DNA from: Massalongia carnosa
Lineage: Eukaryota
Assembly: GCA_965645245.1 (NCBI GenBank)
Contig: OZ287068.1
Coordinates: 1,364,001 to 1,428,000, forward strand
DNA length: 64,000 nucleotides
Direction of reading: 5' to 3'
In this document: positions 1-64,000 of the stretch, in pieces
Numbering within the stretch: the stretch's first letter is position 1
Layout: each line of letters opens with the position of its first letter
Position numbers and translations under genes: made by a program
The notes under the pieces: generated by a model
The model's input: the letters and a program-made list of their open reading frames with translations, nothing else
Database searches by the model: none
Told to the model about the DNA's origin: nothing

Positions 1-1721
1 TTTCTCATAGCGCTGGGAGTTGGTCGATCACATTGCAGCAACCCTTTTGCGGGAGGGGCAACCTCGACTTTAAGGTCGACTGGTTGCAAATTTGCAAACC
101 ACAAACATCACCCACCGATAAATACGCTGTACAAGTTACACATCGAAACCGGGGCCTTGTATTATTCGCCACAAGGACTTGATGTGTATGCAGTGCTTAA
201 TGAGCAGGTTCTTGGGTGGATGAGAGAAATCCTAAAGACAGACACTAGTGATGATGGGATCTCATACTTACCGGCCGAAGGGTGGCGGGACCCAATAGTT
301 CATTCAGATAAGGGAACTCGTGCCTCGATAGGAAAACTTCCCAGAAAAGCCGGATTTGGGTTTTAGGCTCTTCTCTTTCCACTTTTAAACTGATAAATCC
401 TTGTCACTTACGAGAACACGTTTTTTGTTCAAGCTCAACCAAAACGTCTAGCATTTTACGGTTCCTTGTGCCTCAGAGCCTTTCGCAAGCTGCATATAAC
501 GTATGCATCGCATTCCGCCTACTCTTAACAGTCGAATTTTCGCTGAAATGCTCATTCCTCCATCATCATCCCAGATATTTAATTGGCTCCAATTCGGAGC
601 CAGACGGCTGAATTCTAAAGACATATAATAGGAATAGATCGTCAGAGGGAAGTCCACTTTCTTATACTTTTTAGCTTTATACTTGATATCTGCCTCATAC
701 ACAAATCGCCAATCCAAACGCGGTATCAGTTAAGAGGTCTGTCAGAAAAATACAATTTGATCTTTTGGGTGGTAACGGTGTAGAATCTTCGTCGTATCAA
801 CATAGCTCTCAAGGAATCAAACGTTCTTTTTAGCCAAAAACAAACGCCGATCTTTCTAAGATCAAAACCTGTGTTACGATTAACAGCTTTGAGTGATGGA
901 TAGACTTCGACAGGAATTTTATCTGAATAAGAGACTTTCCTGGTCGCTCTGGATAAGTTCGGAATGATAAGCACTAACTGGGGAAGTTTTCCTTGTAGTT
1001 ACATCGAAGGCAATCATCGGATCCTTTGAAAAGTCCATGGTGTTCTAGGATACATCCTTGAGGAACTTGAAGGATACGGGTCCGCTGCGGCATTGAAGAA
1101 CCAATTCACGGGCGCCAACCTATGGTTTTCCGCAGTCCAGTCAATACACAAACTTCGCAGCCGTAAATAGAGACTCGAAATAAAATAAGAACCTATCTTG
1201 AGGCGGACGTTTTAGCTTGATGATGCTATTATGGCGAGAATAAAGGATGGAGGATGGAGGATGAAGAAATTGAAGAAGGGTGACGAGGAGGGTGAAGCGA
1301 TAGTAGGATCCATTGGCGAAACTATTGATGAGTGATTTGGCGCGGAGAGTATATTTCGAGCAAATCGTGGATCTAAAGGAAACTGGCGGGATGCCTAAAC
1401 GATGTTCGAGGAAGCTTCCCGTGAATCTGATAGGGAAACTCAACCGAGTTGAAACAGCCGACTGAACAGAATGCTGAATGGCTATCGGGCTGTCGGATGA
1501 TGCCGTTCTCGCAACCTGAGATATGGCTTAGCATCTAACTTCTTTGATGTTTCAAAGTGGAAAGAGGCTTGAAGACCCTTGGGGGAAAAGGCCTGGCCTA
1601 ACAACTCTCAAGGAAGCAGATTTAGCAAGCCAGCAATATCATCACCTATACCTACATTTCACACTCCAGAACCTAGAGAATCTGATCCAAATATGGAGGA
1701 ATTTCCCTGGCTCAAACATAC

Positions 1722-2453
1722 CTATGGGTTTCCCAACCCGGTCCGAGAACTCATGCTCTCACTCTCACTCCAAATCTCCCGACTCTCCCTCTCCACCTTC
1801 CCCATCGCCCCCGCCACCTCCTCCAACTTCCCCACCACATCCTGCACCTCTTCCCTCACCTTTGTAAAGAACTTCTCGTTCACCTCCCTCCTCTTCCTCG
1901 CCGCCAGAAAATCTTCCTCATCCCCTTCTCCTCCGTCCTCCCGGACCCCATCCCTAATGTGACTTCTCTCCTCCTCCTCCTCCTCCTCCTCCTCCTCCTC
2001 CTCCTCCTCACAATCATCCTTTTCACCCCCAATGCCCCTCGCCCAAGCCTGCGCCAGCGCAATCTGCGCCGTCCTTAGCTCCTCCAACGCTTGCGTGTGA
2101 GCGGCTCCAAAAACATGTGTACTACTAAACGCCGAGTCCTTGACGTCGGCGAGCGTGGCTTGCATTTCGGCCCACCTAGCCTCGATACGGTCGCCTTCGG
2201 TCTGGGTGGCCGAGGCTTGTTGGGGGCGCGCGCTGCTTCGGAGTGGGGCGGAGGAGGAAGGGTCTGCGGGGCGGGTGGAGCGGGAGCGGAGGAGAGGATC
2301 GCCGGGAAGGTTGGTGGAGGAGTTCGGGTTTGTAGGTAAGGAGATAGGAGGGAGAGAAATGGTGGATGCGTTGTGAGAAGAAGGACCGAGGAACAGTGAG
2401 GGGGGTGGTGCGCGTTGAGGGTGGGTTTTGGAGGGTGGAGAGAGAGTTGCCAT
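1722..2453 (-). CDS. Conserved-looking fungal hypothetical protein (243 aa; Pro/Ser-rich N-terminus, poly-Glu tract, coiled-coil C-terminus)
   Basis: Intact single ORF with ATG; helical block WAEMQATLADV...HVFGAAHTQALEELRTAQIALAQAWA; divergent from RPS23. Confidence 0.75.
   Translation of the reverse strand: MATLSPPSKTHPQRAPPPSLFLGPSSHNASTISLPPISLPTNPNSSTNLPGDPLLRSRSTRPADPSSSAPLRSSARPQQASATQTEGDRIEARWAEMQATLADVKDSAFSSTHVFGAAHTQALEELRTAQIALAQAWARGIGGEKDDCEEEEEEEEEEEEEERSHIRDGVREDGGEGDEEDFLAARKRREVNEKFFTKVREEVQDVVGKLEEVAGAMGKVERESREIWSESESMSSRTGLGNP
1970..2008. repeat. (TCC)n/(GAG)n microsatellite encoding poly-Glu
   Basis: Direct trinucleotide run within ORF 1722-2453. Confidence 0.9.
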
Positions 2454-2836
2454 TATTGTGAGATATATTGGGATAAACCGGAGGATTGACTCTACCTATT
2501 AATAAGATGAGGCTTCAATATGATCTCCATGTTGTCTTGACAGAAGAAGGTAGGTAGCGAAGTAACTGTCGCCATACAGCCGTAGAGCCGAAAAAAGCGC
2601 TAAGGGCTTTCGGATGCACCCACACTCGCTTAACTCCAAAACCTCAACCTCGACCTACAAATCCACCCATCGAACCGCCTCATCAGATCACAATACCTTA
2701 CCTCAACCCCCTAGGTAAGTCTTCCACCTCTCCACCATCTTTCATTTAGCTTCCTTCCCCCCCCCCTCCCAGAGAAAAAAAAAACCCAATGTAATAACCC
2801 ACTGCGCCTTCCCCGCACAGCAACAAAAAACTCGCC

Positions 2837-3397
2837 ATGGGTAAAGGAAAACCCCGCGGCCTCAACGCCGCTCGCAAACTCCGCACCCATCGCCGCGAAG
2901 GCCGCTGGGCTGATCTCCACTACAAGAAGCGCCTCCTAGGAACCGCGTACAAATCGTCGCCCTTTGGCGGGTCCTCGCACGCGAAGGGCATCGTGCTAGA
3001 GAAGGTCGGTGTGGAGGCTAAGCAGCCCAATAGTGCCATTCGGAAGTGCGTGAGAGTGCAGTTGATTAAGAATGGGAAGAAAGTGACTGCGTTTGGTGGG
3101 TTTCCTCTTTGATATGTTTTGTTTTTCACGAAGTTTTATCCCCCATTACGATGTTGAGGGGAGGGAAAAGGACAGTTGGGTGGGGAAGGGGGCTTTTAGG
3201 GGCTGACTTTATATGTAGTGCCCAATGATGGATGTTTGAATTTCGTGGATGAGAATGACGAGGTGCTGTTGTCTGGGTTCGGACGGAAGGGGAAGGCAAA
3301 GGGTGATATCCCTGGAGTGCGGTTCAAGGTTGTCAAGGTGTCGGGGGTGGGATTGTCGGCGTTATGGAAGGAAAAGAAGGAGAAGCCAAGGTCATAA
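2837..3397 (+). CDS. RPS23: 40S ribosomal protein S23 (uS12); exons 2837-3095 and 3219-3397; probable 5'UTR intron 2715-2820
   Basis: [15 protein letters not shown]...[15 protein letters not shown], spliced to [16 protein letters not shown]...[13 protein letters not shown] intron 3096-3218. Confidence 0.98.
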
Positions 3398-3761
3398 AGA
3401 AGGATAGCGGTTTCTTAAGGGAGGAAGGTGATTTGGTATGGTGCAGCTAGTTTTCTACCTAGGCAGTCCATATGAATCGTGGTATGTTGTGGTCGATAAG
3501 CGCGGTCTTTAGTCAACCTTCGACTCATGCTCACTTCAGGCAACGCCTTTTTGTTAGTTTGGTTGTGATGTCGCTTTGGTAAGCCTTTGAAAGCAGGCTA
3601 CTGAAGAGGCAAAATGGGAAGGATATTAGGATTCCAGGTAGGTAAAACCGATTTAGTGAGTATTAGCTATGATTAGATGCATCATACAGTATTTGATAAC
3701 AAGTTCTGCCTTCATCCCTGTGTGCAAAATCTGTGAAGCCTAAGAATCAACGCAAAATCGC

Positions 3762-5338
3762 TCAAGATTGTGTATCCATCACATCTACGCCTTCATCGTG
3801 TCGTTCAGCATGTCTCCCTCTCGACGGTATTTGCTCATCTTTGCCGTTCTTCGAGTCGGAGCTGTCCTCGTCGCTTTCGGGACTTCCGGCCTGGCTATCG
3901 CGCAGAGAAGTGCGGCTTCGAGTCATCTATAACAAGAGTTAGGGACTTCAAGACAGAATGGTATTACAGAGCTGACCCATGATCTGACGCCACCAATTAG
4001 ACCTAAACTATAACCTGTAGCAAAGTCGCTACTTGGTCCACGCCCGGGACTGTCCGGCCTTGGTATGTCGAGATGTGGTAAATGCGCAAGAGCTGTAGGA
4101 CTCTTGAGGCCTCCATGAGAATCCGCTGGGATTTCGTTCCCACTTCTGCTCAGACTTCGAGCTGGACTACCGGGCCTGCTGCTCTGCCAAAACTGCTTGA
4201 GTTCCTTAGTAAGTTCTTGGCCGGTGGTTGACCAGTTATTACGGATGCTCTCCCTTAGTTCCACAACATGGCGCTTAAGGTCTAGCTCATTCTTCTTAAG
4301 CCAAGAAACGTTCAACTCCTGACGAGACGTGCCACGCTTGAATTGCCGAGTAATATATTGCTCATAATCTCTGACAATTCTAAAACATAGTTATTAGAAA
4401 TAATGATCATAGAAATTTTACTAAAAGCTGACTCACTTGGTAATGATACCTGTCGTGCTAACACCCTCTGTTCTTTGAGTCACTAAGAATTTACCTTCTT
4501 TCTTGATAGGAGTATATATGTCATCTCCCTCTTCAGCGCCGTATGGAAGATCATCATGGGCCACGTAGTCGATCTTGTGCTTTTCCAGGAACTCAGGGGT
4601 CACTATCCAAGGACAATTCGGAATAACTTCATCGACCCACTTGCAGTGTCGTACAGTCTCTGCTCGTTCGGCACCACTCAAGACCGTCAATCCCTTACGT
4701 TTGTGCGTTTCGGCGTCTCCAGTTACACCCACGAGTAGGTACACCTCTGGAAAGGCATTCTTTGCCTGCTCCAATTGACGCATATGCCTAGTCCGTGCTA
4801 TAAGCATACACCCTTCTCAGTGAGATGTATGAGCATACCCAAGATGAAAGAGATCAAAAACTCCATCGGCATAAATCCGTACTGCACGACCTGTGGGTGG
4901 AGGGTTGGTGTGATAATCAACTGGATCTTGCAGACCTCCTTTGGCCGGAGGTGGCATAACCTGAGTGTCATCCATGTTGCCATCAGGTAGTTCTTTGTTG
5001 GTTACGTTCTTGATCCTGCGTTTCGAGCGAGTGGTACTTTCCGCATTCGTCCCTTGCTCTTCCTCATGATCACCTAAGCCATTAGCCGTAGATGTTTCGG
5101 TTGTCGCATTGGATCTTGTTCTAGGCCTTTTGGTGGGTGGATTTCCCGAGTCTATGGATGCATGAGTTTTCCTGTGCTTATTATTTGTGATGGTTTGAGG
5201 TGCCGAGTCTGCTGCATCTTCACCCGAGGCATCCCGTGAGGACGGCTGAAGGAGATCTGCTGTGGAAGATTTCTTAATTGAGTTTTGCAAGGAGGTTCGT
5301 TTTCGCTTTCCCGAACCTGACGATGACGGTGAAGACAT
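3762..5338 (-). CDS. PCT1: Choline-phosphate cytidylyltransferase, multi-exon
   Basis: [16 protein letters not shown] (HxGH split by an intron), [26 protein letters not shown] motifs; ATG at 5338, last exon ends MDTQS*. Confidence 0.95.
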
Positions 5339-5698
5339 AATGGCTCGACGATGTTTTGTTGGAAACGTGATGTTGAGCAAAAGGTCGAAAGCTTGGTGGA
5401 TTGCAGTCCCGCCAGGATAATTTTCTGAACGCAAGATGACAGAATTTCTGCCAAGTCTATCCTAGAAAAGGGGAGCGCCGCCTTATGGGCACGTGCTGAG
5501 ATGGCATTGCTTCGTACAGTTAGGGGATTTGAACTATTACCATTCCACCATAAACTCTGAACACTTGGGGGCGCATCATAGTTATTTATCTATTGTTTTC
5601 TTGCTTCAAGACTATATACTCTTAAAATTAGGCCTATATTAGGTAATAACATACATCTCTTAAGAAGTGTGTCGGGTACTCGATAGCGGATTTACCCC

Positions 5699-5954
5699 CA
5701 CGCGGGTGGCAAAAAAAATGATAACGTGTAGAAATAAATGTACGTTTAGGTTTTCTGATTTGATAAGTGAAAGTGCAGATTCGATGTTCTAAAGTAAAAC
5801 CATATCTTATTCAATGATGTTGTTTTCATGATGATTTTTTCATGTGATTTTATTGTGGTTTAATATGATTTAATCATGTGTAGTTAAAGGGGTGACGCGA
5901 ACAAGATTTTGGTGTGGTTTTCGCTTGCACGTTGTCATTTTTGTCACCCGCGTG
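5699..5954. mobile_element. 256-bp MITE with ~30-bp imperfect TIRs (CAC...GTG) and 5-bp TSD ACCCC; Transib-like signature
   Basis: Left end CACGCGGGTGGCAAAAAAAATGATAACGTGTAG; reverse complement of right end CACGCGGGTGACAAAAATGACAACGTGCAAG; ACCCC at 5694-5698 and 5955-5959; AT-rich non-coding interior. Confidence 0.85.
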
Positions 5955-6280
5955 ACCCCCTAGGAAAACATATGGAACCTCAGACACCTGCGATTAAATA
6001 TGCTCAGACTAATTTAGATGTAAAGGTTATGTAAAATTCCATCAGAAGTTAACCTAAATGCATTGCTTAGCTTCACTTTTTAAACAGAATATACGGCAAA
6101 TTTTCCTGTATAGCAGAGGTTTCCATCCAATCTATTCTAATAGAATTCGAAGGCCAAGAATAGATCATTTACGAACAGATCCCTTGAGGAATACCAGGCC
6201 TACGCTCGAACTAGAACTCGCTGCAGGATACATTGCGCAAAACACCGGAAAACCACTTAAAGTAACAACTCGAAAAGAGC

Positions 6281-6855
6281 TCAGATCATCAGTCTCTCCA
6301 CAGTCTCCTTCAATGTCCGGATCTGACCCATTAGATCGCTAGCGTCATTCGTCGTAATGCTTGCCGCGATAACTGCACGACTTACTCCGCACGCTCTTCC
6401 CAATGCTATTTTGCTTGGAACGTAAACGTAGGGCACATTTTTATCTTCGGCGAGCAAGGGGAGGTGGAGAAGGATAGCCAAAGGAGAGGTATCTGGATAG
6501 AAAATCAGCTTTCCGTTTTGGTGATAAAGCCTTTTAATTGTTGTGCTGGAAATATCAAGTGGACATCGTCATACCAGCAGCAAGAATGATTATCTCCGAG
6601 ATGCCGCGGTTCAGGGTTTTGGTGGCTGTTGAGTAAGCTGGTCAGCCATGTACGTCTTGAGAGCGAAGGATTGAAATGATATAACAAACCTTCGTTCGCG
6701 CCCTTTCGGAGCTGGCGATAGTTGGAGGCTTGTTGTACCAGATCCAGGATTGTTTGGGTAAGAGCTTGGTCAGCGATGGGCCAAGCTATTCAGATGTCAA
6801 TTATGTTACTGACAAATGTTTGAGTTTGCTTACCAGCGGAAGTTTGATCGGCCAT
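6281..6855 (-). CDS. SNU13: Snu13/15.5K (L7Ae family) box C/D and U4 snRNP protein, 4 exons
   Basis: MADQTSAAWPIAD...[26 protein letters not shown]...[32 protein letters not shown]. Confidence 0.97.
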
Positions 6856-7891
6856 GACGGTGTTGCTAAAGGGTTCACTGCCTCTTTAATGGCTCGCCCT
6901 TTGCGTAAATGTAGTAGGATGCTCAAAAATCGTAGAGTGGATAAAGAAAACTGCTGTTGAAGGAATCCCCAGAAATTAATGCTTATGTGCTCCCTTGCCT
7001 CTTCGGGTACTTATAGTTATCTCGCTTGGGTCAGTTACAGAATACAGAGCACGGCTAAAAATACCTGTCTGATTTAATACTCAATCAACAGAACTTCAGG
7101 TATAGAGTACCACCTAACTTACTATGAACCTTAGATAAATAGGTAATTTATGACCTACTTCACTCACTCATGCACCCAATGGTTTCCAATGATTGCGACT
7201 GGCATTTAAATCATAGAGCAAGGTACCGCAAGAAGAAACGGGGATTTTATGATGGTAAAGTACCAAACTTTAAAAAACCATCGCAGTCTATGGGCAGCAT
7301 TGACGACTTTAGATCAAAGTTTTTACGTAATTACATCCCTTACGCCTATCAGGATCTTAGATCTATCTACAGAGTACCGCAGCCTCTGTTGCATAATGTG
7401 GATAAGCGACCGTGAATCACACGTTACCTCCCAACGGCTTTGTAGAATCATGGCGATGGATTGCAACGCGTACGCTGTGTTGACGACTAGTAGCATTTGA
7501 AGTTAAACGGGTAGGTACAGTACCGTGCACCCAAGAACCCGGCTCATGTGGAGGATAACAGAGATTGGGGAATCACAGGAAGTGAAAAACGTAATAGCGC
7601 CTCGGAAATGGAACTGACCCTCCAGATGTACAGAACCGGGAGCGTTTCCATCAACGAGCTATATTACTCCTCCAGGAGAGCATTGCTAGTCAAGAACTCG
7701 ATAGGGAGGGGATGATAAGTCTTGAAACGATAGAACTGGAAACGCGTCGTTGATGTTGTTGTCATGAGTCGGTAAAGCATCTTTCGTCTAAAATCCCTGC
7801 ATAGTAATGTCATAGTCTCGTAAATTGTCCTATGACCCACAAGATGGACTCCTATGACGAAGTGTGAGGAAAAAAGGTGCTGCAGGTGTAA

Positions 7892-9728
7892 CTAGTTTCC
7901 TTTAGGTGGATTCGCGAGTTTTGTAGGTAGAGCACTCTCTGGTGTCACTTTAGGATTAGGTGCAGTCGTTTCGTTAGATTCGGATCGCTCAGATGTCGTC
8001 GATGAGGGTGTATCGAAAGGATTTTCCTCCTCAACAGCTTCGGGGGTCTGCTTTTTTACATGGTTTGCCTGTGGTCCTGGCGTTTCTTCACGACGACTTC
8101 TAGCGTCGCCATTATCTGCATTTAACTTGGTTGAGTCTTTGGTGACTTGGCTTTCCAAGTCTTTGTCCTCATCTTCGTGATCAAACATTTCAGTGTCATC
8201 GCTATCGGTTAGGATTTCCGTGCCATCTCCAAGAAGAATGATGCGCCCCGAGCGACCTCCGTTTCCATGAGAGCGTGGAAGGCCAAGGTCGTAATCATCC
8301 CCACTATCCTCAAAACGATGGCGAACCCCCGGACCACGAAACTCCGCTGTTGATTTTGGTCTCAGTATCAATGTTAAGACGTAGATGCAGAGGAAGCTTC
8401 ACCGTATTCCGGCGGAGCACAAGGACCGTCACCGTTTGCCACTCTATCTGCAATATTCTTGTACCATTCATCCATACTCTTGCCTTTCAAAAGAGCAATA
8501 ACAATCATGGTCATATTGTCACATCCAACGCCTCCAGTTTCACTATTCGAAGCCAAGCAGTTGTCCATCATGTTTTCACAAATCTTAGAGAGCCCCTGCT
8601 TTGCGGCAATACCACGTCTCACAAACTCTACAACAGCCTGAGAGGATTGACAATCCCATATGCCTAACAGATCTCAGCACATCCGCGTAATCAAGCTTTA
8701 TGTTAGGTGTATTTACCATCACAAGCGATAACGAGGAATTCATCATCATCAGATATGGTGTGAGTAATAACATCGGGAAATGCTGTCACTATCTGTTGTT
8801 CTGGCGAGAGTTCGGCACTCTTCTTAAATTCAAAGTCGCCTATTGCACGGGACAGTGCGAGGTTGCCGTTGACGCGACCGAAGTCCACAAACCCCCCTGC
8901 GGCATTAATGCGCGCCTTTTCGCCTACACACGATATGAGTCTCAGCTCTGCCATTAAATGGAGTTTTCCTACTTACCCTCGTTTTGGGGCTTATGATCGT
9001 AAGATAGAGGTTTTGCTCTCCCCTTTATGCCAAGCACAGATCGCGAATCGCCCGCATTTGCCTAAAGTGGTTTAGTTTTGTCTCTTGAAATTGAACCCTA
9101 TGAGATTTACCACATAAATCTTAGTTTTCGATATCAGTCCAACGGAGGCGGTACATCCAGACACTTCTTCTTCATATTTAGGATCTGTGGCTGCGATTTA
9201 GCATTGGTTCTCCCAGCAGAGTCTTCCGAGGCTATTAACCATTCAATATCGCTCGATCAGTTGCAAGAAAGCCATCCTTCAGTGCTTGTTCGAAATCACC
9301 TTTCTTGAAGGCCTCTTGCTTTGCTAGAATTTTGTGTATGTTGTCCCCAGCGAACAAAGCCACCTTGTCTCCGCCATGTCCATCATAAACTCCAAAGAAG
9401 CTCAGTCGATCCTCAACAGAAGCAGACTTGAATTCCTTAGATGTATCTTCCACCTGTAAATCTAGAATAGCTGCATGGGCATCTTCCATACTAATCCGCC
9501 ATCCTTGCATTGCAGAAACGCCAAATGCAACTCGATCATCTTGACCCTCGTCAGATATCTGAAAACCATAGTAATTAGCCCTTGCCCCAGTAGCATAATA
9601 TCTGGTTCGCAGATTTAAAAGCTAGAGAATTTTGAAAGTGCATTTAAGAGAACTTTAAAACCCAACAAATGAGATTATAGCCCACAACTAACCTTTTCAA
9701 CTACTGGTTCCGATAAAGTCTGACCCAT
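7892..9728 (-). CDS. PTC2: Protein phosphatase 2C (Ptc2/Ptc3 type), multi-exon
   Basis: [12 protein letters not shown] start, [42 protein letters not shown]. Confidence 0.96.
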
Positions 9729-10934
9729 ATCGGTGGAGGTATGAAAATAATTGCACTATATTTTCACCTATTGCATGTATGAAAACTGAACGTAGTCAAG
9801 TGACACCTCGCTCTAAGGTGCGAAGTCTGCTTGGAATTCCTGCTGACGTTCACGATGTGCAAGAGTACAACAAATCTTTGACGGGATGGTAATTTTGAAC
9901 AGGAGGAGAACGTCAATAGGCTTTATGGGTGCTAAGCAGTCGATTTCTTGTAGACTGAAGTGGCTGTCGCGTGAGTGGAATCGGATGCATAGTTGTCTGC
10001 AAGATCTGCAGTTTAACATGATCGCACAAAGAAGCCTAGATCCGGCCCCGGATTAACCTTTCGGATCTTCTCTCTTTCGTGGGGGATGTTTTGAGGCGTT
10101 GTTGAATAATACATGAGCTAACTTAGTAGGGTTTGATGCGAAGAGCGCGTTTGAGGAACTAAAAAAACATGGGTAGTATTATTCGGGTGAAGCATTTCTC
10201 CCTTTCTATATGGCGTATTCTGTAAGTGGACTACCAAACTCTTTACATCGCTACACAAGCCCGTTGAGGGGGTACGATCAGCAATCCAACCGCTTTGGAC
10301 AGGAGGAGCCTTCAAGCTCATGATGGCAGTCCGTTTTCTGCCTCCAGCTGCTCAACTTTGCAAGTACGTCTCTTCAGCTGCTGTACAAAATCTTTCATCG
10401 ATCTCCCAATAGCCGCGGCACTGTAGTAGTCAAGCCAGCCACCTTTTTGACAACATACTCTACCACACATCAGCTATGCATCCGGCAACGATACCGCCAG
10501 CGTTGAAGGAGTGGAACTTATGTTTGAAGTTCCCGCTTTATACCAGAATCTCTAGATTACTAGAGTGCTCTTCAATAATGCATATGCCCTAGTGATTAAC
10601 TTTATCATGATTCTTCTGGCAAACTAATATAAAACTCATAAACCTCAACGCCCCTGCACATGATTTGTTTACATGTAGGCCCTGTCCGAATTTCTCGTTT
10701 CAATTTCCTATATGAATTCGCTGCTATTGCGAAAATGCATGACATGGCCGCAGAAGCAAATAGCAGAATAATAGAATTGCCTGGTGCCTAATTCAATATT
10801 TATAAGTCTGCGTATATAAGATGCTATTTAAATTATAGGTAAGATCTTGAAACTGAGTTCATGAGCAAATTAACGGTCCAAAGGACAAATGTTGCCCTCA
10901 TTAGGCTCCCCTATTATGCTTTTGATTGAGAAGG

Positions 10935-11112
10935 CACATGCGGATGATAAAAAAACGCAAGGCCTAAATAGCACTCTCGTTGAATGAGTCAATTGTTCAA
11001 TTTTTCACGAATATTGCAGAGCATCGAAAACACATTTTAAAATTCCAAAAATTGAAAAATGCCTACGTATTGAGCGATGCTTTTTTGGTTCGCCTTTTTT
11101 GTCACTAGCGTC
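10935..11112. mobile_element. Degenerate ~178-bp MITE of the same TIR family as 5699-5954; flanked by GAAGG
   Basis: Left (CA)CATGCGGATGATAAAAAAA and reverse-complemented right GACGCTAGTGACAAAAAA resemble CACGCGGGTGACAAAAA; GAAGG at 10930-10934 and 11113-11117; left boundary ambiguous by 2 nt. Confidence 0.55.
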
Positions 11113-11261
11113 GAAGGTTACCTGTGTTTTATTATGTTCATAAAACCAGATTCACAAATATTTACACACGCAATGGGTTTTACCTAGATCCCCTATTTGT
11201 CTTATATTACCCCTAATCACGTGAGTCTCAAGGCCCTGAACATAGAAAAACTCTCAATCCT

Positions 11262-12587
11262 ATGACATATGTAATGACGTTCCTTTTTAAAGAAGCTACA
11301 CGTAAGTCTTTGGCTGCAATCCGTGCACGGAGATTTCTATATATTCGGCGTTATATTTCGCAGAAATCATCTGATCCGTTGCGTATTCTTTTCTGCGGCT
11401 CGGAGGACTTCAGTATTGCTTCTCTCCGAGCACTCCATGATGAATATACAAAGAATCAAGGTCTCATTGCTTCCATTGATGTGGTCTGCAAACGGGCCAA
11501 GCGGATAGGTAGAAACTTGAAGGGAATCAGGGAAGGTTATAAATCTCCGATGAATGGATTGGATTATGCTAAAAGGCCTCAAGTGCCGATATCAGCGGTT
11601 GCAAAGGAATTATCTCTGCCGCTTCATCAAATTGACACCTTTACTGGATGGAATGTGAGTTAAATTAGTAGGTATATTAAACGTGGGTTAGACTGATTGA
11701 TAATAGCCACCAACTCCCATGGGTGAAGACATAAATCTTATTGTGGCTGTTTCATTCGGGCTTTTTGTACCCCCTCGAATTCTTGATAAGGCAAAATATG
11801 GAGGCTTGAATGTCCATCCATCTATGCTACCCGAGTAGGATACCTAACTTCCCTCAACATAATCACTACTCATGCAAATAGCTTTCGAGGTGCTGCACCT
11901 TTACATCACACCCTTCTAGCTGACGAGAAGCGTATTGGTATAACCTTGCAAACCTTGCATCCAAAGGATTTTGATCAAGGCGAAATCCTTGCTCAGACTG
12001 AATGGCCTGGGTTCGAACATTCATGCAGCACCGTCCCACAACTATCGGCTGTCGTGGCCCCTAAAGGGGCAGATATGCTCGTGAAGGGGTTAAGAGATCG
12101 CGTCTATGTTCCTCCAAGGTTGGACCTAGGATCTTGGCAAAATATAAACCCCGCCCGGGCTCTGCGGCCAGCACCGAAAATTACCCCTCAAGATCGTCAT
12201 ATTGATTGGAGAACATGGACAGCAGAAAGGATTTTACGGACACAGCGTGTAATTGGGCCGCTTTGGAATACTGCTCAAGCCTTAATTGAAGGGCAACCTC
12301 ATGGGAGAAGGATGATCTGGGCAGCAGGATTCCAAAAGCTTCAACAGCCGATGAACATATTCCCAAATGCGGGGCATCCAACCATTAGCGGGCTTTTTTC
12401 GAACAGCCAATCTCTTATTATAAGAACTTGCGATGGGCACGTATTGTTAGCTGATGAAGTAAAGATTGAAGGCGAAGCCACTACTCAGGCCTGGCACGCC
12501 GTCAAGCGTGCTGGAATGGTAAATTTATCGGATGACGCCAGCAAGATTCAACACGACTTTGCATTGTTTCATGCTGGACTGGCATAA
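11262..12587 (+). CDS. FMT1: Mitochondrial methionyl-tRNA formyltransferase, multi-exon
   Basis: PLRILFCGSEDFS, VAVSFGLFVPPRIL, GGLNVHPSMLP-FRGAAPLHHTL, QTLHPKDFDQG, APKI; Arg-rich presequence-like N-terminus; start could be 11274. Confidence 0.92.
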
Positions 12588-12740
12588 TGCACCAATAGCT
12601 GTCTTATTTTTTTAGCCAAATATAGCGAAAATCATTCAACTAAGAGGACCAAGGCTAGTTAGCTTTACATTGCTATAGTAATAACTCCACTAACGCCCCA
12701 TTCCTAAGCTACCTAATCATTCTATCAGCTACATGTCAAC

Positions 12741-12901
12741 CAGTCATGGAGATACTTACAGTCGCACCCTTACTATTATTCAACTATGCATTTGTCCGAG
12801 CAATCTTTTTGGTCATTCAGTCATGGAGATACTCACAGTCGCACCCTTACTATTATTCAACTATGCATTTTTCCGAGCAATCTTTTTGGTCATTCAGTCA
12901 T
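12741..12901. repeat. Tandem duplication of a 77-bp unit (2 copies plus 7 bp)
   Basis: CAGTCATGGAGATACT(T/C)ACAGTCGCACC...TTTTTGGTCATT at 12741 and 12818, two mismatches seen. Confidence 0.95.
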
Positions 12902-13144
12902 CGAGTCATTGAATCATTAAAGTATTGCTCTTCGACGATACATTATGCATGGTCAAGGTTTGCTCCACTAATGCTTCTTCGTTTTTACTCAATTGCTCGA
13001 AGAGCTGAACGAATAGATGGCTAAAATTGGAGCAGCTAAATGTTCAAGTAGCCGGGTATACGTCTAGCCATTTAACTGATACAGCAATATAAGCAGGCGT
13101 ATGCCGAAACAAGCACTTCTCTTTCCGCCTGTTCCAACACAATC

Positions 13145-14397
13145 TCATGAGAGCCCCATTACCACACCGGAATCTATCAATGGTTAGGCACCGGGTATGC
13201 TATCAGTAGAGGTTTGCCTACCTATTTGGATGCTTTGGCCAGTCATAGAGGCGTTTTTTGCAGCGCCAATAAAAGCATCGGCACAATCGTCCAAGTCAGT
13301 CTACTCCCCAATTAGTTGTTGAATGATCCACATCTCTCCGTTACCTCCACATGCCTCTTTTTTCAAGATTGCTCTGGTTTTAGTTGCCTGGACTTGCTCC
13401 AGAGTAAAGCGTGCTCCCTATCATTCATCAGATATATACACTATATGCCAGACTTTTGAAGAGAGCAACCCATTCAGTCAGTAAGAGACCCGGAACTATA
13501 GCGTTTACTCTTATCTTTGGGCCCTGGCTTGACGCAAGACACTTCATGAGATGCAGGCCTTTTCAAGCACGGTTAATGGATACAAAAGGGAGCTGTTTTG
13601 GCTCGGCCCATACCTGCGGCTTTCGAGACTGAATAAGCCATAGTACTACCGAGAGGCGCAACCCCTGCAATGGAGGAGGTCATCAGGAACACCCCGCCCT
13701 CTGGGTTTACATTGAACGTTGGCGCGGCTTTGCGAAGAAGGTGCATATTGCCTTTGCAATTAATCGCCCAGCACTAAGGGGGCTGGTATCAGAAACCCGG
13801 ATAGTTTTAGTGACGAGAGCATATCAAGCCTGCACCTTATCCCACTCTGCTTCGCTGAGAGCGTCAAGATCATTGAACGCACTCATTTTTGTCCATCCCT
13901 ACACGTCAAAGGTTACAAAGGACGGGGAATAGGTCGGTTTGCAGTATGCTAGTTTAAACTGTTGGAGTACTTACCGCGTTGGAGATGATGATATCTAAGC
14001 CTCCCAACCCGTCGATACTCTCCTGAACCGTTCGCTCGCAATCCGCCAGCACGCCCACATCCTATACCTATATCAGCCTTCTCTCCTGTGGCATAACATA
14101 GGTACAGATTAAAGAAAGTCGAGGGCAAACGGCTGCGCACTCCTTGAATTATCACCGTCTTAATCTTGTACTCCTTCTCAATCTTTTCGGCCGTCTCCTT
14201 TGCCCGCTCTACGTTAGAGACATAGTTGATGGCGATGTTGCAGCCTTCGGCAGCAAATTTTCCCGCTACGACAGCGCCTAAGCCTCTGTTGATTTCTGAG
14301 CAACAAGATCGTATTTACAGATCATGAACGACAACGCTCGCACGCACCTTGATCCACCCGTGATTAGGATGTTTCTACCTTTGAGACTGTAAGGCAT
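13145..14397 (-). CDS. Short-chain dehydrogenase/reductase with many small exons (missed by the ORF track)
   Basis: Manually spliced: MPYSLKGRNILITGGSR-GLG, LDIIISNA, TSSIAG, YSVSK (YxxxK), IRVNAIVPG, MTGQSIQIDSG...LS*. Confidence 0.9.
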
Positions 14398-16169
14398 CGT
14401 GAACGATGATTATCTTGGAATAACTAGTAGTCCAAGGATCACTTGGCGTATGACTCCGTTTATTTCCCCGCTTCTATGGCACAATCGATGTCGGCTAATT
14501 ACACATACGATCTGTCGATCTCGCGATATAAGATAACTACACGTTAAATGCATTTAAATATGGTCTATAATATTCTTGCAGTTTCAGGTCTTTAATCCTA
14601 TTGCTTGCTTTCTCCTTTGAAATTTCTCTCAAAAGCCGTAAAGAAATCGTCCGCTGCTCACAATATCAAAAGCACTCAAACTTGTTCCGTACTTCATATT
14701 CCACCGATCCCCGTAGCAGAGAGTGCCTGCGTCAACGCGGTCTCAGAATCTGCAGAGTTTGTATCTTCTTTTGCATTCAACTAGATATACTATTATGTAC
14801 CAAGATGCAAGGTATCAAAACTAGCCTAACCCTATGTCTGGTAGACTTTTCCAACTCCTTGGATGCCTTCCGTTCGGTCTGCAACGGACCATGCCGACAT
14901 CCCTAGGCAACCATGTGTATCATACGCCTTGGAGGCCCGTTCCATCATAGTTGACGCACATACTTTGTGGATTCTAGGTAATCGCTGGGAGGCGTACTTA
15001 GAGTTGAACGGGGAACTGCATCTTCAGAGGGTCAGGGGTTTGCTGTCATCAATGCAGGTGAGTATTGGAAAAATGCAGGAGATTGATTCATTCTGCATGC
15101 TCGGCAGACGAGAACTGCAGTTAAGATCACAAAGCGACTTGTTCCAATGACTTTGTGATAACCTAATCCTTCTGTGCGTTGCGTCTCCTCAAGGACTTTT
15201 CTTGCCTATTGCATATTGGCTCGGATCTATGCAAGCCTTTCGTGTCTTGGCATTTGGGCTTGTAAAAACGTGTAGACGGACAAGTGGTGCGCTATCAAAG
15301 AAAATTGCTGATGATTCAAGTCTACAGAGTACAAGATAATCAGTTGAGGACTATGAACATTAAGTACCGCATATTCTAATGGGCGCTCGGATCTGACAGG
15401 GACGTAGAGGAAAAGCCGTACACGTACCAAATGAAGTTGGGGATTATTGGTACCTTGGTGACTAATCAGCGAAAAGCGTCTACCTAGGTAACGTTAAAGC
15501 AATTTCGGCCTCGCTTCGCCTTAGCTAAACCTCGAACCTGCGGACGTGCAAGCCCCGACCTGACTGAACTCACTTCACCTCCAGACCACGGAGAGGTGTA
15601 TCCTCTCAATCTCTTTGACTTTCACACAAATTTCCTTCTATCCCTATTTTCTCTGTTCATCTGTGCAGTTCGGCCAGACCTTTTGAAAGGTTTTGCGGAA
15701 AGCTGAATCATCAAAGCCAGCAGATGCCGATCATCAACGAGTCAGCCGTTGTGTCAAAACCGCGCGAGAACTCCATGAGCGAGTTTTAAAAAAACTGCGA
15801 CAGTCATTGCAAGTGCTTTTTGCAACACTATTATTCGACTTTAGTAGACAACACTCGTTGGCGGATCACTTGCAATACTCGGTGTCGAGAGACTTGTCAA
15901 AGTGCCTGCGAAGCGTGAGCTCACATTGGTTGAAAGTTTGGAAGAGCACTCGTTTGGTAAGCCATGCAAAACAAATATCCATATTCATTTAAAGCTTCGT
16001 CCTGGCTGTATTGTTGGCAGATTTATCTAGCGTTTAACTGTTCACCGCTAAAAATAGTGCTAGCCTCGTGCGTGCTTTGGGTCTCTAGCCCGTCAACTAT
16101 ACAACTGTCTATGAACATTGCTTTTGCGCTTTATAGATACGCTCAAACGTAACTAAACCATCTGCTGCC

Positions 16170-17748
16170 ATGGCATCCTCGTCGTCTAATGTCGTTGGGG
16201 TACATTACCGAGTTGGCAAGAAGATTGGTGAGGGTTCGTTTGGCGTAATATTTGAGGGGACAAACCTGCTCAACAATCAACAAGTCGCGATCAAATTCGT
16301 ATGAGTTTGTTTATTCGCTCTGGATGGGCGTTGTGCTAAATGCGAACAGGAACCAAGGAAAAGCGACGCCCCTCAATTACGAGACGAGTATCGAACATAC
16401 AAAATACTCGTGGGATGCCGTGAGTCTGGAGCACGTCGTTCCATTTAGGTCACTGCTAAAAACCCATAGCTGGTATACCTAATGTCTATTACTTTGGTCA
16501 AGAAGGCTTGCACAACATTCTTGTCATTGATCTTCTCGGACCCTCCCTCGAAGATTTGTTCGATCACTGTAACAGAAGGTTCTCGGCAAAAACGGTGGTG
16601 ATGGTCGCAAAACAAATGGTATGGCTTGGGTGGCTTGGTTTTCGTACAAATCGGACGCTAAATCTAACACCGTCGCAGTTATCACGAGTTCAAACTATAC
16701 ATGAAAAAAATCTCATCTATCGAGATATCAAGCCTGATAACTTCCTCATCGGTAGGCCTGGCTCAAAATCGGCCAATGTTATACATGTGGTAGACTTTGG
16801 GATGGCAAAGCAATATCGAGATCCGAAGACAAAGCAGCATATACCATATCGAGAGCGGAAATCTCTGTCGGGGACTGCGCGCTACATGAGTATCAACACC
16901 CATTTGGGTCGAGAGCAGTCTCGAAGAGATGACCTCGAGGCCCTTGGGCATGTATTTATGTACTTCCTTCGTGGTGGCCTGCCTTGGCAAGGTTTGAAGG
17001 CTGCAACAAACAAGCAAAAATATGAAAAGATTGGGGAGAAGAAACAGACGACCGCTATCAAAGATCTTTGCGATGGATTTCCAGGTAAGCTGCGACTCTA
17101 AACATCAAAGTGAGCACTATTAAACTGAACTTAGTGGCGGACGAGTTCAGCAAATACCTAAGCTACGTTCGTAACCTTGGTTTTGAGGACACCCCGGATT
17201 ATGATTACTTGAGAGACTTATTTACCCAAGCTCTTAAGAATACCGGGGAGGTTGAAGACGGCGAGTATGACTGGATGAAACTGAATAACGGCAAAGGTTG
17301 GGAAGCGATGAAACAACATCCTTCGCAGCATCATCTTCATCCAGCAAATCCACAGCATAACTCAGCGTCAGCGAAAGCACTCCCTGGCGATACGCAACGA
17401 GGGCCGGCAACTCCGGGAGCTCTCCGTTTAAAAAACGAGCAGCCCCTGCCCCCGTCTCCCGCGAAACCGGGAGTGGGCAAAACGCGCGGGGGGCCAGGCG
17501 CAACTGGCGCAGTGCTACCAAAGCGTCCAAACGGAGCGATCGGGGGCCTCACGGACATGGCAACGCCTGCCCCATCAAATATAGCTCAGTTCCGGAACTC
17601 TACGGCGGACCTTCCTCATCGAGCCAGCCAGATCAATCCGGGCATGAATCAACTCACAGCAACACAGCATGCTCCGAGACAACAGAACTTGGAGGCGCAA
17701 CCTTCGACGTGGCAGAAACTAAAGAAGGCGCTTTGTTGTAGTAGGTGA
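16170..17748 (+). CDS. YCK1: Casein kinase 1, membrane-anchored Yck1/2 (CK1-gamma-like) type
   Basis: [58 protein letters not shown]-terminal Cys-Cys (KALCCSR). Confidence 0.95.
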
Positions 17749-19560
17749 TAGCCTACGTCTACGGTACTGGTAAGCTGAACGTGCTCTGCCTAAACGTGCA
17801 AAGCTATTTATGTGTCCGAATCATGGGGTTGGATTGACGCTCATTTAGGCCAAACCAACCGTTTTACATACGAATCTACTCGTGCCGTGAGTGCCCTTTG
17901 TTGAGCCTGTCTTGGTGTTTTTGGTGCATAAGGGAGTATTCGCTCTAGGACTTTTCTGTTCTAGCTGTGCAGCACTACAGATTTGAAGCCGGCTCAATAC
18001 CGTCGCGACTCCCTGGGCTTTGTTCTATACGTTCTACGGTCCACCGTCCATCAATGTCGCCGTACGCACAAATCCTCATCTTCCTAGGCTCGTTACTCGC
18101 GAGGCTGTATACCTTTTCAGATCCCATCGCGACTGTTTCTCTTTGTACCATTCTCCGTCAATCCTTAACATTACAGCTCCACAGACCAGTGTGGTGCAAG
18201 AGACGAGTCACGATTGCAATTTCAATCTTTCTTTAGCACAAGTGCACTGACGAGTTGTGTGGACGTGGGAAATAAACTAAAAGGGAAATAATAATACAAA
18301 TCATCATTCATATGACTTGCGGTATCAATTGCTGCTAGTCGGAGTCTTGTCTTGCCTACGCTTATGTTTAGTGGTTGCAGCTACCTCTCTGGTTAGATAT
18401 TTACTAAAGGACCCTTCCAAATCCCCGAGCCTTTGAAGCCTCTCTGTATGGATGCTGGAAAGCCTCTGACTCGCCAACGACAAATTGACGCCTTCCTGGT
18501 AGTTATATGAAAATTTCATGCAGCTTATCATCTTATTCTAAAGTTTTCCCCTTTTAAGTCTTTCCCTGTACCAGAGAAACTCACACCCCTCCTCCAGCTC
18601 CTCCTCTCCACCTCCCGCCCTTTTCGATATCTCCAGCCTTCCTAACCGCAGCAGAAACCCCCCTCCCACCCGGCAAAGCCAACCAGCCCCCCTTGAGCAT
18701 AAGTAAAAGTCCAAGCGTTCCACTAGCTGAAAGAACGCATCGCGTCAACAACGCCAGCACAACTCTTCATCAGACTTGATAGAAAGAAAAAAAAGAAGAA
18801 AAAACCAGGCCCCAAAGTCTCGGCCGCGCATCACAAGACACGATCCCCGCGCCACCACCCATGTAAATTAATTCCAGGGGAAAAGCCCTGTTTGTTCTTT
18901 CTTCTTATTTTTTGCCATCTACCTACCTACCTACGTCCACAGCAAATATGGCTTCCCAGGACCTGGCCCTGGCTACCCGGGAGCACATCGCCCCCCCCCC
19001 CCCCCCCCCACCAAGACCTCAGCCAGCCAGCGAGCGGGCTACGCGAATACGAACCGTTGCTAGGCTAGATATCGTCGTGTGAGTGTGTGAGACGCTCACA
19101 TCCCGCCCTTGTCCGTCACAGCAAATCCCGAAAATCGGTCTGGTTGATTTAGCTCGGTATTCTTCGTTCGTTCGTTCGTCCTCTTCTACATCTGATCCAC
19201 ACGCGCGCGTCCGGGGGGGGGCCCCTCGAGACCTTGCCATTCCGTCTCTGGTGCGGGAGGTGGCTAGGCGAGGAGGGATGGATGGATTCGTTCCCGGATG
19301 GTGGTGTTTGGTGCGAGCGAGACGGGTTTTGGCGATCGGATGATGGGAGGGAGGGAGGGAGCGGGTAGGTGCATAGGTACGTACATATAGAATATTCTAG
19401 GTGGTAAAAACACAATGATTGCACAGGCTTTGCTTGCGCTAGATATTAATGTATTCCTGGTCCCTTCCCCAACGCCCCCCCTTTCCCAAAATTACATCAT
19501 TGAGAGGTCCATTCCCCCCTAAAACCCACCCAAGTCCACCTTACAGGAGAAGCCATCACA

Positions 19561-20678
19561 TTATAACTGCACATCATCCCGCACCAACCGCACCTCCTCC
19601 CCTAGCTTAAACGCCGGCAAGCCAATATACGGACAGCCATCGCATCGAAACGCATCCCCGAGCGCGCAGTTCCCACAACTGCCCACTTTGCCCTGCACGG
19701 TGAAGTCGATCTCGGCTAGCTCGTCGGCCGCTCCGCGCAGCTGTTTGGCGAGCGTCGCGTCGGCGGTAGAGCGCTTGGCCGTATCTTCCGCTTCGAGCCG
19801 CTGCGCTAGACCACAGGTGCAGTCTTTGCAGGCGCGGCGGCGCTTTCCGGTAGGAGGGCGGCAGGTGGGGGCTAGACCGAGAAGTGGGGAGGTAGAGTTA
19901 GCGGGAGAATGGGAGGAGGAGCTATAACAGGGAATAGAAGGGAGTTAAACACACGTTGGATGATAGGGCGGGAGAAATCTTCGTCATCGAGCAGGGTGTT
20001 TTCGTCGATGAGCTCGTCGGAATCGTCGGCGGAATCGTTGGCCAGGGGATCAAGGTCATCGCTGAAGTCGACAAAGCCCATGCCGGCTGGTCGTGCGGAA
20101 TCGGAAGGCCCATTCTTCCGCTTGCCGTTTAGATTGAGCGATACAGCGCCTGTGCCTGCGGCGCTTGTTAATGCTACCGCTCCACCTTCCGATTTCTTCT
20201 TGCTGAACCGTAAAGGAACCGATTGTGTGGCGTCATGACTTGGCTTGAGCAGGCCGTTCTCGTCAACGATTAGTCCCGCAAATATTGCTTCCCTCCTAGC
20301 TTCCGAATCCTGCGAGGCGAGTGTTCCATCTTGGCTTTGGAGGCGCCCGCCGGGTCTGAGCGCCTTAACAATGTGCAGGAGCACGTCGCGCGTGAGGAAG
20401 GAGTGCGAATGAGGTTTTGTGGTATCGACATCGAGAAGGATGAGAATGATATCGTAGGTTGATTCGGGCAGGGAAACTAAGGAGAGGGAGAGGCGGTCGA
20501 GCATCTGGATATCAGTGGTAGAGCGGTCGTGTGCTGCGATGACCTTGTTGAGTTTTTCGGGATGAGAGGAGAGGGAGGGGGGTGAGAGGAGGAGAGTTCG
20601 TGGCGAGGTAGACAGGGTGAATGGTTGATTTGGGGGGTTGAAATCGGACTCCATATTTAGTGTTACAGAGGGTGCCAT
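19561..20678 (-). CDS. DRE2: Fe-S cluster assembly protein Dre2/anamorsin; intron 19872-19954
   Basis: Methyltransferase-like N-domain; C-terminal [13 protein letters not shown] and [19 protein letters not shown] motifs. Confidence 0.96.
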
Positions 20679-21428
20679 GATGATGTGAGGAGGGGCGGAG
20701 AGTCTGCGTTGCGGCGAAGCCAGTTGATAACTTTTGGTGTGAGCTCACGAAACAGTTAACTGCCTGTATAATGTAGAATATATACAGAATCAATCACAGG
20801 CAGAGTCTTTCTATTTCTTTTTGCATTTTTGTCACATGACGATCATTGGATTTCTAAATGCCCTAATCAGCTAGTTAAACGCGATACGCGATAAAGGGTA
20901 AAAAAGGATCGCTTCTTCGGCCGACGTCGGAGGAACAGCCCCTATTCTCACCCTCTGAATTTATAGAGTACAGAGTATAGGGGGTGGTGCTGTAACAATA
21001 GGGCTCTAAGGCCTACTTTCCTCAGAAGTTGCATTATCGCGAGTTGGGAATAACCCCATCTCGAAAGAGTTTACGTTTAATCTTCATAGTAAACCCGTTT
21101 GCTCAACATGAGGTGCGCGATGTCGTGTCTGTTGTGTGCAAGTGTTGTGTGCAAGTGTTGTGTGCCCGTCGCTGTTTGTTTGTTGTTGTTGATGCTCGCG
21201 TGATTCCGCTGTTCCGTCCACGCCGATGTCATCTTTGCTTACCCGAACGACAGCGTGAGGTATAAATATTCCGCTTTTTTCGTAGAATCTTTCTTTAAGC
21301 AATCACAAAAATTCTGCTAATTGTTCACTTTTTCCGTCTTTGTTACGCCCTTGCCTCATCTTTGAAAATCCTCTGGCTTCCCTACCCATATCAACCTATA
21401 TACAACCTCATCTTTGCTCACTTTCATC

Positions 21429-21769
21429 ATGGGTCGCTCTCCTGCCAAGAACAAGACTCCTACATAGCCTAAGGGCAAGACAATTCCCCAGCGGGATCAG
21501 CACATGCGCATTCATCGGGTCAAGGATAAGGATATCCCCCGGGCCGTCCTGGCGGCGACCAACCGAATCGCCGACGCCCTCGAGAAGATCCTTGAGTGTA
21601 TGAGGTTTCAGGTGAGTAGTCAACTGAGCTTGAATGTGCACTGCCTTACTGATCGCGATAGGCCAATATGCCTGTGGATGATGAGGACAAGAATTTGGAG
21701 GGGTTCGACCTGGACACCTCGAGTAACGAAGACGGGGAGAGCGAGGAGGTGGCATCTGTGCCCGCCTGA
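21429..21769 (+). pseudogene. Small two-exon orphan gene with an in-frame TAG at codon 13 (or a shorter gene starting at ATG 21504)
   Basis: MGRSPAKNKTPT*PKGKTIPQRDQHMR...AATNRIADALEKILECMRFQ; GTGAGT...TAG intron with CTGAT branch-like site; acidic second exon ending VPA*. Confidence 0.5.
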
Positions 21770-22145
21770 GTGTTTTTCTTTACTTTTTTTGCGGCCTTCG
21801 GCCAGTCTGTGCTTCGGTGGCGCTGTTTGGGTGGCTCTAGTGTGGTTCTCTGTGTGGCTGAGGGAAGTACAGATCTGGATGTACATATAGTACAGGAACC
21901 CTGCGTTCATTTATCGACAGTACACAACGTTTTTCCTTACTACCGGCATCAGGTACAGTGCCGAGACATGAGCATTGCAGAACATCTGCAACAAGGCAGG
22001 TCTACCCATGATACATACCTACAACGCCCGCGCCACCCAGGGCAAAAAATTTGGGGACACCCAGGTCGGCCTTGGTCCATCCTATATAAAACCCCGATCC
22101 CTTTCGCCGGTCCGGTGGTATCTTTGGTCCAGTGAAGCAAACGAA

Positions 22146-25100
22146 TCAATTCTCCATGATCACATCGCCCTGCCCATCCCGCTCCACGTGCTCGTCCTCA
22201 TCGCTCGTCTCATCGTCTCTCGCTTCCAATTCCCTCCAAAATCCTAGCTCCATACTTTTCCTCCTTCGTAAATCTTCCCCCACTTGATCCCTTTCCTCCA
22301 GGGCGCTCCTTCGGGCCGCCTCCGCCACTCCTTTCCACCACATCTCCAGCCGACCTTTCTCAATATACTTCTCCAGCAAGGCGTCTTCGGTTTCCAGGTC
22401 TCTCGATAACGAGGCCAATTTGTTGTCGGAATCGTGGGTGTACCGGGCACTAGTGCGGAGAGACGAGATGGAAGTACCGGCTCCCAGGACGGAGAGTGGG
22501 GGGCAAGGCGCAGAAGAGGCGAAGAAATCTGTGCACAGGCGTTCAGCAATTAGCATCGAAATTCCATGACGAGGCTAGGGGAGGAGCCGAACAAAGTCCA
22601 CAATAAGCATACCAGTTTTGTAACCCTCCTTTAACGTTTTGAAAAGTGCCGTGGCTCCCGTCTCGACCTCCACTTGGGTGTCATCTTTAAGTTCGGTACG
22701 ATTAATGGCTTCCCAATCGTCTTGTATCATGCAGCGTCTCCAAATGATTTTTTCGTGCAAATCCGTTCGTGCCACCGCTCCATCCATAAATTTACACACT
22801 TTCAACAGGTTGAGAGCACAGAAAAATCGCTTATCAGCGAAATCTTCATCGTGAGGGTGCAGTTTGCCTTCGTCTATTAGTGTAAGAGTATCGATCAGGT
22901 CTTCCGTGCCAAGCTTGTCTCTGGCGACTAATTGTGTAAGGTTCCGAGTCAACACTTTATGAAGCGCTGGCTTGCCCTTGACATAGCGCTTGCAATATTG
23001 CTCCAACACCAGGTCCAGCTCAGCAGCCAAGTCCATTGCAATTTGGACGGTCGGCCGGATATAGTTATAAAGGTTCTCTTGCATCCTGACGACGGTCATG
23101 GCTTGATCGATTCCACAAAGGTAAGAATTGACGTCCTCATCTGGTTCTTGCTTTTTGGTTTTGGCTGCAAGAACAGCGAGTTTGCACATGCCGAGCTGAA
23201 TTTTCTTATTCCAAAGCCTCATTTCCCGCTGCTGCGCCACTTTAAGGCTGTCTGCCGCGGCAGAATAATTGTGTTCTGCGTGGACTTGGTTGATCCAGCC
23301 GATTTTGGCGTAGAGAGGATGCAAAAGGAAAGCCGTCAGATATGGCTGATAATTGGCAGCCTCTTGGAATACCTCTGTGGTCTTCCCGCTGCTGATATGC
23401 TTGGCAAAGTACGCGGCCGCCCATTGATGATGGAATTGGCGGAAGTAAGTTCTGACTTGGTTCTTGAGAAGCAGCAGGATATCCCGATAATGATCTTTCT
23501 CGCTGTCATGCGCGCCCTTGTCTTGCAGGTGGAGAGTCGTCTCTTTTACCCCGCGGTCGATAATCTCGACCAAAGCATTCATATCCTGGTACTTAGCTGC
23601 TAACTTAATGCCTTGCTGCCCGAGTCCGATGTCGGAAAGCTTCATCAACATTTCCTTTCTGACTTCGAAGAACGACTTTCGAAGCTTGTCGCCTTCAATC
23701 TGGATGTTTTCATCCTCGGAGGATATGAGCCAGCGAAATCTCTCAGTATATATATGACACCAGATCTCCACCAAACGTGGATTGTTTGTCATCAGTTTGT
23801 CGATCAGCTTCATTATCGGTTCCTCCTCTGCACCATTGTATTCAATCGCCGTTTGTCTTGAGCTGTTAATTAGAATTTCGACCTGCGTAACAAGCCTTGG
23901 CTCAGCCGTCCAAATCTCAGGTAGGTCCTCATAGCCACTTTCAAGAACGCCATCAACCATGAGTTCATGGCCAACGCCATATAAAGTAGCGTTTGCTTCG
24001 CGAAACCTGAAGGCTGTTTCGAGTGCACTCAGTATTATATCATTTGCTTCACTAAGATATCTCGCTTTGGTGAATGAATCGATCTTAACCTTGTCCTCCC
24101 TACTCTCCCTCTCAAGTTCCTCAATCGCGTGAGGAGCCCAAGCGAGGATATTCTCCAATGTCCCAATGTCGTGTACAAACCAATGCCGTACCGCATCCGT
24201 TTCGTAGCGCTCCGGGTCATTTTCGGTTTTAAACTTCTCATGGAGAAAGTCGATGATCTCAACCAACAGATTCTTCTCATGCTCGCGCTTAGCTGCAATC
24301 GTCACATTCCAGGCTCTCCAAACTGCACCCGCTGCAGCCATCTTCTCCGCGTTCCATAACAGCTTCCATCGCGTAAGTCGGTCAAGAGGTTGATAATGCC
24401 TTACTAAATGTTTCATCAAGTCCGCCAATGCGACTGAACGCCGATGAATCTGTTGTTCCATAGATGGAGACAGGGCAGGAATGTAGGCTGAAGTAGATTG
24501 CATTATGGACGTGCTGACTTCCAATGCCGCCTCTGCAACCTCCTTATCGGTAAAGACGATCTCTGGTCGTCCGGAAAAGTCTAGTAGATCTTGCGGCAGA
24601 TTTCCATAAAACACTGCCTGCTCGAGCTTCGTCCTGGCAGTAACAGTTGCACGGTCTAACACAGATTGACCCTCGTCCACTGGTTGAGCAGCAACTCTGA
24701 CAGCCCCAAATCCATCAACCAACAATATGCAGGATGAACATGACTGGGTTCGATCAAGCGGCTCTGCCGCACAACCAACAACCCGATAATCTTTGTCTTT
24801 ACGGAAGTCAATCACGTCTTGAAAAGGGTCGGGCAGTGTATGAGCCTCCATTTGGAGCTGAGAAGTAGGAGAGTCCTCAAGCTCTATGAGAGATACCAAG
24901 ACGACGCTCGTCTCAAATATAACGAAAGCCGTTTGGGCTGGTTCCGGTACTAGGACTTGTGGTTTGAAATCCTCCCTGGCTTGATAAGGAGATGTGTAGC
25001 AAGAAATCGGATGAACCACATCGATACTAACAAAGCCCTTGCTCAAGTTTAAGCCCACTAGCGCGTATATTGAAGATTCAAGATCTGAAACGATTGTTAG

Positions 25101-26458
25101 AACCAGCAGGTTACAATCCCCTTGCTCGGTCGGTTTCGCGAGTTCCTTCCCTCGACGTCCTCGTGGGAGGAACGTGAAATCCAAGACTTGAAAACGATGA
25201 TGTTTCTCTTCGAGTATGTTTCCGCCCTCTTTCAATGCTTTCAGCAAGTCCTCATTCGCATCAATCTCCGAGACTAGGGAATGCGCCCCATTCCAGTTTA
25301 AATCCCATACCTGGAAAGCTCCCTTGGTTGTCGCAACCACAGCATATCTCTGTCCCCTTTGTGAGGAACTACCTGCCTTGATTGCTGCAACATTTCGTCT
25401 CCATGCGGCAGTGCTTAAAGCGTTCCGCAAGCTACCAAAGAGCCCTCCCGGCCGCGCGACGCCACTACGGAGATAATGCACGTTAATTAATGGCTTCCCT
25501 TGAGGATCACTAACGGTCATATGAGCAATCCGACCGGTGCTAAACGTTAGGAGAAAGCCATGCGGTTCTGCTTCTGTTACTTTCGTAATGACCTCGCCCG
25601 TCACCATCCCACTCACAGCTCCTTGAGTTCCTTGCTGCTTTTGCCTGTTTAGATCGATATTCGCAGCGCTTGAAAGACTTTCCCAGTATGTTATCCGACC
25701 ACCTGCAGCGGTAACGATAAGGAATGCTGGTTCCGCGGAGGTGGGGACGACAAGGCCGAAAGGTAGCGGTCCACTAGCATCGTTTATCGCCTCTGGGAGC
25801 TTAATGATCCACGGCTGAGACGACTCCTTTAGATTGATCCCCTGGATGTAGCGCCAAACCGTGGCTTGTTTGTGCGTCATGGCAACGGCGTAGCCAATCT
25901 GCGCAGCAATTTCTCCACGCCATTTTTCTGGACGTTTGTCAGTGAAGTCCCTCGTAAACCTCTGCTTGAATGTTTGAATATATACCGGAGCTTGGATGAT
26001 GCTGAACTTGGTCGGGAGTAGTTGAGAGCTGCGTTACGATATAGTTGTCGTTCTTCGTCTAAATGAAAGAAGTCAGCGACTCTGAATAGCCTTCGCGTCG
26101 AAGCAGTGAGCTTAACAAGTTCAATACTCCTATCACTTCTGATGGCCCTCTTCTCTCTCTCACCCTTCTTCGAACCCCTGTTTCTGATAGCTAAGCTTGT
26201 TGTATCCACGCTAGCATCACGCTGAGGCCTAGTCTCGTGGACATGCCCATTGACCAGAGGGGCGTTTTGTACATGTTGTATGTAGCCGTTGACTTGGTTT
26301 TTGGAAGGAGGCTTGAACGTTTCCGAAGAAAGGACGGACCGCCGCAGTCTTTTGGGGTTGTATCGGAGGGCAACAGAGTCGTCTGAACCCGTACGTTGTC
26401 GCCTTCGAGGATTGAGGGAGGAAGCGGCGACGTGAGAGTTTCCAGTAGGGGAGAACAT
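22146..26458 (-). CDS. NUP133: Nucleoporin Nup133, multi-exon
   Basis: 1101-aa central exon with beta-propeller-like then helical regions (GRITYWESLS, KLEQAVFYG, IWRRCMIQDDW, TALFKTL); disordered N-terminal exon. Confidence 0.88.
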
Positions 26459-27026
26459 GGCGTATCAGGTTCTCAACATTATGCGCAGCGCCTCCAACCA
26501 AGGGCGAAGTTATGACGTTGATCTATGGACGCTGTTGTTGATTTTTGGGAGCTTTCTAATTTAAATTCCCGAATTGCTAGCGTCCAAAACTAAAATCGCG
26601 TTAAGCCAAACCTCAAGCAGACCTTACCAACACTCCAGAAAATTGAAGGTCTTTCTATGGCCTAAAAAGCTAGTTGTTCAAAGCGACGATTTATTTGATC
26701 GCTTTCAGTTCGCTCAAATATCTCTATCCTTGTGGATGGAAATGACAAAACTACCTTCTAAATATTTGGATTATAGTTTTACTTCCAACCGGCTATGGCT
26801 ACACGGCTACGCGTTCTGCGACGAATAGTTTCATGAATCCAGGGAGCATTATAATAAAGGAAGACAGTCCTATTGTTTATTGCTAGGCAAGAAGTTTTTA
26901 TCTCTCAAGCAACTACTGTTTCGCCCGTGCACAGCAGCAGAGAATATCAGTAATTTACCCTCAGCAGCTGCACAACAGATCCCAGCGCCTTCTCAATCCA
27001 AGACGTATCTCCTCTCCATAATCAAC

Positions 27027-27712
27027 CTAGACCTTCTTGGTACGCTCCTCTTCCTCCTCCACACTAGCGTTGCTGGTGCTATCTGCGCTCTCGGACTTCT
27101 CAAGGCCAGCGTGCCCTTCCTCCTCGGTCTCAGCGCCATCGGCCGGCCCATGGAGCTCTTCCTCGAACACGGGGTCGTTCTCGATACCTTCAAACTTGGT
27201 CTTGAAATCGCCGATGGCTTGAGAGCTGCTATTGGAACGACGACGGGAATTGGTGAACTTGTAACCATAATCTTGCATCTCCTCGCCCGAGCGACCCCTG
27301 CACATGGAATCTTGTCAGCTTGTTGCATGACAGTAAGTGACGGCCGTGGACTTGCCAGTTGCCTTTGCCTCCACCTTCCTTCTTCACTTTCTTGGGATCG
27401 GAATCGATATGGCCGGACTTAGCGAAGTAGCGAGGGAGATGGTCTTCTGCGGTGGCGGTGCCATCCGCAAGAGCAACGTGGTCACGATCTTCTCATTGTA
27501 AGCTCGAAGCTTGTTCGTTTTGGAAGAGGTTTCAGCCGCATACCGTTAAGTTTATGGGAACGAGTCACTAATGAAACAATGTCAGCATTCGAATGACAAG
27601 CGTAATCATCCAACAGTGTTGTAAAGCTTTCAACAAGATGGCTTTGCATCATATAGGAAGCTATGGCCCAGGTTGATGACAGGCTTGATTGCTTCAAGGT
27701 GCATAACTTACT
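27027..27712 (-). CDS. STF2: Stf2/Tma10-like small hydrophilic protein, 4 coding exons; ATG split by intron 1
   Basis: A(27712)|TG TRSHKLND RDH...HLPRYFAKSGHIDSDPKKVKKEGGGKGNWG...RRRSNSS; introns 27568-27711, 27490-27543 and 27298-27355 (GC-AG). Confidence 0.85.
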
Positions 27713-30700
27713 AGCAAGGTATTTCAAGGTACAGGATGTAAAGATTTGGTACAATGTTTGTAAGACGGATCAAATTGTTGTTATTCGATGAAGATCTACA
27801 GGATACTAGATGAGAAGTAAAGCGGAGTTATCAGCGAGCAGTCAACAAGGGAAGCTTCCCATAGGTATTCACAACAAGCACGTGATCCGAATCCACACCA
27901 TTGATGCCCCGATTCGGGGGTTTGAAAGAGTGCCACCGTACCGAATTCCGTTCCACGACACAGGTGGATTAATGTCAACTCAATTGTAGAAATCCGATGT
28001 TCTAGGTGAGTATTTTGCTATTATTTTGCCGTTGAGAGTTACAACTATGTACCTGAGCCAAGCTGGGAGCACTGTACAAAGTACTCTAGAAGGCGAAACG
28101 AAAGCTTGGACCATGGCCTGCGAATGTCACGCGACGCCAGTTTTCGCTGCGGCTGTTTCCCTTCCCCAGCTTTCTAGCCTGAGTTGAGTGGGGGTGTGCA
28201 GTGACGTCCTAGTACCGATCAGGTACATTCGCTTGTTTGGCCCTACATGGTACGCACCCACGGCACCTTGTAAAACTTAGTTGTAAGGATGAGGAACAAA
28301 ACGCTAACCAATCAGAAGCACTTAAGCCTTCTAGGCAGCCGCGAGCTCAGGCTAGTCCCGATGTGGACAAGCTCACCTAACTCGATAGGAAGTGATCAGT
28401 GGTACTACGGTTGTACATAATCCGTACCTTTACGTAGCCATAAGCCATAGATATACCTTTTCAACACATCTAGACTATTACTACTCTATCAAGAGTTTTA
28501 GGCTGTTCGAAACCTAAGTTATGAAAAACCTTCATTCTATTCCGCTGATGATTCCCCAAGATGAGTGGCATAATTCTACTCTAGAATCATTCATATACAA
28601 CAATACCAGCATCAATCACAACAGAAAATCAATGACGACTGAAGAGCAAGCAGATACTGGAACGTGATTGAAGATGATATACTCTTCCTTCATCATATTA
28701 ACAAATATATTTGCAATGAGTGCGATCCTTCCTCTCCTCTCGTCTCTAACTTTCCGTCTTCATTCTTCCGGCGATAGCAAACTCAAACCGTAGGTATGGG
28801 AGGAAGATGAAAGAGTGTTAGGATATAAACTCGTAGTTGAGGGGGTGGGAGAGAAAACTAATGGAATCTTCCTAGTATGTGACGACTGCAAATTCTCGCA
28901 GGCGCGAGTCCAAGATTTGATACTCTCATCCTTACCATATGGTGAACTTTCTCGTCTAGGGTTGCCATTATGTATTCCATGTGTGTGTTTGAACATGTTC
29001 ATGTTCATGAATAGAAAAGAGCATGTAAATCGCGATGGTTGGCTCACCCAGACCCCCAATCTGATCAACAGGAATCTATACCAACAAGGGGCGATTCTAC
29101 AAAAGCAACGGACGAGACTGCAAAGTCACCTCGTTGTTTTCATCGCTGTTTTATGCTCGATGGACTCTGACTCGCAATACATTTCTACGCCATTGATCGG
29201 TGGTGCACTTCTTTGTCTCTCCCTCTCCATTACTTCTCAGCACTCGCACCTTCTTGTGCTCGCATAGCATCATCGATTGGGCTCCGTCCATTCTTGGCTG
29301 CTTGTTTTTGCTGCCGTCATAGTCCTTTATACGTTATTGCGGCGGCATTTCAAAACTGCCCCTTTTAAGATATTAAACTTTGTCCTCTCTTCTCAATTTG
29401 GCCAATATTTCCGAGGCAAAGATTAGGCTAATGATTAGTAGTTCCACTCCCTATGGTGGGTAAGATACCATTTTTCAAATGCTTCTCATTGGGTGGAGGA
29501 ACTTCGATCAACTTCATCACCGTCTCTTTGGCTGGCTCTATGGTGGGAGCGCTATGTCCAAAAGAGCCGTATGGACATGGATTGTTGTCTTGGTTCGCTG
29601 CGGTACTATTATTTCTATCTCGCTGGCCAGGCTCCGGAAGTATTGAAAGGATCGCTTCAAGGATAGGAAATAAACTCTGTTGTTAACCATCTACGGATAC
29701 TTCATCTCTCAGTTTCTTCTGTAGCGGTCTGCATTAAACCAAGCTTAATCACAAATACCGAGACGGCTAAATTTGTACGATCATTACGTTTGTGGAGCAT
29801 ATACTCTGCTTATTCGTTTGAGGCACAGATCGTCATAGCGAGCTGTCCGGTGGCCTCATTGGTAGCATAGTTTCAGATCTGGTTGAGGCTTGGAATTCAT
29901 CGCGGAGAAGAGGAAGTTGGTTTCATCTTAGGGGAAGCAACGCCAGAATGACCTTATGGCATTTCGACGCTCCAAACTATTGGTTCTATATTGTATATCT
30001 CCTAGAGTAACTAAGGGCGCTCCAGCCAGGCATTTGATACCGTGGTTGTGCCGCTCAATGGGAATGCCCCGATACTATCTTTGGGCGCTTATAAACACTT
30101 AGGATCTTCATTGTCTGATTACTTAGTCAAGCCAGAAGTGCATTCCCTTACCAGACCTTATGTTGGCTTACTTCTCGTTCGTCACTTGACATACCGAAAC
30201 AATCCAACTTAGGTCGGCTCTCAATGTTTAGCCCTCGATCTCTCCAACGACCATCTATAGAAGATCTTCGGGTGGCCCTTGTGATACCAGTCAATTCAAA
30301 ACGTTTGGTGTCAATGTCGGAGGCAGAAGTGGATGAGGAAATCAAAACGTTTGCTTTAAAAAAAATCTACTTGGATGAGCCATTATGGACTCAACCGTTG
30401 AGCCAATCCCGCCTGTCAGTTCAAGGGGTAAGGAAGCCAGTGAGAATAAGACTTCGGAGAAGAAAAACGTTGAAGGGAAAAAGCGTTGAAGTACGGGGTA
30501 AAAGTGCAGTCCCCCCGAGACGTCGCGAATGACAGTTATAGGACCTCGAAATCAAGAAAGAACCGACACCCACCCCTTCCGGCTGGACTTCTGCTATGGA
30601 CAGGTTTACTTACGAGCTATATCCCGAATCCAAAGATGTCAGTTCCATCAGCATCGCCCTTGCGACGACTTATCCGTCGATCGGCCGGGCCACAAGTGAG

Positions 30701-31109
30701 TGAATTGCGGGGAGGGTTAAGAGCCTTGAAGAGACTGGAGACGCGGCACTGAGGATGGAGATGTGATCTTAAAAAATCGATTGTTTTGTTAGACAGTTGA
30801 TCGGATTTCGATAAATATATTTATAATTACAGAGAGTGTGTTAGTTATGTAAATCGTTTTCAATAACGAATCGCTATAAAAAGAACACAGAAGCCGATAC
30901 ATACACAATTACAGGTTGAGTTTTTGAAACAACAAACCCCGTATCCGTTCCGCGAGCGTCCCCGTTAAAGGAGCATTACCTAGCCGCGTGATACTCCCGC
31001 TTCGCTATTCCCCCAAATCATTCACCTTGGCTTTCTCTCCCCAAGAATAAGAACCTTCTCTTGATCCAGCAAAAGATTCTTGTCGGATATTTGCAAGGGT
31101 TCTTCAATC

Positions 31110-32104
31110 ATGCTACGACCAGGTTATCAAAGAGCCTCCTCAACCAATCTAGGCGGGGGTCCAGCATCCCGGCCGTTGGAGGGGAAACTTGCCATCATCA
31201 CTGGTGGCTCCAGAGGTTTGAGTCTTTCGTTGCAGCCTACCTTTCACCCTGCCTCCTGCTGCGCCTCCTGGCTTTTATTTGCATCCCAACTAAACCACCA
31301 AAAGGCATCGGAGCGGGGATTGCCCGGAATCTTGCCTCCAAAGGCGCTTCCCTCGTCCTAAACTACACTTCCGACTCCTCAGCAAGCATCGCCTCCGATC
31401 TTGCTTCCTCCCTGCAGTCCGCCCACGGCATCAAAGCCATTGCGGTGCAAGCGGATGTGGGTGACCCGAACGGCCCGGCGCATTTGATCTCCGTGGCCAA
31501 GAACCATTTCTCCCATGCGAAAACGGGCAAGTTCCAAATCGACATTGTCATCAACAACGCCGGGATCCACAAGGATACGCTCTTGCAAGATATCACGCCA
31601 GCTGAATACACGCGATTGTATGCCGTCAACGTGCTGGGCCCCATCCTTGTCCTGCAATCCGCGTTGCCCTACCTACCCCACGACCGCTCCGGCCGAATCG
31701 TGAACATTTCGTCCGTCTCTTCCAGCCTGGGCTTCCTCAAGCAGACCCTCTATGGCGGCACGAAAGCCGCTTTGGAGTCCATGACCAGGACGTGGAGCCG
31801 AGAGCTAGCCGAACGCGCAACTGTCAACGCGGTTAACCCGGGACCTGTGGATACGGAGATGTATAATTCGAACAGTGAAGAATTTTTCAGGATAATTAAG
31901 CCTTTCATCCAGAACGCTCCACTCATGAGGGCGAGGGAGGGCATTGATGAGGACAAGTTTCTCCAAGCTGAGGAGAAGGCTGGTGGAAGGCCGGGCTACG
32001 ATCATGAAATCGCAGGGGTTGTGGCCATGCTCTGCTCCGAGGATGGGGCTTGGTGTACCGGCAGCGTGGTGTGCGCCAACGGGGGATTGAAGTTCACTAC
32101 GTAG
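31110..32104 (+). CDS. Short-chain dehydrogenase/reductase (FabG-like); intron 31216-31304
   Basis: LEGKLAIITGGSR|GIG, INNAG, NISS, YGGTK (YxxxK), VNAVNPGP. Confidence 0.95.
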
Positions 32105-32999
32105 ACAAGAGGAAGGATGGCTGACGGTATCGTAGAAATGGATGTCGAAGGATGATGAAAATCCGAATGGATTGCCGCCATGTCTCTATTCACGAATTTG
32201 TAATCTATTTGAGATTTAAACCCTCAAAGTGCGCATTTATTCATGATTTTTCACCGTTACGCTCCTTGGAACGGTATATAACTACCTTTTCCCCTCTTCG
32301 CTACACTATCTCATCACCAGCAAATACTCCAATGCCCAGCTCAGAGCGGGCTTAAAAGTATCCTAGTCTCTTGGCCTATGTACAATGTCTCGCCCATTTC
32401 TGCCTGCGAGCATATTTTTCTACTCTCCAAATCTACCATGCGAAGCATTCTTCGTCCGATTCATGACACATTCCCGTAAGCGCATCTAGAGCTGTTCCTT
32501 TTCTCGCTGCGCTACAAATCATCCACAACCCCCCCCCCCCAAAAAAGCTCTGTCTCACTCAAGGGAAAATACATACCTACATGATCGCCCAAAGGCACTC
32601 TATCTCTGAGCGTATCTACCGCCAATCCCAGAGACTCTTGTGAGCTTTCCTCCAAACTCGAAACACTCTTAGTTCTCACCATCACAACATACTCACCCCT
32701 GCTTCTCGTTTTCCACCGTCAGATAGACAGGTAGCGGAGATAGCCCTGTTCTCTAGAGGTCAGCTGCTCACAGGCAGGCAGGCAGGCAGGCAGGCAGATG
32801 TACAAATGGCCCGAACTGACCACAAATGACCCCAACTTGGTTTGTGGCAGGTTAGGTAGGTAGACATATACAGGCTCCATACCCCATCATCGGGAGGATT
32901 CGAATGTACATACGGATGAGCGACAGAACCGCCTGTCCGCCCGCCCGCTCGCCCACTACCTTCCTCAAAAATATATATAGAAAGGGTAAGTTTTCCTCC

Positions 33000-33766
33000 A
33001 AGGAAGGGTATCTCTCCGCGCCAGGGAAATCCCGCGCCATCAGCAGCTCTTGAACCCGTGAACCTGTCCATCCCATTTATGTAGTTAGGGTATTCCTGGA
33101 CCCCTACGTTTTCCTCCTATCACCTTCAGCCAAAGATTTCACCCCAACATGTCAGCAGCCTTAAGGTATGGAGTATGATGGAGGAGAGACCTTTTTCACT
33201 GGGGGCTAGGGGCTGTTACGGGGGGTTCGGGGGTTTTGTTTTTGGGAATGTTCCTGTGGGGGTTTCTGAGGAATTACTACTTATACTTAGCTCGGGGGGA
33301 TTTGTAGAAATGCGTCGTGTCGTGTCGTGTCTTGACGGTTTCGAACCCGAACCCTAACCCTATTATCACCCCCGTTTCCCCCCCCTTCCCCTTTTCCTTA
33401 TCCCCCCCCGCTGCTGGTGATTTGGCAACCCTCACCAGGAACAAAGATCTTCCGCAGACGGTTTGAGCGGGTGGTTGCCACAAATCGCCAACGAGAGGGA
33501 AAGATGAATCTCAAGGTGGTATTATCGAATACTCGATTACTCGATTTCGGGCAAGGTTGACTAGATGCATAGGTAGGTGCTTAATCTTTCCATCGGTTGT
33601 TTACTGTAAACATAGATCTAGAAGCGATGCATTTCTTTGGAGCGAAGGTTTATTGAGTCAAACCTTTTGAAATCCAAGCTCGAGTTTTCCGTCGATACGG
33701 TTTCCCCTTCCTCCCCTTCTCCCGAAAGCGGGGATTGAGTTGACTGCTGCTGCATCAACCGTATGT
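33000..33766 (+). ncRNA. Candidate structured non-coding RNA (possible telomerase RNA core)
   Basis: No convincing ORF; several nested complementary segments found by eye; AACCCTAACCCTA at 33350-33362; TATA-like run at 32971-32979. Confidence 0.25.
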
Positions 33767-34362
33767 AGGTACATATGTACTCTGTAGGTAGTTTATTACT
33801 TGGCTATGAAAACGTTGGCTAGTTATGGGTGATGGAGGAGGGATGGATATTCATCGATTTTGTTTTTGTTTTGTTTTAGATTACAACGCCAGACTGAAGA
33901 AGAACGAAGGAGAGACCGAGATAGATCAAGGAGAGTTGACGAAATGTGGGAAAAGGAACAAGGAAATTTTGTAGCTTCGCAACTGTGGTAGAAAAGTATA
34001 TCATCTCTCGATCCCTAACTAACCCCTATATGCCCCCTACCTAGGTGGATTTCCATTGAGGCTGCTGAGCGAAGATTTCCCTGAACCCTTTCCCGTCCCC
34101 CTCTGCATGTATTGTACCCAATGGCGACTAGGAGATGGTGAGGCATGCTTTTCCTGTAGGGCGATCATTCCGTAATGACTGTCTAGAATATCTGCAAGGC
34201 ATTTCGGTCGCATGGCTAGCAGCACACCATGCTGTTAGGCCTATGAAACCTTGAGCCTGCGGTCATTCATTTTGTTTTTTTTTAGCTCTCTTAGGTGCGG
34301 TTGCGAGATGAATGCTAGATATGGCGGAATACTGTTCTGCATACCTGAACATTGATGATGCT

Positions 34363-35510
34363 TCAGTCGATCTGCATCGGTATGCTAAATGACCTTGTAA
34401 ATTTGCGTGTTGGCCTCATCTTCTCTGCGTTCTTCAGGTGATGGGTGCTATTGTCCGATCCAGAGTCATGACGACGCTTTTTGCTGTTGAGCAAGGAGCG
34501 TTTGGTTCTAGGAGGCACGTTCTGCATGGCAGTTCTCTGAATCTGGTATTCTTCGCGAAGATCGCGATATTCTGACCGTATGGACCGAGTCGTTGCCGCC
34601 ATCATGTGCAGCCACCAGAGAGCCAGATTGATGCTTAACAAGTTTTCATTTCGCCCACCTTCCTCCTCCCAAGGAATGGACTTGTACTCGATGATCCGAA
34701 GCTCTCTCTTCCCGGTTTCCTCCGGAAGTGGAAGGTTCCCCTGCCACTTCTTCAATGACGGGGTGCCTGTTCTTTTGGAACGTTGGGGCGGCGTTACCGA
34801 ACCAGGACCTTGCTCATTTGGCTTTCGAGACAAACGCACAACGACCAATTCTTCCTGCGTTAAGAGGTAGCCGTATCGCACCTCAGCAAGGTCGCAGTAA
34901 CTGCAGATTTGATGAAAGGGCTTGTGGAATTCAGCCTTATCGGGGCCCATTGACGTGTTCCATTTTGTACTCAATTTCGAGTCTCCCGGTAAGACGTTCA
35001 TATAGCTTGTTCGGGTTTGATTGCTTTCGACTTCACATAAGTTGCCTCGCATGATTCCCGCCCAGTCCGGGCGAAGCCCCTTCTGAGATTTATATTTAGG
35101 AATTTTTGCGTGGCCACCTCTTGCCATGAATATTTCGTTTGCCCCATGACCTTCTGAATCTAAGTCGCCTGACTGCTCCCCACGGTGTGTTAGAGATAGC
35201 GCCTCTGAGATCACCGCGTTGTTCCACCTGATCAGCAATGCTTCGAGGGAATCTTCATCCCGAATCTCGGTGAGATGGAACGGAAAACCACGCTTCAAGT
35301 CGGGTAAATCTTGCTGATGAACCTCAAGCTTCAACAGATCCCCATATATGGCTTCGAGGGTGTCATAAGTGAAATCTGTCCAGTCCACAACCTCTAGCAT
35401 AGTATATGGAGACGTTGACGTTGAATTGATCCCCTTGCAAGAATTGTCATTGTTCACGGTAGGATTGGTCTTCTCAGATAATCGAGCAGCGATAGAGTTT
35501 CACCAGCCAT
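34363..35510 (-). pseudogene. PD-(D/E)XK restriction-endonuclease-fold protein of a fungal family; 1-nt frameshift near codon 15
   Basis: RPDWAG...LPGDSKLSTKW...QICSY...RYGYLLTQEELVVVR...LALWWLHMMA; ATG at 35510 (MAGETLSLLDYLRR) is one base out of frame with the 364-aa ORF (PNPTVNND...). Confidence 0.7.
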
Positions 35511-36043
35511 CGTTACTTTTGTCACTGGACCGCTTGGCTGGACCATGCAAAGCATCCTATGGCCATGATACTGCGAAGATATATCATCTTGGCACAAGGC
35601 TGCCACTTGCGGCTGTCAACAGGACAGCCAGTGGAAAAGGGACGCCAAACAGATGGCATCACGATTGACGATGACCATTCGCTGTAATCCACGATCCCTC
35701 TCTGCCTCATTGCCAACACTTCCAGGTAGGACAAGCGGTATTTCATACAAGCGATTGGATGTCACAAGCTCCCTGTATCGCAAGCAGTCCACTGTGATAG
35801 ATGCTTTTGAAAAGGGTGTGGATAAACCCGTGATGAACGAGGCCCTGTACAGTAACCGATAAGGAAGATGGCTGGCCTGGCCCATTAGCTATGTAGCTGC
35901 TACACCACCTCAGAATGGAAATAAACCCCCCCTTTCTTTCTGAAGGTGGTGCATCACGATTAGCTACATAGCCTCGAGTAAATATTAACGCATGACGGCC
36001 TCGGGTCTCAGGCACTCGACAAATCTATGGATTTGGCACAGTT

Positions 36044-36975
36044 ATGCCCCTGGCAAAAGTAAAGAGAAATCGGCGCGTTGCGAAGACATCCTTACGGAAG
36101 AACTCAACAACAGCTGTGGACTTGGATGAACCTTTGCCGCCTATTTATCTTCCGCAGCTAGATCCTTTTCGTCACCGTAGCAGCCACATCGAGTTTGTCA
36201 GCTTGTTGAGCGAGGAAAGCCCAGAGCCGCCACAGTCATGTGTTTGAAGTCATCATTGAGTCCGATCGCTACGCTTTGAAAATGGCAAGGCCCAATCAAT
36301 TGCTGAAATTGAATCGTCAGCTGATTTATCTCAATACAGTTTAAATTCTACGACGTGGCTGAGCACGAGGCGGGACTGGCAGGTCAACATATCCCACAGG
36401 ATATGATCATTGCTCATTTTGATCCCTTTTACGCCGAATGTCGTGCGTACGGCCGCATCGAGGAGGAAAAATGCAATGGCAAGATTGCTGTGCGTTGCCA
36501 TGGTTTCACTGCCGTACCCGCGCTTCAAGAAGATTATCTCTACAAGACGTTTGACGTTTCAGAGTGGGACAGGCCGCCGGAGGAATACAATCTGCCTGTT
36601 GCGGAAAGACAGTCTTTCCGCGCTATCATCAAGGATTTGGTCCCAGAAAAGGCACCCTTTGACTCAGGTATGGTTAAGCGTATGCTGAAGGACATGATTC
36701 TGTTGCGAAAGATGGCGCTCTTTGTTCGGGACGTCAGGAAAGACAATTATCGAGGTGGGAAACTGGTCGACTTCAGCGTTTCTTGGACGGCACCACACCT
36801 CATGCTTTCGGACATACTTTGGGACGAAGACAAGATCGAACGGGAAATCGGGTGGGAGTTGTCATTGTTCGACACAATGATTAAGGACTCCAGGATCTCA
36901 ACATGGGTGAGAGCTACTCCTAATAAAAAGTACCTCCTCAAGCTTCGTCCTCGCACTTTGAAAAATAATGGATAG
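36044..36975 (+). pseudogene. Protein-kinase-like protein of the Pfam FTA2 type; frameshift in exon 1; GC-AG intron 36285-36339
   Basis: LPQLDPF..IEFVSLL /frameshift/ HVFEVII..YALKM|FKFY; DPFYAECRAYGRI, AVRCHGF, RAIIKDLV, VRDVRKDNY, LVDFSVSWTAPH. Confidence 0.75.
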
Positions 36976-38636
36976 AATTGCTTTTGGGGAAATGTATCCT
37001 AAGCCTGACTCTCCATCGAGCGCTATGCGCCAAGTGGATAATGATACGTCCAGAAATCTGTTCTAAGGAGAAAAAAAAGATATCTGACCTCTAAGCAGGA
37101 AAGCTGGAGGTTCGGGATTTCGTTGTTAGGCCGGGAAGCTCTCGTTTGACGAGTTAAATATTACAGAATATATTCAGAGAGGTCGGATGACAAACCTAAA
37201 GACTTTCGTTGTCCTTTCGGTATTTGGGCTGACAGATATGGAATGAAATAACATAACAGGAGCTAATTCAACAACCGTACAATACTGTTATCACAAAGAG
37301 AATAGATTGAGGGTATAGCTACTTGAACACCCATTTTTGACGGTCGAATATTCCTTCTAATGGTATCACACTCTCCCCTCCTGGAAAACCTGAATTAACC
37401 ACTTATGGAGCATGAAATGTATTTTGCCCGATAAAAGCAAGACAGAGTAACCAATCTAACTTCATCTATAATTCACCCACTGAAAAACGCAGCTGAGCTT
37501 GTCATACCCGCCCATCAAACAATGAGAAAAAGTGATCGTTTCAACCGAAGACTGACGACAAAGTGAAAAACCATGAGAAAAGGAATCACGAAGTGGAGAA
37601 AGGAGCATGAGGCAATGATAAAGAAAAGAGAAAATAAGATTATGAATCAGTAACCAACGTGTAGGCCTTGAAGAATCTAAGTCGGTTGGCTGATGATGGT
37701 TCTGCTAGCCAGAGTCGGGTTTGATGAAGCTGAAGGCCGAGAGACGTTTGATGAGAAATTTGTAGGTGAGGGATTCGAGGATTTAGCTTCCGATTGGTCA
37801 GGAATATCCCACTCTCTGAAGAGGGTTTGGCCAGCCGAGAAGAGGGGGGTGTTCCACCTGCAAACCAAGCATGGTACCAAGTCGCCTGTACTTACGCTTT
37901 GAAAAACGATGACCGTCAAATGTTTTCCTCCAACATCCATCTTCCCCTCTGTTGCGGCGATGAATCCAGTACAGATGCCCCTAAACAAAATTCCACATCG
38001 GCCATTGTTACTACTTGTAGCACCCGCGCTAGGCCCGAGGGACACCTAGATGTTATATCTTAGCGCTGCCCCGCCTTTGTCTCTCCACAGATAGAGTCTA
38101 TTGTCGGTCTTCATGGAGTAGCTCGATGCTAGATATGACTTCATCTTTTTTGTATAAGATGGAATAGGGGTGGCGAGAAGAGCTGTACTTCTGTGGGTAG
38201 CGGAGCAAAACGGTCGTGAGGAAAGTCGTGAGTGAATGGTGAGTAGTGAGACATACAGTGTGTATAGGTAGTTTTAGAGAGGGAGATGAAGACATGGAAT
38301 AAAGTAAGAAAGAGTTAGTGAACGGAATACTTGGTTTTCATGCAGCTTGAGCGCTGCAAGCCGAAAGGCCGCTTTACCTTCGTATTTTGCTTGGTTCCAT
38401 CTCCGCCTTGGTCTGCAAGGCATGACTGCAACAACCTTTAAGGTTCCCGCTCTCCGTGAATATCCCCGCAAGTTCCTGTTTTTCGTTCCTTGATGTACTC
38501 CCGGTCCATAAGTTCTTCGTCCCACTCACCTCTCCCCGCTCTCAATCATACTCTTAGTGACAAGCATATTCCTCTATACTTCACCCTGGATCCAAAAACT
38601 CTTACATTTTTCCCCCCTTCTCAAAAACTACGACGT

Positions 38637-39484
38637 TCAAACGACCTTAATCCAAACCACATTAATCACCACATCGAAGCCTTTCGTCTCCCCCTTCTCG
38701 TACTTAAAGCTCCACATGCCATCCTTGTCGTTGTCCCAGAACGCGCCAGTGGCACAATGCATTCCTCGTCTCGCGATATGGGCTTGGGGAGGCGGATTTT
38801 GGGACGATGAGGGGGGTGGGGTAACAGCTGTGGGGTTGTTAGCCTTTTCTTAAGACGAGGTGAGTCGATGGAGGAATATGTACCATCTGTAGGACTGAGC
38901 TCCGTCGGTTGTAGTAGGGACCCTGAGGTTCCTATAGATGAATCTTGGAGTTGGGGGGTGGGAGTGGTGTGTTGAATTATGGTGCTTGTGACGGCAAATT
39001 TGTATTGAGGGGGCTGATCGGGGATTGACACAGCGGCTAGAAGGGATTGGAGGGTTTTGTTCTGCGTTAGATTCGAGGGATTAGTGTAGAGCTTGATTAG
39101 AAAGAAAAAAAATCGATAAGGTGGTTATACGGTGTGAGCGTAAAGTGAGCAAGGAATGGAACGAAATGAGTGATACATACGATGATAGAGGTATTCCACC
39201 CCGAGGTTTGCGGATGGGAATAGCTGCTCACGGAAGCAAATGTCGCATCGCAAGCCTAAGCAATCCAACATCAGCACCTGGAATTTTTACGAGTGGGGAG
39301 AATAGGAAAACGCTCGGGATTTGGGAAACAGACTTCAATTACGATTTCGCTCATGCGCGAGGGCGGGATGGGCTATGCAGGAAAAGATTCTCATTAGCTG
39401 CTGCGGTAATCATATGCCTAATTTTGGGTTGGAGAGGAGACTTACCGCTATGGGGGCGGAATGGGGTTCTGTTGCTGAAGCCAT
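38637..39484 (-). CDS. DYNLT1: Dynein light chain, Tctex-1 family, multi-exon
   Basis: Spliced ACDATF...WNTSII, YKFAVTSTIIQH, RRGMHCATGAFWDNDKDGMWSFKY...DVVINVVWI. Confidence 0.88.
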
Positions 39485-40066
39485 AATCACGTGTTGGATG
39501 AGTTCTTGGGATTTTGAGGAGATGGGAAATTTGAGGAGGGAAAAGTGCGGTGGTTTGGTAGTCAGTGAATTTGCGGCTCAGGTTTGAAGCATGCAGGGTC
39601 CCTCGCATTGTTATCCCGCTCCGCGCTTGGCGGACAATGGCTTGGCATCCGGGATATTCACCCGAGGGAACCCCACGACAATCCTCCTTCTCACACTGAT
39701 CAAAAAGATTGAGAGAGAAGTTGAAGTAGCAAACATAACTAAAAAAAGCTTTTTGTTGAGTTTTCGATCTTTAGTTAAGATCCATTTCATTTTTCTTGTG
39801 GCAATCTTCTATGCTTCATACCCTTCTCAACTCCCTCTACTTAGTTTGATAACAGGAAGGATTCGCGTCTGGTTTCTTATTCTATTGGTTGCGTGAGGCG
39901 AAAGCTCTGCTTGAGAATTGGATATCTTGTTGACGTTAAGTTTACTATCAATTTCGTAAGGTTTTTCCTTTTCAGCTGAAATCTATAATGGTATAGAAAA
40001 AAGCTGATCGATACAGGTTCTCACATCGCTAGATTTCATCTCTCATCTCCTCCTCCACTATCAGCC

Positions 40067-40526
40067 ATGTCTTCTCAACCCCTTCTTCAAGCCGCCCCCG
40101 GTACCAAACCACCCCCTCTCCCCCCTGCTCCTCCCTCAAAATTCAAAAAACCTTCCTTCTTCACCCGCTAAAGCTGTCTCATCTATAGGAAAGCGTATCT
40201 CCCTCCCCACGCGCGTCGAGCCAAAAGTCTTCTTCGCCAACGAGCGCACCTTCCTCTCTTACCTTAACTTCACCGTTATCCTCGGTGGGCTCGCAATCGG
40301 CCTACTCAATTTCGGCGATAATATCGGGCGTATTTCGGCCGGCTTGTTCACGCTGGTGGCTATGGCTACGATGATTTATGCGCTGGTAACGTTTCATTGG
40401 CGGGCGAAGAGCATTCGCATGAGGGGGCAAGGAGGGTTTGATGATCGACTGGGGCCGACGGTATTAGCGAGTGCGCTGTTGGCGGCTGTTGTTGTAAATT
40501 TTGTGCTAAGGGTTTTGTGGGGGTGA
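40067..40526 (+). CDS. VTC1: Vacuolar transporter chaperone subunit 1
   Basis: [37 protein letters not shown]...FHWRAKSIR...DDRLGPTVL; three hydrophobic helices. Confidence 0.96.
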
Positions 40527-42060
40527 GCCGGGGGCCGGGGGCCGGGGTGGTGTGGTGGTGGGAATGCAGTGTATATATGGGGCGGCAAGGTTGTGAATGG
40601 ATTTTTTTTACTTCCCTTTTCAATATCATGAGGTTTGTATTGAGTCGGAACGGAAAGAATACAGTGGATGTCTACACATTCACCCATGCTCTCCAAGTCT
40701 ATTTAAACCCATATTTATGGCCTTTACAACGAGAATCTCACGACGAAGGACAAGATAACTGCATGCTACTAGATGGTAGGCCAGCTCGGCTGAAGGCTAA
40801 TTAATAGTAAAAATTGTTTGCCCATTGATACGTATGCCTCATCTTCTTCAACCAGGTCCTTGGCAGGTCGTGTGATATCTACCCTCTACATACCCTAGCA
40901 TGCCTAGATACATTGATTGGCGTGCCACAAGGCTAAGCAGTTGAAATGAAGGTCTCACGACGATACAAAGAGTACGACGTTGCAAGGCGAGCCGAATGAT
41001 GTATTCCGTCCAGAGCTAGGTAAAGTGATCGCAACAGAGGCTGTAGAAATATTGGAGCCGTTCTTGACTATTCTTTCCCAATGAGCAAGATGGATACATC
41101 CATGCTGTTGTATGTTGGAGCCATAATCATCATTGATTGAATGTAACACGGTGAGTCATAGTGTCTGAGATTGGACTTGTTCTGACGGGTGAAGCCTGAT
41201 CGTCGATTTTACGTTTGCGACAGTGACGTAACTTTGATTGTTTCAACGACTGTTTCAATCACTACCTTTAAGGAGTACGGAGTAGTTGGTTTGATTTAAT
41301 CTTATCAGGCATCCACGTGACAATACCCTTTTCGCCTGATTCGCTGTTGTGAATCACTGATAAGTGATAAGCCGACAAATGCCCCCTATGCATGAATGCA
41401 TGATGCCACGGCGCCTTTTAGACACCGAGAAGGCCCGTGCCTGGATCAGATCATGTGTGAAATAAATGCTCAATCCACGCTGCCGTACTCCGTACGGAAT
41501 ACAGAGTACGCTGTACAGTACATTGTATTGTACAATTAGTCCCCTAGTCCCTAGTCCATAGTCCCTGTCCCCGTATCTCCAAAGTCCGACGTCAACCGTA
41601 TCTCGTCCTCCCATTTCTACAACCCTCAATTTGGGGTCCCGTTGCGCAACACTGCCTTGTATGATTTTGTAATTTTCGAGCGATTTTTCCTCTTCCTAGT
41701 CGCTCTCTTGCTTCATTTACGATTTTTAATTAAATTATCGCGTGTTGTTTGCCCCTCTATTCTTCACTTCACGGTCGCGACCTTTTAGGCCTTAAATTCG
41801 TTGCGCCCGGGCGATTGGTTTCTTGTTGATCAAACATACTACCGAAAGATCAACAAGAACACCCTCCACAAACATCTCTCAGTATGACAAGTGCGACGCT
41901 TTCATAATTCTATCGCTCCAAGAGTGCCAAACTTGTTGTCGCTTCTAGTGCTTCCATCCAACGTACTCTGCTATAGCCTTGCTGCGTTGTCGCATTTCTG
42001 CGCATTGCCCGCAGCACCCGTTGCACCCTTTGCGCATAATCCCTTCCGGAATCACATGGC

Positions 42061-44298
42061 ATGTTCCGGCTTCCTTGGGGTAGTGGGGCGCGAAACGAGA
42101 AGGTTCCGATAGAGAAAGAGAATTTGCCAGCAACCATAAGACACCCGCTACCCATGACTCGTCCTCCGCTGTTGAACAAGATGAAGCGAAAGCGTGGGGA
42201 TAGCAGGAGCCTACCATCGCCGACAACCGACTATCATGCGGCCAAACGACGTAGTGAACCTGTTAATCACATCAAGCCTTTTGTTGCTCAAGATGATGGG
42301 CTGAGCGCTCCAAGCCAAACACAGCCACACAAAACTTATGTTTGGATCGATGAATCCTCAGCGCTAAAAGCAGAAGTCAATAATATGATGGACTCTGAGA
42401 AAATAGAAAAAGACAGGGTTTGCGCGGACGACACAAGTACTAGTGGTAGACCTGGGCAACAAGAGAAAGCAATCCCAAACACCGATGGACAATGCGCACA
42501 TTCAAACACTCGATCTATCGCGGGCCTCAGGGAGACCATCACATCGCAGTTCAGCCTCGAGATCTTGCTAAAACATAGAGAGCTAAGACTTATAGATCAG
42601 GAAATTGCCAAATGCCAGGTGGCGTTGGAACAGCTCCGCCGGTGTCAGATCATTCCGTACCCAGCTATGACGTCCAAGGTGGAAGATATTCAATCTGTTA
42701 GTTCAGGTTCCGGATACACGCCCGAGACGCACATATTACATCCACCGCCATGGGGTGTGGTGGATGGACCATACACACGTCATTATGCAAAATGGTTGAT
42801 ACCTGACCCTGCCTTTGATGTGAATGTGGAAGCCTCGAAACCTCCACAGACAGCTGGGAAGGCTTTGACGGAACGGACAACTCGGGGGTCCGCATCAGAC
42901 AAGGGCATCGCTGCTGGCAAGTCGCGCTCTCAACGAGGATCCAACAATGCGCGGCTTCAAGCACTTCCGCAAGGCTACCCAGAGCCTAAGGAGGAGAAGG
43001 GCCCGATGATTTTGAAACGCTCCACCGATGGCCAAACGGTAAAGCTAGTATGTATCGATTGTCAGAGGGACAACTTCAACAGCGCGCAGGGATTCATCAA
43101 TCACTGTCGGATTGCGCATGGTCGGGGGTTTGCCAGCCATGATGCTGCAGCTATTGCGTGTGGTGAAGTGGTAGAAGTCGATCAAACCGGAAGCGTGATG
43201 GGGGAGTCGGGCGGAACAACCAGCGCTAGTACTGGTTTGGTACATCCGTTGATCAGGTCCCCCCATGTGACTACATCAACACAAACAAACTTCTCAACTT
43301 CCACCACACAGCCAAAACATTTATCTTCATCGACCGAAACAACCAAAATATCCTCCAGACCATCCATCATTTCCCCAGCGATGTCTGCTCCAAACCCCGG
43401 CGACAGGCCTGCTGAGCTCAGAGATAGCGACTCAAGTCCTTTCACTCCTTCATCCCATACACCTCACTTGTCCGCTTTGTTTGCTCGGATCGGGCGTGGC
43501 GGAGATCTAGAGGAGATGGTTAACGAAGCAAAGACTAGACTGGATGCAAGCGGCGATACAGATCTATCTAGCGAGGACGATGATGAAGGTGAAGGTCAAC
43601 ATCAAGAGAACGATCAAGACAAAAAAGATATCTTTGAACCTGCAGAGAACCCTCACAACTTACACACGCACGGACCAATTCGTGGCGGCCGCCTTCCAAC
43701 CCGTGCAGCAGCAATATCGCCATCTCCTCCGGATCGTTCTCCAAGCAACAAAGGCGTCCATGCAACCCGCCGGCCATCACCACTTCCTCACCTCCACTCC
43801 CGTGTGAGGTATTCCTCCCCATATCCCGACTCACCACCCATACCCACATCGGCCGCCCAGCACTCTCCATCCAGCGAATCCGCGCTCATCAACCCCTCCC
43901 CAACAGCGCTCAACCTTAGCCCCCATACGCTCGAATCCCACCCTGCGCCCAGCCTCGTTTCCGATGACGGCGACTACGAAAACACGCACTCCGAGTCCGA
44001 AAGTCCTAGCTCGACTGACGATGAGGCCGACGGTCGTTACCTTGACATCGAGGTTGAGGAGGGCCATGATGACGAAATCGACGCCCTCGAAGGGGGGAAT
44101 GCCGCAGCAGCTGCCACTGACCACCATCATCTTGGCTTGGCCACGTCCGTAAAAAAACCGCATGCTCCTGCTGCTGCTAGAAGGTCTTCAGCGCTGCGCT
44201 CACCCACCGCCAATCGACCCGGTTCCGCCACCACCGAGCGCCATGTCACTTTCGCTAGTCCCGGGAGACGTTCTGAAGGTAGCAGGGGGGCGCCATAA
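42061..44298 (+). CDS. AHC1: Ahc1-like (ADA HAT complex) protein with coiled coil and C2H2 zinc finger, 745 aa
   Basis: QFSLEILLKHRELRLIDQEIAKCQVALEQLRRC; CIDC-x-NFNSAQGFINHCRIAH. Confidence 0.8.
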   Translation: MFRLPWGSGARNEKVPIEKENLPATIRHPLPMTRPPLLNKMKRKRGDSRSLPSPTTDYHAAKRRSEPVNHIKPFVAQDDGLSAPSQTQPHKTYVWIDESSALKAEVNNMMDSEKIEKDRVCADDTSTSGRPGQQEKAIPNTDGQCAHSNTRSIAGLRETITSQFSLEILLKHRELRLIDQEIAKCQVALEQLRRCQIIPYPAMTSKVEDIQSVSSGSGYTPETHILHPPPWGVVDGPYTRHYAKWLIPDPAFDVNVEASKPPQTAGKALTERTTRGSASDKGIAAGKSRSQRGSNNARLQALPQGYPEPKEEKGPMILKRSTDGQTVKLVCIDCQRDNFNSAQGFINHCRIAHGRGFASHDAAAIACGEVVEVDQTGSVMGESGGTTSASTGLVHPLIRSPHVTTSTQTNFSTSTTQPKHLSSSTETTKISSRPSIISPAMSAPNPGDRPAELRDSDSSPFTPSSHTPHLSALFARIGRGGDLEEMVNEAKTRLDASGDTDLSSEDDDEGEGQHQENDQDKKDIFEPAENPHNLHTHGPIRGGRLPTRAAAISPSPPDRSPSNKGVHATRRPSPLPHLHSRVRYSSPYPDSPPIPTSAAQHSPSSESALINPSPTALNLSPHTLESHPAPSLVSDDGDYENTHSESESPSSTDDEADGRYLDIEVEEGHDDEIDALEGGNAAAAATDHHHLGLATSVKKPHAPAAARRSSALRSPTANRPGSATTERHVTFASPGRRSEGSRGAP

Positions 44299-46246
44299 GG
44301 ATTGTGCAAATAAAGCGCTGGGAATTAAGTGAGAATGCTGTGTACGCTGGGGAATCACATACTTTGTTACCTGTTATACCCCCAATTTGTCTGAGATTCC
44401 CCCATGCAAAGGTTGTACGACGATGAGATCTCTTCTCTTTTCACTAAACGGTCCGGTTGGACTGCATAGTTTTGTCTTTTATTTTCATCCACCCCCCCTT
44501 CTTATTCTCCTTCTCCTTTTCCCCACTAAAGCGGGGCGAGCGAGCTTTGGCGTTTTCGTGCGGAAGCCAGGTCCTTGGGTTCCTTGGGTTCACACTCTGG
44601 ACTCCCCTGTTCCACAGACACACACACACACACACAGCCGCCCCTAACCCCTTATGTCTCTCCCAGTCAATTCTAACGTGTCATTTTGTTGTCATCGAGA
44701 ACCAGGCGACAGTCTGTTAGCAAAATAAAGCAAAGCGTTGTATGCATGTATGTACAACAACAAAAACAACACAAGAAGTAAATCAGGCATCCGGTACCGT
44801 ACCCTTCCTTGTTGTACTCGCCTAACTACTCTAGTTCTCTTAGTCGAGCAATGCGAATAGGTGCTGAAGGAGTTAGGTACGCTCCGTACTTATCAAGCTC
44901 ATCCATCTATTCATCCTTTCTTCTTTTACTTTCTTTCTATCTTCCCACCTTCCTTCTCCCCAGTCCATCTCCCCCCGCCATTTCCCCTTTCATTCTCACG
45001 ACCAATCTCGCGCACCACACAAACAGACAATTCTCCACCCTCACATAGCTTCAGTACACAACCGTCCCTCCACCCCCTTCACCCTTTCCATAGAAAGAAA
45101 CGAAAAAAAGCCACACCAAAGAATAGCCCAGTCTTTCGAAACCAATACCCGTAGGTATTCAGCGTTATGCCATGCCATGCCATGCCATGTCGTTGCATTC
45201 CTAGTACATTCCTGCTATACTATACCATACAATACATACATACCTACCCGAGCCCAAGAAAAACAATAAAATAAAAACAAGTCCCAATCCCCAAGCCCAA
45301 CGGTCGACTCCCCTCCTCTCCTCTCCTCACCTCCGTGTACTCCGTGGCTCTAACTATATAAACTCTATGTTACAACAGCCCTCCCAAAAAAGTAAAATCT
45401 AAATACTTTATATACCTACCTACCTACCTACATACCCCTAACTCTACCTCCCAACACAGGGCTACCCCGTACGAGTACATACATACCCAGCAAAGAGCAA
45501 ACAGCAGTATCTAATGGTCGGTTTTTGTTGTTGTTGTTATTATTTACACTGTCTGTTTGTAAGAATTGTTGTTTTCGTTTGTTGTTGTTTTTTTTGGATA
45601 GAATGATTGACAGAATGGTATGGGATTTGCTTTTGTCATCTGCTTGGTTCTATTTCGTTTGATTGCCGATGTAGGGGTTTGGAAGATCGATAGGTAAAGG
45701 AAAGAAATATCTATAAAAAGATGATGGATATAAAACGCGGAATAGAAAGACTAAAAAACTCTATAGGGAAGAAGGGAATGGGAGTATTTGGGGTACTAGG
45801 ATGATCTGTTATTTATTCCATCATATTTCCCTTTAACTACATCCTCAATATGGGAAGAATCCTTTCTCTGTTCTTTCTTTTCAACCAACAAAGGCTTGGC
45901 TTTTCCCATACCTAACTCTCACACCTCTAAAGACCCAGCTACATCCGCGCATCCTCCATTTATTTTCCCTCCCTCCTCTCTTTGTCCCCCCCCGGGGCCA
46001 GAATCGCACCATACACCTCAATCGGGTACTTCAACCACCTCCATCTCCCCCACTCACAGGGCACTAGATTTCCAAAGTCCTGAGCTCAAGAAACTAAAGC
46101 TTTTTCTCCTCGCCGTATCAGCTGCACTACCGTGTGACAATACGTTTGTGTCGGATCTGACCGATAGAGAGAGGGAAGGGCAGCGGGGTCGTGGATGGAG
46201 AGGGAGGGAGGGAGGCAGATGTCACTAATATTTACCCCAGCTATAT

Positions 46247-48574
46247 TTATGGAGTTTCAAGTTTGTCTTTAGTCGCAAAGAACACAGAGTCCTCCTTCAC
46301 TACCTTTCTGCTGCATATATGCCCCATCGGTGTGTGCAAAAAATCCTTTCCTTTGCGCCTTGTTAATAGCCACTGTTGGAGAAGCTCGAGTGGAGCCTCC
46401 GTGAAAGGCTCCGGAACCGTTCCCAGCCCGTGGTTCCTAGTATCGTAAAACGGCAACATGCCCCATTCGCCTTCCTCCGGCGATGGGCTGTTGGAGAATG
46501 GTAAGCTAATAACTTGGCATATAGACGGATACTCTGTGCAGTCAAAGTACAAACCGCAGTCAAAGTACAAACGTCCAGTGAATATCCCAAGGTCTCGGAT
46601 TAACTAGCGCGGCGACTATTCTAAGGGACGGCTTGATACGCTATAGAATTTGAGGGTGTCAAATGTGAGCATACTTCTCGTGGCAGGTGCAATATAGCCG
46701 AGTAGATGAGTGCAAGAAACCCTGCTTGTACGAGTTTCGTCAATCAGTTCCTCCGCTTCGAAAAGGCTAATAATTAGTGCCGCGTGAGAGAGATCGCTCC
46801 GCAAGACCTATTGCACCGGCCGGAGATATTTATCTCGCGGCTGTCCACAAACTGTAGGTGTTGTAGTCATAAATTCGGCCGTGAAAAAGAACTTTGAGCC
46901 TGTTGCGCTGCTATGGATGCCAAGCCGCATACCCAAAGCGGTACGGCGCATCGCGACGAAGGCCTGCTCATATGCTCCTGCGTTGGCAATCAGCAGGCCT
47001 CGTCTGGCGAGTCTGAGGATAAAGAACTGTTGATGGTTTCATGACTTGAACGAGGAATCCGATTGTGGGTGCCTGGCCTTTTCGAAAATTTGTGAAGCTG
47101 TCCCGATTAGGGGCCGCTAAAGACTGAAACTCTTTCATAATTGTAAATGCTATAAGTATCCTAATGAGGACAATGTCTAATATTCTTCCAAGGGAAATTA
47201 TTGCAAAGAAAAACATTACTCCATATATATCTTCTGATCGAGCTAGTTTTGGACAGTACTTAGAAGAACGAGCCCCAATGCGAAGTGATATCAAGGCTTA
47301 TATTTCATTTAAGAAGTAGAGTGAAAACGACTGATCATCTTGATAGCCTTGGATCATAGGCCATCCTTCCAGTATACTTGCAAGCTCTTTGGTGACAGCG
47401 ATTTGGTATTGATTCGGCTGACGGAAGAAACACGGTCTCATGCAATGAACAACCTATCCAAAGATTTCTTCACATGAGGGCTGTAATGGCTAGATCGATA
47501 GTTGTCAATACGCGTGTACACGCGTGTCATTAAATGGATGTCGTTGCTGGAACTCTTCGCTAGGTGGCTCTTTAGCCCCTGTGTTAAAGCCGTATAACTC
47601 CCTACATTGGCGAAGGATCTGTAAGATAGCTGGATAAAACTCGTCATATTGTGCTGAGGATGCCAGACTCTCCAACCAGACGGTTTTCTGCTGGACTCTC
47701 ATGTCTGTTGGATAATATAATCTTTGCGGGGTGAGTGCAGAGATACTTAATAGCAGACGATACGCCTCCTCATCAACTGGAGCCCAAGGCTGTGCAGTAC
47801 CTGACGACAGAAAGTGGGAAGCCTCTTCGATACCTGTTCTTCCTATTAACGGATATGCTTGGACGAACACGGTGATTGCATGGCAGAGAGCCTTCATATA
47901 TGACCCTAGGTTCTGTGGGACATTCGAGTCGATAAAGAATACTGTTAATGGTGAAGCGATAGTAGAACCCCGGATGCTGAATCCTTACATGGACATGCCC
48001 ATTGTGTCGCCGAATTCCAGTAGGTCCCATCGCAACTGCGATACTCCGCTCATACGGATTGCTGACATCACGCAAGACAAGCTTACTCTCGAAGCCATAA
48101 AATGTGCCCGCATCTTGATTGTCATCTATGACGGCTCGCAGTTGCTATGATTCCTTAAGCTTTGACAATCTCAAAGAAAGACTTCTTTTGATCGGCTGAA
48201 ACACCAGTAATTGAGTTCGATGTTCAAACGGCTCAACTATGCTGGCACTACGGTGAAAGACTGCACTCCGCACATCCACCAAAAAACTGGTTCTCCTTTG
48301 CACATGGCCTTTCCATATGTTGAGCATCCAATCGCTTTTATTTCGGATGCCACATGCTTGATTGAGGCCTAATATTTCACAAACCTGGCTTGATGTTTAA
48401 ATAATGGGCGTGTTTTTGGATCAATGGCATCGGGAGATCAGCAGCATCTGCAGCATTTGACCCAAAAAATACTTCAGGTGACACTAGCTCCAGGATCAGC
48501 TTTCCCATTAGGAGTGTTAGTATGTTGAGGTTTTTGATAACTGGAGGGTCTTGTACTGTGTGAAAGAGTTCCAA
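46247..48574 (-). pseudogene. Degraded, internally deleted relic of a very large DUF3638/DUF3645-type protein gene
   Basis: Fragments DLPMPLIQ, RRTSFLVDVRS, KALCHAIT..PLIGRTGIEEA..LTPQRLYYP..QYDEF and C-terminal RRKGKDFLHTPMGHIC, broken by stops and frameshifts; family call from recall of motifs. Confidence 0.7.
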
Positions 48575-49665
48575 CTCTCAGCAACTAAATTTTCTTAGCC
48601 TATTCAAGTAACCGCACAAATTTGTAGCTGATATGCTCTGTCAGCTAGAATTAGTTCCTGGAGACTACATCAGGTTGATGTAAGCGTATTTAAATGCGAG
48701 GGCGAGATGTAGTGTGCAGTTATAGGAAAAATCGTGCCCTCAGCTGCTCACTTGATTTTTCTATACTCTAGCCAGAATCTGCTATAGGATTGTCCTAATG
48801 GGGACAGCAAGTCTTCTCGTCGGAAAACCCCACCACTATGCTCAAGGGTAGTTGTATACGCGGTCCAGGCATCCTCGATGCCGCTGGAATACAATTTGCT
48901 TTTGTCAGCTTTTAGAGTAGCTCTAGCGTTCAATACTGTCTGAGTTCCTGTTCCATCTATATATAAAATGAGCTCACTAAAACGAAAAAATACTAAGAAT
49001 ACGTACCTAAAGACAGAATATATTGTGCACCCAACCCATATAGTTTACAAAGAGAAGACTCATCTACGGCTACCACTGGCATAAAGTGAGGCACGTTACT
49101 GCATCCGCATGATGGGCAGCAATATTTCCTGCCGAGATAAAAGGATGGGTGTTGAATATCTAACCTTGAAGTATGTCACGGCGAAAGGTATCGATAAACA
49201 TATGCCGGATCTGTAATATGAGGAAAGATAATGAAGTGGGAAGCAACAGGGAGGCATGCATGAAATCTGTGAGGGTGGCTAGAAGAAACCAAAGCGGTGG
49301 AAGAAATGGAGGGATGGAAGGAAATAACAGTATAGAGATAAATAGACCAAAAAAAATCAATACTGATAAGTTAGAAGTATCCTCAAGAAAAGAAAGGGAT
49401 ATGAAATAAGAAGAATGAGGTAGAAGACGACATGGAGCGAAGATGGAGTAAGAGGAAGCTGATGCAATGACGGACAACGACGGCAGATGAGGGCCAGGTA
49501 AGAATGGTAAATCCGAAGTATAAAAATCCCAAAGGCAAGAAGAAGAAAGCTTGTTGGTAAGCCCGAAGGCATGAAGCTCCAACGCCACGTCAAGGCCAAG
49601 GTCGTGCTAATTTCAACAAAGGAAAGAAATATATGACTAGTTTTGAAGTAAGGACAAATAAAGGT

Positions 49666-49710
49666 TAGGAAAGGTAGGAAAGGCAGGAAAGGCAGGAAAG
49701 GCAGGAAAGG
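49666..49710. repeat. 9-bp tandem repeat AGGAAAGG(C/T), about 5 copies, in a purine-skewed tract
   Basis: Directly visible. Confidence 0.85.
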
Positions 49711-51477
49711 ATTACTAAGAAAACTACTTAGAGACAGAGATAAGGAAGAAGTAGATGAAGTGATGTGATGAAAATATATGAAAGACGAGGCGATAAGACT
49801 AGAAGATATAGAAGAGAAAATATAAGTATTTCGGAAGATGAAAGAAAAATTAAATTAGATGTGAAAGAGAAGATAGCTTTGAGGTTCATGAAAGATACTG
49901 AAGGTGGCGAAGAGATGAGATTGGGATGAGAGCAGGAATAAGGAAGGTAGAAAACGTATGCATTATCAAAGACAATTATGCGATCCTTCCTTCATACCGC
50001 CTCCATGCCTGGCACATGTGCCCCAATCTTAGTTATACTTTATGCGTGGCGAACAACTGGGACGATGCCTTTCCTTTCGTCAAGCATCCAAGATAGAGAT
50101 TACATCCAGTCCCTTTCCCCGGGTTGGAGAACGCAACGAGCACCTCCTAGCCAAGGCTAGTTAGGATACGGGCAATGGGGAGATTTTAGTAGCTAGTGAC
50201 GGAAATAGGAGGAGATTATGACAAATGCACTTTCGCTGGAATAAAGGGTCTGGAGGGCCAACATGGCTAGACATATAGGTTGCCGGGTCAGCATGGTAGG
50301 TGTTGAACAAAAAATCAACCAGGCATACGGCAGCGGGATGCAGGAGAAGAGGGTCTATGGCTATCAAGGATAGGCAAAGAGAAGTGCTTGGCAAACGTGA
50401 TGCAGGTACTCCGTATTTCCAGTGAAGATAGTCCAAATTTAGCTATCTGCTGAACTGAATTCTGAACGACTGAATAGCTAAATTACATGAGGAATCACCG
50501 TCTCTTTATACTGCTTGAGTGCCTCCATCTCGGCCTATATCAAATGCATGAACCTGCTTCCTTTGAGCCTTTTCAGCTGGGCAAAATACACCTTATTGCT
50601 CACCGGAGACACCGAGACACTCAGTGATCATGAACAGCTGAATTGTCTACGAAATGTAGCATTTTTGCTGCATACCTTTGCCTCCTCGTAGTTGCCGAAG
50701 TCGTGCCGATATCTGAAGCTTTTCGCATAGCATATGATTGCCTAATCTGGAAATTAGTAAGCAGGAGGCAAAGAACCTCGGTCGCAAATATTCAGGTATC
50801 TTGGCAAATTCCAATAGTAGGCATTTTCTTCTCCAGGGTTGCGAGTCCTCCGTGGTTACTGAGTTACTGTTGGTAAGTAACGATAAGGTGAGGGGTGGAT
50901 ATCCTGATACGATGGATTTGATGCAAAATCTTGGATAAGAAGAGGACCTATCGATAGAGGGCTTACAGATAGGGGGATAGTGACTGGCCAAGGGAAGGTC
51001 ATAGAGAGGTCGGAAATCAAAAAGTGAGGGAGACGCAACTACAAACGGGAAGATTGGAGTATTGATACTACTGTCTAGGAGCGAAAGGAACTTGGGAAGG
51101 ACTCATATTTGGACTGTAATTACACTGACAAATAGGGAGATCTCGAGGAACAGAATACTTTTCCAGTCTACTCAAGAATAGAATATACTCCAGCGGTGAA
51201 GTACTTTTGACAGAATCACAAAACGAGGGCGAAAAGCAAGGAGGAATTCACAAGCTAGATTATTTTCCATACCAGTGTTGCCACAGCCGGTAACTTCTGT
51301 TATGAAGATCTACAGCCCGAACAGAGAGAGAGAGAGAGAGGCGTCCCACTTCAAGCGCTCCGTCCCAATGGGTTATGAAACAATAATTCCCTGAATACCT
51401 ACCTCAGCCTGCACATCGTAAACACCGTGTACAAGGCAATGACTGGAGAACACCGCCCAGAATATAACCTTCGCCGT

Positions 51478-54441
<2,964 letters not shown>

Positions 54442-55089
54442 AATATCTCAAGCACCCGACAGACTTCTAACGAACGACCTCACGGTTTCTTCAGCCCCTT
54501 GAGTGCGTTGACGAAGGTTAAAGCTGGATTGAAGACCGGTTTGAGAGTCAAAGTATCCAAGGCAATTGAGGCTGTGCAGCGCAGCTGAATATTAAATCTC
54601 TGAACGGAACATCCTGTGCTCGGTTGTGACAAAGCTTCTGGAGAAGCACAAGCAAATGATATAGAGGATGGATAGGTGAGTTGTGAGATTCATGGATCAA
54701 GACAAAAGGGAGTTGTAAAGGTTCATGACCCCGCTAGCGCTGGATGCCCATTATAGATTTACGGTACATTTCTTCCGTTTAAAGAGGCTAGTAAGGAAAG
54801 AGGTAGAAGATAACTCTGAAGGATGATCCGTTCCGGAAATCAATAACACGATTTTTTGACAAGAAAGAAAAAGATTTACGTTTCTAAGCCTTTGCTATGT
54901 TCACTTGTTCAAGGGTTTTAGGTGATTGGAACATATCAATAGCTTTTCCATCCAGAGAAGTTCTTCTATCAATATACAAATTTGCCTTTGAGGCTGAAGC
55001 CATTGCACCTGGGAAAACACGGAGCCCTTTTTGACAGTCTGATGCCTTCCAGTACCAGTACACGTTGTGGATTCAATATCCTACATACC

Positions 55090-56018
55090 TTAGTACGGCG
55101 CATAGCCTCTTGCTCTACCTCTGTAGCCACCACGATACCCACTACGAGGAGGATACCCGCCACGATCGTAACCTCCTCGTTCGTATCCGCTTCGAGGAAA
55201 GCCTCCTCGGCCTCCTCGAGGGCCACTACGGCCACCACGTCCACCACGAGTCATACCGGGTAAATTGGTACGCTTAGGGACAACCTAAAACAGAAGTGGT
55301 CAGTCCAAATTAAATGATCTTGATAATCGATAAGCGAGGTTCCACTAACCTTGAGGTTCCTTCCTCTGAACATGCTTTCATTTAGAACTAGTGCCTGAGC
55401 AACAAGCTGGGGCTCAGTAAATTCCACGTACGCATACCTGCACCATACCATTAGCGATCCATCTCTTGCCAGGTAGCGAGAATGATTGAAGGTTTGGAAC
55501 ATAACAAGCGTACTAGCAGCATGCTAAGATGGAACGCTTAGGATTGAGAGACCAACCCTTTTGGGTGTCCCGTGAACTTGTCCAGAAGAATTGTCACCCG
55601 GTTGATGGAGCCACAACTCTGGAAATGCGCCTGAATTTCCTCTGGAGACGCGCCATAATCCACATTCCCAACAAAGATACTTCGCGCATCGATATCCTCC
55701 TTATCCTCTCGTAGGTCATGATCTTGCTGGTCAAGCGAAGCTTGCATTTCCCGTAGCTTCGCAGCTTCAGCTTCCATTTCCGCAACTCGTCTCTTCATCG
55801 CTGATATCTCTTCCTGCATATGATTTTATCAGCCCCTGCTCTTGCCATATGCTTTATCTCAATCAATCATCCTTTAACTTCGCGCATTGAGTTTATGTAC
55901 GAGTACGATATGCCGCAAGGCAACGGTAATGAGAGGGCCAAGCTCTTACTTCGTCATCTCCACCTTCATCATGGGCTTGAACATGCTCAACCTCTGCTTT
56001 GATACCATTATCGGACAT
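55090..56018 (-). CDS. PABPN1: Nuclear poly(A)-binding protein 2 (PABPN1/Pab2/Sgn1-like RRM with RGG tail)
   Basis: [59 protein letters not shown]-rich tail ending APY*. Confidence 0.93.
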
Positions 56019-56395
56019 GGCGAGTTGGAGGTTGCGCGCTGGCGCGTGTTACTGCGCAACAATATCAAAGAATTTGAGCAAATTTGTGCAACGATAATAT
56101 TATCAACCAGAGTAAGACAGTTTTCCAGTGAAGATAAATGTGTTGTTGTGACAAAGATCAATGAGTGAATAAATCTTGGAGAGAATGAATGCGAGTGTTG
56201 AATCTCAATTATTTCTTTGCAAGGAAAAAGCCGAAGCTCATTCCGAAAGCTGTAACATTCTCCCACACTAGGCTAAAACTAGCGTTTTTTAAATCACGTG
56301 GACGATATAACGTCACAGTGGACTCGACGCCTTTCATGAAAGGTTCTTCGAAACCGATGAAACGTTTTTCGCTCCCTCGAATTCCTCAGCATGCA

Positions 56396-59021
56396 ATGTC
56401 CGCCACAAATAGCCGTACTGGTGTTATACCTGCAAGCCTATCATTCTTCGCTATTTACAATCCTTCCCTGAGCAGTAATGACGAGAGTCTTCAGGATCAG
56501 CTTGTGTATTATTATTCTAACAATGAGAAAGAGGGAAAGAGTAAGGCAACCGGTGGTGATATCCAGTCCGAGCAAGCTCGCGAGGCTGTGAATGAAAGAC
56601 TCCGACAAATAGGCTTGGCCCAAGGGATGGTCGAGTTCGCAAAGTGCTTCTTCCTTAGTGGAGTAGGTAGTACGCCATGAACTGAGTGTAGGAAATAGGG
56701 GTTTCTCAAATGGCGAACCAGTAGAAGCAATTGAGACCGAAAAAAGTAGGATAGTTTTGCATGAGCTTGAGCCTGGTTGGTGGATCTTAGCAGTATACCA
56801 TCTATTCTCCTAACACCTACAATTCTGATCTTCATTGGTAGTCCATCGGTCTAACTCGCATAATAAGCTCATCCGAAACAACCTCAAATACGACTGTCTC
56901 TTCGAAGATCGGTTTTACGACCGAGTACTCGACCCGTGAAGTATCCCCACCCGAACTCTTGCTACAGCAGCTTCTCCGAGCGCATCAGATATTCCTCCTT
57001 CATCATGCTCCTACCCTAGCCGATTTATACATACTCCTGCCGCGGAAAAAGTTTTGCCGCTCCTTAAAGCTTTTCTGGGATGACTATATTTGGGGTTGGG
57101 ACGTGTTGTTGAACGGCAATCCTGCAATCGATGTTTTCAATGGGCTTAAGCTTGCTGCAGGTGGGGAGCTAGGGATAGGCGTTGGAGAAGAAGAATGGGG
57201 GAGTGGCGAACGAGAGGTCTTGGAAGGCTTCATTGAAAGAACGGATGGTCTCATTGATTTGATAGTGAGTAGGTTTGGGGATGCGCCACAAGCGGACTTG
57301 GAGACAGAACAAGATCATGGGCCCACTAGTCATCTCTCTACCTTTGGAAGGATTCCCATATCTGATTTTCAAGGTTCTACTCAGCATCTAAGACCTTCTG
57401 ATGGCGTTATTTTCTCCGGAAATGGATCAATCTCAAGAGTATCGGTGAAAGGGATCTCAAGCTGGGTAGAATCATTACACAAGCATGGGTCAGCTGCTTA
57501 TGGCATTCGATATAATCCAGCTGCAGCCCGTCGGAGAAAAGAGCGTAAGCAGAGTCACGCCAAGCAAAGCGCGGAAAGGAACCATAAAAATTCTTCCCAC
57601 TATCAAACATCTAAGCACAATACGAGCTTTACTTCTGAGCATCAACCTACCCCCCCCGCCGGCATTCCTGCTCCCATTGTTAGAGCGACGAACTCGTTAT
57701 CAAATGCAGATAAGAGCACCCTATTATCTTCTGAAGGGATTGCACCAAGAAATAGAAACGAAAGTCATCCAGGGCAAACGGGGGACACTCAATCTGGAGC
57801 AGAAACGCTGATGAAATACCTCACCCTTGGGGTCTATGGGTCTAAGTGGGGCATTCCATTTAGAAGTTCTAGTGTTCCGCCAAATATTTCTCACTCTTCT
57901 GACAACAGCCGCGTTGGTGCAAGCTCACGTCCGAGCAGCAACAATTTAGGATCTCGGGGGACCTGTCACGGTTATTTTCTTATTGGCCTCCAAGGTGGAT
58001 TAGACGAAGACATTCAAATTGAGAATGACAAGCAAGACGGAGGGACTGGAAAAGATCATGAAAGTTCTCCTGACAGTCAAAGCTGGAATACTCGGACTAT
58101 GTTGAGAACGCTTTATGTGGAACGAGCAAAACAAAAAGTTGCCTCATCTAGCAGCGCTACGGCCATGAGCAGTAATGCCATATTCGGTATGTGTACCCGT
58201 CACGTGCGAAGAACAATCACTAAGGCTACGTGAAATAGTCAATGAGCCTAGTGGGGATAGTTATTACGATCGCGTCCGTGTTGTTGTCTATGTGGTAAGT
58301 TGTGGGCAGGTGGTCCTTAACGCTTGATTTAACCTTCAAATAGCAAAAACCCTTTACCTTTACCTTTCTTTTCGAGTTACACACCTATTCCATAGCGATG
58401 CCTTCCTTTTATCATTCGCTCCATCATCAGCTTGGGCCTCTCCAGCGACCTCTTCTGGCCTCTACGTCTCCTGACAAAGTTTCTGAGCGCCTTTGGGAAG
58501 CATCTGCACCAAAGAGTACCTCGTCTGCGGAAAGCTCTCAACCTATCTGTGACCTCGTATACGACCCTATAAATCTAACAGTACACACCACAATTCCAAA
58601 TATCCCTGAACCCACCGGTGCCGCACCCAAAGCTTCCGACCCCGGAGTTACCTCCTGGACGCGGGTAGAGGCGTTGAGCGTGCATTCCCAAATCCTCAAC
58701 ACCTACGCGTCTACGAGGCGAAATAGCCTGGACCTAGAGAGAACGTGTAAAACCAGCCGCGGCTGGTGGGTGGTCTGGATGCGACTCCCCCAACCGCCAG
58801 GAGCGCAATACAACCACGCCGGCGGCGTCCATCGCGAGGCGTTTTTGATCCGCAAAGCAAGCGAGTACGTCTCGCCAACGGCACAAAAACCGCGTGGGAG
58901 GTTTGGCTTTGAAATTGGCCGAGCGAGCGCGGGAAACGGGTGGGGCCCCGGCAAATTGGCGGAGGGGATTGGCATTGATGCGCGGCAGTACATTGACGGT
59001 CTTCTCAGTCTCAATCGATGA
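56396..59021 (+). CDS. CCZ1: Vacuolar fusion protein Ccz1 (longin domain), multi-exon
   Basis: LSFFAIYNPSL, NERLRQIGLAQGMVEFA, ELEPGWWIL, WDVLLNGNPA, EEWGSGEREVLEGF, KTSRGWWVVWMR, GIDARQYIDGLLSLNR. Confidence 0.9.
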
Positions 59022-61226
59022 GTTTTGAGGGTTTTCTAAAGTTTTCACGGAGTTTGCATTAGGCACATCAGCCAGTTCCATGGCAGCGTGGGTTCTTGTC
59101 GGTGCCATGTCGATGAACATGATCCGTGTAGCTGGTTTCAGCCACCAACCCATACGGAAGCGATCTTCATTGTCCAGCAACAATGCTAACATTTCTTTCT
59201 CCTTCCTCTCCGCTGTCCTCTTAGAATCCTGTATCATCTCCGCCCTCTCCGTCAACGTAGATCGATACAGCCACAACACGAACAAAGCTCCCCCCTCTGC
59301 AAGCACAACCTTCCTTGCTCCGATCATATAGAAGTTCGACTTTCAACGTCCCGAAAACGACGGTAAAGTTGCCGCCAGAATCCCTTTCCAACGCATTGTC
59401 TACTTCATCGATCGTCCACAACCCACGTCCACCATGTCTACCCTGGCAATGCTTTTGCTCGGGAATATCGTAGGAGACTAGAATGGGAAGTTAGGTAGAT
59501 AATTAGGTAGAGAGGAATGTATACAATCTGAGGGAGGAACGAAAGATTCCCCTCGACGCCTGGTATGTACAAGCAGATAGGTTCATAACCGGTCCATACG
59601 GAAAAGGCTCTGCAGTCTGGTAATGACGAATCGATCCCGCACGAACAATCGACAGTTTTCGAGTCACACAGTTCTGGGTAACGTAGGAAACGAACAGGGC
59701 AGAGGTAAGGTTACAGGCTAGGTACCTGTGGTGCATGAACACACCTAGAGCTCATCATCATATGCTGGTGATCTGGTTGATCAGCAATCCAGCATAACTA
59801 GGTATATGCCAGCATCATGCATTGCAAACCCGCTGTCGGGATGGTCAACTCCCAATCACCTCGAAATCCCTCGGACATGACAAAACCACCGAACACGGTT
59901 CTCGAGAGGGTGTTTGGAAGATCCAGTTCTTCCTCCTCCACCGCCTCGGTTATTTGTTTCTCATTCTCCAGAAACCCCCTCCTCCCACCGAGCATGAAGC
60001 TTCAATCCAAAACGAAAAGCGCGGAACATGTGACGAGGGATGTGGCTGTGGCAGTTTACATCAAGATTCTGTGAACCGACATCCCCCGATCCCCGACCTA
60101 TAACTACCCAGCGACGTACCTCACCGCCCGGCGGATATGCACGGCGTTGCGGATGAGCCCATCCGTGTCGGGCGAGTTTACAGAGTATGGAGTGATGGGG
60201 TGCAGAGTACTGGGGGCCATGTCCTAGGATTTCAAGCTCCAGGAGTTGCAACCGCCCAACAACAGGGTCAAAAAGGGAGAGCCGTGCATTTCTTTCCATC
60301 CATAGACATTAAGGTGATTACGTTAGCCTGCAGAGTTGGATAGGCTGACGTTGTGGACATAGATACAGAGTACCTACATAGATACATAGCTGTTTCATAT
60401 GGATTACTTTTCAGTTGTCAGGTACGGGAATTACTCCCTGAGACAAACAGCCTTTTTGGGGGTGACGAGACGAGAATTTAAGATTGCCTCCTGAAGTAGC
60501 GTCAGGGCGATTGGGAGACCGATTGGATGACAATTCATCTCCGTGGACCCCATTTGTTCTTCCGGAGTTAAATCCGAGCTGGCCCCGACATGGGTGGGTT
60601 TGCTTCGCTGGCTGGTTGGCTGATTAGCTGGTTGGCTAATTGGCGCCCCTGCATCTACTTATAAGTATTACATTATCACTTTACTCGCTACGGCACAAGT
60701 TACCCTAATTTCCTGATCCGCCCTCGTCTCAACTCGTCTCAGCTCGTCTCCTGATTAGTGATCAGTGCCGGACCGAATGTGCCTAAACCCTAACTAACAA
60801 CCCCCCCAAAACAATTTCTCCCCATTAAAACCCATCCCTTCCCAATCTTCGGCTGTTTCTCGCTTTCTTTTTTTACCTCTCTCACTCACTCGCTCTTTTG
60901 TCACTCTTTCGATCGTATCATCATCAGTCCACCTTCTCCGGCAAAAGGTATCACGTTCACACAACAGTCATTTATATCTGCTCCTAGCGAACAGCTTCCA
61001 TTCCTTCGTTGAGCTCCCGCCCCAATCCCTGGACGTTACATTCCTTGAACTCCCCCCCCAACCCTAAGCCGCTCCTCAATTCTGACAAACGGTACAAAAC
61101 CAAACACTTCCCGAAAAGACGCTTCAAACAACATACGATCGCGAGTCGACCGTATCACATTCTTTTCGATCAGAGAAATATATCTGCAATTTTTGACCAG
61201 TACATACCCCGAAAATTTGAAAGAAA

Positions 61227-62305
61227 ATGAAGCTCACGACCATTGCCGTGCTCTCTTCGACCCTTGCGCTCGTCGCAGCTCACCCACTCGAGGAATTCAA
61301 ACACAAACATAAACGCCACAGGGTTGTGAAAACCGTCGTCGAAGAGGTTGTGGAGACCGTACGCGCCTACACCACGGTTTGGGTTAAAGCTGGAGAACAG
61401 CCAGCACCAGCGTCAACATCAACCTCCCCTAGCGAGGCGGACAACAATTATTCGTACACCTACAGCTTTGATGATCAATTGAAATCCACCTCGACCAGCA
61501 CGACACCATCCGCAACCGTTGTTCCCCCGGCCCCTTCCACTTCTTCCACTCCACCTACTGTGGTGGTGGAATCTGAGCCGGTTGCATCGTCTACCCCAGC
61601 GCAAATTTCTACCACATCAGCGCCTGTGGTGAAAGAGCCGGAGCCAACGATCGTTCCAGAAACCACTCCACCGCCTGTACAGCAGACTACTCCACTACCT
61701 GTACCACAGACCACTACCCAACCCCCACCAGTAGAAACATCCAGCGTTGAAGCTCCAGCAGTCACTTCCTCTCCATCCTCTGGCTCTGGCTCTGGCTCTG
61801 GCTCCGGCGGTGCATGTGGCGAACTGGGCGGTGATTGTTCAGGGGATTTTACCGTTTATGACATCACCGCTGCAGATATTGGCGCTTGTGGATTTCTGAA
61901 CCATGACGGCACGCTTGAGAACATTGTTGCTCTACCGTGGGGTGAGAAAACTTTTATCTTTGGGATAAATGTATAAGCTAATGGAAACTCTTGTAGAACT
62001 TATGGGCACTCAATCAAACGGCAATCCTTTCTGTGGTCGGAAGATCCAAGTGGAATTGAACGGGAAAACTGCCACCGGGACCGTCATGGACAAGTGCATG
62101 GGCTGCGTAAGTTCTTTCTGGTCCTTTCATGCTCTCTCAGAGTCTTCCCAACCACATGCAACTACGAAGATGCGAAGGACTTTATGTTAATATTATTTGC
62201 GTACAGTCTGGGCAATCAATCGATTGCTCCCACCATCTGTATGACGAGTTGGGAGTCGAATCCGTGGGCCGCTATCACGATGTGAAGTGGCGCTTCGTTT
62301 CCTAA
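61227..62305 (+). CDS. Secreted Ser/Thr/Pro-rich protein with C-terminal expansin-like double-psi beta-barrel (Asp f 7/RlpA-like), 3 exons
   Basis: Signal peptide [56 protein letters not shown]...VKWRFVS*. Confidence 0.9.
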
Positions 62306-63553
62306 GCGGACGAATCTGTCAACGGAGGGGGCGCAGCAATGCCTTTCCGCAAACTTTTCTGGCAGCTTGCACCTTTTTTGCTTTGTTCCCATTTCATGCG
62401 ATCTATTGGAGTAGCCAAGCACGTCTCAATCAAGAATCAAGATTTGCCTAGAGCAACCCATCTTTTGCGTTGGAATGTGGTTGATTCTTTCGTAAGGGAC
62501 CAATGACCGCCAAGTGCGCTGGAAATCTTTAAGAATTCATGCGCGCACAGGCTTTATGGGTTTTGAAAACCAATGACTTGACAAAGAACGAATTGATGGA
62601 TTTCCTTTATTTTTTTTATTATCTTCGAGCCCTAGAGTATCAGGATTAGAATAGCTTTATAAAATCCAAAACTTGTTATAACCCCCACCAACATGATGAA
62701 TCAGCGGAACGCTTTTATGTTATTTATTCTTGACCAGGAAAATCCTTTGTCATTGCGCCCTAGCTTATGCTTCTCCCCTTTTGACGCCTAGAACCACCTT
62801 CGCTTGGATACATGCCATACCTATTCTCTTCTCATGGTCCTCCCCTTTCCCCCCTCCATGGCCCCCTATTTCTAGCTCGTCATCTACAAATTGCCGCTCT
62901 ACTCGCTTATATACAATACAATACCCCCCTGTTAGGATGCTACCGTCTTTGCCGGCCCCGTTTTCACCTTTCTCCTCTCTCTCCCTCCTGTTCTCGATCC
63001 TGTAGGTAGGTAAGTAGGTTTTCCTTTTCTTGCTCGTAACTACGCTCTCTTTGTTTCGGATTTTGTTTCCCCCCCCCCAATTCTCGCTATTCCCATCCCC
63101 TTTACGAAAAGGGAAATAGTGAAAAAACCAATACATACATATTCATGTTACTCACGTACGTAGGCACGAGTCGGGAAAAAAAGGGGGGGGGGTTAGACAT
63201 GGTTAGACAGTGTTTGAGAAAGGTGGTAGAGAGAGAGAGAGAGAGAGAGAGGGAAGTACCACATACTACTTGGTAATAATACAGTACATACGTACATACC
63301 CGCCTAGCCACCTAATTACCTAGCTCCCTAGCTAGCAGGAATTTTTTTTTTGCAGTTTGGGGGCTGGTTATCCCCGCCCGCGCTTGGCTGAATGTTCGTT
63401 GGTTTAGTTGGTTAGGGTTTGCTTGATTGCTTGTGTGGGTTTTGAGAGAGAGAGGAGGGGGAAGAAGAAGAGAAGAAGAAGAAGAAGGGAGTCTATGCAT
63501 GACTGACTAGCTGGTCAAGATAAGAAAATTAAGGTAGAAAAGAATTTCTCTCC

Positions 63554-64000
63554 CTATCCAAACCCACCCCGCTGCCATCGCGGTTTTCCCGTTGCCTCCT
63601 CCCCCCCCCATTTACTAGAGGAAGGAACCTTTCCCCCTCCACTTTCATCTCTTCTCCGCAACGCCCGTTTCCTGCCCGGCCCAAGCCCTCTCCCTCGCTC
63701 GCGCTTCCATCTGCCTACCCCTTGCCTCGGCTTCCAATGCCCTCTCCCGCGCCCGCATCTCAAACTCCGCGTTCCGGGCCGCCCCCTCCAGCGCGCTCGC
63801 CTCAGCCTCCGCTTCCAGCCTCCCCCTCCGATCGCAGCCTCGTCGACTGCGTCGCTCCGCGCGCCGTTCCGCGCGGAGGCACTTGCGTTCGTTCGGCCTT
63901 ACGGGCTTTCCTAGCCGATTTGCGCGCCGCTTTGAGCTCGCGCGCGAAGGTCTTGAGCTCGGCTTTCAGCTCGCGGGAGACGGGCTTGCGCTCGCTGCGG
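63554..64000 (-). CDS. 3' part of an Arg/Glu/Ala-rich coiled-coil protein entering from beyond the window; apparent frameshifts
   Basis: RELKAELKTFARELKAARKSARKARKAER, then EFEMRARERALEAEARGRQMEARARE in a different frame; GC-rich, coding-like; stop position uncertain. Confidence 0.45.

Follow-up and report, generated by a model that had tools for sequence, protein, structure and literature searches.

We found that positions 34,363 to 36,975 of the window, the stretch of 64,000 nucleotides that was analysed (Massalongia carnosa assembly GCA_965645245.1, contig OZ287068.1, positions 1,364,001 to 1,428,000 of the forward strand), hold a two-gene cassette that is conserved among filamentous ascomycetes but has decayed in this copy. 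The cassette consists of a nuclease-like gene, on the minus strand in the window, and a divergently transcribed gene for a putative kinase of the Pfam family FTA2.

A frameshifted gene pair in Massalongia carnosa

The features of the locus are summarized in Table 1. The ATGs at 35510 (minus strand) and 36044 (plus strand) start two divergent genes and are separated by 533 bp, which agrees with the preliminary description of this DNA, where they had been placed about 530 bp apart. As had also been stated there, the pair sits between an SDR gene, located at 30992-32104 on the plus strand, and Tctex-1, an exon of which was located at 38640-38849 on the minus strand (E 5.8e-7).

Table 1. Features of the gene pair, in positions of the window
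Feature	Positions	Strand	Remarks
Nuclease-like gene	34363..35510	-	Start ATG 35510-35508, stop 34365-34363; restriction-endonuclease fold family (predicted)
Frameshift, nuclease-like gene	35464..35470	-	1 base absent, codon of conserved Pro-15
Catalytic-type residues, nuclease-like protein	34909..35256	-	E82, P144-D145, D173-x-K175, Q197...Y201, all intact
Inter-start spacer, 533 bp	35511..36043	.	Shared bidirectional promoter presumed
FTA2-family kinase exon 1	36044..36284	+	Frame change inside; 3' end encodes YALKM
Conserved kinase-gene intron, phase 0	36285..36339	+	After YALK[VMI]; GCAAGG...ACAG, GC donor
FTA2-family kinase exon 2	36340..36975	+	Stop 36973-36975; Pfam FTA2 match

The long open reading frame of the nuclease-like gene (34363..35499) comprises 378 aa from stop to stop and is entered from the ATG at 35510 through a frame shift after 15 codons. 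The relatives share an N-terminus of the form MAxxxLxLxxYLxxPNP, and this segment is encoded in the window from 35510 onward in another frame, the base missing near 35466 causing the ATG frame to hit a TGA 3 codons on. The source annotation of this gene (P0001) starts from an internal Met at 35403 and gives a protein of 345 aa. For the kinase gene, the frame change of exon 1 was placed between about 36222 and 36230 with the help of a three-frame translation, and in tblastn of P0140 and P0188 the frame switched between 36223 and 36231. At the frameshift sites of both genes, identical letters were present in contigs of runs X1, X3, X4, and X5, which represent three studies, and run X4, from one strain, carried an additional 1-bp deletion at 36417 in kinase exon 2. 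The intron donor of the kinase gene is GC in the window but GT in every other distinct locus with an identified junction (14 of 14); in 2 loci, the junction was not found. Thus, the window pair is a dead copy, with each gene frameshifted near its N-terminus. Because of the frameshifts in both genes, found across the contigs of three studies, the cassette inferred in the preliminary description cannot be active in the present form of this copy, and in annotation both genes are to be marked as pseudogenes or truncated.

Predicted nuclease and FTA2-family kinase

The nuclease-like family yielded 153 homologues at E<=1e-3, and it comprises 1703 clusters at 50% identity and is without a Pfam model. 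The PD...DxK...QxxxY motifs that had been pointed out in the minus-strand gene were all found: RPDWAG contains D145 of the open reading frame (about 35065-35067), GDSKL contains D173 and K175 (about 34975-34983), and QICSY contains Q197 and Y201. When 14 and 62 members were aligned, P-D-W, G-D-x-K, and Q...Y-C as well as an upstream E were invariant or at least 90% conserved; among the 62 sequences, P149-D150-W151 was invariant, and D171 and K173 were at least 90% conserved.

In a structure model of the nuclease-like protein (pLDDT 80.5), the conserved PD/DxK residues map to strands 151-155 and 165-172, and the catalytic-type residues are placed on helix 1, strands 2 and 3, and the subsequent helix. 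The VIA-align search with the relative P0089 gave the BpuSI nuclease domain (3s1s) as the best match, with a Z of 9.4 and an rmsd of 3.4 over 149 aa, which is moderately above background, because best Z values of 7-8 are common for models without a true match. Restriction enzymes or other nucleases of the PD-(D/E)xK fold accounted for 23 of the best 25 rows, and the model displayed the alpha-beta-beta-beta-alpha-beta core fold of this superfamily. DrdV 7lo5 and the type I enzymes HsdR 3h1t and 2w00 were also among the best structural matches (Z 7.5, 6.4, and 5.5, respectively). The nuclease-like protein shares with these type IIG/IIL and type I restriction enzymes the E, PD, (D/E)xK, and QxxxY elements in identical order, whereas its sequence identity to them is 8-14%. 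Moreover, it differs from them in being eukaryotic and stand-alone, without methylase or helicase partner domains, and in carrying an additional conserved segment at the N-terminus and an LxLWWxH helix at the C-terminus.

Foldseek with the nuclease-like model found nothing significant (best E 0.053), the PDB sequence-profile search of the family gave no match at E<=10, and Pfam gave no real match in the 62 members; 5 diverse members likewise had no Pfam match at E<=10, and NCBIfam matched neither protein of the pair. For P0111, UniRef gives the name "Fungal-type protein kinase domain-containing", which was not reproduced, because Pfam gave no match. The structure search and the conserved PD-(D/E)xK/QxxxY constellation support the earlier view that the minus-strand gene is nuclease-like. 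On the model, its product of ~380 aa has a restriction-endonuclease-like fold with the complete catalytic-type constellation and is a predicted nuclease.

The open reading frame of kinase exon 2 (36325..36975) matched Pfam FTA2 (PF13095) with an E of 6.3e-31 and 108.1 bits against a cut-off of 30.2, and the full-length relative P0188 matched it at 170.2 bits; Pfam presumably assigns FTA2 to its kinase clan. The four kinase hallmarks listed in the preliminary description were located in the window, namely, the beta-3 Lys of YALK (codon 36279-36281), the alpha-C Glu of ECRAY (36436-36438), the catalytic Asp and the Asn of RDVRKDN (36730-36732 and 36745-36747), and the metal-binding Asp of DFS (36769-36771). 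Across 62 FTA2-family sequences, E109, N207, and D215 were invariant and D202 was at least 90% conserved. The [YF]A[LIVM]K motif was present in 20 of the 30 listed family proteins of at least 255 aa, the remainder mostly being without the N-terminal exon.

The model of P0188 (pLDDT 88.8) has a bilobal kinase fold, with which Foldseek matched at least 500 PDB kinase chains at E<=1e-3, the best being GAK (1.7e-6), and the PDB sequence-profile search of FTA2 gave one weak kinase row (E 0.38). Outside FTA2, the closest kinases are APH/ABC1/Kdo/RIO1-like. The PF13095 match and the fold of the relative's model thus bore out the suspicion that the plus-strand gene belongs to FTA2 and that the kinetochore label of this family hides a kinase fold. 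These data indicated that the plus-strand gene encodes a predicted minimal kinase of ~290 aa with all catalytic residues.

Linkage, co-inheritance, and turnover of the pair

The preliminary description had named a lack of enriched adjacency between the two families as grounds for refutation and had asked whether their trees are congruent; the adjacency result favours its proposal, and the trees are congruent. Of 62 metagenome loci scanned from the nuclease side, 46 had an FTA2 gene head-to-head with the nuclease-like gene on its upstream side, corresponding to 20 of 28 distinct lineages; in two named genomes, the locus tags of the two genes are neighbours, and for 18 protein pairs contigs of identical size were read from the tables. 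The kinase gene was absent from 4 distinct lineages that match weakly and that had 1.9 kb or more of sequence upstream. Comparison of the two gene trees revealed 17 of 30 splits in common (random mean, 0.2; random maximum, 3), and the Mantel correlation between the families was 0.83, a value reached in 0 of 9999 permutations. That the two genes are chance neighbours in one genome, a reading favoured by nothing beyond the single locus, is refuted by the recurrent orientation and the congruent trees, and we consider its probability virtually nil. The pair is inherited and duplicated as one unit and shows the tight linkage and co-inheritance expected of toxin/antidote pairs, with the congruence of the gene trees being owed in part to shared species history.

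The named homologues belong mostly to lichen-forming fungi. The spacer between the starts measured 428-1215 bp in 13 of 16 other distinct pairs, those whose starts were judged correctly assigned; L026, L042, and L044 (computed spacers of 365, 2073, and 2065) were left out of this range, and the spacer of the window is 643 when measured from the internal Met start. In 17 distinct loci, the open reading frames of the pair were the sole conserved ones, with no third conserved open reading frame and no recombinase or transposase within about 6 kb. No fused nuclease-kinase form was found: the 11 longest of the best 150 nuclease-family representatives gave no kinase match in Pfam, and the 1 longer FTA2 relative found was not such a fusion.

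Outside the window, both genes are under purifying selection, with dN/dS values of 0.10-0.41 in 6 pairs of loci, which fits a useful cellular function and a selfish one equally. Up to 5 different pairs occur in single metagenome assemblies, the copies within an assembly showing roughly 30-40% identity to the protein in the window, and one named genome has 2 paralogues with 71% identity. Decay was also seen elsewhere: L024 carries a nonsense allele compared with L023, and L025 and L051 are copies with multiple stop codons. Null alleles and dead copies are thus frequent, and the pair is therefore dispensable.

Relation to Spok and possible roles of the pair

According to passages of PMC6660238 and PMC4022471, the PD-(D/E)XK nuclease of Spok with its QxxxY motif is required for killing and the Kdo-like kinase for resistance, and Spok genes are patchy, multi-copy, and frequently pseudogenised; the division of tasks stated in the preliminary description agrees with PMC6660238. 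According to these papers and PMC12693581, Spok1-4 and FuSpok (Podospora and Fusarium) couple such a nuclease to a small Kdo/ELK-like kinase, are predicted to be nuclear, and belong to Pezizomycotina, features that they share with the pair described here together with multiple copies and frequent pseudogenes. HsdR 3h1t, reported in PMC6660238 as the top HHpred match of the Spok nuclease domain, is also a structural match of our nuclease-like model. In contrast, a Spok protein is a single chain of some 700-800 aa, whereas the pair consists of two divergently transcribed genes. An N-terminal coiled coil and the unknown domain 1 are present in Spok, as is a Cys/His cluster preceding the kinase; neither a coiled coil nor a Cys cluster of this kind was seen in the window pair, whose kinase, unlike that of Spok, belongs to Pfam family FTA2.

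As a lead, the Atlas language-model features connected the nuclease-like family (score 0.92, 183 of 256 features) to clusters with SPOK2_N (PF27653) on 76% of their members. The Pfam scan found SPOK2_N in 0 of 62 nuclease-like members, with a Pfam copy that may lack PF27653. Among the listed matches of a literature search on Spok homologues, there was no two-gene Spok form and no mention of SPOK2_N/PF27653, and a search for a divergently transcribed nuclease-kinase toxin-antidote pair in Pezizomycotina found no paper on such a pair. Spok proteins are named as InterPro IPR052396 in PMC12693581.

The pair also resembles another group of eukaryotic conflict proteins in which both activities are united. 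Crinkler or CR-type effectors, as Zhang and colleagues reportedly described in 2016, combine restriction-endonuclease-fold and kinase domains. These effectors differ from the window pair in being fused, often secreted, and equipped with a Crinkler header domain, none of which was seen here. The window pair is a two-gene version of an already known nuclease-kinase conflict design.

Because of the domain pairing, the multi-copy spread, the frequent pseudogenes, and the language-model lead to SPOK2_N clusters, we infer a Spok-like toxin/antidote or drive role. A decayed two-gene cassette with a conflict role of this type is, by analogy, the best explanation of the data as a whole, and we rate it slightly below an even chance. 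By analogy with Spok, the nuclease-like protein would act in the nucleus as a DNA-damaging effector, and the kinase, expressed from the promoter that the two genes share, would restrain it by phosphorylating either the nuclease itself or a target common to both; the conserved C-terminal RSFS...PMQ(I/V)(D/E) tail is a speculative candidate site. The pair would then be a conflict element of the toxin/antidote type that spreads, duplicates, and later decays, as in the window copy. A complex prediction with residues 1-306 of P0089 and residues 22-288 of P0188 scored 0.02, which is uninformative in either direction. The fuller version of this idea is more tentative, and we think it rather doubtful: in a split Spok design, the nuclease-like gene would be the killer and the FTA2 kinase the antidote, the pair would form a widespread toxin/antidote or meiotic-drive family of lichen-forming and other filamentous ascomycetes, and FTA2 would largely consist of antidote kinases whose toxins are the 1703-cluster family.

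Purifying selection on both genes, their co-inheritance, and the shared promoter region would also be expected of a cooperative nuclear module, in which the kinase activates the nuclease or targets it to DNA or chromatin for repair, recombination, or genome defence against invading DNA. The C-terminal chromodomain found on 3 kinase partners (E 1e-11 to 1e-13) points to chromatin, and basic stretches in both proteins, as read from their sequences, resemble nuclear localization signals. However, the multi-copy paralogy in assemblies and genomes and the null or dead copies, that of the window included, argue against such a module, since dispensability would be unusual for a core repair function, and no additional pathway genes are conserved at the pair; we regard this reading as possible and on the unlikely side. 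It is improbable that the pair is part of, or domesticated from, a mobile element with the nuclease as its cutting or homing enzyme. The pair does duplicate as a unit into differing genomic surroundings and has left many decayed copies, some with several stop codons, and PMC12693581, citing Zhang et al. 2016, gives bacterial transposons as the presumed source of such nuclease domains. Nevertheless, no terminal inverted or direct repeats flank the window's pair (31500-40000 gave only short chance-like matches), the 17 distinct loci are devoid of mobility genes as described above, and the low identity of the copies within an assembly does not suggest recent transposition bursts.

The name of the Pfam family is all that favours a true kinetochore Fta2 with an unrelated neighbour on the minus strand. 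The plus-strand gene exceeds the threshold of PF13095, the family of Schizosaccharomyces pombe Fta2, a subunit of the kinetochore Sim4 complex; unlike that protein, the members studied here are catalytically complete predicted kinases that are multi-copy, dispensable, and linked to a nuclease-like gene. The kinase fold with its complete catalytic set, the several paralogues per assembly, and the recurrent pairing with the nuclease-like gene, whose phylogeny matches that of the kinase gene, all speak against this assignment, as does the pseudogenization in the contigs of three studies, which would be intolerable for an essential subunit unless another copy serves. A kinetochore role for these FTA2 members looks unlikely, and the reading of the locus as Fta2 beside an unrelated gene is most improbable.

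If the Spok-like toxin/antidote role holds, the combination of nuclease and kinase known from Spok would also occur split over two separable genes, and neutralisation of the nuclease by the kinase would be easier to study in the split pair because each protein can be expressed alone. It would also provide a functional lead for a large fungal family that Pfam does not model and correct the misleading kinetochore label on many FTA2 genes. In addition, the pair would be a pointer to elements of genetic conflict in lichen-forming fungi, which are not readily crossed in the laboratory.

FTA2 genes also occur in settings other than the pair, which speaks against the toxin/antidote reading. One FTA2 protein was found in the range of 379-2000 aa, and it is fused to a Suc_Fer-like domain. 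The literature search on the PF13095/FTA2 domain yielded only the preprint 10.1101/721753, in which FTA2-domain proteins, fusions among them, are listed on Fusarium supernumerary contigs.

Layout and decay of the window copy

The preliminary description had placed the nuclease-like minus gene and the FTA2-family plus gene head to head, with start codons about 530 bp apart, and the two ATGs are indeed divergent, with a separation of 533 bp. As summarized in the table, the nuclease-like protein P0001 is annotated from an internal Met, because the frame opened by the upstream ATG stops and the protein resumes in another frame. A repeat search of 31500-40000 gave only short, chance-like matches, with nothing notable, inverted or direct, around the pair, and GC content was even (0.41-0.57 in 500-bp windows from 30000 to 41000).

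Features of the pair and of its surroundings (window positions)
Feature	Position	Strand	Remark
Minus gene, start	ATG 35510	-	Opening peptide MAGETLSLLDYLRRP, then stop in that frame
Minus gene, main ORF	34363..35499	-	Rest of protein, different frame from ATG
P0001 (345 aa), annotated start	Internal Met 35403	-	Source annotation
Kinase gene, exon 1	ATG 36044 to 36284	+	Ends YALKM; frame change between ~36222 and 36230
Kinase gene, intron	36285-36339	+	55 nt, after YALKM; GC donor
Kinase gene, remainder	ORF ending 36975	+	Downstream of the intron
SDR gene	30992-32104	+	Upstream neighbour
Tctex-1 exon	38640-38849	-	Neighbour on other side
ORF with DUF202 domain	40008-40526	+	E = 5e-15
752-aa open frame	42040-44298	+	No Pfam match at E ≤ 1

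Judged from its reading frames, the window copy is a dead or crippled, pseudogenised example of the pair. The minus gene encodes the conserved start from 35510 and loses frame at a Pro codon near 35466, and the kinase gene loses frame ahead of the segment bearing the β3 Lys. The kinase intron donor is GC in the window, versus GT in every one of the 14 other distinct loci where the exon junction was located (in 2 it was not located); as introns with a GC donor can still be spliced, the change is no more than a possible third lesion. Four sequencing runs supplied contigs for comparison over 34200-37100: X1, which may be the window's source; X3, the same organism in another sample; X4, a lichen metagenome from another study; and X5, from a third study, covering the region in pieces. 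No difference was seen at either frameshift site in the contigs of the four runs (cover being partial for X5), and because both sites were identical, the frameshifts are not assembly errors. X4 differed from the window at 9 other letters and lacked one base at 36417 in kinase exon 2. Within the two genes it carries 7 substitutions, 5 altering an amino acid and 2 silent, a pattern, in small numbers, that neutral decay would give. The relative P0122 (161 aa, 99% identical), whose contig is as long as the X4 contig (29955), probably derives from it. A separate short contig corresponding to 36474-36539 (66 bases within kinase exon 2, 8 of them different) was present in X3, X4 and X5, and in X3 its word depth was ~3x higher (2719 versus 897); these extra contigs are probably further FTA2 paralogues of the same genome.

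Decay is common in the nuclease-kinase pair family. Among loci on metagenome contigs, L023 and L024 are identical over 3.4 kb but for two letters. The second of these, a G>A at 6525 of L023, is read here as a premature stop because L024's shortened nuclease ORF starts just after it. The L024 kinase gene has an unbroken frame and differs from that of L023 by one substitution, and L024 thus looks like a nuclease-null, kinase-intact allele. L025 and L051 carry several in-frame stops.

Predicted folds of the two products

A word-indexed search retrieved 153 minus-gene relatives at E ≤ 1e-3, and a profile search placed 1703 clusters at 50% identity in the nuclease-like family, 1057 of them at E ≤ 1e-10. 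None of 62 family members matched any Pfam model, and the window's own protein was without a match in NCBIfam. A model of the relative P0089 (pLDDT 80.5, core >90, tail disordered) gave no significant Foldseek match (best E 0.053), the top rows being nuclease-like all the same. In an independent structure search, the nuclease domain of BpuSI (type IIG) ranked first (Z 9.4, rmsd 3.4, 149 residues), followed by DrdV (Z 7.5), two REase-like proteins (7.0 and 6.8), HsdR 3h1t (6.4) and many type II enzymes. We take 23 of the 25 top rows, by title or general knowledge, to be nucleases of the restriction-endonuclease fold, the remaining 2 being mitoribosomal proteins. Because best Z values of 7-8 are common background in such searches, the fold call rests jointly on the score, the uniform match list and the residues, by which the minus-gene product is predicted to have a restriction-endonuclease fold.

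In P0089 these residues are E89 (first long helix), P149-D150-W151 (strand 2), D171-x-K173 (strand 3) and Q203...Y207 (following helix), all in columns that are invariant or ≥90% conserved in 62 sequences. The PD...DxK...QxxxY motifs noticed in the preliminary description were thereby borne out, with every predicted catalytic-type residue intact in the window copy. The relatives begin with MAxxxLxLxxYLxxPNPxV (N and P ≥90% conserved), a confident part of the P0089 fold (pLDDT 90-96). After the disordered basic tail, a C-terminal motif, R-S-F-(S/G)-x-P-M-Q-(I/V/L)-(D/E), occurs in the window (34366-34420) and in its closest relatives, P0002, P0009, P0012 and P0014; speculatively, it may serve for docking or be phosphorylated. 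The UniRef name of the family member P0111, 'Fungal-type protein kinase domain-containing protein', looks misleading, because no kinase family matched it at E ≤ 10.

The plus gene had been assigned to FTA2, with a kinase fold suspected behind that label. Kinase exon 2 matched Pfam PF13095 (FTA2) at 108 bits (cut-off 30.2), and the AlphaFold2 model of P0188, a well-annotated relative (pLDDT 88.8), retrieved at least 500 chains of protein kinases at E ≤ 1e-3 in Foldseek, GAK, CK2 and RIOK3 among them; both the membership and the predicted fold were thus upheld. The proposed hallmarks, namely the β3 Lys (YALK), αC Glu (ECRAY), RDVRKDN catalytic loop and DFS Asp, are present and conserved across the family, for which 169 relatives were retrieved (full-length members ~270-300 aa). 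In protein-language-model features, the nearest non-FTA2 clusters were fungal APH/ABC1/Kdo/RIO1-like small kinases. The Pfam kinase clan presumably includes FTA2.

Pairing and co-divergence across loci

The nuclease-family alignment, used as query against metagenome contigs, yielded 62 loci. An FTA2-family gene lay immediately upstream on the opposite strand in 46 of them, an enrichment of head-to-head adjacency as anticipated; it lay on the other side, tail to tail, in 2 (L061 and L062, weak partial nuclease-family matches, which may represent a different arrangement in a distant subfamily) and was not found in 14. When the loci were grouped into 28 DNA clusters at ≥93% identity, 20 held the head-to-head pair, 4 had <1.2 kb of upstream DNA, and 4, the weakest and mostly fragmentary nuclease matches, had ≥1.9 kb without an FTA2 gene. 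Protein tables showed, for two named genomes, adjacent locus tags (MMC33_009472/009473 and Q9190_002445/002446) and, on our own reading, 18 nuclease/kinase protein pairs with equally long longest contigs, a hint of linkage. Among 16 other distinct pairs, 13 had starts that were judged correctly assigned, and their start-to-start spacers measured 428-1215 bp; the values computed for L026, L042 and L044 (365, 2073 and 2065) were taken as mis-assigned starts. Apart from the nuclease ORF and both kinase exons, no ORF group was common to all 17 distinct loci, a few smaller groups (3-4 loci each) overlapping the pair's genes on the opposite strand, and no third gene travelled with the pair within ~6 kb in these loci.

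Trees were built from 17 distinct intact pairs (window included) and 16 of the 18 database pairs matched by longest contig; pairs whose nuclease is a short fragment (P0024 and P0033/P0039) were omitted. The expected congruence was observed: 17 of 30 maximum-likelihood splits were common to the two trees (label shuffles: mean 0.2, maximum 3), and patristic distances correlated at r = 0.83 (0 of 9999 permutations as high). P0048/P0133, paired by longest contig alone, was placed discordantly. Common species history must account for some of this agreement. Duplication likewise involves the pair as a whole, since up to 5 different pairs occur per metagenome assembly (by accession prefixes, which may derive from more than one fungus) and one named genome holds two paralogues at 71% identity. 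Divergence was measurable between 6 pairs of related loci, a further two comparisons being either saturated or identical. In these 6 the nuclease-like gene had dN/dS values of 0.16-0.41 and the kinase exon values of 0.10-0.39, which argue that both genes are functional in other lineages.

Comparison with Spok and proposed role

According to passages of PMC6660238, killing requires the PD-(D/E)XK domain of Spok, with its QxxxY motif, resistance requires the C-terminal Kdo-like kinase domain, and the kinase can counter the nuclease in cis and in trans. Killing appears to work via DNA degradation, as mentioned in a part of PMC12693581 citing Urquhart and Gardiner, and an excerpt of PMC4022471 describes Spok-like genes as patchy, multi-copy and frequently pseudogenes. 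The pair resembles Spok in its two predicted activities, its motif set and its life history of paralogues, null alleles and dead copies, but lacks the single-polypeptide architecture that defines the Spok family. Its language-model features also resembled those of Pfam SPOK2_N clusters (score 0.92, 183 of 256 features), which we treat as a lead only.

The two folds and the family's intact catalytic-type residues are established, as are the conserved divergent layout, the parallel divergence of both genes, the selection on them and the decayed state of the window copy. Beyond this, the Spok parallels in activities, motifs, life history and SPOK2_N features led us to regard the pair, by analogy, as most likely a toxin/antidote-type conflict cassette, in which the nuclease-like protein would act as a DNA-damaging agent under the restraint of the co-expressed kinase. 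The main rival is a cooperative chromatin or genome-defence module. Three FTA2-family kinases, P0153, P0154 and P0159, partners of the nuclease-like proteins P0036 and P0026, have a chromodomain at the C-terminus (Pfam Chromo, E 1e-11 to 1e-13), which suggests that one kinase subclade is targeted to methylated chromatin; this fits either such a module or a toxin/antidote cassette.

We rate the pair as a two-gene form of an already known nuclease-kinase conflict design, the two-gene form being new. No description of it was found in the literature searched, the reach of which stopped short of Zhang et al. 2016, reportedly the key paper on nuclease-kinase effectors. No fused nuclease-kinase form was found among the longer proteins covered: the 11 longest among the best 150 nuclease-family representatives had no Pfam domain, and the one longer FTA2 relative, P0121 (680 aa), instead joins the FTA2 domain to a Sucrase/ferredoxin-like (Suc_Fer-like) domain in a single annotated protein, which may be a merged gene model.
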